A DNA stretch of 63,224 nt, filler included, from Folioceros fuciformis (Eukaryota): the NCBI GenBank assembly GCA_049999805.1. It is 35 parts of 35 records of this genome, joined end to end, with 100 filler letters (N's around TTAATTAATTAA, not from the genome) between each part and the next. Parts side by side here need not be neighbours in the genome. Positions count along the whole stretch, not along the records: positions 55,248 to 57,496 come from JBNGIO010007135.1; 34 more parts are not named here. The stretch is one strand, 5' to 3'. The notes under the pieces were generated by a model, which was not told the DNA's origin, made no database searches, and saw only the letters and a program-made list of their open reading frames with translations. Positions 1-63,224 of this stretch are shown one piece after another (positions within the stretch are counted from its first letter, which is position 1; each line of letters opens with the position of its first letter). Made by a program: the position numbers and the translations under genes.

Positions 1-95
1 ACAACCCCTTCCTTTAGGGGTCGTCTACAACCCCTTCCTCCATGGGGCTTCTACAACCCCTTCCTCTAGGCAGCGTCTACAGCCCCTTCCTCCCT
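1..95. repeat. Degenerate ~26-bp minisatellite (core CTACAACCCCTTCCT) at contig start
   Basis: Four imperfect copies of ctacaaccccttcct/ctacagccccttcct spaced about 26 bp apart. Confidence 0.7.
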
Positions 96-1363
96 AATTT
101 CAACTAATTTCCACGCCACCCTAAAACTGCCCCTTGATTATCCTCCCCCTTCCTAAGTATACTCAGACCAATGCCCGTAGTAGGCATTCCACGGGCATCG
201 CTTTGAGGTGCAAGTGTCGGGAAAGTGAAGCCTTGTTCACCACATGGCTGGGAACATCGTGGTGTCTGGACTACAGAGCCCGAGACAAAGTAGCAGACAA
301 AGTAGCAGTCACAGCACACCCCGCCACTTGTGTCCGCTTCACACCACACGGCAGGCAGGCACGTGGCGTGTGCTTGACCTAATTGCCACACAAGAGGGGG
401 GGAGTGGGTTTGAGGTCAGGGATAACGGATGGCGTTGTGTATGCAAATATTTTAAGCGGAGACCAATTTCCTACTAGTTGCTACTTGGATGGCAGTGGCA
501 CTGGGACTGGGACTGGGACTGCCCTTGGCCCTGCCACTTCCCCTGCCCCTGCCCAGGCCATTGCCAATGCCGATGCCAATGGCTCTCATGCAAGTAGCAC
601 TGTTGTTATTGCTGTCTGCCATGTGGTGATCCCAGCTGCCGAGTGAAGCCCAATAGGGTGGCGGGTCGGCCGTGTGGCCCCGCCCTACTATTGGCTCCAG
701 TCACCCAAGTGTCTTCAGCCTCGTGCCAGCGTAGCTCCTGCTCCATACTTATTACCCCTCCCTACCTTTCACCTCTTCAGTCTCTCGCTCGCCTCTGTAG
801 CAGGGAGATGCCTGCCAATGGCCTGTTGACTCCTTCTCCTGCCGTTCCACCACTCCACATACATGTACATACATGGGGAGGTGATAACTGGGAGAAGACC
901 CCGGAGCCCGCCTTCCTTCCTCTTCCTTGCCGTGCGCCTCCACTCTGTACGCCACAACCATACCACGCTACCTTCTTAAGCCGTGAGCTCCCTGCCTCTG
1001 AAGCCTCTGCCTCTCCGCTTTTGCCCAAAACACCCCTCGCTTCTCTTTCTTTCTTTCTTCCTTACTTCACCTTCTCTCTTCCTCCCAACGCCCTCTCTCC
1101 TCTCCCTTTCCTGCCCTGCCCTGCCCTGCCCGTTTCTTGTCCTCCTCTCCTCTCGCAAAGCCTAATAATAAGGCCACGACATCACTACCGCCGCTCCTGT
1201 TGCCCTTCTCCGCTCTCGCGCCTCTGCTTTCTCGCTCGATTCCTTGCTTCCTCTCGCCCTGTCTTGCTCGCGGTGTCTCGCGCTCCGGTGTGCTCTCTTG
1301 CTCTTCCTCTTGCCCCCGCCCCTGCCCCTGCCTCTGTACTATACCTGCCCTTGCTCTTCTTCT

Positions 1364-1463
1364 NNNNNNNNNNNNNNNNNNNNNNNNNNNNNNNNNNNNN
1401 NNNNNNNTTAATTAATTAANNNNNNNNNNNNNNNNNNNNNNNNNNNNNNNNNNNNNNNNNNNN
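1364..1463. other. Artificial contig-joining spacer (N44-TTAATTAATTAA-N44), first of 34 identical copies
   Basis: The same 100-bp block starts at 1364, 5893, 8400, 10105, 11273, 12683, 15802, 17135, 18316, 21055, 23587, 24772, 25924, 27869, 30607, 31974, 34037, 35595, 37006, 38266, 39605, 41339, 42930, 44279, 45772, 47430, 48653, 49852, 51301, 53502, 55148, 57497, 59913 and 61914. The core places stops in all six frames. Confidence 0.98.
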
Positions 1464-1475
1464 GTCTGAATGTAG

Positions 1476-3204
1476 GTGATGTGAGCCGCAAGAAGGATGT
1501 GGAGAAAGCCATCAAAGGGACAAACTGCGTCTTCCATTTGGCCTCCTATGGCATGTCAGGGAAGGAGATGCTGCAGGCACGGCGTATCGACGAAGTGAAC
1601 CTGAATGGGACTGGTCATGTGTTGGATAGTTGTCAGAGATATGGTGTCGAAAGGCTTGTTTACACCAGCACATATAATGTCGTGTTTGAAGGGCAAGAGA
1701 TCCGGAATGGAGATGAAAACATGGACTATTGTCCTATGGAGATGCACGGTGATCCCTACGGCCGCAGCAAGGCTCTCGCAGAACAGCTTGTCCGCAGAGC
1801 CAACGGTGCGCCTCTCCGGTATGCCTCTTACTGCCCGTCTCATTTGCGGTAATCAGGTTGAAGTTTCTTACGGCTACTGCATTCTCGAATTCTTTAGGGG
1901 CAAAAAGGGAGGTCTTCGAACTTCAGTTATCCGGCCAGCTGCTATCTATGGTCCAGGCGAAGAGCGCCACCTTCCCCGCATTCTGAATTATGCCAGGTGG
2001 GGCCTTCTCAAGTTCAGGATTGGTGGAGCCAACGTTCAGACAGACTGGGTTTACATCGACAATCTTGTACATGCGCAGCTGCTAGCAAGCGTGGCCCTAC
2101 TTGATATCCCTCAGGAGCCCGGACTAGGACAAGTCTACTTTATTTCTGATGGTAAAGTCATGACTTGCACGCAGACTGGGCCGGAATGATTTTCTGCCAG
2201 TGCTGGTTGCAGGGCAATTGGTTCAACCTGGGTAAGCAGCGTTCCAGTTCGAGTATCGGCGTAGCTGTGTCATTAATGTCCTAACTTCTTGTACACGCTC
2301 TCAGTGTTAGCTCACAAGCACAGTATCTAACCCCCCTTGAAGGAGACGAAGGATCTGATTGTGTCTGGTCCTTCCTGGCCTGTCGATGAGTCTTCATGCG
2401 TTTTATGCTAGTTCCCTCGTTCCCCTCCTTTCTTTCTGATGATGCTTCTTGTTGAACAGGTGCTCCTATAAACACTTTCACGTTCTTGCGCCCCCTTGTG
2501 GAGGGCCTGGGTTATAAGTTCCCGGAAAATGAGATCAGTGTGAAGTCAGCCATTTATGTTGCAAATTTCCTGTGGGTGTTGTATGGCTTTCTATATCCTG
2601 TTCTGGATAGGTCTTGGCTCCCTCAGCCGTTTATTCTGCCTGCTGAAGCTCACAAGGTTGGTTTTGGCTTACAGAGCAGGCCATTGTTAGCTCATTTTCT
2701 CTCTGGCTGAATACTAAGAGCAAGACGCATGTGTTGCAGGTGGGTGTCACTCATTATTTCTCCATCTTGAAAGCCACTCACGAGCTTCAGTATGTACCTC
2801 TTGTGAATCAACGTGAAGGATTGAAGCGGACGTTGGAGTATCTGAAGGAACATCACGCGCCGCCCATCGAATCACCTCCAACGTCCATCTGGGTTGGCAT
2901 AGCTCTGGGTATGCTTCTTACGTTCGTATGTGGTTTTTTTCCACCGCACATCTTGGGTCCCTTGCGGTACGTGCAGTCTTTGTCGTTGCGGATGTTCGGA
3001 TCCTTCTCCAGGGTGAGAACTATATTCTACGTCGCCACGTTTCTTCACGCGTTAGAGGCAGGATTCGCGTGGTATCTAGCAAGGCAGAGCGACCCCGACA
3101 ATTTGTGGCCCTGGTATTTCCAGACTCTAGCCATAGGATATTCCTCGCTCAGGCTTCTCATCAGGCGATGTAGCGAGAATAAAAAAGTGATGTCCAAGTC
3201 CTAG
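1476..3204 (+). CDS. SDR42E1-like 3-beta-hydroxysteroid dehydrogenase/epimerase with C-terminal membrane (TMEM254/DUF4499-like) domain, 5'-truncated; exons 1476-1818, 1898-2151, 2460-2656, 2740-3204
   Basis: Motifs VFHLASYGMSG, LVYTSTYNVVF, catalytic YGRSK (YxxxK), RPAAIYGPGEERHLPR, DWVYIDNLVHA and KVGVTHYFS. GT-AG introns join the exons in frame. Hydrophobic C-terminus with LHALEA...WYFQTLAIGYSSL. Confidence 0.9.
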
Positions 3205-3261
3205 AAAACATTGTGTCACTCGTCCTATGAGACATTGACATTACAAAATTTGACAACAGCT

Positions 3262-4639
<1,378 letters not shown>

Positions 4640-4949
4640 AGCTCCGGGAGCTCAAGAGTAGGAAAAGATAAACCCCTTGTCAATTATGTGGAGGTAAAGG
4701 CATGGGTGCATGGCAATGTTGGAGTAGTTTCTTCTGAAGAAACCAACATCAGATCAATACAGTATGTATTTTCTTTCGTAGCAACCAACATATCCAGTTT
4801 GGGCGGGGTATGCTGGTGTGGCAGAGCGGTAGTGGGTGGTGGCACCGGCGGCTCGGGAGCGACACCGCCCCGGCTATCCTCGACCTGGACGATCTTGGGA
4901 GCGGCAATTTGGCGGCGCAGCAGGCAGCGTCGGCAACGGGCGGGCGACG

Positions 4950-5806
4950 ATGCAAGCGGCAGCAGTGGTGAGCGTTGCACCCGCGTTTCCTGTCGCCAGG
5001 TTGTGGCAGCAGCAGCAGCTGCAGCTGCAGCAGCATGTGAGACTGCTACCCTTGCGAAGATGCTGCTACACTCCACCGCTGCCCTGCAACGCGGGCAAGG
5101 CGTGGCACGCGCCTGCATTCCCTATCGGACGACGCATTCACATAGCTCGCAAGCGCGATTCCGGAGGCGGGGTATGGCCATGGCGCTCCTTCGCGACTCA
5201 GGCCACAGCCAAGTGGGTGCTTGAGCCCATCGGTGCGTACTGCTCAGCGTTTGCGTGCTGGCTGCTCTGCTGCACACTGTGATGCAATTCGCCTATCACC
5301 GGCAACTCCCAACTGAGTGGGTGTGCGCACGCGCAGGAGATGGGGACATGAGCCACTTGGATTCCGCCATTCCTTTGCCCGGGGCTCTGGTTCTGGAATC
5401 CGTGAGCTCCGGGGCCCTCGTCACCTATGAAATTTTCCGTGCCTTGGCCGTTTTCTGCTTCTTCTCATGTGCAGCTGGTGACGTGAAGTTTGTGGCGGGT
5501 TGGGTGCAGAATGCGGTTACAATCGGGAGGGTGCCTGAGAGGGCCGATATCGTCCTTCCCGTGGCGACAGGTACGAGAAACGAAACCTGCAATCGTTGTG
5601 CGGTGCCCTGATAAAATGTCTCAGGGCTCTCATTTGCGTGACATTGTCGATTGCTCCAGTCTCGGGCCTGCACGCTCGCCTGGAGGTGAAGGGGGCGACC
5701 CTGTTTGTGACCGACTTGGACAGCACTAATGGCACGTACTTGGATGGCAAGAAACTTAGGCCCGGGGCTGTCACGGTGACTTCCCCCAACAGCTCTATAA
5801 TTTTTG
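4950..5806 (+). CDS. FHA (SMAD/FHA) domain protein with probable plastid transit peptide, 3'-truncated; exons 4950-5232, 5337-5401, 5510-5570, 5660-5806
   Basis: Spliced product WVLEPIGDGDMSHL...VTIGRVPERADIVLPVATVSGLHARL...VTDLDSTNGTY carries the FHA GR, SxxH and STNG signatures. N-terminus is Ala/Arg/Gln-rich. Confidence 0.88.
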
Positions 5807-8800
5807 GTGAGTCCCATACCCTCAAAATTGCTGCATGCTTCCAGTACAGTGCACAGCCCTTGGATCCTGGGCGGCTCATGTCCGGGCAATTTNNNNNNNN
5901 NNNNNNNNNNNNNNNNNNNNNNNNNNNNNNNNNNNNTTAATTAATTAANNNNNNNNNNNNNNNNNNNNNNNNNNNNNNNNNNNNNNNNNNNNAGGGAGCC
6001 GGTACAGACCAAGTACAGTACTGTATGTATGTACATACACAGCCAGCTGACGCAGCAGAAGCTAAAATGATGATGGTGGGAGCCAGGACAGGAATCGTCG
6101 GACCAGGTGCCTTCCCGAAGCTTCGCCTGCCAACTATTGCTGAAGAATAGGAGGGGATCAGGATACAGGTTAGGGATCGTTAAGGTCCTTCAGCTCGCAC
6201 GGACAGCGTTCAGCGTGGGTCACGGGGACATGTATCGTAGGCAAGCTGGCAGGATTTCGTCAGATTTTACTCAGCTGCTCCTTCCCCGTTCCACAATGAC
6301 ACGCAACCCAGCCCGGCGTGCGGTTTACTGTTTCTCATTATTCCTTAAGTAAACGGTTTACTAGTTCTCATTATTCCTTAAGTAACCATGTACTCGCTGT
6401 CCTTCGGTTACTTTTTGAGTTCAAAGGCCTTTAAGGCTATTCTGCATCCCTGCTGAATTTCTGAAGGAAACAAGGTAAGGCTTGATTAAGGAGGAATGTA
6501 GAGCACGTGTTACCATTGAGGAGAAGCTGGAGGGCTTATGTCTTTGCTTTAACCATGCCATTTTCGTTGAGTGGCCCCATGAGAGCCCCACTAGACACTT
6601 TCAAAATCATAATATTGTCGGGCACTTCTTTGTAGCCTACCTCCAACCAACCCTCAATGTTTGGTGATTGTTTAGGTGAGCATGTGGATATTGAGCTTGA
6701 AGAAGTTGAAGTACAAGTCACTAACGTGCCAACATCAACCTCCTCTAAACAATCTACACACTCCCCTACCACTCCACCATACTCCCTACATTCTATGATA
6801 ATCACTTCACTTCTTCTTCAAACAAGGATGCTCTTTTTCTATCATGTTGGTATCTTTTGTGATTTTCCATCTAGCCTCACAACAAACTTTGCTATGAAGC
6901 TAGAAAGCACTTTGACAAGGTAGCATTCAATGCTACTTTGTCTATCTTCGAGGGCTTGGCTAATATCGAATGCATTAAGTGTATTTCAAAAAATCATTGA
7001 GTTAATAAATCACCATCTCTTAGGACAGTAGGTGGATGGATACACCCACTCGTCACCCTTACAACACTTGTTGCACTTACATGTCTTATGTGTGTCACAA
7101 AAAACTTGCGTGTCCCCTCATTTGGGGCCGAACAGGAATTGTATGCCAGCAAGGAGTAGATTGTTTCTGCACCAATCCAATAGGTTCTGTGAAAACCCCA
7201 CAACCCTATGCTACTTGCAATCCTCATGGATTGGTGTGTTTGTAACGAGTCCAACGTAAGGAGCTTACCTGTTCGTCATCCTCCTTTCCATTGGTACAAG
7301 GAAGTGGAGCATAGATCCAACGATCTTCTTGTATGGCACTGCCTCCTCTCTTGGTCGGTAAGCTCAATCGATCAAGCTTGCTATTGTGGTTATGGTACCA
7401 TATCCACAATGTTGTTGTTCACAACTTCTGCACTACTAGCTAGAATATACCAGAACCTGCTGCCACCTATTTCAGCTGCACACAAGACAATTCAAAGGCC
7501 ACTTGATTGCACAAAGTCCATGGTTGCTCCGTATGCCAAGCGCCATATCCAATGCATGCTATGCAACTGCCTAGGATGTGCGGGTGAGGTGAGGAGCATT
7601 TGGGTGGACATCATGTGGAACACTAAATTTTGGGACAATGGTTTAGTTTGGTCCAAAAGGGTTAGATGCAACTTAGTAAGTTTCTTTTTTGTTTTTTTGA
7701 AATTTGATTTCATTTTGATTTTTCCTATTTTTGCAGTAAGTCAAGCTAACTGACCAAGTGATAGTTTGTGACTATGACTAACCAGAGGATGGTGGGTTGT
7801 GTTGTCACCTAGATGGGAGTAAGTTCGATACTAGCCTAAGGAAACTTGGCTTTTGTACCGCACCATGGATTTGGCATAATATTAGGTCCAAGTATAGGTT
7901 TGGTTTTTGGCTGGGAAATTTTAATTTATATATAATTAACTTAATTAATTTAGATAATATTAAATATTAATTTAAATATTTATTAATCGACTACCTCGGG
8001 CAAGGGATCAGCTGACTATCCAACCTCTATATGTGTTGGGAGATAAGGCAGTGAGCATCGGCAGGTAAGGCACAGGCACCTCCCCGTCCCTTTCCCTTTC
8101 TTGTTCTCTTTTTCTTTTTTTTCCTCTATCCCTTTCCCCTTTTTCTTTTCTTGTTTCCCCTAATTTTCTCAATAGTATCAGCTTGTCTCTTTTCTTCTCG
8201 TTTGATTGGCTTGACAGCCCAAGGACTATCCAAACACCCTTGGGACAAATTTTGGTAGCAACAGGCAACCTTCCCATTAATCATGTTTCTGCTGTGGGAA
8301 GTACTATTTTCAAGCCTACCTCCAGCCGTTAATCCCTCTCTATCTCCAATCACTCCGCCTGCTCATCCTAGTGCTCTTACTAGCTCCAGGGCCTTTTGCN
8401 NNNNNNNNNNNNNNNNNNNNNNNNNNNNNNNNNNNNNNNNNNNTTAATTAATTAANNNNNNNNNNNNNNNNNNNNNNNNNNNNNNNNNNNNNNNNNNNNC
8501 CAGCTCCTCCTTGACCGCTTCCTCTTTCCCCCTCCCCAACTCCTCCTTGTGTTGCCTGGCTCACCTCCCGCTTGCCTCCTCTCTTCGCCCCGACCGTCAG
8601 TTCCCCTTTAGCCCTCTCTCCGTCGTCGCCTCCCCAGCTTCTTCTTGCGCTCTCGTGGCCATGGAGGTAGCGGAAACCTCGTCGCTGTCTGTCCATGGAG
8701 CAGCTGTGGTCCCTCCTCCAGGGCAATGCCTGTCTTGAGTGTTATTGTGTTGCTCATGGTGTCGCTGGTGTGAGGGAGTCTCTCGTGTTCCAAGGCTCCA

Positions 8801-11372
8801 CAAGCTTACCTTAGAGGACTCACTCCAGTCGCCAGCCCATGCTAGCTGCTTGACTCCTGCCCCCGCTGCCCTCTAGAGTACTCCGCTGCTAGCGCTCTTG
8901 GTTGCGCTGCCCTTTGTATGGTTCCGCCGACGGCAGGAGAGGCCACCACGTGCTGCCTCCAACGGGGGGAAGCTGATCCTGGCCTGGCGCGCTCTAGGCT
9001 CGGTAGCGGAATCGCCCATATGATGACGAGGGTAGGGATCCTGGACCCTGTCCATCTCACAGTTGTGGCCGACGTTGTCTTGCTACCCAGGTCAATGGAC
9101 CGCCTCAAGGATATAGATTGTCCGTGTTGGTTGGTCGCTGCCTCCTGAAAACGGGGCTCTCCATGGACTCTAAGGAATTTGTAGGGCATATCTTCCGCCT
9201 CCTACCGGTTCGGTGTGTCTTCAGCTTGCCCCGCCCTCTGAGAAGAGAGGAAGAGGACCAGGGTGATCTGGCGTTGGGAGTTTCGGGCGTTCTGGGCGTT
9301 CAGGACCTGTAAGCGTCCCAGGAGGACTTCGCTCCGCGAGTCCTCTTTGACCCGTTTGTTCTGCCAGTTCTCCAGCGGCGGACACGGGTCAAGAAGCATA
9401 AACTTGGCACTCGGCTCGGGAGGCGTCTTCCACCCTGCCCGGTCAACTAGTTATTACCGACGCTCTATTCCCTCATCTGCAGGTGGGTGACGGGTGAGTG
9501 ACCTTCGAATTGAGCGACGCTGCCACCGTCTCCACTGCTGCTAGTTCTTATCCAGGACCACAGCGCCGAATCTGCCTCAGTAGATTCCGACAACAGCTGC
9601 GCGGTTTCTGGACGAGTTGGAAAAAATTGGGAAGCCAACCTTGCTGCGGGCACGCCTCCTCGCTCTTGAAGAGGAGAAGCTGCTGCTGCTGCTACGGGAG
9701 TTCTCCTACAACAATGTACATAAGGGGTTTCAACGACTTGCAAACGGGGTCTTCAATGACGTGCAGAAAAGGGTCTCCCTCGAGATGGTATCCACCGGAA
9801 CCTTCCTGGGACGGAGGTCAACTCGTGGCGGTTGCCCATCAGTCACACGGCCTGCTACGGCAGGTTGCTCTAGGCTTTTCAGGTTTTCCCTTTGTAGCTC
9901 ATACATAGATCCAGTTGAGGAAATAAATTCTCATGCGTACACGCAACTGTTCCTGGTGTAGGAGCTGCAGGCGAGTGGATGGTTGACTAAGCTCCTGATA
10001 ATGAACACGCTATCGATTTTGGTTTTGCTTGGAAGCCCAGTCTGAGAAGCATTTTCACAGATGGGATTCACCCGGACGTCCGCCCGCCCTATCCCACGTC
10101 TCCCNNNNNNNNNNNNNNNNNNNNNNNNNNNNNNNNNNNNNNNNNNNNTTAATTAATTAANNNNNNNNNNNNNNNNNNNNNNNNNNNNNNNNNNNNNNNN
10201 NNNNATAGAGCTGACTTTGTGAGGCGTCCGAATGGTGTGGCCGGATGTCGACAGGATGACCTGGGTGAGGCGAGGGCGTTGTCGGCTCTCAGTGCCGGAA
10301 TTCTCCAGACAGTGGCTGTCCAAGAGGGAGAAGTGAGTCCGGCTCTTGGGGCGCCTGCTACTTGCCAGAAGGCACCTTGTGGGTTTGACCCTAGGAAGGA
10401 GGCCGTGGATCGGCAGGTGGAATTTCTGGTTGATGGGCTAGCGATGAGACATGTGGTGACAGGCAGGCAGGACGTAGGTGTTCGGGGTCACTCAGTCGCA
10501 AAGGGACGGGCTACTCAGGCAAAAGGCAGCAGGATGTCACCGGCCGGGGGGGGGAACGGATCCGGTCCCCTGGTTTCGGAGAATCGCCCGACCAAGGCCC
10601 AGGTCGTAAAGACTCAGCAACTTGGTCTCCTAGACGGGGTTTTCGAGCTCTCGTCCCGGCAGCTGGGCGGGGAGGAGGGGGAAGTGTCGGTGGTGCGGCC
10701 TGTTTGCGATACTAGCTCTGAGGACGGGTGGTGCAGCCCGGTGAGCGCTCTAGGTGTATGGCAGCAGCTGTTTTCCTCTGAGGCATCTAATAGCTACCAA
10801 CCTCTAGCTCACAATAGTAAGAACTCTCTGGAGGAGGAATATTTGAGGTGTGGGGAGGTGCAGCACCAACCTCACTCGGCGTTGAAATGGAGGGAAGAGG
10901 TACCTGAGGAGAGCGAGGCAACTGGACTGGGGATCCAACATGCCGACCGGTCCCAAAGCTAGGAGGCGGCTTTGGATCCCTCAATAGCAAAGATGCAGGA
11001 CGGGAAGACGAACTTGGGTGATTTACTTCTTGCCGCAAGGACCAAGGGCATGCCAATTACAGTTTCAGGTACTAATACAGGCCCCAGCACAACCCCAAAT
11101 GTGCTGACAAGAACGCCTTCTCAGGCGTTCTGTGATAGGTTGGCCTCTGCGAGCTCGAGCTAGGGGTTAGGATCTGTCGTTTCCGCTCAAGCTGCTGGGG
11201 AGGAAGAGGGAAGGGAATCTTCCCAGACTCTTTATGGGCCCCAATCTCTCGATTCAACGCCGGGGTGCCCAGNNNNNNNNNNNNNNNNNNNNNNNNNNNN
11301 NNNNNNNNNNNNNNNNTTAATTAATTAANNNNNNNNNNNNNNNNNNNNNNNNNNNNNNNNNNNNNNNNNNNN

Positions 11373-12682
11373 CTCTTATCCTTGGCATTATTTGGCTTAC
11401 CTTTCCCATCTTCAGGCTTGGGGTCTTTGGACTTTTTGGTTGCTTTTTCCTCTTCATCCGGACTAACCTTGGGCCCTTCCTTTTCTTTGCTTTTGCCTTT
11501 GTCTAAGACTATGCTTTTCTTGCCTCCTTTTCCTTCTTCTTTCATGGGCATGGAGATGGCAGTGTGAATCACAAAGTTTGGTATGTAGGATAAAAATCTT
11601 TCAAGATTTGGTCGTCGAACAATTTGTAAGGTGTAGCTTTGGGGAATCTCTGGGGTACACCCAGGAGGTGGAAGTGATTTCAACTCTTCTTCAAACACTA
11701 AGTTGCTATCTTGTAAGGCATTAACCCATATTGCATGGATCTTATGGTCAAGATAGATAGCATCTTTTATTTTGATATCCCCTCCTAGAGAAGCACAAAC
11801 TAGTTGCTCATCTACAAAATACTTCTCCAAAGTCTCACTATCTGGAAACACAGTCACATAAGGATATTGGTACGAGGGTTTATCATCGATAATATCTGCT
11901 TCTTCCATATTCTCATCATGTGGTTTCACGTCCTTTTGTTCTTTTCCACCTTTCTTCGTACTTGCTTGCTTGATACTAGTTCTCTTGGCTGACTCTTCCA
12001 CCAGCTTGGAAGAGCCTTTTGTGGATGAACCTTTGGTGGAGCTAGCATGTTCAAAGCTTTTAGATAGCTCTAGGGACCCATTCAATGATTCAACACTTGA
12101 TCGAAGACTTGGTGAAGATATATTATTTGGGTCTTGCGAAGCACTTTCCTCGTCAGTATCAATCTCATTAAACATCTTCTTGTAATGATAGGTTTCTGAA
12201 ATTTTTGCAAACCTACTTTCTATCCCAAGCTTATCCGACCTCATGAATATCACATACACTAATGTGTCTCCTTTCCATATCACTTTAGATTTGCTTTTGT
12301 CACTTGCTTGAGATATAGAACCTTTGATAGACTTTTTGCCCTCTTTCTTTGTGACAATCTCTTTCTCATCAGTTCCCTTGCTCTTCAATTTCCCTTTCTT
12401 CACATCCGTTTTCGTGTTCTCGTTGAGCATGGAGCTGCTTTGAGAATCAGTGTCCTCCTCTACCAATGTCACACTCTTCTTCTTACTTGAGGTGCTCTTT
12501 TCAACATTATCCTTTACTTTGATACTAGCATCTTTCTGTGTAAGAGAGTCTTTATCTACTTCTCCTTTGGTGCTACCTGCATCAATGTCACCCTCGACAC
12601 CATCATCTTTCGCTTCTTTGGGTGGCTCGCGAGTGCATAGATAAGGGGCAAGCCCCAATGCCACCAACAGACACTTGAGAAG
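11373..12682 (-). CDS. Probable Hydin (flagellar central-pair protein) internal exon fragment: end of adenylate-kinase-like region plus charged linker
   Basis: About 435 aa open across the whole contig, rich in K/E/S. LLKCLLVALG...TLVYVIFM and PEIPQSYTLQIVRRPNLERFLSYIPNFVIHT resemble, in the right order, Hydin segments recalled from memory (ALLCLLKAIG...HIYILNM and PPIPPPALFSIVSYPVKR). Confidence 0.55.
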
Positions 12683-12934
12683 NNNNNNNNNNNNNNNNNN
12701 NNNNNNNNNNNNNNNNNNNNNNNNNNTTAATTAATTAANNNNNNNNNNNNNNNNNNNNNNNNNNNNNNNNNNNNNNNNNNNNGCGGGGAATAGGAATTTG
12801 GCAAGCCAAGTTGCCCATGTCGCAAGCGCAAGCGCAAGTGCAAGCGGACATGCGGGGAATGAGGGAATAAGGTCATGATGGCCTGCTTTCCGGGTGCCAA
12901 TGCCAGTGCATTACAGTGCGGTGTGGGTCGGCCA

Positions 12935-15725
12935 AACGAGAGGAGAGGAGAGGAGAGCAAAACAGAGCAGAGCAGAGCAGAGCACAAGAGAGCAGACTCT
13001 CATCAAGCAAGCAAAGCATCTTGGGCTCTTGGAGTGCCTGCCTGCTCTGCAGCATGGCGACAAACTTACCCGACCGTAATGTTGTTTTGTTACCTCTTTA
13101 TTTATTGGCGTCAATGATTGGGTGACGCGCACGGCTTGCAACCGTTCCGTCTTGCTCTCGCACTTCTCTTGCACCACACTCGCCACCCGGGCCCTGCCAC
13201 TGGCCGGCGTCTGCCCCACTTCCCCCATTGCTGCTCCCCCCGTTTTCCGTCCCACCGCTCTTCTCTTTCTTTGCATACACATCTTCCTCTCTCTCTATCT
13301 CTCTCTCTCTCTCTGCCCCCGAAGTTCATTTTTATTCAACTAAAATATAACATAAAGAAAGGTTTATTAGCTAGCAGCTGAACCGATGAAGAATATATCC
13401 CGGATATTTTCCGTTGAAACAAACTCCATGGTAAAGGACTGAAACACCCTGGCCTGGGCTTGCCTTGCCTTGCCTTGCCCTGTCTTGCCTTGCCCTGTCT
13501 TGCCTTGCCCTGTCTTGCCTTGCCTTGCCTTGAAGTTCGTATTGAATTGTTGTTAAGATGACGCCGTTAAAAATTAAACAAAAGGGAGCCTGTGACAAAC
13601 GCTCTACGTGGCCGCCGCCTGCTAGGCAGGAAGGGAGGGAGGGAGTACATACTTTGAATATGTCTCGCTCGCTCTACGAAGGAGATCTACGTGCACGCGT
13701 TACTGCCTACCCAGCCTATGTACTGTAATAGCTCCGCAAACTCAAATACATGTACATACATACAGTACCTGAAGGGGTTGTGTACCAGGTACGACGGATG
13801 GATGCAGTTAGGTAGTACTGTACATATCCTGGTACTGCAGTGCACATACACATAGACATGGTGTGGGTACAGGGGACGCCACACGGGCATTGTACACTAC
13901 TACATCACATTTGCTGCCCCCCCCCCGGCGTGCTCGAGTCACGTCCCGGGGAGTTTGGAGCCAGAATTCGAATTGGGAGTGCGAGTTTGAAAGGTTGGTG
14001 GATTCTGGCGTTGTGTCCTGGAGAAGGGTGTAATTACGGGGGAGGGGAACGGGTATGGGGATGGAGGGAGGGCACGAGACGATATGAGACCAGATGAGGG
14101 GAGGCGTATCAGAAGGATTTATTAAATGGTCCTTGGCCACGGATGTCGTGCGAGGAACGCCTGGGAGGAGCGGGGCCGCGGAACCACGCTCCGCAGGCCT
14201 GCTCAATGAATGTCTGCTCTGCAATTGGTCTCTGGAACCGGGACTGCGACTCTAGGGAGTGCTGCTCTGCTCAGCTCTGCTCTGCTCTGCGCGGCGAGCA
14301 TACCAGACTGCACTTGTCTTTCGACTTACTTGCTTTCCCTCCAAAACAATCGTCACTTCCGCCTCCTCTTGTCCACTCACAGCACTTCTGTTCTGCCCGA
14401 GGAGATAGCGATGGAGCGTGCTGCAGCGGCTACTGCGCACAGCAGTCGACAGTACCTGTAGTGGTGCAGTGCAGTGCAGTGCAATGTAGTGCAGAGAGAG
14501 CGCGGAGGAGAGGAGAGGAGACGAGCTCTGCACCCTTCTGCTGCACAGATTTGGAGTTGAAAAACTTGTACTGTGTCTAGAGATATGCACACAGGGAAGA
14601 AGTAGGCGCAGGCGGCATCCATGTCCCGCAGCCGTGCACGCAGCACTCTCTCATCAGACTGTAGCCTATAAGCTAAGGTGTGTGCTGCTGCATAGTACAA
14701 CGGTGCGTGCCAGGCTGCTGCTGCTAGGGTGTGGTCTGCTCTGTGCACTCCCTTTCCTTTTCCTTTCCTTTCCTTTCGCTTTGCTCCGCTGTGTATTTTG
14801 TTGCCTTGCTCTTTCCTTGCGTCCTGCTTTTTCCCGACTGACGGCCCCGCCTCCCGAGGACGGATCCGCGGACCGGGCCAAGGTCAGGCCACGGCACAGA
14901 ATGGCAAAGCAGGCAGCAACTCGAGGGATGGCGAGCTGTGAGCAAAGCACAACACAACAGAACACAACAGGGCAGAGCAAGCTGTCTGCTGCCTAGCGAA
15001 GGCGCGGAGCGGACCCCCACATGCCCCTTCATCACCCAGCACTCTGCACTCTCCAATTTCCCGGCCGGCCTGACGGACACAACCGTCCGGACTCCGCTTA
15101 CCACCATTTTTTTATTTCCACCTTTCGGAAAAAGGTAGACGGCCTCACCTCCTCCTCCCGGACCTGACACCGGTGACACGCCCTCCTACCCTACCCTACC
15201 CTACCCTACCCTACCCGCTATGCCTACGTTGAACGAACATGCGTACCACCGTGTAAGGCAACCGCTTTCTCAACAACCGTGCTGGCCTGGCCTGGCCGGC
15301 AACGGAGCGTGAAAGTGGAATGAATGAATGAATGACTGACTGACTGAATGAATGACGCAGCTGTGAAGCCGGGACCCGGGGATTGTTCAAATTCGACAAA
15401 CATGGCGCACGCACGCACGCACTCTGCCTCATCACTGCCCTTCCTTCCTTCACCGTTTCCCCGAGTAAACGTTTCCGCAAGACAGCCGCGCCAACCTTAC
15501 CGTCACCTGCGTGGAATGATGATCTTCACGCACAACATCACCTAGCACCTTGCTGCACGCTGCTTGCAGGTAGCAGCTACCAGAAGCAAGCGAGCAGAAG
15601 CAGCGGCAGCAGCAGAGAGAGAAAAGCTCTCCCTCTTCCTCGTCCTCTTCCTCTTCTCTGCTCTTCTCTGCTCTCTGCCTCACCCTGTCTCTGTTCCGGC
15701 TGCTCCTGCTGCTGCTGCTGCTGTC
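12935..15725. repeat. Microsatellite-rich GC-rich contig: (GAGGA)n, (GCAGA)n, (CTTGC)n, (GCAGT)n, (CCCTA)n, (GAAT)n, (GCT)n
   Basis: Simple repeats at about 12938-12985, 13455-13530, 14465-14492, 15185-15216, 15318-15352 and 15705-15724. No recognisable protein. Confidence 0.7.
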
Positions 15726-15907
15726 TCTGCCTCGCCACCTCCCTTTCCCCTCATATATTACGCAACTCCCCACCTTCCTTTCAAACCACCCATCAGCTCT
15801 TNNNNNNNNNNNNNNNNNNNNNNNNNNNNNNNNNNNNNNNNNNNNTTAATTAATTAANNNNNNNNNNNNNNNNNNNNNNNNNNNNNNNNNNNNNNNNNNN
15901 NCAATGT

Positions 15908-16025
15908 GCTTAGACTAATGTGATTAGTCTAATTAGACTAATGTGATTAGTCTAATTAAACTAGTGTCATAAGTTTAATTAGACTAATATGATTAGTCTA
16001 ATTAGACTAATGTAATTAGTCTAAG
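15908..16025. repeat. Tandem array of ~23-bp self-complementary units (TTAGACTAATGTGATTAGTCTAA)
   Basis: About five imperfect copies; each unit is an inverted repeat around a 3-nt centre. Confidence 0.8.
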
Positions 16026-16507
16026 ATTAGTGTTTAATTAAGTATCATTAGCTTAAGCTAATCTTTAGGAACCTTCCTGCATAGCTTCATTTGAGCTTTT
16101 TGTGAAGCTTCTTGTGAAGCTTCCTTGGGAGCTATTCTAGAGGGTATAAATACCCTCTTGAGCTCCCTTTGCAATAGAGTTGTGAGAGACACTGTGAGAC
16201 CTCTCTTTCTCCTCTCCTCCTCCCTTCTTCTCTGCTCTCCTTCACCATGCTCTTCTAATGATCCTTTCACTTATCCCACTGTCATTGAGACATTGGGTTT
16301 CGTTCCCACGAAGGAGCGATGGGGTTCCTAGCTGCTTTGGATGGAGGGTCAGACTCAACTGACTCAATGACAGATTCGAAGGCTTCCCTCCAGCTCCGAT
16401 CAGGCGTGCGACAGTCCTCAGTATCCAGCAGTCAACTGCACTTCTCTCGGTGCCCACAAACTCACTCCAGTCACTACAACGACCCTAGCTTCTCAAATCT
16501 GCGACTT

Positions 16508-16650
16508 TCCTCACTTCACTTCACTTCACGTCACTTCATCCTCACTTCACCCCCACTTCACCCTCACGTCACCTCACGTCACCCTCACGTCACCTCACGT
16601 CACCCTCACGTCACCTCACTCACTCACTCACGTCACCTCACTCACTCACA
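16508..16650. repeat. Low-complexity CAC(G/T)TCACC tandem repeat
   Basis: Repeated cacttcac, cacgtcaccct and cactcact units. Confidence 0.7.
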
Positions 16651-19225
16651 GAAATGACACCACTACCTTCTACACTTCCCTATGGACTCCCCCTACCCGG
16701 CACTAGACTAACCCCGAAGAAAAGCATGCCGCCACCCACGATCCTACAAGCTTGCCGGACACCATGCAAGCATACTGCTGTATCCAAGTAGGGACAGCCT
16801 AAGAGAGCTCGCAAAGCGACAACCTGCCTCCTACAGGCTCACCTTATCTTATAGGAGCCTCTCTCTCTCTGACTTCATCTCTCTCTAGTATGAGAAATAT
16901 TATTTTAATTGGACCACTATCCTAGCCGGCTATCACCACCCACTTATTTAGACTTTTCTAGCACATCCTGCCACCAATGACCTGGCCCTACAACCTGCTG
17001 ACCCTACCACCACAAGTATCTACCACCTCTCAAGCTACCCTGAGACCTTGAAGGATGCTTGATCTTCAAAGATCTGCGGATGTCGCCTCTTCCTTGTTGG
17101 ATGGTCGCCCGCTAAGTCTTCCTCTGCAACTGTTNNNNNNNNNNNNNNNNNNNNNNNNNNNNNNNNNNNNNNNNNNNNTTAATTAATTAANNNNNNNNNN
17201 NNNNNNNNNNNNNNNNNNNNNNNNNNNNNNNNNNGCCAAAATAGGTAGTTATAGGATTTCCGGGGCTTAAAACCATCATGAAATGAGAAAAAATAATGAA
17301 AAATAATACATAAAATAATAAATATCAAACCAAGTTAAAAAAGAAAATACAAAAAAAAAAAAACTTCTTACTCTCCTATATACATAAATATGTACATACT
17401 TCTCTCTTGGTCCTCCTTCACTTGCCTTCTCCCTCTTTCTCCCTTGCCTTCTCCTTCCTTCTCCTTGCTCCCTCTTGCTCTCTCCTTCCACCTTTGCTTG
17501 GGCCTCTTCGCTCCCTCCTCCTTCTCTTGCTTTAGGCCCATCCAAGTCCTGCATTGTGATTGGCCTTCTCTTGCTTTGGGCCTATCCAAGTCCCGCATTG
17601 TGATTGAATAAATTAGATATCAATATTATCCATGTTATTTTAAGCATAATATATATATCATTTTATTTATTTATAAAAATTTAAAAATAACATTTATAGA
17701 ATTGGACTATAGTGGTTGGGAGTGCCTATTTTCCTAAAACAAGTAACATATAACATGTATAGAAAAGTAACATTTAGCCTTACTCCCTAACTAGGAAGTA
17801 CCCAAACCTCTAATATTTATAGAGGTATAACATTTAGGGAGGTCACATTTATAGAGGGTTGACTGTATTGTGATATTCTTCTCCCGACCATCAGCAGTCA
17901 AGAACCTTCGCGATCGTGTAAGAAACGTGCGGGCCAGGCAAGCTCCAGACCGACCGACCAGCATTGGAATAGAATACGTCGGTGTTGCATCGTATTGGGA
18001 GCTACTTGTAGTGACATACCTGACATCTCTTGGTCGGTGCAGATCGAACACTAGTGACTGACCTGGTTTGTGCTGTGTTGAGCTCTATTTCCGTTTGTAT
18101 AGCTACCGTGGAAACTGGCAGTAACTCCAAAAGAAGATTTCAAGGAAATTCTCGTTGTTGAATCTTCACTTGCCTAATGCACAGGTTGATTTCAAGTAAG
18201 TTGTTCCTCTTGGGATTTACGCTTGGTGTTTTTCACCAACGCTTTCATGAAAGGAAGGCTATGGCATACCAAAGGGGACACGCCCTCTCTCTCTAGGATT
18301 TTTTACAAACACACCNNNNNNNNNNNNNNNNNNNNNNNNNNNNNNNNNNNNNNNNNNNNTTAATTAATTAANNNNNNNNNNNNNNNNNNNNNNNNNNNNN
18401 NNNNNNNNNNNNNNNGGAACCCGCTGCCCTACAGCACGCCAACCACGAGGACGCCCCTTCTCCGGACGAGGCATTCATCCAGCCGGAAAAAGGAGCCAAG
18501 AATTGTTCCAGGAAGTATGCCATTTAACGTATGTATCTAGGAATATTAAGACTAATTCAGGAATAATATAGTTATACTAGCATAAATAACAATAAGAAAC
18601 GAGAAAACAGAATAATTACATGTAAATCAATAACTACAAGAAGAGGCAGTTGCCTTTCTGTGAAGAAATATATACATCAATATAAAACGTTTTTCATTGA
18701 TGGAAACAAAAAAAAATCAATCTTGCTTTCAAAACAACTCAGTAGATCCTTCCACGCGCACCTCTTCAAGGTGAACTCAGGTTACCCTACTCCATTCCAT
18801 TGCCCTTTCTAGACTAGTCCTCATTCAACCCCTCCAAGCTGGCGAGAATTTCAAAATAATACATGCTCTAGTCCTACAACATGATCTAAGTATCTTCACA
18901 TCCCTGCACTGCCGCGTGAAGTTCCTCCTCAACATGTGAGGTTCGGAACTAGGAGACGCTGAGAAGGGGATCCTACCTTCGTTTCAAACCCTCCAGTTTT
19001 GGAGTGAGCATCTCACGTTAGCGCCAGATGCATCCATACACCATGCAATTAAAGAAAGCTGAGCTTGAACCTCTCACAAGGTTTGAACTACTGCTCAATT
19101 CGGACCAGGATCAGGAAGGACCAGATGGTGTGTCACTTGCCTTACAGAGAGCAACACCTCATGCACTTCCGAGTGTTCCCTTCGTGAATTGACGACCGAT
19201 AGGCGCCACAACTGTTGCAGGCTCA

Positions 19226-20480
19226 CTACGATGTCCCAAGGAACTCCTTAGAAAGGGGATGCGTTGCAAAGTAGAGGTCCTTGGCTTTAAGGGTCTCCAC
19301 CACCTGGCCATCTACTAGAATACAAACCTGGTCGGCCACCCGTTGTACCTGATCCAAGCTGTGTGAAACAATAACCACTGTAAGGCCCTTCTGCTTTCGG
19401 AGCTTCAAAATAGTGCTCTCTATGTTCAAAGTGGTCTTCGGATCCAAGGCACTGGTTGGCTCATCCAGAAGGAGCACCTGCGCAGAAAACGGTTTCCTCT
19501 ACGTTGAAGAGAGTCTGTTGTGTTTGGCAGAACCGTGGCTATTTCGGATCTGTTTGGTAACGAGGCTACAAAGTTGAAAAGAGCAAACAAAATAGTACCT
19601 CTGGATCATTCGCAAGGGTTCGAGCCAGTGCAACCCTTTGTGCTTGTCCCACAGACAGGCCGATGACTGATCTCTTTGCAAATTCAGGATCTAGATCGGC
19701 CTGAGCTAGGAGAGCTGCAATTTCAGATTCCCGAAGCTTCTTTCCCATGAGACTTGGCCCCATAGCAACGTTGTCTGCAACCGTCCCTGCAAGAATCCAA
19801 AGATCACTGGTTAGACTATGTGTTTGCATATAGACGGCTCCTCCAAATGACCTTCATGTTCATTGTAAACTGCTTTCCCTATAGCAGGCCCCAGATAACA
19901 GGGAAACAACTAGTATCCCTGCAAATGTCACCGAAGTGTTTCTCACTCAACCGCACTAATGCAGCTAGCACACAGAACAAGGTGCATGAGCCCAGCTTGT
20001 TTTTCAAACATTGCTCTCTCTGTCAAAATCCACGATGGCAAAATATCTTATTGGGATGCGGAATAGGCAGGAGAAGCATGCGGTTGTAGAAGCCATCAAA
20101 AACCAGGTGTGCATGACGCAATATGAGCTAGTGAGACTTGAACCAACCTTCAAACATAGCCGGGGTTTGGAATAACATTCCAACACGTCGCCTGATGCTC
20201 GTCACATCAACATTGGTCACGTCTACTCCATCAAGAAACACGGAACCGGTTGAAGGTTCCCACAGCCGATTCAATGCCCTCAACAGCGTGGATTTGCCAC
20301 TCCCGCTGGGCCCAACGATAGCGACAACTTGGCCGACACCAATGTCCAGGGATACATTTCGCAGTATTGGCGTGTCAGCAATACTCCACTTTCCCAGACC
20401 AGTGACGCGAATCTTTGATTCACTACGCTTGCCATCGTCCACTGCCACTGATATGAGGGATTCCCTTGCACTTTCCTCCC
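19226..20480 (-). CDS. STAR1: ABC transporter I family ATP-binding subunit, STAR1/ABCI17 (NAP3)-like; exons 20480-20148, 19786-19599, 19477-19226; short first exon not located
   Basis: Walker A GPSGSGKST, family motifs LRALNRLWEP and RRVGMLFQ, signature LSVGQAQRVALARTLAN, Walker B LLLDEPTSALD, H-loop VSH. GT-AG introns keep the frame. Confidence 0.9.
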
Positions 20481-21154
20481 CTGCAAGCAAGCCAAGAGCT
20501 TGATTACTTACCACGACCACGCAGCTTAAACGCACGTTCCAGCCCCTTACTTTTGAGCAATCATGATAGCACCGAGAAAACCGGAGCCCCATAGCGACAT
20601 AATCAACCAACACTACTTTTTATCGGCTCAGCATTGAATGTGGCCTCTACGTGGAATCCCTGCATCAAAAGGACGTGTCTCATTGCATCCAGAAATTCCG
20701 CTGCTTGTCCTGAGGAGCAGAATCTAGCACTAACGAACTGGTCGCACCAAAACATCCTGTTCCTCAGCAAATCGGACCCAACTAACTTGTCCCTCTCTCA
20801 TTCAATCCATGCTCAAAAGTCCTCATATTAATGACAACGACGCTCATTCATCACTTGGATCCGTCATCTAACCGTCAGCACCGAGCAAAAAACATTCAAC
20901 TCAACCTGATCCTTCCCCCTGTCTCCTCCCTGCGATGACCTACAGACAGATAAGCTCTCAAAATCCAAGAACGCAAAGCAGTTACGCAGCTTCCTACGAT
21001 GCAGATGCACAACAACAAAGTCCTGAACTGTCAAACCCGATTCCTACCTACCGCNNNNNNNNNNNNNNNNNNNNNNNNNNNNNNNNNNNNNNNNNNNNTT
21101 AATTAATTAANNNNNNNNNNNNNNNNNNNNNNNNNNNNNNNNNNNNNNNNNNNN

Positions 21155-23586
21155 TGCACCCTGATTTTCGCTCACATAATTGAACATGCTAAGTCGGAGC
21201 TGCTCTGCCTCATCCAGTGTCGTTTGCACCTGCGCAGCATCCATCACCAAGTTATAACCAACTATGACAGGATACGATACAACGACATGACGCCTTGTCT
21301 CCAGCACCAAGTTCCTCTTAGCTTGGGTGATATAATTGAGGAGCCGGCTTGTGAAATCACTCACCCTCATGGACTCCAGATCTAGTCTTTCTTGAAGCCT
21401 CCGAGCCAAAGCCTCATCGTTTTTCATAATGTCTGCTGATGTCAGGCCCGGAGCAGGAGGGCCCTTTGTTGCCTGCCACTCATCCCAGGTAAGAACAGCG
21501 TCCCCCTCCTCCTCCTCCCTTCGTCTACCACGGCGTCCACCCCTTTCCCTCCCTCTCCCGTTGGCTGCTTCTGCTCCGCCTCGGCCACTTCCTCCACGAG
21601 AGCGGGGGGCCCTGTCATCTTCGCTCTTTCTGTCAAGAAGCTTTTGAGCAGCTGCACGATTCTGAACAGGAGCTGCCTCTTGACCAGGAAGCATTAACTT
21701 TTTCACTGTATTGGCCCTCTCACTCCCGTCATTCAGTGCTTCTTTCTTCGGGCTCAAAGGTCTCCGTCCTACCATTTCATCTTCGGATTTTCGGTCGAAG
21801 AGTTGCTTGGCAGCTGCACGACTTGGCACAGGAGCCATCTCCGGGTCTGCAGCTACTGCATTCTTCACGGGGCTGCTCCTCCCATTGGTTACATTCGGCT
21901 TCGGGCTTGCGGGTCTTCTTCCTGTCACGCCATTTGGAAGTTGTCTCAGAAAGTGGTTGTTGCAAAGCGAGGACAGGTCAGAAGAGAATAGAAGCGGGCA
22001 AACAAACCTGGCAAACCAGGAGCGGCAAACAAGGCAACCGGATGAGCAGCATCGTGAACTTGCACGGCAGGCACTGCATTCTTGACAGGAGGCAAGTTGT
22101 TAGAGTCTGGAACAGGTGCGTCAGCGGCCACCTGAGCAGCCCTCGGTCTGTATGGTTCTGATCCAGGCTTCACACGTCCTGTCACTCTTTGGACAAGTGG
22201 TGGTCTCGGTGGCTCCACTTCCTTCATCCTTGACGGCAGAGGAAGTGGCTGATCAACCCCCCTGATTCTACTCACAGAGTCCGGCGAGGCTTGATCATCA
22301 TCCATTGAACGAGGAGCTGCACACAACGATGTGAGCCCATGTCATCACCGGAGCTTCCTCACATCATGTCTGCCTTGAGCCGATGATCACAACAGAAGAA
22401 ACAACAATCACACGCACTGGGAGTTGCCTCCAGGGAAGCCGCTGCACTGCTTCGGAGACCACGAACAGGATGTGGCTGATCCATCCCCTTGGTTCTACCC
22501 ACAGAGTCCAGCGAGACCTGCTCATCCGTCAGCGAGCGAGGAGCTGCACACACCATGACCTTTTGTCAACACTGCAGCTCGTTCACATAACACCTGCCTC
22601 CCGCGAACAATCACAACCAAAATCAAATAATAACGCTCACTGGGAGTTGCCTCTAGAGATGCCCCTCGACCACTCCGGACACCACGAAAGGGAGGAGGCC
22701 CAGAGACACCATCCGGCAGCCCCTTAGCGGCTGCTGCTGACCGTGCTAGCCCGGAGTATTTACGGTCTATCTCCCATGCCTCTTCAAGAGCCTTGACATG
22801 GCCTCCTAAAATACGAATAGATTGCGCATCCAGCATCAATATTCCACTATGCAATGTAATGTTGCCTCGCAAAAGAACCTACAAGAGTTCCCAAGACTGT
22901 AATTAAGGGCCACCAAGCAGCAGACCTGCCACGACCCCAGCTCCACACGCGAGATTGCTGCCCTTCTCTACACACACATCACGCAGCTCCAACTTGGAGG
23001 TGCACTTGAACCCAGGACAAACAGGAAGGAAAAACGTGATCCCAGCAGTCGCTATACCTTAGTACCAGGAGCAATATCCTCTGAGAGGGACGGAATGGGT
23101 TGATGTTCGATGGCAGTGACATTGGAATGCCCATCGGTGAGCCGGATGCGCAAAAGCCGGTTATTACAGTGGCCCGCCAGACAGGCCTTCCGGCTGCTCT
23201 CCGCCACATTGCTGATGGCAAGAACCTGCGTTCAAAACCAACAAGACGCATCAGGTCTCACCATCACCCCCCAGACACAACCATGGCGCCCAACAACACG
23301 CAAGAAGCACAGCAAATGAACAGAGCCCAAGCAACCAACCTGCAAAACAATAGGACCCCGCAGCTTGCCCAGTTGCTGCAGCGTGCGGGCATCGGGCAGC
23401 GACGGCGCCCCGACCCTCCTCAGATCCGTGTCCAGCAGCTCTGCCCGGATGCTCGCCTCCACATCCTCCTTCTCCACAACCTTGGAGGGCACCATCTCCG
23501 TCTCCTGCATGTCCTGCCACGTCCGCTCCAGCGCTTGCGGCTGCAAGTGCCAGCCCTCTGCCTCCAAACCCCATACCATCTGCTCC
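21155..23586 (-). CDS. TDRD3/RMI1 N-terminal OB-fold (DUF1767) protein, multi-exon, truncated at both contig ends
   Basis: ELLDTDLRRVGAPSLP...LRGPIVLQ; RLLRIRLTDGHSNVTAIEHQPIPSLSEDIAPGTK (about 23060-23165); RGNITLHSGILMLDAQSIRILGGHVKALEEAW; GPPPF; C-terminal RG-rich stretch and DEALARRLQ. Confidence 0.82.
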
Positions 23587-23686
23587 NNNNNNNNNNNNNN
23601 NNNNNNNNNNNNNNNNNNNNNNNNNNNNNNTTAATTAATTAANNNNNNNNNNNNNNNNNNNNNNNNNNNNNNNNNNNNNNNNNNNN

Positions 23687-24771
23687 AAATCGAGGAGTGC
23701 GCAGGGGGCGCGGACCTCAGAGAACAGTGACAAGGAGTTCTCGGAAAGGAGTTTGTTTTGCTTGTGGAGAGCCGGGACATTACGCGAATGAATGCCCCAA
23801 TACTCAACAAACTTTGAATGTTGTTCAAGACAACCCACAGCCCCAAAGACTCAGGATTACAAAAGTATCCGGATCTGAAAATCCCAAATGACGGGATTGG
23901 CCACATGTTGCACAGGCTACATGTGGTGAGTCTCAAGATGCTGAGGACAGCATTATTCACAGGGCAGGTGGAGAGCTCATGTATATAGAAGGATGTGTGA
24001 ATCGTGAAGAAGCGAAGATGTTGCTTGATCTAGCAGCAACACATAATTTTATTTCTCCTGGCAGAGCAAGTAAGCTTGGTTTGACATGGGCTAGTATTTC
24101 AGAGCCATGTACAGTGAAACAAGCAAAAGGAAAGCTGCAGTTCTTAGGACAGCTAGAAAAAGTTCCTTTGCAGATAGGCAATTGGATAGGACAAGCAAGC
24201 TTCACAGTTGTAGATATGGATGATCATGAAATCATCTTGGGCTTAGAATGGATGAAGGCCAATAAGGTGTGTGTAGATGTGGACTCACGCACCATACAGA
24301 TCGTAGGAGATGAAAAGCACAAAGTGAGTTGTGTAGTTCTTGAGCATCAGCTTGGGCACAAGATTGATGAAGTCATCTCTAACAAAGAGCTCAAGCGTTG
24401 TGTCAAAAATGAAGAGGAACTCTATTTGTTGGTGTTGCAAGGACTAGTAGATGGTCTTGAGATGGAATCTCAGAAGCAACCAAAGATTCCAAAGGAGATA
24501 CAGGATGTCTTAGACGACTTTAAAGACTTAATGCCTACTGAGTTACCTCCTTTACCTCAACGGAGAGTTGTAGATCATGAAATTGATCTAAAGCCAAGAA
24601 GTGTACCGCCATCAAGAGCGCCATATAGATTGTCGCTAGATGAGCTTCAAGAATTGAAGAGACAAATGTCTAACTTATTAGCCAAGGGCTATGTTAGAGT
24701 CTCAAAATCCCCATTTGGTGCGCCAGTATTGTTTACGCGAAAGAAGAATGGAGGATTAAGGTTATGCTTGG
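23687..24771 (+). mobile_element. Ty3/gypsy (chromovirus-like) gag-pol fragment: zinc knuckle, aspartic protease, start of RT
   Basis: CFACGEPGHYANEC (CCHC knuckle); LLDLAATHNFIS...IILGLEWM (protease); DHEIDL...RAPYRLS...SKSPFGAPVLFTRKKNGGLRLC (RT start). Confidence 0.93.
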
Positions 24772-27195
24772 NNNNNNNNNNNNNNNNNNNNNNNNNNNNN
24801 NNNNNNNNNNNNNNNTTAATTAATTAANNNNNNNNNNNNNNNNNNNNNNNNNNNNNNNNNNNNNNNNNNNNCACCGGACTGGACGCCCGTCTCATCGCCA
24901 AAGCCGAGGGCAAGTGACGAGTGGCTACCGTCACTTGTCCAAGATGTAGACGACGCGTGCTGTTTCAGTGGGCTGTGTGAGGGTCAAATGGCGGCGAACG
25001 AGAGCGGTCTGCAAAGCGGTCGACAGCGGGCAAGGGTAAGCTCCCAAAGCCTTTTCTCCGGGCAGATATTGTTAAACTAGCCATTCGCTAATCCAGCATC
25101 GGCACGGATGCATCCTTTCAGGATTCGGTGGGTGGGGACTACAGGCCACACAGGCATACTTACTCGGCATTGCAGCGCATACGGCGCGGACGTGGTTCGC
25201 ATGATGCAAGCTGCTGCTGCTGCTCAGGGGATCTACACAAGAGTACCAGAAATACAAAAATATATCATGGATTGAAATCAATATCACACGCCCATCACAC
25301 CACTGGGCATCGTGATGCGCATCGCTGACTCGCCGTGAAGTCTTCCAGGTGAGGTGGGTAAGGCATGATAGTGGCCGCCGCGCATGACAAGGCCGAGCAG
25401 GGCAGCCTCACAAATATATCAACACCTAGTGTATCCAATACCATGCATCATCACTTGCGACGGGCTATTGATAGCAGGCACTAGCGCAAGCCAATCTCTG
25501 TGACACACCAGCACCGCGCATCAAAACGTGGAAAAGCTGACCATCGCGTAGAATATTCGCCCACACACCAATGGGTACCTGTCATCATGTGAAGGGGAAA
25601 AAAGGGTTCAAGTGGGCCAGACCAGCCGTGATTTGCAAGCCCGCACCCAAGAAAAGGGACAACAGGCCGCTTTGCAGACCTCGTCACACCGACCAACCAG
25701 TGGGCGTCCGAGGGGGGGTGGAATGGGTAGGTGGATTTAGTGCGTGATGGCCGGTGATTGGCGACAGGGCTGGGCGCTTAGAGAGTAGAGGATTGCCGAA
25801 TCGGCGCTGGGGTGGCGGGACCAGGGCTCACTTGGTGCATGGATGCGATGCGGGCGGACCGTCGCTTTCCCGCTCTGCTGTGCCTCATGCGCACAGCCAA
25901 GAGGGAGTCCTGGTGCTTGGGACNNNNNNNNNNNNNNNNNNNNNNNNNNNNNNNNNNNNNNNNNNNNTTAATTAATTAANNNNNNNNNNNNNNNNNNNNN
26001 NNNNNNNNNNNNNNNNNNNNNNNCTAAACACATTAGTCTAAGCACATTGGGCTTTAATAACCCTACAAAGTGACCCTAGTGGCACACATAGTCTTAGACC
26101 CCGAGCACGATTTTAAACCCACACACGGTTCAACCCACCAGGCTAGTTGTATTGAGAGGTTATACCACGGTTTGTTAGTGGCGAAACTCAGCTTGCATAC
26201 AAGCGTGGCCATACAAGTACAAAAGATGGAAATGGGGCATGCCATGTCACATAGGACAATAGATGTCTAAAGCATTTTACTGCTTTTTGAGATTGAAATG
26301 CACCTTGATGTAGCGTGTCATAGAAGATGTGATGTGTTGTGTGATAGAAGTTTTTCTTTTTGGGTTTGGAGTTATGGTTTAGTGAAGAAAGATATGTGAA
26401 CTATGGGCTACCACCTCAGGGTTATAGGCATTGCTTTTAGACATCTAGGTTAGGAACTTGTTTTGCATAAAGGTAACCATAACAAATGATTGTCATCTTG
26501 TTTATGTGGACAAGATATGACTTTTTTTGAACTACTGGAATGGAAAGAGGAACCTAGGAATAAAAGTCTAACTGGAATGGAGGGAGGGACTTAGAATACA
26601 CAGTCTAAAGGGTTGCTACCCTGAAAATGTCTTGCTGAAAATCTTATGGTCTTATTACCAAAGCATCACATTGACATCACAAGCTCCTTTCCCATTAAGA
26701 CTTTCCATCACTTGCTGAGCATTTTGCACACCTACCACACTTTGTGCATATATATCATAAGTAGATTCGGTATATCATAAGTATTATTTCATGCTAATCT
26801 AATGGTGAGTATAGAGACCGTAGATATGTATGTAGAGATTGTGCTCGCTATTGGTAGGATTATATCCACCAAGGTGCCATTGGGTGCACGAACGGTGTAC
26901 ACTGCTACCGATTTCATGATGTGGTCGCCGTTGAGGGAGCATGATGTGGTCTTAATTGACGGTGCCATTGTTTATCGGGCACGTGAAAGTGGCGGTGTGA
27001 TTTGTATCGTAGCTTTTCTGCACGGTGGTCTGACTCAGTGGATGCATGATTTGAATGCTGACGCGAGCAATGGCTCAGCGGGGACGCCGTTACTGGGCTG
27101 GAAACGAAAAGAGGACGGGAAACGTTTATGCGTTTCCTGCTGTCCAGTCGTGAATCCCACCTGCTACTATACCGATGGAGTGTGTTTGTCATACA

Positions 27196-27380
27196 GGATG
27201 AGGTTCAGGAGCAAGGGGATGGAGTGTCTTCCCTATACCGGATGAGGGTCAGGAGCCAGAGGATGGTGTGCCTTCCCTGTACCGGATGAGGATCAGGAGC
27301 AAGAGGATGGAGTACCTTCCCTGTACCGGATGAGGATCAGGAGTAAGAGGATGGCGTATCTTCCCTATACCGGATGAGGA
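27196..27380. repeat. 44-bp minisatellite, four copies plus a partial
   Basis: GGATGAGG(T/G/A)TCAGGAG.AG.GGATGG.GT..CTTCCCT(A/G)TACC starting at 27196, 27240, 27284, 27328, partial at 27372. Confidence 0.9.
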
Positions 27381-28378
27381 GCAAGAACTCCTTCCAGTCC
27401 TCACTGGGATCGAGGGGCTGAAGATGCAGACTGCTCATGAATTTATGGGACATGTGCAACTACTACAAGTGTTGGGTGATTGCGATTCGCCCTCTATCTG
27501 CCATTACAGCATCCTCAGGACAGTCCCGGCTCACCCGCAGCACCAAGTAGTCCAACTATCTATCATGCGCTCATAGGATTACAACACGATCAAGGACACA
27601 TAAGAAAGGGTAGTCCAACCACACTCGCTCATAGGATTACATACAATATTTCAAGCCTTTTGTGTAAGCCAAGAAGACTACACTAATATTAGTACAGTCT
27701 TAGAATGCAGACATCAGGCCCATGTATAGGTAAGCCAGCAAGCATGGAAACCTTCAGCCTTAAAATCTATTATTTCTATCACTCGAAGGACAGCTATCGT
27801 GAGAGCAACCGCTTGGAGACATCGCATCGCATTTGCAGACATGCCTTGAAATCCACTTGCAGACATGCNNNNNNNNNNNNNNNNNNNNNNNNNNNNNNNN
27901 NNNNNNNNNNNNTTAATTAATTAANNNNNNNNNNNNNNNNNNNNNNNNNNNNNNNNNNNNNNNNNNNNCTATTATCCTCTAGTGTGCTATCAAATTTTTT
28001 TATAGAATAAAAATATTAAATTAAATATTTAGTTTTTTTAATTATCTAATTTAAAAAAAAATCTATACCCCATTTGAGTATTTTAGTGGATTTAGGTGAT
28101 ATGGATGTGGAGTATGGATAGGCACGTGTAAATGAAATCACACAAGTGGTGTGTGCAGAAAAAGGTGTTGTTATTCTTCTATTTCTTAGGTTTTATGTAA
28201 TTTAAGAAATTAAACTAGAGTATGGGAAGATTTACAACTTTTGCATCTTGTAGAATTGGAATTATGCAAAACCAGAACAATGTTTCACAATTGATGTTAT
28301 CCAAAGGGCATGCATTGTACTTGTATATGACAACTTATAACAAAATAGGCCCGATTTGGACGTTTGTTAACCAGGAAG

Positions 28379-29713
28379 ATGGGATTTGCAGCCGTTTTTT
28401 CTATGTCCTGCTATCCCGTACTAATTGTGTTACTAACATGTGGGGTAGGAGCTATCATAGCTTTACCGCAGGTGAATGCATTTGATAAAAATGCACGTAA
28501 AAGTTTGAACAAGCTGGTTTTTTTAGTTTTTACACCAGCTCTAGTTTTCACAAAGCTGGCTAATGCGCTCACCTTGGAAAATCTATTTAAGTGGTGGTAC
28601 ATTCCATTTAATGTGATGATATGTTTTGCAATTGGAGCGAGCCTAGGATACGCTGTTGTGATTCTTTCCAAGCCGCCTCAACACTTGAGTCGCCTCACTA
28701 TAGCATCTTGCGCGGCCGGGAATGCAGGAAACTTGCCATTAGTTCTTATTCCTACACTGTGTTCTGACAAACGGAGCCCTTTTGGAGCTGCTAATGCTTG
28801 TTCTGATCATGCGATTTCTTATGTTTCGTTTGGGATGTGCGTCGCCATTATATTGACATGGACAGTAGTTTACAACATGTTGAAGCCTGAGGAAAGCCTT
28901 CCTACTGAAGGTCAAGCAAACTTTGGAAACCTTGAATTACAAGAAGGAAGGTATGAAACAATAGTGGCTGAAGCTTCGACAACCGTCTCTGTGGCAGATT
29001 CTACCTTTCCAAACTCCACTGAATTGAAACTGGAAGCTTTAGATATCGGTACAACCCATCCGGTATTATTAACGACTCAATGGCAAGAGACTCCTCCTCT
29101 GCAGATGTCTTCCTTGCCGACACTCCCACTTCGTGTTAGCTCGACAGTGATGGGTTTATCGTCCTTGTCACTTGCTTCTTTGAGCAATTTGCCGCCACTT
29201 CCACATGACAAGATTTTGAAACGAATTTTCACACCCCCGACCACTGCTGCCTTGCTTGGGTTTATAGTGGGCTCCATCCCGCCTTTGAAAGATTTGTTTT
29301 TTGCAGGACCCTTTTCCATTCTCATATCTTGTGCTAACTTATTTGGAGATGCTATGATTCCCGCAATGAACCTCGTATTAGGCGGAAACTTGTCTGAAGG
29401 TGCTACAGATTCAGACCTACAGCCCATTACAATTGCAGGAATTTGTGTTGTCCGATTAGTTGTGTTGCCCATAATTGGTCTTTTTGTAGTTCAAATGGCT
29501 GCATCACTAGGATTTTTGCTTCCCGAGGATAAGATGTTCCATTTTGTCTTACTACTACAATTCAGTGTGCCTAGTGCTATCAACATTGGTACCATTGCAC
29601 AACTACATGGCTATGGAGAGAAAGAGTCCTCAATTGTGTTGTTTTGGGGATACATATTGTCTGTTATCTCATTGACAATATGGATATCTATATATCTTTG
29701 GCTATTATTTTGA
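28379..29713 (+). CDS. PILS: PIN-LIKES (PILS) auxin transport facilitator, single exon, 444 aa
   Basis: LNKLVFLVFTPALVF, WWYIPFN, AAGNAGNLPLVLIPTLC..SPFG, central hydrophilic loop, PPTTAALLGFIVGSIP, GDAMIPAMNLVLGGNL, FHFVLLLQFSVPSAINIGTIAQL. Likely ATG at 28379. Confidence 0.93.
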   Translation: MGFAAVFSMSCYPVLIVLLTCGVGAIIALPQVNAFDKNARKSLNKLVFLVFTPALVFTKLANALTLENLFKWWYIPFNVMICFAIGASLGYAVVILSKPPQHLSRLTIASCAAGNAGNLPLVLIPTLCSDKRSPFGAANACSDHAISYVSFGMCVAIILTWTVVYNMLKPEESLPTEGQANFGNLELQEGRYETIVAEASTTVSVADSTFPNSTELKLEALDIGTTHPVLLTTQWQETPPLQMSSLPTLPLRVSSTVMGLSSLSLASLSNLPPLPHDKILKRIFTPPTTAALLGFIVGSIPPLKDLFFAGPFSILISCANLFGDAMIPAMNLVLGGNLSEGATDSDLQPITIAGICVVRLVVLPIIGLFVVQMAASLGFLLPEDKMFHFVLLLQFSVPSAINIGTIAQLHGYGEKESSIVLFWGYILSVISLTIWISIYLWLLF

Positions 29714-31731
29714 AGTTGATGTAAGCTTGTTATGAGCTGCCATGAACTCTCATCAACACCATTGCTCATGATGAAGCTCGCTATCACATTACACATGAAG
29801 GTAACAATATGAAAATTTACTTTAGATTCTTATTTCTTTTGAGGCCCTCCATGTCTTGTCTTGATACAAGAATTAATCACATCATTTCTACGAATTAGGT
29901 ATAGTTCGTTGGACAGATTACAAGCATCATGTTTTACCCACAATTTCAAACATGGAACCTCTTATTGTAATTCTTTCTTGTGAACAAATCTCAAGTATGA
30001 GCATTTTACATTCTTGGATAAGCCTCTACCTTCTACATTACCAATAAGCTATCTGTGGGCTTGGGAAGCCTTAGATGACTTCAAAAGGAGACATGCCACT
30101 AAGCACCATGAAATCAAAGCCAAAAAAGCCTTACATCATAGGGCCAAGAACAACTATGGATAGATGCTCTTGGGTATTGTTTTGAATCTAAGTGGCTCAG
30201 TGATCCTAGAGAATGAACTTATGGTTAGAATGTCATTTCTCACATGAGTTACCTTAACACTACTAATAAGCCACACTGGGCCAAAAGATGTGCACTTCGG
30301 CCAAGTAGTATGTGCACTAAGTGATTCATAAACTATTGTAGATTTCCTATCTTTCACATAAGCAACTTCTCAAAAGAATGAATAAGATGAATAATTTAAG
30401 AAAAGTTTTGGAACAAGATTTAAGACAAGGAATGTAGATAATGTTTGGTAATGCTCATTGTAAAGCAGACCATAATTCTATTGTTATGATGTATAGCAGC
30501 CAGCCACGCTATTTAATGGTCAATAATGAAGTCCAAAGAAATAAAGCTGACCAAGTAGAAGTTTAGGTTGCATAATTGCAGCCTTTGGAGACACAGTAAT
30601 AAGACCNNNNNNNNNNNNNNNNNNNNNNNNNNNNNNNNNNNNNNNNNNNNTTAATTAATTAANNNNNNNNNNNNNNNNNNNNNNNNNNNNNNNNNNNNNN
30701 NNNNNNAATAAGTAACTTCTTGAAGAAACTATTCCTACAAAAACATAACAATGTTAGAATAAATAAACTAGTTTAAAGTATACCTCTTCCTTTCTCCCAA
30801 GGCCAAGCTTGATTTTTTCCATAACTGAGTTAGATTTGCCTTTTCATTTGCCATGCAATTTGTAAAGGAGAACAGTTTCACTTTCATCAATGTTGAGCTA
30901 CAATTTCTTGCAAGATATCAAAACAAGGATTATACTAAAGAGTTAACTTAATATAAGATACTTAAGTATCTCATTTACCCATGTATTAGATTATCAAGAC
31001 TTCTTGCAAGATTCAATCCTTAGTAGCAAGGACTGAAACCTTAGTAGCTTCCTAATGAAGTGACTAAGGTGTCTAGAGCTCATTTTACTGAATATTTAAA
31101 ATTATCTAAAAAAACATATAATATATGTAAATTACAAGATATATACATAAAGCTTGTTCAATGAATAGCCCTCATGCTTGTGGAAAAGAAATTGTATTTT
31201 TTTTTGTACAAAGTATTCTTATTTTTAACTTACTTCATGTAATTATATAAACTTATGCCAACTCTTCAAGAAGAAATTCTCTAAGCATTTTATCCTAATG
31301 AAATGAAGTTGTACCAGATTTTGTGAAGGATGTGGCTTGATGAAATGATTCAATCTATTGTGTAGAACAGACAAAACAATTAATCTGAAAAGAGAAATAA
31401 CGGAATTTGTTACTTTGCTAGAACATGTAATGTGGTGCCACGGAACGCCCTTGAGTCGTGAAGTGAATTCGTCAGAGACGACAGTTGTAGAAAATAAGCT
31501 TGAAAGTCTGATGAAAAGTGTGATGCCAATCACAATCGCGGAAAATGAGCATTGATCATGTATGTATCGTGGCAGTTCAATTCGAGATTTTACGACTCTC
31601 TGTGGCTTTTACAAATCTCTGAGACGGCGTGACTGCAGGGCCCTAGACCGGCCGAAGCAGCTGAACGAGGATGGTCAGAGAAACCCGGACGATGGGTGGA
31701 GCCCGGTGAGCTGCGGTGCGTGTGAGGAGCT

Positions 31732-31973
31732 ATGGTTCCTCTTACTGCCGCCATGGATGCGGCCGTGCTTCCGACTCCAAGCGCGTCGTCTCCTGCATGG
31801 TCCCGATTGCAGTGCCCTTGCTCCCGCCTCTCATTCTCGCATGCCTTCCTCTCGGACCCGGTGTCGGGGTTCTCGTCCAGGTTGCAGCTGCATTTGACAC
31901 GGCACGGGGTCCTGAGGGCCAAGCAGCGGCAGAGGGGAGCAGGGTCGACTGTCCTGGCCCTGGGGACGTTTCC
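31732..31973 (+). CDS. Possible first exon encoding a plastid transit peptide, truncated; product unknown
   Basis: Ser/Ala/Arg-rich, acid-poor 80 aa (MVPLTAAMDAAVLPTPSASSPAWSRL...) at a GC-rich contig end. Confidence 0.3.
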
Positions 31974-32646
31974 NNNNNNNNNNNNNNNNNNNNNNNNNNN
32001 NNNNNNNNNNNNNNNNNTTAATTAATTAANNNNNNNNNNNNNNNNNNNNNNNNNNNNNNNNNNNNNNNNNNNNGCCTTGTGCCTTGTGCTGAATCAAGCA
32101 TTGAAACCCCCTCGATTGCTAGCCCATATTGGTAGTAAAGAAGGGGAGACTATCCATAGAATGAATAGACAAAAGGAATGAGGCTCGCCAACTACCCTCC
32201 AATGCCCAAAAGCTGATTAAAGATAGCCACCCTAGATATTATGTTGAAGACATTTTGTAGGTCCACTTGCACAACAATCCAGTCTGGGTGAGACTCAAGA
32301 ACTGTTAAAACCTCAAATGCGACCAATTCACAACCTCTTGGAGTCACAACCCCAAATTGGTGAGGATTGAGATAAGATTGGAAATGATCTCATAGCTAAT
32401 TAATGGACTTAAGGTAATAGAGGTTGGTATAAACATAAATATATTTCATCTTATACTATTGCCTTATATTGTTGCAATGCAATGGAAGACTAAGAAGAGA
32501 AGTTCCTCATATCTTCAGAGTAGATACGACTTTTCCCTCTCTTTTTCAACAATAGAAAATAACCACTAGAGTTAGAAGAGACTTTACTTGTTTTTAGAGC
32601 TACATATGTAGCACAATAAATGATTTTCTTTCATATGATAAATTGG

Positions 32647-33870
32647 TGGTCTTAAGGCCTTGTTTAAGCAATTTCATAGATAATGTTGATGAAGGAATGA
32701 CTAGAAGAGAGTACTTTATTCTAGATCAAGAGGAGAAAAGGACCCCATAGAAGGTTGTCTTAAGACCTTGTTTAAGCAATTTCATAGATAATATTGATAA
32801 AGGAATGAGTAGAAGAGAGTACTTTATTTTAGATCAAGAGGAGAAAAAGACCCATAAAAAGTTGAAAGCCAAGAAAGGGCTAATTCTTGTGAATACCACT
32901 TCCATTAGTATCCATAGCTCCAAAAATGTCATGATTGGAGATAGTAAAGGGTCTACCTTAAGTTGGAGTGGATAATCCTATTATACCTTCATTAATAGTC
33001 AACTTGTACCATGATTGGAGATAGTAAAGGGTCTATCTTAAGTTGGAGTGGACAATCCTGTTATACCTTCATTAATAGTCAACTTTTACCATTCATAAAG
33101 CAATGGAAACACCTTGCCAAAAGAAAACTCTCTTTCAAGAAGGGGGGAGGAATTCAATCTTATGACTATGATAACCATTTGCACAACGCTAATAAGTCTT
33201 GAGAAATCCTTACCATAGCCACGTAGGCCTCAAAAGACAAGAAATTATAAAAGCGTGACTATCTTGCATAAGAGAATATTTATGAACGTTGCTTATCGCA
33301 TATCCCTAAGCCACCCAACCTAAAGAGTTGATGATATGATATGCTCATAGAAAGAGTTCATAATCAAATCTTTGACCACTACATTTGCAATACAAATCTA
33401 CTCTAGAGCCCTTTGAAAAATTAGGGTGAACTCTAGAAAAACTCATTGAGAACATACCATCACAAACAGTATTATGCGTGGCAATTGAGAACATACCATC
33501 ACAAACAGTATTATGCGTGGCAATACACTGCTCTCGAACAAGTCAACGTGCTAATAGTGATGATAACCCTACAAATGTAGATAGAGAGAAATCCAACTAA
33601 TGGGCCAAGCTAAATGAAATCTCATCGTGGCAAGAAAGTTATTAGTGCAATTTGAAAGATGTTGGTACAGCTTATTGATTACTTGATTAAAGATTTTTCT
33701 TTAATTAATTTTTTTATGTTTAAATTCATTAAATATTTCAATTTCATAATAAAAATCCATACTTATTTAACTTCAACAAAATTCTTTATCATCATTTAGC
33801 AACCATATCTCACTTATTAAGAATGCTAATTCATTTAGTAACCATATCTCACTTATTAATAATGCTAGTT
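32647..33870. repeat. Cluster of two-copy tandem duplications in AT-rich, probably TE-derived DNA
   Basis: About 108-bp pair (32647/32755), 80-bp pair (32930/33010) and two 39-bp pairs (33445/33484 and 33792/33831). Confidence 0.8.
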
Positions 33871-35053
33871 ATTTTGTACTAAGGTTTATTAGGAGTCACC
33901 TACAAAAATGTTTCTCAATGTTAGGTATATCATTATGTAAGATGAATTTATACTTAAGTATGGGCAGAGCTCGATACTTTCAGTACTTGGGTGAATAGTC
34001 TAGCTTCCTAGCCTTATTTCCTAGATACTCTTGTACNNNNNNNNNNNNNNNNNNNNNNNNNNNNNNNNNNNNNNNNNNNNTTAATTAATTAANNNNNNNN
34101 NNNNNNNNNNNNNNNNNNNNNNNNNNNNNNNNNNNNCAAAGGAATAGAATCGAAGGTTCTATTAGAGAGAAATGCTTCTTCTAAAATTTCAAAATTGAGG
34201 TTTTGGGTTGTAGTTTCTCAAAGCTAATAGCATTTCTTATTTAGGTGATAGTTGCTTAAAATTCTTAAGCTTTATTTCTTATAAGTAGGGCTAGTCTTAA
34301 GTCAATAGTGGTTCGAAGTACTACAAACCTTGTTTGCATATTATTGTCTCTTGTTCGAGGACAAATATTTCTTTGAAGTTAGGAACACGACTTCAACATC
34401 AACATATTCCACTCAGGTAAGGTTCTAGGTGTCAACAATGACTAGGATGGCAAACTCTAAAACTAAAAAGAAATCTTCACTAAAAATGAAATTGATGAGA
34501 TTTTTCTGTTTAGTAAAGCATGAAGGTGTGGGAGATGATCATGATGTGGCATGAATTTGTGATGAAAAAATCGTTTGTGATGGAGGAGCAGCTTGTGATG
34601 CAAGTCGAGTTAATGATGCAAAAGGAGCTAATAATGCAAGAGGAGCTTGTCATGGAAGTGAAGTCGATAATGTAAAACAAGATTGTAATAGAAGATCTAA
34701 TGGTTTTCAAGCAAACGTGAATCTAGTATTCTCTACGCTTGAATGCGAAGAGAAAACACATGCATTTGATATGGAACATATTGGAAAAAGGCTAGATGGT
34801 ATAGAAGAAAGCAACATACAAAAGTTATCTTTCGAGCCTTTGAAAAAAAGAGTTACTTTCTCACCTAGAGACGACCAGACATGGATACCAAGTCTTGAAC
34901 CATTGCCTCCATTAGGCTATCGCATACCTCCTAGGGCTAGACCGAAAGGAAGTGTAATGAAAAAAAATGTTCCTTCTATGGATGTGGAACCTCAACGACT
35001 AGAAGATGTCGAGCCGAATAAGTGTGCTACTAGTGCAATCTCTTGCCCCCCAC

Positions 35054-35230
35054 TACTAGAAGATGTTGAGTCACGCAAAGGTCTACTACTATAAGATGTT
35101 GAGCCCTAGGAAGATATACTACTAGAAGATGTTGAGTCACGCAAAGATCTACTACTAGAAGATGTTGAGCTAAAACATTTACTAGAAGATGTTCTACTAG
35201 AAGATATTGAGCTAAACTAAGATGTTGAAC
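35054..35230. repeat. Imperfect tandem repeat of CTACTAGAAGATGTTGAG in a decayed retroelement-like region
   Basis: At least six copies of ctagaagatgtt/ctataagatgtt. Confidence 0.7.
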
Positions 35231-35694
35231 CAAGCCAGTGTGTTATTAGTACCATCGCTTGTGCCCCCCCTAATGATCCTTTGATTCCAAGGTAGTAGCA
35301 CCCAAGTTATTGCCAAGGCCTATCTCCTTTTAAAAGCTGAGAAAATGGAAGATAGGATCTAAACCCTCCTTCCCTTAATTCTAAGAGTTCGAGTTCCATC
35401 TAAACTCAAACTCTTGGAGTTGTCTGGTTATTGTAAGTTAGTTGTTCATGAGTATAATAATATAGTAATCATGCTATCCAATTTTATTTGTACTAGATGA
35501 ATATTAAAATTATGCTTCTTTTACCAAAAATTATGCAAATGTTATGCTTCTTTTACAAAAAAAAACTAGAATGAAACTTGCAAAATTCCTAATANNNNNN
35601 NNNNNNNNNNNNNNNNNNNNNNNNNNNNNNNNNNNNNNTTAATTAATTAANNNNNNNNNNNNNNNNNNNNNNNNNNNNNNNNNNNNNNNNNNNN

Positions 35695-36260
35695 CCTATC
35701 ATGTGTGCACCTTCCAAATCCAACCGAATCCAGCTGATGCCCAGCTGTTGCAGGTTGGGGCACACGGTGGCCTGAAGCAGCTTCGCTGCCTGCAAAACCC
35801 CGCCCTCACCTCCTGCTGCACCGCCATCACCACCTCCCAGCTCGTTCTCTGACAGATTCAGCGAGCGGAGAGGGCGGTGGGGATTCGCCTCCAGCCCCCG
35901 CACCAACTGACACAGCCCGTCTGGCTTCAGGCCTTACCCTCCAACGCCAAATAGCGGATGCTGGGACTGGAGCGGAGGAAGCCCCCAAGGGCAGCACATC
36001 CAGCTTCACTCCCCACCACAGCGCTGCGACCCATCTTGAGGGGGGGGCTGGCACTAGTTGAAGAGTCTTGAGCCAGATTTCAACCAGTTGGCCAGTGACA
36101 GCCAGTAGTCCACTTGTCCTTCTTCAGGCTAAAGGGGAACGGGAAGGGGTATCGGTACTGGGGGGATCCGGAGGAAGGGTTTGCCGCCTCAGCTCCAGCC
36201 CTAGCCTGATGCATTCAACGCTGAGGAATCAAAGCCTCCTTCAAGTTGAAACTCGAGGGT
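35695..36260 (-). pseudogene. Degenerate leucine-rich repeat (RNI-like) gene fragment
   Basis: LRSLNLSENELG and NLQQLGISWIRLDLEGA. Upstream RRL*FLSVECIRLGLE is a similar repeat but is broken by stops and a frame change. Confidence 0.4.
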
Positions 36261-38365
36261 CAAACATTCGACATTCCGAGAGCCGTTGCAGAGGACGGGA
36301 TTGGGTGCATCGTCTCCGGAGTAAATTCGAAACCACAGGTCTTTCGAGCGAGCTCATTCGTCATAGCAGCAACTCGCTCGTCTCGTCTCCATTTGCACGT
36401 GCACCCGGCTTATCCATACCAGCTGATGATTTGGTGATCGTGGACTCCGTAGCGCCTTCTACCGTCGCACACACTGCCGTACTTTGTTCTTTGTCCTGCA
36501 AGGCCCGTCTCATGAATTCCTGCTTGTCAACAATGAACGTTCGGACATTCCAGCCTCAGGTTTAGACCCGAAGAACGTCTGAGAAGCCTGGATATTTCAT
36601 AAAGTGTCCCCATTAGCCTGGACGACGAATTACTGGACTTCAGGGAGAGAAAATACAGCCCACAAAACGAGCATCGGGGTCCTTGTGGAGGGAGACAGGC
36701 ATCTGTTTCGGATTGCGCACCCGGCGCCACTTGTCTCCTCCCTCCGTGGAGTGGCTGCATCGGGCTGCCGCTGGCTATAAAACTCACCTCCATTCTAAAT
36801 CTATCACAGCAGTCGTTCCTGGAGCCAGAGGGGCGGCCTACCGGATAGACACACTCCTCCGACGATACACGGTACTCCATGCAACTGCGACATTCCCATC
36901 CCGCTTTCGATGTTTCAAGTTTGAACGTAGGGATGAGTGGTGTCGCAAGCTTGACGTGTGATACCGAGGTCGGTGTGTAAACTGCAGTTCCTTGGTCGAT
37001 GTACTNNNNNNNNNNNNNNNNNNNNNNNNNNNNNNNNNNNNNNNNNNNNTTAATTAATTAANNNNNNNNNNNNNNNNNNNNNNNNNNNNNNNNNNNNNNN
37101 NNNNNCCCTAATAATGTTAATCCAACTCCCTAATAGTGTTGATCCAGCCAAAGGGAGCCTTTGTTCGTCTCCTTTCCTTCTTAGGTGACCTAGGCCTCTC
37201 TCATTTATTTATCAATCTTCTAAGAATTAATAACTTCATAATAAATAATTTTTTTAAGGGCTTGAAAACGGGTTTCAAAAGTGTTTGTATGGTATAATTA
37301 TTGTGCACCATTTCAATGTCATGAGAAAAAAGGTTTTTCTTATCTTATTTCATCACATATTATTAATACCATATCAATGTATATTACCTCAAAAGCTCAT
37401 ACATGGAATTTGAGGTATATATACATCTCCGTATAATATCCTAGCTAATAGAGCCAACATTAGGAAACTAGTTTTGCCCTATCTCTTAAGTTGTTTTTTT
37501 TCCTTAGATACCATTCAAAAGTAGCAATTTATTTATTCTAGAAAATCAAGATGGAAAAACCCTCTAGGGAGATAAACTATAATCTATGATAGGGAAACTA
37601 GGGGCTAACCCCTTGAAGCCTAATGACTACCCATAGCACCTAAAACATCATGGTCCAGAAGGAGAAAGGATCTATCGACCATTGGAATTGTTGATGCCGC
37701 CTCAGTTGCCAACATTGTTCATCTTATATATGGTATTAGCCAACACTCGCTATAGAGCAATGTAAACCCTTTGCTATAGAGCAATGGAAACCCTTTGTTG
37801 AAAAAAATACTACAATATATAAAAGAGGAAGACCAAGTCCATTTTTCTTGTTGTGAACCGCCTCTGCAAACTCTAGCTTTACTCTAGCTTTGCTCTATAC
37901 TAGCCATGGGCATATGTCTCTATATTAGCCTACATACGTACATAAGTAGTGAACTTGTAATTACTTAGTAGGCATGCATTGTACCTATACCCACCTCATG
38001 CCCATACCTATGCCCTACCACACTTTGCACTCCATGATAACATAGCAAAATAACTCACACCCCCTATGCCCTAACACTCCTTACACCAATGCCCTAGCAC
38101 TCCTTACACCACTCCTGCTCACACTCCATCGTTGCACACCAATACCCACACCCCATCACCACCCTTGTACACCCACCTACTCCACCACATCAGCGCTCTA
38201 CCACACCACCTACTCCACCAAGTCACCGCTCTATCACACCACCTACTCCACCACGCTACTACTCCNNNNNNNNNNNNNNNNNNNNNNNNNNNNNNNNNNN
38301 NNNNNNNNNTTAATTAATTAANNNNNNNNNNNNNNNNNNNNNNNNNNNNNNNNNNNNNNNNNNNN

Positions 38366-38563
38366 CCGTGATCCATTACTGTCACCGCTCCCACTCATCA
38401 CCCGTTTAGGGAGAAAGCGACCATCACAAGTCCGTGATCCATTACTGTCACCGCTCCCACTCATCACCCGTTTAGGGAGAAAGCGACCATCACAAGTCCG
38501 TGATCCATTACTGTCACCTCTCCCACTCATCACCCGTTTAGGGAGAAAGCGACCATCACAAGT
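38366..38563. repeat. 66-bp tandem repeat, three near-identical copies at contig edge, one TTTAGGG per unit
   Basis: CCGTGATCCATTACTGTCACCGCTCCCACTCATCACCCGTTTAGGGAGAAAGCGACCATCACAAGT at 38366, 38432 and 38498; one substitution in the third copy. Confidence 0.95.
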
Positions 38564-38963
38564 CACATTTGTGTTTTTTTGAATTGATAGTATCCTTACC
38601 CCTTGGAAGAGGGTTTTTTTTTCCCTTTTTCTGAATTGATAGTGTCCTTCCCCCTTGCGAGAGGTTTTTTTTCCCCTTCCCATAAGGGGTTAAGATGTGG
38701 CCTTTGTGTCGAGTTTTTTTCACATTTGCCAAATATAGGTTAGAGTTTGCAATATGAGTTTCCCTACACAACTCTTCCCCCTCAACCCTACCTCCCAACG
38801 TTTTTCAACTCTACTAAAACTTTTGCTTTGGTTGAATACTACAGAGAGATGCCTTGCGGATAGCTTGCAGAAGACGTACCGCATAAGGATCTAACTGTCT
38901 GAACGACGTCTAACTGTCTGAATGATGCTCGCCATATATTGCCTCTCAGAGGAAACACAGAGC

Positions 38964-39604
38964 TCAAAGCCCTGATGGTTTATGCGGGGCTGTACGCGGA
39001 GTACGTTTTTGCTGGCTCGAGAATAATCTTTGGTTCAGTTGCTGAACCACTTTGCTTCCAGATCGCAGCCTCAGATGCCTGCATCCCAGCTGGCTCCCGC
39101 TCTCGACCGGGAGAACTCGAAATATGTGAACGCGAAGCACTAGTTTCTTGGCATCCACCAATTCGAAAATACAAACATCATGCTGCTCAAGAGAGCGATT
39201 GAGGGCAAAAGCTCGCCATCCGCCACTGATGCCCGGTGCATGCCGTTCAGCAAGGTACATGACAGGTTGCTCCCTTCCCATTTCGTCCACTAAGCACAGC
39301 TGTGCATTCTTCTTTGGCAAGAGGGCGCACAGGGCTCTCGGCATATTCTGTAAAGCAATGCCATCCATCGTCAGTACTACAAACTAGAACAAGACAAATC
39401 TCAGGCCAGCCAACGACATTCATCCCTCACCAACCAGAATCCTCGATACACGTTTGATGGCACCATCTTGAGAATCGCCGACGGGAACTCTGTGCGAAAA
39501 GCCTGCGCAGCATCCATAGCCTGCTTGATCTGGTTTTCGGTAACTGGTCCCCGTTGAGAAATGAAATGCTCCGTCTGGTACTCTGTGCCTACATGCTTCC
39601 TGGC
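38964..39604 (-). CDS. B3-domain (REM/VRN1-like) transcription factor, 3' part; exons 39604-39431 and 39347-38964
   Basis: FISQRGPVTENQIKQAMDAAQAF...ILKMVPSNVYRGFWL|NMPRALC...GISGGWRAFALNRSLEQHDVCIFELV...LRVHIFRV across a GT-AG intron. Confidence 0.88.
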
Positions 39605-39704
39605 NNNNNNNNNNNNNNNNNNNNNNNNNNNNNNNNNNNNNNNNNNNNTTAATTAATTAANNNNNNNNNNNNNNNNNNNNNNNNNNNNNNNNNNNNNNNN
39701 NNNN

Positions 39705-40409
39705 CATCTTGGCCTCGTGCCAGATGTCCTCGGCGATTTCAACAGCACTTCGCCACTTGTCTTGACTGTTGGGCCATAAGCCTGAAGGTGGGGGTGTCTC
39801 ACCATACAGGAGTTTGAAGGGAGTAACCCTTGTGGCTGCGTGCTTCAAGGAATTGTACGCATACTCCAATAAGGGAAGGAGTTCCTCCCACTTTGTCCGC
39901 TTCTTGTGTGTGAAGTGAAGAAGCATGTCTTCTAACACCTGATTCTGCTTCTCTGTCTGGCCGTCCGTCTCTGGGTGATAGGCTGAAGACATGTTCTGTT
40001 TGATGCCTAGTGTGTCCGTAAAGTTCCGCCAAAACCCGAAGGTGAATTTCGCGTCCTTGTTCGACACAATGTCCTCTGGTGTTTCGTGTAATCGGAAGAT
40101 TTCACGGACAAAAAGGGTGGCCAGTTTGGGGGCAGTGATGGTCGAGGTGATTGGAATGAAGTGGCAAACCTTGGAAAATCTATCTGTCACCACCCAAATG
40201 CTGTCCTTACCAGAGCGGGTACGAGGTAGGTGTGTAATGAAGTCCATGGCTATTGACTGGAAACGGCCACTGGGGATTTGGAGGGGTTGGAGTAGACCTG
40301 GGTATTTCTGATGGCTAGGTTTGGCTTGTTGGTAGGATTGACAGGAGCGCACCTACTCTATGCAATCGGAGCGCATGCCTTCCCAGTGGAAATGTTCCCG
40401 AACCTAAAG
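39705..40409 (-). mobile_element. Ty3/gypsy integrase fragment, decayed
   Basis: EHFHWEGMRSDC..VRSCQSYQ, GLLQPLQIP, SIAMDFITHLP, IWVVTDRFSK, SSAYHPETDGQTE, LEYAYNS. In-frame stops near the 5' end. Confidence 0.92.
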
Positions 40410-41338
40410 TGGCAATGTATATGGTGCAAAGATGCGCGCACTGACTGATTAAGTTCGGGGTCTTATATACACGTTACCTTATTTAGTTGAACCGTAATTA
40501 ACTGTTTTATAGTTTGTAACTATGCGAACCGCTAATTCTCATAACTAGACGAACCGTGCCCTAATCCTGTCGAGTCTCCGTTTCGTCAACGTGTCGCTAT
40601 TGTCACAACACTCCCCCTCGGTGCGGATAAGGAGACTGCTAGGCTAGTCAGCCAGTCTTCGACAAATGGCCTCTTTGGTGCGTGCGTGTCTTCAGCTGTT
40701 GTTGTGCTTGCTGTCCACGCTATGATGGCTGCTGCAGCTAGCGAGTTGTGCTGTACAGGTTACATGTGAACTCATGGAGAAGCGCGATCCGTCTGCTGTG
40801 ATGGCGCGCGAACCCTTTAAGAAGGGACGCGGGGCAGTCAGTTTTACGGCTCCCTCGAAGGGGGCAGAGGCGGACGCGATTATGAAGAGGTTTAAGGTTG
40901 CCATGATGCAGCCTTTGCTTGACGACTGAGCTGCTTGTGGTGTAACGGAGTCATTGGAGTTGTAGCTCCCCCTTCGTCCGATTGCTGGATGCGTGCAGAA
41001 TATATGTCTTTGCTAAGTAGTCCGATTCCTCTTCTGTGCTTGTCAAGCTGCTGCTTTGCCAGCCCCTTGGTTAGAAGATCGGCCGTGTTCTCTGTTGTGC
41101 TCACGTATATCAACTTCACGTGCTTGTTGGTTACCACCTGCCGTATGAAATGGTGTTGGATTTCAACGTGTTTTGTCCTTGCGTGGAGGACCGGGTTTAG
41201 TGTCATGGCAATGGCGGACTGGTTGTCGCAGTGCAACTCTGTTGGCTGTTCCTGGTCCTCGTGCAGATTATGCAGAAATTGTCGAATCCAAAGTATTTCC
41301 TTCGCGGCCAGAGATGTGGCTGCGTACTCGGCCTCGGT
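40410..41338 (-). mobile_element. Ty1/copia 3' end (RNase H, PPT and ~200-bp 3' LTR) abutting the gypsy integrase
   Basis: EAEYAA...LHCDNQSAI...NPVLHARTKHVEIQHHFIR...NTADLLTKGL. Minus-strand PPT GAGGGGGAG (40619-40611) is followed directly by TGTTG (40610), and the LTR ends ...TGCCA near 40410. Confidence 0.88.
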
Positions 41339-41438
41339 NNNNNNNNNNNNNNNNNNNNNNNNNNNNNNNNNNNNNNNNNNNNTTAATTAATTAANNNNNN
41401 NNNNNNNNNNNNNNNNNNNNNNNNNNNNNNNNNNNNNN

Positions 41439-41532
41439 TCCTCCTCTCCTCCTCTCCTCCTCTCCTCCTCTCCTCCTCTCCTCCTCTCCTCCTCTCCTCC
41501 TCTCCTCCTCTCCTCCTCTCCTCCTCTCCTCC
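41439..41532. repeat. (CTCCTCTC)n pyrimidine microsatellite
   Basis: Visible directly at the contig start. Confidence 0.9.
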
Positions 41533-42929
41533 TTCACCATGTAGCTCCTGGAGCGATCTTTCAGAGACCCTACGGGGTAGTTGAAGGGTCGGTAGTTGTA
41601 GAGACCCCTACTCCAGTAGCCGAGTAGGTCTATCAGGTAGCTAGAGTTGAGGTAGCTGAGTTGCGATGGAGGTAGCTGAGTCGCAATGGAGGTAGCCGAG
41701 TCGCGATGGAGGTAGAGGTAGTTGAACGGAGGTATACGAGTGGTAGGGAAGTAAAGACTGACCTTGGGTAGTAATTGACTTTGTGAGAAAGCCTGTGTTA
41801 TTTGACACAAATCATTCCCTTGGGATTGAATCCCAATGCTATAACGGCAAAGAGGGTTTGTGTGGACCTCACAGCAACCCCGGGTGCAATATTTTCCCCC
41901 ATATTTTGGCGCCGTTGCCGGGGAATGTATTGCTGTCAAGAACATAGGTAGGAGTAACTAATACTTGAGTAGAGAGTCTAGAGTAGCCTGAATAGAGAGT
42001 CTAGGTAGTGATAGGTTGATGGGAGCCTTGGGTGAAGACCAGCAACTCTGAACCTAACCTTGCAGAACTACTATTGGTGAGCGGCAATGCCAAGCAGCGG
42101 AGAGGCTGCATAGGGTTGCCAGAAGGTCGCAGTGGGAGAGCACACCTGCTGGACGAGGAAGAGGGACAAGGAGTGAGCCTGGAGCTGAAGGTTAGATTTC
42201 ATTTGACTTAGATCTGCAACTCTCGGGTGGGGAGGAGGTATCTGGGCCCGGGTACCCCAATCCAAGCCCGCTGGTTGATCTCCATTCTAGGTTGCCTCGC
42301 TCAACTTCAGTCCAGACACATTTTGTGGGTGTAGAAGTCAATTCAGGCGCGGTAGTTGTATCGAATACCGCGGTTGCTGAATGCACTACCGCAGTAGCTA
42401 TGACTACTACTCCAGTAGCTGTAACCACTAAGCAGCCTTACCCACTGTATGGGGAAAAGAAGGGTTACGAGGATCCTGATGACTTTGTTGAGCATTTTGA
42501 GTAGCTGACCATTGCCAACCAGGAGGCAGGAGATGCGCAGTGTGTTCCGCTGTTCTACGGAGTCTTGTGTGGAGCTGCAGCCAAGTAGTACAAGCGGGAG
42601 TACCTCAAGTCATTCACACTTTCCAACCACCTTCGAAGCATTGAAGAGAACTTTCTGTGAGAAGTTTCGAGGAGTGGATGTTGAGGGATACGTCTTGTCC
42701 TTTTTTTTTTTTTTTTTTTTTTTTTTAAGGGAGACGTTGCAGGCCTATGTGGAGAGATTCCATAGCCTGCGGGACTGTAGAGGAAAAAAACTTTCGGGAC
42801 TCCCATTTTGAAGAGCAGAATGAACGGGTAGTGTTTTTTTTTGTGAAGACGCGAGTGGATCGGCTTAGTATGGAAATAGTACTTGGGTATTTATACCCAA
42901 AAGGCTCCTTGGCCCTTGGTGATTTGATA
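41533..42929 (+). mobile_element. Athila/Tat-type gypsy 5' region: LTR end, tRNA-Asp-type PBS (41907-41924) and decayed gag
   Basis: PBS TGGCGCCGTTGCCGGGGA follows ...CCCCATATTT. Gag remnants EDPDDFVEHFE, TTFEALKRTFCEKFR and ETLQAYVERF carry stops, frameshifts and a poly-T run. A 20-bp GGTAGCTGAGTCGCGATGGA repeat lies at about 41651-41715. Confidence 0.82.
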
Positions 42930-43331
42930 NNNNNNNNNNNNNNNNNNNNNNNNNNNNNNNNNNNNNNNNNNNNTTAATTAATTAANNNNNNNNNNNNNNN
43001 NNNNNNNNNNNNNNNNNNNNNNNNNNNNNAAAAAGGCTTCTAAAATCACATATTTGGAGGTATGTTTTTATATTAGATTTGGGATACTTTGTATTTTATT
43101 TTTTTTAGTACACAATTATTAAATTATATGTTTGCAACTTTTGCTTTTCTTAGGGTGAATTCAATATGCCGCAATGCGCTAGGACATTGTCACACAAAAA
43201 GGCTTCTAAAATCACATATTTGGAGGTATGTTTTTATATTAGATTTGGGATACTTTATATTTCATTATTTTTAATACATAATTATTAAATTGTATCTTTG
43301 CAACTTTTTCTTTTCTTAGGGTGAATTCAAT

Positions 43332-44235
43332 ATGCCGCAAGAACTAAGTAGTAAGAAGAAATTATCTTTCACGATGGGGCAAAAGAAAGAAATAATATTA
43401 TACAAAGATGCCTATAGTCGAGCTACTAATCGAGAGGTTAGTGCTTGGGCTTCTCATCAATTCAACATGTCAGTTTCTGCTATAACCATAGGTCGAATTT
43501 TCAAGAAGGGAGATGAGTTTTGAAACGTAAAGGATCATGAAGCTAACTTTAAACGGAGTAAGGATACATTTCATCCCAAGGTTGAGAAGGCTTTGTTTTC
43601 ATGGATTGTGATGATGGAAGGAAATGTCACTATCTCTGACGATATGTTGGGTGAAATGGGAAAATAGTTCTTTGATAGATTACCAGAAGCAGAAAGATTG
43701 GAAAAACCACTAACATTTTCTTATGCTGGGGTGGCAAAGTTTAAACATCATCATGGCATCAAAGGTTTTGTGAAGCAAGGAGAAGCCGCAAGTGCTGACA
43801 CATCACAGGTGGTCCAAGATAGAATGGAAGATATTAAAAGTATCGTGCGAGGATATGAGTCTCAAGATATTTTTAACATAGATGAAACAAGATTGTTCTA
43901 TAGATTGGAACTGAAGAAAACATTGGTAATGAAGAGGTTGAGTGGGAAGAAAACTCCAAAGGAAAGGCTAACTGTTGCTTTGATAGCCAATATGAATGGT
44001 AGTCATAAATTACCACCCTTTGTGATCAACAAATTCTTGAGGCCTAGAGTTTTTACTAATCGCAACATTGGACAAGGGGAGAATTTGGGTATTCATTAAT
44101 CAGCAAACTCAAATGGTTGGATTTCGGTGCCTTTATTTGAGCAATTTATTCTCTTTTTCGATGCGAACATGAGAGTTAGGGGCCGTACTAATATCTTACT
44201 TCTTTTAAATAATGCTCTGGTTCATAAACTATGGA
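43332..44235 (+). mobile_element. pogo/Tigger-type (CENP-B-like) DDE transposase pseudogene
   Basis: HTH region (FTMGQKKEII...ITIGRIFK), VEKALFSW, FKHHHGI, IFNIDETRLFYR, KERLTVALIANMNGSHKLP, LLLNNALVH. One frame with stops at about 43521, 43664 and 44097. Confidence 0.88.
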
Positions 44236-44961
44236 CTATATAGACTATAATATTAACCCATGGATACAGGTCTTATACNNNNNNNNNNNNNNNNNNNNNN
44301 NNNNNNNNNNNNNNNNNNNNNNTTAATTAATTAANNNNNNNNNNNNNNNNNNNNNNNNNNNNNNNNNNNNNNNNNNNNAGAATAAGTGTACTTAGGATGC
44401 TAAGGACGAGAAGGCACGAGATATTTTTATTAGTGATCTTTCACAACAAATGGCGAGACATACGAGCAAAGGCCAACAATTTGTAGATCAAGAGAGTGTC
44501 CCTATGGGGGAGCCCTAGAATCACAAATCACTTATGGTGGCAACAGGATTAAGCGACATGCAACAAAAACTACAGCGGCGGCAAGATCCATGGCTGCGTA
44601 GCTCGTCAAAAGCACACGCAACCTTCTTGTCGTGCACGGTGCTCCACCGTGTGGCTTCTAACTTCGCGTGCGACACGGCATTGTGCAATGGCAAGTCTTT
44701 AAAGGTTACTCATCCTCTTTAATACTTGCTACACAATCTACATCTATATCCTTGTCAACGTTACCAAACTTGGCACGATAAGTATAATTGGTGCATACTT
44801 TAAATAAAGGCTTTGCAATTGAATTTCAGCAAAGACATCCTTCTTTGTATGGGGCACATTGAAGTCCATGGCCTCTTACACTTTGTCAACATTATCATTT
44901 TTTACGTTATTTCTTCTCTAGCGTTTAAGAATTTAACCTGCAGTAGTAATCTCGAACAATG

Positions 44962-45160
44962 CATCATGTGCAGCACTAGAAATACTACAATTAGTGGTTC
45001 AGAAAACCACATCTTGTTCTACCTCTTTAATGACATCTCCAATTCAAGCATCATTCATACCATCATGTGCAGCACTGGAAATACTACAATTAGTGGTTCA
45101 GAAAACCACATCTTATTCTACCTCTTTAACGACATCTTCAATTCAAGCATCATTCATACC
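44962..45160. repeat. 99-bp two-copy tandem duplication
   Basis: CATCATGTGCAGCACT(A/G)GAAATACTACAATTAGTGGTTCAGAAAACC... starting at 44962 and 45061. Confidence 0.9.
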
Positions 45161-45885
45161 ATCTTTACGTGCAATGCATATATTGTGTAGTACTAACCAA
45201 GGGGTTTTAGCCGAAACCTCTTTCTCTCTAAACCCTATTTAAGCATGTTGAGACTATGTTAGGTATGTTTTCGAGAGAGTGATCACACTACTTCAACAAA
45301 ACATGCCACATGTATGCTCCATTGCCATACAAGAGCTAGAATGGATAAAATTCCAATTGGCTTGGACTCTAGTGAAGTCTCTTTATGCCCCATATATGAA
45401 GTTAGCATGCACACATGAAGCTAAATATCTATAGTCACGCAACAAAGCATACTTCTTCAACCAACCTATGTGCCATCTCTTTCTTATCTCTATTAGTGAA
45501 AAGGTTCCTATCATTCATACTTCTGGTCTAATCAAAATCATAATCCCATACCTACACTTAGCATCTACAATATTGTGGAATAAAGGAAGTAGGACACTAA
45601 TATAAAACAACACCATAAGATTTCTGGGATCAGGGAGGGAGGGAGGATGGCTTGGGGTTAGAGTTAAAAATTTGGAATGGGTGACTCAAAAGAAAGCTAT
45701 AATTTTTAAAGTTTTATTCATTTTTTTTTTTTTTAAGACTAGACATCCAACGTTCTCGTAGAACTTTCTATNNNNNNNNNNNNNNNNNNNNNNNNNNNNN
45801 NNNNNNNNNNNNNNNTTAATTAATTAANNNNNNNNNNNNNNNNNNNNNNNNNNNNNNNNNNNNNNNNNNNNCACTCACAAAATCA

Positions 45886-46960
45886 GACCTTCTTATGGCA
45901 CGCTAGATTGGGACACATGCACCTGCAGCGGATGCGAAACATGCTCAAGACCAGAGCAGCTGACGGCATATCACTCACCTGAGTTGAAGATTTTGGCATA
46001 TGCTCAGCTTGCTCACTAGCTAAGAGCCAACGGTCTCCTTTCCTGAAGGGCCCTGCAACAAGAGCCAGCAAACGGCTCCAATTAGTCCATTAAGACTTGT
46101 GCGGACCCTTAAGGAGGTCCCTCCATGGCTACCTGTACTTTATGCTCATCATAGATGACCTAACAAGATTCACTATCATATATTTTTTCAAACAAAAAAA
46201 CCAGGCATTGACATGCTTTAAAGACTACAAGACATGGGCTTTTCATGAAAAACAAACAGGTGACTCCATCCTTTGCTTACAATCTGATGGAGGCAGTGAG
46301 TATGGCTCTAGCCCATTCCAACAATTCTGCAGGGAACACGGGATCAACTATCAAGTAACCACTCTGCACACCTCCCATCAAAATGGAGTGGCGGAGAGAA
46401 TGAACCGAACAGTTCAGAATTGTGGATTGTCTAGGCTTATACACGCACAGCTTTCCAAAAGTTACTGACCAGAGGCCATGGGACACGTTGTGTATATTAT
46501 CAACAGGACGCTCACTACAACACTACCTCAAGGTACTCCATATGAAGCTTGGATGGGGCACAGGCCAAATCTCTCTACCCTCGGAGTTTTCGGCTCACCT
46601 GTTTACGTACACACACCCAAAGTAGTTCAAACAAAGCTGGATGATAGGGCCAGCAAATACCTATTTGTGGGATTCACTAACGCCATTAAAGGCTATAAAC
46701 TCATCCATCCATAGACACACAAATTGACCTATTCCCGAGATGTAACATTCCTTGAAGACATGCCGGACAACCCTGCAGTGGGAGAATCCTCCAGCCACAC
46801 CACTGCACAACCTGAGGATAGTGACGAAGATGAGTCCAAACCACCCAATCTCCTAGCTCCTCACCAACAGGCTCAACCACAGCCATCCGCCCAGCCCGTG
46901 CCACCAACCACACCTGCACCAAAGCCTGGCCCTTTGCCTCAGCCTGCAGCAGCAAGTCCA
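45886..46960 (+). mobile_element. Ty1/copia GAG-pre-integrase and integrase pseudogene
   Basis: WHARLGH, CSACSLAK, VH*DLCGP, IIDDLTRF, LQSDGGSEY, HQNGVAERMNRT, TPYEAW, KLDDRASKYLFVG, YSRDVTFLE. Several in-frame stops. Confidence 0.92.
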
Positions 46961-47529
46961 TCAATCTTCTTTGGCGATTTTATGGACAACGAGCTCGACT
47001 CCTCCTTACTTGCAGAAGCGTCCTCAGCCTCCAGCATCTTCAACTCTCAGATTGACAGGGGGAATAGCAGCCCGAAGCGCTCCAAGATGAGGATAGCCAA
47101 CGACATTTCCAGCACGGAGGGCACTCAACAGGCACACATTCATCAGCAACAGGCCCACGCGTCTACACACGGCGAGGAGCACACACCCAGCAACCAATTA
47201 GCCATCCAGATCCGCACAACGGCGGCACATCCTCGAGAGCGTGCCCTCACGGCCATCATGAACCAGCAGATACGAGTATTTTTTGTCAATAGAATCGACT
47301 CGAGTCTACGTGCAAGTGTAGGAGAGGAGAGGAGAGAAGAGAGGGTGGTATTGGTGATCACAACCATGAAAACAATACACATCACCACTGTCTTACTATG
47401 GAGGTCCGAGGTCTCCATTTAAGTAGTACNNNNNNNNNNNNNNNNNNNNNNNNNNNNNNNNNNNNNNNNNNNNTTAATTAATTAANNNNNNNNNNNNNNN
47501 NNNNNNNNNNNNNNNNNNNNNNNNNNNNN

Positions 47530-47714
47530 GTTAGAGGTATACAGTGTGTACATAGGGTTAGATGGTGTGGCCAGGTGGAGTAGTGGCAAAGAGGTTAGAG
47601 GTATACAGTGTGTACATAGGGTTAGATGGTGTGGCCAGGTGGAGTAGTGGCAAAGAGGTTAGAGGTATACAGTGTGTACATAGGGTTAGATGGTGTGGCC
47701 AGGTAGAGTAGTGG
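47530..47714. repeat. 64-bp tandem repeat, about three copies at contig edge
   Basis: GTTAGAGGTATACAGTGTGTACATAGGGTTAGATGGTGTGGCCAGGTGGAGTAGTGGCAAAGAG at 47530, 47594 and 47658. Confidence 0.93.
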
Positions 47715-48426
47715 AATATTTCTTAGATGCCACCAAATATTTGTGTATAAAATATATACTCCAACAAAATAAAATGAGTCACAAAATATTTATGTATAAA
47801 ATATGTATTCCAACAAAAAAAAATATATGAGTCTACAGTCCCTGTTCCCATTAGTAGAGTATGAAGGGCTAATCCCTGTTCCCATTAGTAGAGTATGAAA
47901 AGCTAAGAGAGAAACTTCAAGACATAGAGTGATTGTTACATTACTTGAGAAGGAACTCAATTATGAGCCTAATGTGAGAAGATAGTTGATAAGACTTGAA
48001 AAACAAGCTTGTTAGAGAGAGTCAAAGATGGCCCCTAAATGCAGAAATTACCAATATACTTTGATAGTGAATAGCATCTCCCTTTAGAAGAGCTCTATTT
48101 TGAATGGCGTCTCCCTTTAGAAGAGCTCTATTTTGGCAAAGAAGAATTGAGTTTCAATAATCTATGTGATTGATGCTAACCCTAGTGGAGATTTTGTTAG
48201 TGAACAGGTTTCCGAGTGTTTTGCGAATGTTTGCAAGTATTTTATTTCTTTTCGTAGCAAGGCCACAACTTCATCTCTCTTAGCAGGGCTTAAGAAAAGA
48301 GGCGCCAGACCACACTGCTTTTTTTAGTTACCTGGCACTCGAGGAGCTGTCCAGAGACTAGCAATCTTCTTCCTGTGCCAGAGGCGGAGGCACCGGCAGA
48401 AATGATCCCTGCAGATCGCCGGTACA

Positions 48427-48622
48427 TCAATTTTCGAGGTAGTCGAAGTCGCTGCTGATGCCCACCTGCAGCGAAACAACCCTGAGAGACCATTTCCTTG
48501 CACGATTTGACTTCAGTCACGGCTGGAAATGTCGGGATTGACCTCACAGTACGCTTGTTCAAGCCTTTCTCGCGCTTCGGGAAACGTGTTGTTGCACCAT
48601 TGCTGGAGCGTGAAAACGTTAT
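48427..48622 (-). CDS. MND1: Meiotic nuclear division protein 1, last two exons (48622-48543 and 48465-48427)
   Basis: Absent from the ORF track. Spliced translation (D)NVFTLQQWCNNTFPEARERLEQAYCE|VGISSDFDYLEN* matches the plant MND1 C-terminus as recalled (DNIFTLRQWCSNNFPQAKEQLEHLY..GITEDFDY). Canonical splice sites. Confidence 0.85.
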
Positions 48623-48752
48623 CTGCATCACATACGGTCGCCAACGCTTTCTNNNNNNNNNNNNNNNNNNNNNNNNNNNNNNNNNNNNNNNNNNNNTTAA
48701 TTAATTAANNNNNNNNNNNNNNNNNNNNNNNNNNNNNNNNNNNNNNNNNNNN

Positions 48753-49851
48753 GGCCGGCGCCGTGGGGGCCGACCACGATCGCGGCGCCCGAGAACAGCT
48801 CCCTCGTCGCTTCCATGCTCCATTCCTCCCGGTCGGAGAAGAGGCGGACGTGTTTGGAGCCGATCTCGGCCTGCAGGCGCGCCAGGAGCTCGTCGTGCTG
48901 CACAATCCCGCGAGTGCCTTTGCGCTCCTCCAGCACCAGGTACCAGGACCCGGGACCGGCCCACGCGCTGCGGGGGACACGGAAGCGGTGGTCCCGGATA
49001 TGCCGCCACACGCTCCGGCTGGATTTGCCGCAGCTGGGACTGAGCGCCACCAACAGCATGTCGGCGTGCACCAGATTGTCTTCCTCCAGCATCTGCACAG
49101 GTCGTCCGTCGAGCCCCCGCGGTTCTCCTAGCAGCCGGAAGAAGGTGGAGACGAAGGGGAAGTCCCGGCGAGCCAACAGCAGCGGCGCGGACGGCAGGGC
49201 CTCTATCATGGGAAAGAGGATCGCAATGCGTGCCATCAGCTCCACCAGGCCGTGGAACTGGCTGCTGGCGTAGAAGGAGCAGAGGTTGATGCCGAGCGGG
49301 ACGCGGATCACCTTGCCCCTGTTCTCGCCTTGCCGACTTAGCGGTACCAATTGGCGCTGCTCCCAGCACCCGCCTTTGAGGAAGATGTGGCGAGAATCGA
49401 ACACCTGAGCGTGGACGTTGGTGTAGACGTTGGCCAGGAACACCACCGCGCCGATATACTGCTGGTAATTGGTCACCGTCTTCTCCCCGAACCGGGGCGT
49501 GATGAAGGCATCCTCCGTCGGCAGCGACGCCGGCTCCACCACGTCCATGAACTTCGGGTTCCAGCACATCGCCTCCAGCTTCTTCATGCCCAGATCTTGG
49601 CCTTGCTTCTGGCACCTCCACAGCACCGGGCACGGCACCGTCCCGAATTTTGCCTGGAGCCCGACCACCACCGGGCCACGATGCGTGCTGCAAGATTCCA
49701 TCACCGGCACCTTCCTGGTGTCCACCACCGTCAGACCCGAGGGCGCAAGATCGTCCTCCAGGTCCTCTCGAGCCGGGGATGGCCAAGACAGATTCCAATG
49801 CGCCCACTGGCTCTTCCAGCTGCGCCTGTTGGGGACCTCGTCGCTCAGGCT
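48753..49851 (-). CDS. Glycosyltransferase family 61 (DUF563)-like protein, internal fragment
   Basis: QFHGLVELMARI, EERKGTRGIVQHDELL and the GT61 signature ELFSGAAIVVGPHGAG at the contig end. GC-rich with no visible intron. Confidence 0.78.
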
Positions 49852-49951
49852 NNNNNNNNNNNNNNNNNNNNNNNNNNNNNNNNNNNNNNNNNNNNTTAAT
49901 TAATTAANNNNNNNNNNNNNNNNNNNNNNNNNNNNNNNNNNNNNNNNNNNN

Positions 49952-51300
49952 CATCGAGTCCGTGGAGGCGGCCTTGAACCAGAGCATCCAGGATGCGTTA
50001 GCGCTCAACGGCACCAACCCGCAGCTGTCCGGCGCGCTCTCCGTCTGCTTCGAGGTGAGTTGCGGGTGTGTCGGGGTTGTGGCTTGTGGGCGGAACCCGG
50101 GTCTGACGGGTGTTGGGTTTGGCTTTTGCTCTTGCTCTTGCTTTTGCTTACTCCCTGCCTGGTGGTGGCTGCAGACGCTGGAGACGGCGCTGGAGCAGCT
50201 GCAGAAGTCCGTGGTGCAGCTTTCGTCGCTAAGCCTGACCAATGTGGAGGATCAGCTGGACGACGTGCACACCTGGCTGGACGCGTCGGCTACCTTCCAT
50301 GACACCTGCTTGGAGGAGATCATTGCGGCGGTGAATCCGGGCTACTTCGGCAACACCACGGACATCACCAACCCGCCCACGGACCCCGTGAGTCAGAATG
50401 GGGAGAACCTGAAGCAACTCTACTCCATCCTCGTCCACCTGGCGAGTTACATCACCGACTACGCCTCCAGCCTGCCCTCCCTGCCAGTTCAGCTGCCGTC
50501 GCTGCACCTTCGGAGGCTACTGTCTGCGGACGAGGAGAGCAGTGTTAGCAGGAGCCAGGGGGCATGGTACGATTTCCAGGACGAGACATCCGGGGACACC
50601 AGCTGGGTTTCCAGGCACGGGATTGCCAGGCGTTTGCTGCAGGTCGCCACCAAGGCCCCCGACGCGGTTGTGGCTTCCGATGGGTCGGGGAAGTACGCGT
50701 CCATCCAGGATGCCGTGGACGCTGCGCCTGATAACAGTAAGACTCTGTGGGTGATCTACATCAAGGCCGGCACCTACACGGGGCAGGTAGTGCTGGGCAA
50801 GTCCAAGAAGAACATCGGCTTCAGGGGTGACGGTATCGACAAGACCGTCCTCACTGCCAAGGAGAGTGTGGAGGGCACTGGCACTACCACATTCAAGTCT
50901 GCCACCCTGGGTGAGTTGTGCTTGATGTGACTGAGTCAGGTTGCGTGGATGCGCCCCACCTGGTTCTCGCCTCTTCTCACACATCCTCTCGCCTGTGTTG
51001 CAGCCGTCAATGGTGATGGATTCGTGGGTACCGCCTTCACTGTCAGGAACACGGCCGGAGCTGCCAACCACCAGGCTGTGGCCCTCCGGGTCTCTGCTGA
51101 CCTTAGTGCCTTCTACCAGATCAAGGCCTCAGGCTTCCAAGACACTTTCTACTGCCACAGCTTTCGTCAGTTCTACAGCAACTGCATTATAGAGGGCACT
51201 GTGGATTTCATGTTCGGGAATGCGGCTGCCATTATTCAGTCCTCCACCCTCCTGGCGGGGGTCGGACTGCTTGGGCAGCAAAACACCTTCACTGCGCAGG
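49952..51300 (+). CDS. Pectin methylesterase with PMEI pro-domain, truncated at both ends; exons <49952-50054, 50175-50910, 51004->51300
   Basis: PMEI motif DVHTWLDASATFHDTC; two RRLL processing motifs; VVASDGSGKYASIQDAV, IYIKAGTY, TTFKSAT, QAVALRV, GFQDTFY, EGTVDFMFGNA. Confidence 0.95.
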
Positions 51301-53964
51301 NNNNNNNNNNNNNNNNNNNNNNNNNNNNNNNNNNNNNNNNNNNNTTAATTAATTAANNNNNNNNNNNNNNNNNNNNNNNNNNNNNNNNNNNNNNNNNNNN
51401 TCGCTGAGCTGTGTATTGATGGAGCTTGCTTGTCTCCTATCATCGACTCATAGCCTGGCCTGCTTTCCACATGCCGGGAGAGGCTTCACTTGCCGTGGTT
51501 GAACAGTGACAGCGTCTGACACCCGCCGCGCCTTGCTTCGTGCGGCACATCGTGGAGCCAGGATGGCTGTGGGGCCGAGCCGCCGAGAGGAACGGGGCAC
51601 CGGCCATCCACATTGCACAGAGCGTTACGGGCAAAGAGAAATCAGAGATGGATCGGATAGTGTTTTTCTGGACAATGTTACGATGTTTTCGGAGGTTTTT
51701 TTTTTTTATGGAGGAGCACACTGTTTGCCGCTGCCGCTGCGGATGGGGTAGACTGCTGCTTTGTCGCTTGCATCTGCCGGGTCCGGCACAAGGGATTTGT
51801 CCGCTGTCAGGGAGATTAGCTGGCTGCCTGCCTGCCTAACAGTCTGCTCATCACGTCCCGTGACGTCTCTCCCGGTTGCTGTGTCTGTGCGCTTGTTGTT
51901 CTTGTATCGGGTGACTGGGAACTGGAGTTTGAACGGCAGGCGTTAATGAGGCAGGCCAGTTCAGCACCGGTGCCGAGCATCTTCCGGGGCTTGTCCTTTG
52001 CGAAGGAGTTGTTGCAGGATTTGAGGCTTCGCTGCACTCGTATTATTTACAGTTTGTGAGACTGCGGCAGGGGCAGCGACATGCCGTGTCTGCACTTGGT
52101 CTCCAACTGCTTTGGAGCATGTGTCCCAAATGTTTCCTCCTTCCATGGGATTTCATTCTGTATGTACAGCAGTCGGACTGGACAAAGCTCCTTCCTTCCT
52201 AAACTCCTAACATGACGTGTTTTGTTGTTGTTGTGTGATATCCAGGTTTAATATATTTTTATATCTATATATACATGTTCATACATGTATGGCCCTCTCA
52301 GGAGGTGAATACGTCCACCTGTAGACAGAACTTGTTGGTGAAAAGCTAGCACAGACAAACTCCCCAGGTTTATGTGCTTCGGGTTTGTTTTTGTCGTCGC
52401 CGGTGATGGCCTCGGGTGCAATTGAGCGGAAGCAACAATTGACGGAGGCACATGCTGTCGTTCAAAGCATGGCCCTTGAACACAATGGCAGAATCTGATT
52501 CGGAGACATTTGAAGCGGGCACATTGGCCAGTCCCTGAATGCAACGTTTCTAGCTTGCCAATGACGAAAGCTGGTCCATGTAGATACATTTGTGGCGGCC
52601 ACATACTTCCAGAAACTGAAGATTCTTGGTCACGGTGACATGTGCAATAGATTATGCCAACATCCTCTGATGACAGTCATGCCAAAAAGTTAGAACCCGA
52701 CGGGCAGTACTGTAGCAAAATCTCCAGCATAGTGCCCCTGTCCAGGGACACTCGCTTGCATGACTGATTCCCTCAGCATCTTGATCCAGATACAACCAAA
52801 TTACAGAACTCTATTTTGTAAATTGTTGGAGCTCTTGCCTACACCAGATACCCTGTTGTGATGACCTTACAGACAAGCCGAGCTACAGTGAAGTCTGTTG
52901 CACACCATTTACCCCCTTACAAGGAGCTTGTTATGTGCATCGGAACTCGACGATCTGCAGGACTGAACCGTCTCTGGGTTTGAACTCTACAGCAAACTTG
53001 TTCAGTATGCGTGTCCAACGCATTGATGACGGCCGTGCGAGCTCCGAGGAGTGAGATACAGTATGTATGTATGTGACGGGGAGCTGTCTGACAGACCAGG
53101 TAATGTTAGAAAGATTCTGGGAATAGCCAGTGCGGAAAGGAAAGCAGAATTTGTAGTCAACAGGGGTATCACCGTCTGCAGCAAAAGGATCCATTTCCTG
53201 CCGACATATCTGCCTATGTATCTACACATGTATGTGCTACAAACGCTGGGGCTTCGAGCTCCCAGAAGGGCGTCTCCTCTTGGCCGCGCTGCCTGTCCTG
53301 CAAAGGCATATAACTTTCAACACACGACTAGAAAATGGAAGAAGCAAGCTGGGTTTTCTACCCAGCTTTCACAGTTTTGGGAACCGCGGAAATATCTGAC
53401 ACCAAATGCAAAATCTGAGAATAGAAAATGCGAACGAGCTCGGCCTGGCCACCGAGGCAGTGGGCTCGTTCCGCGTGCTGCTTGCCTTTAAGACCCTGGG
53501 CNNNNNNNNNNNNNNNNNNNNNNNNNNNNNNNNNNNNNNNNNNNNTTAATTAATTAANNNNNNNNNNNNNNNNNNNNNNNNNNNNNNNNNNNNNNNNNNN
53601 NCCCAACCCCCCCCATGGCCCGTGAGCTCTTACCCTCCTCCGACTCTCCTCTGCTTTTTCCGGTAAAACGCGCGGTTGGCAGGTGTTATGAGGGATTGAG
53701 ACGCTCCCTGTTCAGCGTGTGACTTGGTTTTACTCAACCGGAACTCCTCTCGTGATCGGAAATGGACTCGCCGCCTCATGTCATGTGTTACGCATTAACC
53801 CACTCCACACTGCACACTGCACACAGCACACTGCACACTGCACACGCACACCAGGAGAGCGGATAAGAATGAGAGGGCAGGAAAGAGCAGACTTGGAACC
53901 AGAGACTGAACTGAGGGGCAAATCTCAAAGTAATCAGCTAGTTTTTGTGGTCTGCGCTACGGTC

Positions 53965-54053
53965 CTGGTGCAGGTGCAGGTGCAGGTGCGGGTCCAGGTC
54001 CAGGTCCAGGTCCAGGTCCAGCTGCAGCTGCAGCTGCTGCTGCTGCTGCTGCT
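53965..54053. repeat. Compound microsatellite (GGTGCA)n(GGTCCA)n(GCTGCA)n(GCT)n
   Basis: Visible directly. Further (GCAAAA)n at about 54386 and (GACG)n at about 54657. Confidence 0.85.
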
Positions 54054-56144
54054 GAGTGGCTGCAAAAGCTGGGTTTCCTCACACATGGATGGGGATGTGC
54101 TGCTCTGCCAAGTCTCACCAACCCCAGCCTTACTCCCCACACACTGCGCCACAGCCTTCCCTTCCGTTCCCTCCCCTCCCCTCCCCCCCATCCCTTTTCG
54201 TGCACAACAAGGCAGGTTTGATGCAGGCCAGGAACATAACACGGATACGTATGTACTTCTTGCCCAGCCCCTCCGACCTCGTAAGTCATGCATTGGCCTT
54301 AGGCTACTGGTGGCTTGGTGTCTGTGTGTGTGACCTGGTGGGCTGGGGGAAGGAGGATACGATGCTTTGCCAAAAGCTTGCAACAGCAAAAGCAAAAGCA
54401 AAAGCAACAGCACGAAAAAAAAGGGGAAAAAAAAAAAAAGAGACAGGGATGTCAACGCAGTAGCAGCGCTAGCTAGCCTAGCAAGTGGTTTGCGCCATGA
54501 ACCAGACAAATGCCCAAAAGCCAGCCATCCCATACGTCTCCTGACGCTGGCACATGGACATGACAAATACTTCCCGCATACGCGGCGACAAGGCATGAGA
54601 CGAGAACGGGCCCGTCGTGACGTGACCGCTTCACGAATCACGGCCACATACGGAGGGACGGACGGACGGACGGACGGACGGCAACAGTTGCGTATGCGAC
54701 AGGCGTGGTCCATTTCTCAGTGAGAGCCTGGGCCCCCACCGGACGGTCCCCCCAGGAGCCTGGACGTCGGGGTACACTCCCGCGTTATTAGTGCCGCTAA
54801 TGAGCCTGTCAGCCTGACGGTCCCTGACGGCCTGGGGTCGTCATCACCCGCTGCCCGGCCGCGCATTCACGCTTCATACGGTCGGATAGATTCGCCGGTT
54901 TACCTACGGGTGAAACCGGAGCCCGTATCTTCAGGTTATGTACACCTGGTTTTCTCAGCTTTGTGCCACACGGCGGAACCCGGCATACGGGTATTTTTGA
55001 GTTATGTTGGCCGGGCCTATGTCGTGAGCCCATAACGTACTCTCGGACTCCTCGATGGTGTATAAATCCCGCTCGGACTCAACTCGACTCATACCTCTTC
55101 TAAAGCCAAGCAAACTGCAGGCCCAGTTCGGGCGGGCTGGCCGTCTCNNNNNNNNNNNNNNNNNNNNNNNNNNNNNNNNNNNNNNNNNNNNTTAATTAAT
55201 TAANNNNNNNNNNNNNNNNNNNNNNNNNNNNNNNNNNNNNNNNNNNNACAAGCGTCTGCAAAAGCAACCCCCGGCATGAATACCAAAGTCTGCATACGCA
55301 ACCTCCGCGGCGTGGGTGCGAGCGTCTGCATAAGCAACCTCCCAGCATTGCCTGTGTCACACATGCAACGGAAGTTCAATTTGAATCAAACCATCAAAGA
55401 GCTTATACTATGATAATGCAAACAGATCACTAACACGGCTTCGTTCTCCAAGACTTTGGGTTGTCAGCCTTCCGCGCAGTCCAGGGCAAAATGTCCTGGC
55501 AGGGATGAGATTGGCTTGTGGCACCTCAAGTCCTGTCCTGCTAAGGAAACCGTTCCTCCGGCCAAGAAATTGCAAACGTTGTCAAACCAGGGGATGACGA
55601 ATGACGAGCCAGCCTGTACTCCTGACAGATCTGGTGCCGGCGGATTATTTAAGACGAGAAACATGGTTACCGACCGCAAGGATGACCAAAGTAAGTCCAG
55701 CTCTCGTCAGCGCGTGCACGTACTGGGTGGTAAACTGTGCGTGACTCTCTGCAAACAGCTTAAAACACATTGCTCCCGTAGCACCATGTGATTCTTTAGC
55801 TCAAGCCCCTTCAACCAGCTCTGTGCGGGCACATCAAACGCATCTCACGTACTTGGGGAGGTTTGATACCTGAGAAGGGAATTGCCAGTCACAGAACAAC
55901 ACGTTACACATTAGTACGAGGGAAGTTTAGCGTGCTGTTTGCACTAACTTGCATCGAAGTTGCATAATAGGAAGTTAAACCATCAGCCTGCAATAACCTG
56001 CTGGTGACATACCTTAAAATTGCAAGGTCGAATAAACCCCATTCAACATGGTTCAGAGACTTTGGGATCTTGTCTGGACGTGGTCATACTACTGGTACGA
56101 ATACGGGCACGAGGCAGCTGGGCGCCAGTCATGTTTCAACCACG

Positions 56145-57496
56145 CTATAAGCTCCAGGTGGATCTTACCATAAAAGCCGGTGTTCGAGACTGGCTGTCTG
56201 CGATATACAAGATTCCAGGTTGCACGACAAACCCTGGCGCACAACTCCACCTTAAAAAGGCCTCCATCTGGACCTGAGATTGCCCAGGATCACTGCCCTC
56301 ATCACATTTCAAGGAGGTCCAGAAGTCAGGCTTGGACAAGCCCACAGATAAACCTCCCCCAATTTTGGATCCCGGAGGACTTGCAACACTCAGCAGCCAT
56401 TGTAATTGCTTCTTCTCCTGAAGCCAGTCGCTGCAATCCACCTGAGCCCATCCACCAACATTAACTGGCCCAACATCTGCTTCAGCGGCAAGTGCAAATG
56501 ACCGCATTGAAGACCCTTGATTGTCAACTAGCCCAGTATCTAACGAAGAAGTGCTCCAGTTCACAACCTGGCTCTGGCCAGCAGATCCATTTGACGTAGG
56601 TAGGGACATCGTTGCGACTGGGGACTTTATTCTACTCAAAACCAATGGCCCCATCTCACTCCAGTGCAAACCGTGGGTCGAGGGAAAGGGCGGGCTGGGC
56701 CAGAGCCGATGAAGTGCAGATACTGAAAATGCCATGAAGTCACAGGGCACCACAGTGACCTGAGCAAGACTGCTCAAGCACAGTGGAGTTCCTGAGTCCG
56801 AGGACTCCAGACTGGAAAACATATTTTCCCATCCTCCGAGATACTGTGACACCGACCAAACAGATCTGATGGCCTTGTAAATGGCTCCAATCCCTGACCC
56901 CTTGCAGTGACCATGAAGTGCAGGCCTGTGGCTGAAAGAGGTGAGTCCAACGTCCTGAAGAGCACACAACCCACCACGATCAAACCATGAAAGGGCAGGA
57001 GAAATTCACACACCCAACAACCCAATACCAACAAACCCACCTCCACAGGCTCCGCTGACTGCATCAGATCACGACTGTCTCCTCCAAGAGGAGCAACAGA
57101 CAAAACAACTCGGTCACTCAGTTCAGCAGTGTACGCCACTTTCCGCAACGACACAGGGCCACCCAGCGTAGCACCAGCACCGCCTGCTACCTGCCCAGCC
57201 CCGCATTCCGTGATCAGCCTATCCTTCTCCCTCACAGGAGTCTCCAATCTCAACTTCACCTCCAACCCAGTCAACATCCCTGCCTGTTCCAGCGCACATC
57301 GAGCACGCCGGCTGTAACTATCCCGCACAACCACCACAGCGGCTCCAGCATTCACCTCCCCCGTCACCTTCGTCTTCCCCAGCCCAGTCGAGCTACCAGA
57401 GCTCTTGCCTCCCCGCCGGAAACCCGTGTGCAGCTCCAGCTTGTCCACCCGCTCCCGGATCCGCAGGGAATCGGAGAAGAGCTCCCGCTGAAGCCT
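56145..57496 (-). CDS. At3g52610-like uncharacterised plant protein, predicted beta-barrel resembling cyanobacterial OprB/SomA-type porins; 5'-truncated; exons >57496-57041 and 56954-56145
   Basis: RLQRELFSDSLRIRERVDKLE, KTKVTGEVN, LETPVREKDRLITE, SLRKVAYTAELSD, GGWAQV, QMEAFLRW...VQPGILY...FMVRSTWSL*. An 86-nt GT-AG intron keeps the frame. Confidence 0.8.
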
Positions 57497-58179
57497 NNNN
57501 NNNNNNNNNNNNNNNNNNNNNNNNNNNNNNNNNNNNNNNNTTAATTAATTAANNNNNNNNNNNNNNNNNNNNNNNNNNNNNNNNNNNNNNNNNNNNATGT
57601 TGCGCCTTTACTGTACATGCAGGCGCGGACTCCGACCGTTTTCGCATGAACCTTTCACGAAAAATTTCGTTTATTGAAGTCATGGCCTTGCAATTGCCGT
57701 CCAGTTGAGCAGGAGGGTAGAGCATTCAACTTCCAGAGCGGCGTTTTTTGCGCTCCAGGCTCATGGCAAACGGCTCAGCTGTCGCTGCGATGCTTGCGCT
57801 GCCTGACGAAGACGCTTCCGCGCTACCCTGCTGCTGTAGCTCAGAAGCGAGCTCCAAAGTTGTCATTGCCCTGATTTAGATGTAACTTCTCAGGTGATCG
57901 CAATAGAAGAACTGTGGTAGAATGCTAACTATTCCGACAGATGCCTTGTCAGATGCAGGCGTTTCATCAGCAAACGCACGTATGTACCACCAAGAGGAGA
58001 GGAGCTTCGGCGCGAGGATGTAGAACAGCCAGGACGTGATAAAGCCGTTGTTAGGCCCGTCCCTTCTTTGTTTCTATTGCATTGTTTGATCGTAAAGTAG
58101 AGTGAAGTATTCTGTGTTCCTAAGAACGACACAGGGTAGATTTCCTGTAACTTACCACAGTGGTGCACGGTGTTGGCAG

Positions 58180-59050
58180 CGGTGGAACTCGTCAAGAAGA
58201 AGTCTTTCCTAGACACTGTATCTGTTCATCTGGATACTGGTAGACATGGCATTGACACTTCTCATGGGGCACTCGTGAAACGAAACTCTTTGCAAGATGG
58301 TGAAAGCTGGGGGCCTAGGTCGAAACCTGGTCTTGAGCTTCGTTCTGAATTGGCTTGTAGGCCCCGCAATATGACATGTCTTGTCTGGGCCACGCTCTTG
58401 GATCTTGAGCACTACAGGTCAGGAGCCATTCTAGTTGGCATTGCCAGATGCATTGCCATGGGTCTCATGTGGATAGACCTGGCCAAAGGGAATGGGCAGC
58501 TGCGCGAAACTATCACTTCTGTAATTGCAGATGGTACTGTACACTCGACTGTCGCTTTTCTACCTAAACGTTGTTTCCTAGGCAATGGTGTTGATGTCAG
58601 TACCTGCGAAATTGCACGAAGCGTGCTGCTTCTCCTGGGCACACCATTCTTTGCTGGCATCGTCACAAGGTACTCCTTTCGTTGCAGCATTGGGCGGAAG
58701 TGGTATCACACGAAGTTCATTCCCTTCATCGCTCCCTGGGCTCTCGTTGGTTTGCTCGTTACAGTTTTTGTGATTTTCTCTATTCAAGCGAATCAGATCA
58801 TCAACACCATCGACAATGTGGCAAGAGTAACTGTCCCAAAGCTACGCTACTTAACAGTTGTTTGGTTCTCAGTATGCTGGTATCTGAGCATCCCCATCCG
58901 CCTAGTCAATTACTGCATCCAGCAACAGTTTTGAGTTGGCCATAGCCGTAGCTGTGGGGAGTTTTGGTGTAGACTCACAATAATCATAAACTGCGACAAT
59001 CGACCCTTTAATTGAAGTGCCTGTCTTGTTGATTTTAGTGTCTGGGACAT
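58180..59050 (+). pseudogene. ACR3: ACR3 arsenite efflux transporter pseudogene
   Basis: Collinear motifs in shifting frames: SFLD/YLFIWIL, SFVLNWLVGPA, WATLLDLEHYRSGAILVGIARCIAM, LQMVLYTRLSLFYLNVVS, SVLLLLGTPFFAGIVTR, PWALVGLL, TASSNSFELAIAVAVGSFG, PLIEVPVLL. At least four frameshifts, in-frame stops and an internal deletion. Confidence 0.88.
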
Positions 59051-60025
59051 TGAAGCTGCGTAAGACTTCTTTCGTAGAGTAGGCTTTGACACTCTGCATT
59101 GGAGTACACAGAGAGATGCGTTGAGTCTGATAGGAGTCTGGAATTTCACAGCTGCTTTCGCACAAATGCTCCTCAGAGATGGAGATGAAGCTACACCGTT
59201 GCAACCAACGGGTGCACGCTTCTTGATGGATTCCAAGTACATACTGTGTATAATTCAGAAACAAATTTTGAACTTTGGAAGCTTTAAACCAGAAAGGAAG
59301 GTCTGGAACTACAACTACAGGTAATTCTTGAGTCAGATCCTTTATTAAGACAGTGCACTTGGCTCTCTCTGTACTCTGACCCATCTCCTAAGCCCCCCGA
59401 ACTCCGCGTAGCAAAATTGTGTAGACCTGTGGGCACCACAAGTGCACGTCCAGATCTAAACCAGCTTCGCCTAACTACGCCAAAACGTTAATGATGTGAT
59501 CCAGCGGCGAAAGAGCATCCAGACAATTGAGGTGCACCACTTCAAGATGCAACACAAGGAGACCGATGATGCCCTTCGGCCCCGCAGTTACAGACGGTTC
59601 TGCACTGAGGACCAGCCCAGGTTTACTGTCTCCAGTTTCCACCGAAGCTTCCCTGTTGATCAGAAGAGCTATTATCTGCGTCTTGGCCGGGAGACGAAGC
59701 ATCGCCACCACCGTAAGCAGGACCATCAGCAGCACCGAAAGGATGGGGAGAACCATCTGAACCACCCAAAGAAGGAGAAGCATCTGAGCCACTCAAAGGA
59801 GAAGGAGCGTCTGGGCCAACACCAGGCTCTTGACCTCTGAAAGAATCGAAAGAGCCAGGACCACCGAAACCGCCGGAGTCAGAGTTATTGAAGCCCCCAC
59901 CACCGCCGCCCANNNNNNNNNNNNNNNNNNNNNNNNNNNNNNNNNNNNNNNNNNNNTTAATTAATTAANNNNNNNNNNNNNNNNNNNNNNNNNNNNNNNN
60001 NNNNNNNNNNNNGGAGGAGGCAGCA

Positions 60026-61859
60026 ATGCTGACTGGTTTCTCGGCGTTGTTGTCGCTGGCTGTGTTCTCGGCGCTGGTGAGCGATGCGGCCGAGTGTGGC
60101 AGGGGTTTTGGAGCTGGAATGCATAGGCTGGTCAGCTGGCTAGGTTTTTTGCGCCTGCTCGTTTTGGTTTGGAAAGTTTGGTGCGTGGGGTCAAGGTCAT
60201 GAAACGTTGTTTCCTAGCGTGGCCTTCTCCTGCAAGCCTGTTAGTTCCGTTGCACAGAGTCCAGTTAGTTAGTATCTGGTATATTATGGTTTGTGAGTCC
60301 TGGAGTGTAGTGATTGTCACGTTTCTTAGGGTGCATTAGATGTTGCGTGTTGTGACCACAGGGAAATGATTTTCGGCTGATTGCCTTCCGAGGAATTTTG
60401 ATCATACTGTGCACTTGCTGCAATGTCGCTCGCAGACCTGTGTTGGTAGCTCGTACATTGAGCTTCCGAGCTGGAGATGGCGCGGATTTCGTGAAAGCGT
60501 GGTCACGTCTCAGGACAAAATTGATGCCGAATCCATTATTAAAGCTGCATTTTCTACCAGGTAATGCCTTCAACGCAGCACTCTTTGATGTCGGTGCCTG
60601 TTTTTGCCGTGTGCATTACCTCGTGAAGTGAGATTTATCATCCTTCTTGTGCCCATGCAACATGGCGAAAGATCCCACATGCATGCCTCAAGTCGCGGTT
60701 TACGTCAAAGTGCAGCAACGGAGTATTACAATAGCTTTTCTGGTTTTTGCCTGCTACTTGCACGTGCCGTGTGTCATGTATCTTAAGTCATAATATCAGA
60801 AGCCAGAAGTCTTGAATGCTGATTGTTTGTTGTGGCTGGTGGGAGAAAGAGCAGCTTGGTGTACGATAGGCTGGCTTACATGACAGACACCTTCGGACCA
60901 CGGCTCAGTGGTTCAAGTGCACTTGAAAAAGCACTGGATTGGGTGAAGGTGGTGCTCTTTGCCTCACGAGCTTCTGGTGTAGATAAGGCAGTCCTGCTCA
61001 ATTGAGTCCGTTGGACGTCCCAGCTCAGACTTTTGACAGGAGGTGAAATGGGAATCACAGGGAGAAATGGAGAAGGATGGGCTAAAAGTCCAAGAAGAAT
61101 CTGTCAAGGTACCCTGCTGGGTGCGGGGCGAAGAGTATGCTACGCTGCTTTCACCGAGACAGAAGAAGTTGAATATTGTGGGTCTTGGTAGGAGTGTGGG
61201 CACTCCCCATGGCAAGTCACTGATTGCCAAAGTCCTTGTGGTATCATCTTTTGAGGAGCTGGAGGAACGGAATTCAGAAGTGAAGGGTGAGTGGGGTTTC
61301 ACGCTGCCTGTATTTGAAGTGTGCCTGGATACGGACTCTCATTGTGAATGCCGATGACCGTTTTCTACTGTAGGTCGAATTGTGCTGTTTGATGTGGAGT
61401 TCAAAGGGTATGGGGAGACAGTTGTGTATCGGACGACGGGTGCTCAGAGGGCTCAGAAGTATGGTGCAGTTGCTGTACTCGTTCGTTCAATTGCACCTTT
61501 CGGGCTGCAGGTGGTCATGAAGTTGTAGCAAATTGGTTTTATGTTGTGCTGCGAAGGGGAGTATCCATCTGTTCGTATGTGATGGATTGATGATGTCATT
61601 TCCAGACGCCTCACACAGGAGCGATGTCTGAGGCCGAGATACCGGCTGCAGCTATAACTCTGGAAGACTCGAAGATGTTTGCGAGGATGCAAGCACGAGG
61701 CCAGGAAGTGATTGTCGAACTGTATATGGAGGTGTGTTGCCACACTTGGATGCATGAATGTTTCATGGTCTCAAATCCTACACTGCTCTGCTCTAGTGGA
61801 GACTAAGCCAGTCTTCTTGCACTGATGCAGGCTCACACCCTTCCTGATCAGCTGTCCAG
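60026..61859 (+). CDS. CPQ: Carboxypeptidase Q-like (peptidase M28, PA domain) secreted protein, 3'-truncated; exons 60026-60076, 60436-60560, 60855-60948, 61061-61286, 61374-61510, 61606-61731, 61831-61859
   Basis: Signal peptide MLTGFSALLSLAVFSAL; YDRLAYMTDTFGPRLSGSSALEKA; VKVPCWVRGEE; GLGRSVGTP; VVSSFEEL; KGRIVLF; YGETVVYR; GAVAVLVRSIAPF; TPHTG; IPAAAITLED. All splice phases are consistent. Confidence 0.88.
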
Positions 61860-62090
61860 GTAGGGGCATGGTTGATTGTTGAATGAGGCCACCATCCGGA
61901 GTGTCATGTCATCNNNNNNNNNNNNNNNNNNNNNNNNNNNNNNNNNNNNNNNNNNNNTTAATTAATTAANNNNNNNNNNNNNNNNNNNNNNNNNNNNNNN
62001 NNNNNNNNNNNNNCCCCTCCTGCCCGTTTTCTCCAATCCCGCTGCCATCTCCTCTCGCCACGAGCCGATCCAGGCCCCCCCCCCTTGAAG

Positions 62091-62180
62091 GGGGGTTTAG
62101 GGTTTAGGGGTTTAAACCCTAAACCCTAAAACCCAACTTTGGCAAAAACCCTAAACTTGGCAAAAACCCTAAACTTGGCA
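62091..62180. repeat. Interstitial inverted telomere-like repeats (TTTAGGG then CCCTAAA) plus an 18-bp CTTGGCAAAAACCCTAAA duplication
   Basis: GGGTTTAGGGTTTAGGGGTTT|AAACCCTAAACCCTAAAACCC centred at 62113/62114. Confidence 0.8.
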
Positions 62181-62184
62181 ACTT

Positions 62185-63140
62185 GAAGGCTATGAGAAGA
62201 AAGGGCATGAGGACTGGGTCTGTAAGCTGTTGAAAACAATCTATGGTCTCAAGCAATCACCCAGGGCTTGGTATCAATGTATTGACGAATTCTTACTTGA
62301 GCTTGGCTTCAAAAAGAGTGATGCTGATTCGAATGTATATTTCCTGCAAGAAGACACAGGCTTCGTGGTGTTAGCGTTGTATGTGGATGACTGCATTTTG
62401 CTTGGCACATACCTTGAAGGAATAAACAAGGTGAAAGAACTCTTATCTGGCAGGTTCAATATGGTTGATGTAGGGGAACTCTCATTCTGTCTTGGCACAA
62501 CTCCTGCGAGATACATCAAATGGCACTTTGATTATTCATCAAGAGAAATACATTCATGATATGCTGTTTAAATATAAGTTGACAGTTGCTAAACCTGCTT
62601 CAACCCCTATGGAGGCAGGTAGTAGGCTTACGGCTAAGCATTCCCCAGTCACTGATTCTGAGAAGCTGGAGATGGAAAGTGTACCTTATTCTCAGGCTGT
62701 TGGGTCGTTCTTATTCTGTTCGAATCAAACAGGGCCAGATATATCACTGCCTGTTAGTATGTCTTCCCAATTCCTTAAACAACCTGGAAGAACTCACTGG
62801 ACTGCAGTGAAACGGATACTGAGGTATCTTAAAGGAACCAGCAGACATGGTATACACTACACTAAGCAGCAGTATGAAGGTGAGTCACTTATCTTGGTTG
62901 GCTACTATGATGCTGACTGGGCAGCAAATCCAGACTCCAGGAAATCAGTTTCATCCTATGCATTTTTGTTGGCTAGAGGAGCACCTGGTCATCTAAGAAA
63001 CAGACCACGGTTTCGTTATCATGCATAGAGTTAGAGTATTATGCTCTTACTCAAGCAACCAAAGAAGCAATCTGGCTACGAAGGCTCCTTAAGGATTTAG
63101 GGCAGGAGCAGACTCAGCCGACGACAATCTATTGTGATAG
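62185..63140 (+). mobile_element. Ty1/copia RT and RNase H fragment, frameshifted and 5'-truncated
   Basis: VCKLLKTIYGLKQSPRAW, LALYVDD, HWTAVKRILRYLKGT, YYDADWA...RKSVS, LEYYALTQATKEAIWL, TTIYCD. Confidence 0.93.
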
Positions 63141-63224
63141 CTGTGGAGGCAAAACCCCGAGCACTGATTGCCGACGAGTTCCACCTTTAGTGGCCACACT
63201 TATCCCACTGTCGTTGAGACATTG

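Follow-up and report, generated by a model that had tools for sequence, protein, structure and literature searches.

A streptophyte nuclear gene from Folioceros fuciformis with homology to cyanobacterial outer-membrane porins: a putative plastid outer-envelope channel

Results

The locus and its gene model

The stretch of DNA analyzed here, hereafter the window, comprises 63,224 nucleotides of the Folioceros fuciformis assembly GCA_049999805.1 and consists of 35 small contigs with N/TTAATTAATTAA spacers between them. The minus strand of positions 56145-57496 carries the 3' 421 codons of a spliced gene, followed by a stop codon (Table 1). The 5' end of the gene is absent from the window because the contig stops at 57496; a tblastn search with ten full-length relatives against the whole window revealed no upstream exon on its other contigs (sole extra match, E 0.34). 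The neighbouring contigs carry plant-type genes.

Table 1. Coordinates of the gene features in the window
Feature	Positions	Strand	Remarks
Partial exon, 5' cut by contig end	57041..57496	-	152 codons, open frame
Intron, spliceosomal-type, GT..AG	56955..57040	-	86 nt, not a multiple of three
Last coding exon	56148..56954	-	269 codons, open frame
Stop codon TAG	56145..56147	-	relatives terminate at the same aligned position
Retained part of the N-terminal alpha-helical stalk	57422..57496	-	25 residues, last of the stalk
Region coding for the predicted 16-stranded beta-barrel, intron inside	56151..57370	-	window protein residues 43-420
3' untranslated region	55434..56144	-	from run X1 contig coverage
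3' untranslated region intron, GT..AG	55870-56012	-	143 nt

The product of the partial exon comprises the end of the stalk (RLQRELFSDSLRIRERVDKLE), barrel strands 1-5, and the start of loop 3, and aligns with relatives at 41-53% identity. The retained stalk segment is the counterpart of the coiled-coil linker that joins SLH domain and barrel in cyanobacterial porins. The last coding exon contributes loop 3, strands 6-16, a plant-specific loop (WPSPPFPSTHGLHWSEMGPL), and, at the C-terminus, the strand FMVRSTWSL; it is matched by 47 library representatives at E<=1e-3 and aligns with the cyanobacterial porin profile in that profile's C-terminal half. An earlier note, made from the sequence alone, had picked out a series of peptides at this locus. 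Four of them (RLQRELFSDSLRIRERVDKLE, KTKVTGEV, LRLETPVREKDRL, and LRKVAY) lie in one minus-strand frame of the partial exon (57496-57041), and QMEAFLRW, VQPGILY, and VRSTWSL lie in a second minus-strand frame (56954-56148), ahead of the stop.

The 86-nt intron was first predicted from the frame change and the homologue alignment, and public sequencing runs from two studies later showed it as a skip. Runs X1 and X2 each contribute one contig that omits these 86 nt, with CT..AC ends on the plus strand; the X1 contig is identical to the window and the X2 contig is 90-95% alike. Sequence of run X1 extends 397 nt past position 57496. Both runs are presumed to be RNA, with introns skipped as in transcripts; were they DNA instead, a processed copy would account for the joined form. 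Record 4 of the run X1 contig spans 55434-55865 and 56009-56953 and omits 143 nt in the 3' untranslated region (a cut at +4 fits equally). On the minus strand, the ends of this intron are GTATGT (56012-56007) and AG (55871-55870). With a GT..AG intron, spliced contigs from two runs, and relatives across streptophytes, the locus is a plant (streptophyte) nuclear gene, as the earlier note had supposed.

A family spread across streptophytes

An exhaustive single-sequence search (47 representatives) and a profile search (39 matches) recovered relatives from Mesostigma, Chara, Zygnematophyceae, liverworts, mosses, Selaginella, ferns, gymnosperms, and angiosperms. The named relatives are streptophytes without exception; no chlorophyte, red algal, or glaucophyte relative was found among the 47 representatives or the 39 matches. 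The exhaustive search used one query sequence and did not retrieve cyanobacterial porins; therefore, divergent algal relatives could be missed too. The word-indexed protein searches, the profile search among them, scored only the 8000 candidates sharing the most words and returned streptophytes only, and are therefore uninformative on cyanobacterial and algal relatives. Within streptophytes, the gene tree follows the species tree, and the family is vertically inherited across the group; Physcomitrium has two paralogues. One of the 47 matches, P0049 (1406 aa), was hit in 11 short stretches (E 5.5e-5) and has the appearance of a repetitive protein.

Homology to cyanobacterial porins

Judged from profile alignments, the plant protein is homologous to cyanobacterial porins all the way from its helical stalk through the final beta-strand. 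The comparison of the plant family with 30 cyanobacterial porins using hhalign gave a probability of 99.7% and P 1.3e-26 over 388 collinear columns (plant columns 16-440 versus porin columns 149-561). The controls gave P 0.13 for the reversed porin alignment and P 0.18-0.74 for five column-shuffled alignments. The stalk (P 6.9e-9, porin columns 149-203), the barrel (P 2.6e-19, 294 columns), and the C-terminal third (P 1.2e-8) were each significant when aligned separately, and they were mutually collinear. The end-to-end, same-order homology to SLH/coiled-coil/OprB-type porins that the earlier note had proposed is thus upheld by the collinear columns, and the profile comparison named there as a check is significant against its controls. 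The cyanobacterial motifs quoted there are also real: the consensus of the 30 porins reads LQRLQEEF..LRGRvD.LE, TTTKL.GEV, R.rLnF.tSFTGkD.L, id.l.Y, and hlE.fYr..IsITPg.

The same relationship was seen in whole genomes. The family profile (A2, 39 rows) matched all five complete cyanobacterial genomes searched, with the best E per genome between 1.6e-10 and 1.2e-6, and each of the 34 matches fell in a gene also matched by NF033921 (por_somb/OprB-type porins). In a sample of the cyanobacterial phylum, 14 of 41 genomes gave matches at E<=1e-3 (best 1.7e-17), and the 27 without a match were mostly small genomes. No match at E<=10 was found in ten genomes of other phyla, one of which holds a true PF04966 OprB. 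A search with language-model features ranked eight streptophyte clusters first, and the next 15 matches (score 0.95) were cyanobacterial 'porin family protein' clusters with OprB.

In the opposite direction, NF033921 was matched by 24 of the 39 family members at E<=1 (best E 1.7e-12). Every one of these scores falls well short of the curated cut-off of 100 bits, which marks a difference from the cyanobacterial porins. Family member P0019 scored 25.3 bits, and exon 1 of the window alone scored 11.9 bits (E 0.063, profile positions 82-225). The family matches start at profile position 62 or beyond. PF04966 OprB (gathering score, 22.9 bits) had no match at E<=10 to the two window exons and matched a single family member (1/39, E 0.08).

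The short contigs of the window (G+C 0.34-0.65) and the weak match of single sequences to the porin model would be compatible with a bacterial contaminant in the assembly, or with amphipathic strands and a coiled coil that resemble porins by chance. However, the intron is removed in contigs of two runs, and relatives at 40-50% identity sit on megabase contigs in many plant genomes; against chance stand the gap between the control P values and that of the true alignment, and the confinement of all genome-wide matches to porin genes. The spliced intron, the plant relatives, and the hhalign controls rule out both explanations, whose probability we regard as negligible.

Shared and distinct features

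The closest counterparts of the family are the cyanobacterial porins of NF033921 ('por_somb, iron uptake porin'; TCDB 1.B.23 CBP; OprB superfamily), in which a helical stalk likewise precedes an OprB-type barrel. We take SomA/SomB and the Slr1841-type proteins to be members of this group. Plant and cyanobacterial sequences have in common LxRLQxEF, TxLxGEV, FxFETxxRxxD / LNFxTSFTGKD, the NP.. start of loop 3, QxEAF / HLEAFY, xQPG / ITPG, and the last strand R-[ST]-[ST]-[WF]-x-[LF]. Unlike the cyanobacterial porins, the plant family is nuclear-encoded, contains introns, and is devoid of a signal peptide and an SLH domain. A conserved loop between strands 9 and 10, WPSPPxPSxxGLHWSEMGPL, occurs in the plants and not in the cyanobacterial porins. 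The plant proteins end in L, whereas the cyanobacterial porins end in F (30/30), 18 of the 30 with RTTFxF.

The profile of 17 proteobacterial OprB sequences had no significant direct match to the plant family (P 0.038, 35 columns). The link between the plant family and OprB goes via the cyanobacterial porins, because these match proteobacterial OprB at P 5.2e-12. The 17 OprB sequences showed no helical stalk, and their match to the cyanobacterial porins begins at porin column 202, past the stalk.

Predicted structure

AlphaFold models were obtained for two relatives, a Riccia member and an Amborella member, in place of the joined protein of the window. In these models, the protein is predicted to fold as a 16-stranded porin barrel with an N-terminal helical stalk in front, in line with the earlier expectation of a beta-barrel. 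The Riccia model (pLDDT 79.7, pTM 0.71) has helices at 4-61 and the Amborella model (pLDDT 81.9) has helices at 13-78; both have 16 strands. Each of the 16 strands in the P0019 model maps gap-free onto the window protein, with 180 of 413 aligned residues identical. The long loops lie on one face of the modelled barrel, and the short turns and the stalk lie on the other.

The top Foldseek matches were bacterial porins throughout, with OmpM1 first (E 3.1e-10) and OprB at rank 6. In VIA-align, Pseudomonas putida OprB (PF04966) was the top match of the Riccia model (4gey, rank 1, Z 24.1, rmsd 4.1, 307 residues) and tied with other 16-stranded porins for the Amborella model (4gf4, rank 3, Z 21.9, rmsd 2.8, 244 residues). 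Structural searching therefore agrees with the proposed porin likeness, but structure alone does not single out OprB because OprB is only tied with general porins for the Amborella model. For this model, porins scored Z 20-22, compared with Z 13-17 for Omp85/TamA-type barrels and Z 11.9 for Tom40. OmpM1 of Veillonella parvula, an 'outer membrane attachment porin' (PDB 8byt/8bym/8bys), scored Z 20.9-21.3 against the plant models, and its alignment extends into the pre-barrel segment (model 66-466 versus chain 103-420). OmpM1 has an SLH domain, which is lacking in the plant family, and the plant profile had no match in two Negativicutes genomes (Selenomonas and Dialister).

The N-terminal region

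The window lacks the 5' part of the gene; hence, the N-terminus was assessed on relatives. No SLH remnant was detected in the N-terminal extensions of 25 full-length relatives compared with porin N-termini (P 0.25-0.44), and SLH was absent from the Pfam matches of the 39 family members at E<=1. On this sequence evidence, the S-layer homology (SLH) domain, which binds peptidoglycan and takes up about 100 N-terminal residues in the porins of NF033921/TCDB 1.B.23, is lost in the plant family. The helical linker directly before the barrel is present, as seen from the stalk-only match and the helices in both models, and the stalk is conserved from Mesostigma to angiosperms.

The algal, bryophyte, and fern forms carry a long, mostly low-complexity N-terminal extension that opens with an S/T-rich, acid-poor stretch and continues into a glycine-rich block. 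This extension resembles the bipartite, polyglycine-containing targeting signal of Toc75. Polyglycine is given a role in Toc75 sorting (PMC5147994), and Toc75 is described as a barrel with a cleavable bipartite transit peptide (PMC8836251). The seed-plant forms begin just before the stalk and have no presequence, as is the case for most outer-envelope barrels.

Phylogenetic position

A first tree placed a long proteobacterial row, L161, beside the plant clade. A careful tree was built with porins from five cyanobacterial genomes; L161, L156, and L151 (flagged as long), L153 (end branch 1.19), and 11 of the 24 named plant rows were left out. In this tree, the plants form a single clade (support 100/100) that nests inside the cyanobacterial porins, after the split of the Gloeobacterales MAG porins (99/99), so that the phylogeny agrees with the descent put forward in the earlier note. 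A cyanobacterial clade excluding the plants occurred in 0 of 200 bootstrap trees. The plant clade lies among crown-group porin paralogues, its sister is weakly supported (80/21), and it sits on a very long stem (2.1 changes per site).

Discussion

Origin of the family

We consider, with a probability of roughly 70%, that the locus represents the 3' portion of a nuclear gene of streptophytes whose product descends from the major cyanobacterial outer-membrane porins and is a putative plastid outer-envelope channel. The barrel protein would descend from the main porins of the cyanobacterial outer membrane; therefore, plants seem to have kept the porin of the chloroplast ancestor under the label 'uncharacterised protein'.

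With no chlorophyte, red algal, or glaucophyte relative among the search matches, the distribution is a poor fit to an origin from the plastid ancestor, unless the gene was lost in these lineages or has diverged too far there to be detected. A restriction to streptophytes would also follow from a later horizontal transfer into the streptophyte stem, with a cyanobacterium or some other bacterium that has a CBP-type porin as the donor, rather than from endosymbiotic transfer; the position among crown-group paralogues with a weakly supported sister points the same way. Against such a transfer, Mesostigma, at the streptophyte base, already has the family, whose gene tree matches the species tree, the single-query search missed the cyanobacterial porins and could likewise have missed divergent algal relatives, and branching after Gloeobacterales is what is expected of a plastid-ancestor gene. 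We regard a later transfer as unlikely.

Proposed location and role

To our knowledge, eukaryotic transmembrane beta-barrels are confined to the outer membranes of mitochondria and plastids. In the reading that we prefer, descent from the porin of the chloroplast ancestor, the protein would reside in the plastid outer envelope, the membrane derived from the cyanobacterial outer membrane. Its long loops would then be exposed to the cytosol, and the stalk and short turns would lie on the side of the intermembrane space. The barrel may form a channel through which small solutes or inorganic ions diffuse, with loop 3 (NPLQ..GLT.FS..GP), conserved with cyanobacteria, as the constriction loop; by analogy with the bacterial relatives, it is probably an oligomer. 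The family would thus share its membrane and general role with OEP21, OEP24, OEP37, OEP40, OEP23, and Toc75, but the 39 family members matched no Pfam family of any kind above noise, and the Omp85-type barrel of Toc75 belongs to a class that fits the plant model less well than porins do.

A mitochondrial outer-membrane location, or one shared by both organelles, appears very improbable. The seed-plant forms without a presequence would allow it, and beta-barrels are described as open to mistargeting between the two organelles in vitro (PMC8836251). However, the cyanobacterial ancestry, the bacterial 16-stranded porin fold with its distance from Tom40, and the Toc75-like start of the algal forms argue for the plastid envelope.

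It is also conceivable, if somewhat unlikely, that the barrel is mainly a structural anchor rather than an open channel, with the stalk, and in non-seed plants also the long N-terminal extension, tethering the outer envelope to a partner in the intermembrane space or the inner envelope, or to plastid peptidoglycan. The closest architectural relatives are the outer membrane attachment porins, with OmpM1 leading the Foldseek matches, the stalk was kept despite the loss of SLH, and long extensions occur in algae, bryophytes, and ferns, with short forms in seed plants. On the other side, the extension is unlike SLH and mostly of low complexity, and the conservation of loop 3 and the barrel is shared with relatives that form channels. 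The two roles are mutually compatible; OmpM1 itself is reportedly both a tether and a channel.

A wider scenario, which we hold to be decidedly doubtful, would combine both roles. Streptophyte plastids would still use the ancestral cyanobacterial major porin, with its stalk, as an outer-envelope channel and tether. In lineages with plastid peptidoglycan (streptophyte algae, bryophytes, lycophytes, and ferns), the N-terminal extension would have replaced SLH as the link to the wall or inner envelope, to be shed in seed plants. Omp85/Toc75 and the LptD-like proteins are outer-membrane barrel lineages traceable from the cyanobacterium to the chloroplast; if the scenario is true, the present family would be the third such lineage and the first that is a solute porin.

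Solute passage across the chloroplast outer envelope and the origin of its channels are still poorly understood. We know of no characterised OEP channel with a clear cyanobacterial porin ancestor. A conserved, expressed, streptophyte-wide porin descendant would be a concrete candidate for the missing outer-envelope channel, and also a candidate relic of an outer-membrane tether. A link between the plant family and the cyanobacterial porins was not found in open-access full text, and may be in print in subscription journals or supplements. The available text of a 2025 preprint on OEP origins deals with OEP21/24/37/40 and JASSY alone, and OprB is not mentioned there. In the accessible part of a 2016 TCDB survey, which covers 76 families of outer-membrane pores, the entry for cyanobacterial porins includes no plant members (PMC4827864).

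Annotation of the family

The porin link would give a proper annotation to a family now termed 'uncharacterized', the label that its relatives carry and that the earlier note had expected. No Pfam family was matched above noise by the 39 family members, and a match of a window exon to MccV (E 0.33) was rejected as noise. At3g52610, to which the earlier note likened the family, appears as an 'unknown protein' in PMC3399700; in a recent preprint, it is 'AtNAT-like' and its soybean homologue is called a predicted N-acyltransferase. One RefSeq record of the family is labelled 'GDSL esterase/lipase'.

Gene structure and family membership

We rate the family of the porin-like gene as a nuclear-encoded, streptophyte-wide branch of the cyanobacterial porins that lacks the SLH domain. 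The window comprises 35 contigs of 1.0-4.4 kb (G+C 0.34-0.65), separated by stretches of N that have TTAATTAATTAA at their centre; because the contigs are joined by spacers, adjacent 'genes' are without physical linkage. At the porin-like locus, two overlapping open frames lie on the minus strand. The upstream frame runs from the contig end and begins RLQRELFSDSLRIRERVDKLE, and the downstream frame ends in VRSTWSL. The peptides quoted in the earlier note are all present, as described, in this translation. Two public runs, each from a different study, have contigs with exactly the joined form, without the intron between the two frames; one run is identical to the window sequence and the other is 90-95% alike. 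We read these contigs as splicing evidence, with the caveat that the run type is merely guessed to be RNA, none being recorded. One short contig of the identical run lacks a possible second 3' UTR intron (83 nt), which another contig retains.

A contig of the identical run extends 397 nt past 57496. In the related run, the first 30 letters past this position encode an in-frame RRSEIAALR ahead of RLQ, which is the conserved stalk sequence of the family; thus, the coding sequence continues upstream, and its loss is due solely to the contig end. A search of the full window located the missing part on no other contig.

Features of the porin-like locus and of other contigs in the window
Feature	Position	Strand	Details
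Contig with porin-like gene	55248-57496
Exon 1 (5'-partial)	57496-57041	minus	152 codons; end placed by alignment with relatives
Intron	between 57041 and 56954	minus	86 nt; GT start, AG end
Last coding exon	from 56954	minus	269 codons; start placed by alignment with relatives
Plant-only segment	56650-56710	minus	WPSPPxPSxxGLHWSEMGPL
Stop codon	56147-56145	minus
3' UTR intron	55870-56012	minus	143 nt; GT..AG; absent from run contigs
Possible 3' UTR intron	~55351-55434	minus
RVP_2 retroviral-type aspartyl protease	23892-24770	plus	retroelement piece; 5.7e-12
Mem_trans (PF03547, auxin-efflux-carrier/PIN-like)	28349-29710	plus	intronless 454-residue frame; E 4e-67, entire profile
rve integrase core	39705-40352	minus	retroelement piece; 2.3e-7
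GT61 glycosyltransferase fragment	48754-49851	minus	plant cell-wall gene; contig preceding PMEI/pectinesterase
PMEI pro-region, then start of pectinesterase domain	49953-50927	plus	plant cell-wall gene
Simple repeat	53934-54100
SBF (sodium/bile acid symporter family) domain frame	58140-58931	plus	E 9e-25; contig adjoining that of the porin-like gene

Over its full length, the joined product (421 residues) can be aligned with the last ~440 residues of proteins in many streptophytes, from algae (Mesostigma, Chara, Spirogloea, Mesotaenium, and Closterium), bryophytes (Calypogeia, Riccia, Sphagnum, Ceratodon, and Physcomitrium), a lycophyte and ferns (Selaginella, Ceratopteris, and Adiantum), gymnosperms (Ginkgo, Cryptomeria, and Welwitschia), and angiosperms (Amborella, Victoria, Tasmannia, Mikania, and Ananas). 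The highest identity was 47%, with Calypogeia, and none of the relatives found closely represents the streptophyte of the window. An exhaustive phmmer search with exon 2 as the query against 1.84 billion representatives returned 47 proteins at E<=1e-3, and every named one is from a streptophyte. The family had been described as usually annotated as uncharacterised; named relatives are labelled hypothetical or uncharacterised, apart from one RefSeq 'GDSL esterase/lipase' in Tasmannia. No Pfam family was matched above noise by any of the 39 members of the family alignment, and 0/39 matched a lipase family. The Chara member (1331 aa) is a gene model fused with a retrotransposon-derived part. The Tasmannia lipase name and the Chara fusion (relatives P0044 and P0037) look like annotation artefacts.

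Long forms of 600-1030 residues occur in non-seed plants and algae. Those of algae have an S/T-rich, acid-poor start, followed in most by a glycine-rich block. The short forms of seed plants (379-466 residues) start 35-50 residues ahead of the LxRLQRE motif. The sole stretch common to the long forms upstream of the stalk is G-[VI]-x-D-W-L-x-x-L, observed ~50-60 residues upstream of LxRLQRE in ferns, liverworts, and Closterium; Mesostigma has a looser version, FFSWFQSLF.

At3g52610, the putative Arabidopsis member suggested in the earlier note, is given as 'unknown protein' in one paper (PMC3399700) and as 'AtNAT-like', a homologue of a soybean 'predicted N-acyltransferase', in a recent preprint. 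Within open-access full text, no paper on a plant homologue of cyanobacterial porins was found. In the passages covered, a survey from 2016 on the families of outer-membrane pores has zero plant homologues under TCDB 1.B.23 or 1.B.19 (PMC4827864), a 2025 preprint on outer-envelope protein origins covers OEP21/24/37/40 and JASSY only, and the word porin is absent from a 2022 outer-membrane proteome review (PMC8836251).

Homology to cyanobacterial porins and loss of the SLH domain

Exon 1 alone matched NF033921 ('por_somb, iron uptake porin') at E 0.063, merely a hint, and the family was therefore tested as a profile. Cyanobacterial genomes were located via a 16S primer scan, and five were used (Trichodesmium, Scytonema, Chlorogloeopsis, Calothrix, and a Gloeobacterales MAG), each with many porin genes identified by NF033921. 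The 39-row plant profile gave 34 matches in the six frames of these genomes, all 34 within the NF033921-identified porin genes, with a best E per genome of 1.6e-10 to 1.2e-6. Profile positions 17-150 corresponded to the part of the porins that follows the SLH domain, and 320-435 to the porin C-terminus. When 41 genomes sampled evenly from the cyanobacterial phylum were searched, 14 had matches (E<=1e-3, best 1.7e-17); the other 27, among them every genome of 1.6-2.9 Mb, had none. Ten genomes of other phyla, including Zobellella, which has a true OprB, yielded zero matches at E<=10. Individually, 24 of the 39 members matched NF033921 (best E 1.7e-12), all under its 100-bit cut-off, and one matched Pfam OprB (E 0.08).

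The plant alignment was compared by hhalign with 30 cyanobacterial porins from the loci of those genomes. The probability was 99.7% and P was 1.3e-26 over 388 columns, as against 0.13 for the reversed porin alignment and 0.18-0.74 for five column-shuffled alignments. Plant positions 16-440 were aligned with porin positions 149-561 of 579, so that the match runs from the helix after the SLH domain through the last strands, in agreement with the end-to-end homology claimed earlier. The stalk (P 6.9e-9), the barrel (P 2.6e-19), and the C-terminal third (P 1.2e-8) each matched alone at the expected, collinear place. Against 17 proteobacterial OprB proteins, the plant family gave P 0.038 over 35 columns and the cyanobacterial porins P 5.2e-12. 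These regional matches and OprB comparisons join the plant family to the OprB superfamily via the cyanobacterial branch. The plant and cyanobacterial motif pairs of the earlier note are visible in the alignment, including the final strand, where FMVRSTWSL of the window corresponds to porin G-T-L-R-T-T-F-x-F (18/30; 30/30 end in F). ESM Atlas features gave eight streptophyte clusters and then fifteen cyanobacterial porin clusters with OprB (score 0.95). Homology of the plant family to cyanobacterial porins is strongly supported.

The SLH domain is described in the 2016 survey as the defining feature of the cyanobacterial porin family (PMC4827864). Pfam detected SLH in 0/39 members, NF033921 matches start past its SLH part, and 25 long forms showed no likeness to porin N-termini in their N-terminal extensions (P 0.25-0.44). 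The domain has been lost from the plant family, which therefore falls outside NF033921 by that family's own criteria; the homologous stalk-plus-barrel core is the same in both.

Predicted fold

Two relatives were modelled with AlphaFold2 from family alignments that contained no bacterial sequence. The Riccia model (466 aa; mean pLDDT 79.7, pTM 0.71) has helices at 4-23 and 26-61, and the Amborella short-form model (445 aa; pLDDT 81.9, pTM 0.71) at 13-36 and 46-78; in both, 16 strands follow, in line with the predicted beta-barrel. All 16 model strands map gaplessly onto window residues 43-420. Connections are long after odd-numbered strands and 2-5 residues after even-numbered ones, as in bacterial porins; in this arrangement the stalk shares a face with the short turns, opposite the long loops. 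Short helices occur in the loop that follows strand 5, which is the segment shared with cyanobacteria (NPLQ..GLT.FS..GP). Between strands 9 and 10 is a loop of ~40-60 residues, mostly of low confidence, which begins with WPSPPxPSxxGLHWSEMGPL. This plant-only segment is nearly invariant in relatives P0001-P0027, and cyanobacterial porins have a gap opposite it in the profile alignment, with no counterpart.

Foldseek matches were all bacterial porins, with OmpM1, an SLH-stalk-barrel 'attachment porin', first (3.1e-10) and OprB sixth. With VIA-align, the Riccia model matched OprB 4gey best (Z 24.1, rmsd 4.1, 307 residues), the next chain being two Z units below. When the Amborella model was compared without bias with 48,161 chains, thirteen porins of 16 strands scored Z 19.8-22.2, among them OprB 4gf4 (Z 21.9), tied with other porins; 18-stranded sugar porins scored 18-19, Omp85/TPS-type barrels 13-17, and Tom40 11.9. 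These structural matches indicate a 16-stranded bacterial-type porin, and 'cyanobacterial type' comes from sequence.

Origin of the gene

A careful maximum-likelihood tree (57 rows, 509 columns, LG+C20) was built with plants thinned to 13 plus the window sequence. Four proteobacterial rows had been taken out beforehand, three because they were flagged as long and the fourth for its fairly long end branch. The plants grouped in a single clade (100/100), whose stem was very long at 2.1 changes per site. Gloeobacterales MAG porins diverged first, alongside the proteobacterial outgroup (99/99), and the plant clade was placed among the remaining cyanobacterial porins; a cyanobacterial clade without plants appeared in 0/200 bootstrap trees. 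A quick 72-row tree was concordant, except for one long proteobacterial row pulled to the plant stem. A cyanobacterial source of the gene is well supported. Within plants, the branching order (Mesostigma, the window sequence, Zygnematophyceae plus Chara, embryophytes) matches the species tree, which places the gene in the streptophyte ancestor, with vertical inheritance since. It may have arrived together with the plastid, or a later transfer may have brought it into the streptophyte stem; searches that could miss divergent relatives showed none in chlorophytes, red algae, or glaucophytes.

Predicted location and putative function

Homology, predicted fold, SLH loss, and eukaryotic gene structure are established by these results. 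A bacterial-type barrel in a eukaryote is not known to reside anywhere but in an organellar outer membrane, and the cyanobacterial ancestry of this one points to the plastid outer envelope as its likely site. Algal and bryophyte forms resemble Toc75 precursors in that an N-terminus like a transit peptide is followed by a glycine-rich block. Toc75 is described as having a bipartite transit peptide (PMC8836251), and polyglycine as acting in its sorting (PMC5147994). Most outer-envelope barrels are without a presequence, as are the seed-plant forms. If bacterial topology is kept, the stalk would be on the side of the intermembrane space, with the long loops facing the cytosol.

Cyanobacterial relatives are named iron uptake porins by NCBI (NF033921) and have been linked to sugar uptake and metal transport (PMC10095879). 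The putative function is most likely that of a small-solute or ion channel; the conserved stalk acting as a tether is a serious alternative or addition. A plastid-channel role of the candidate barrel is plausible.

Other contigs of the window

Nearby contigs carry plant-type genes, namely, pectinesterase, Mem_trans, GT61 glycosyltransferase, and LTR-retroelement pieces. A hexanucleotide-type simple repeat reads as VQVQVQ, GAGAGPGPGP, or poly-A, poly-Q or poly-L by frame.
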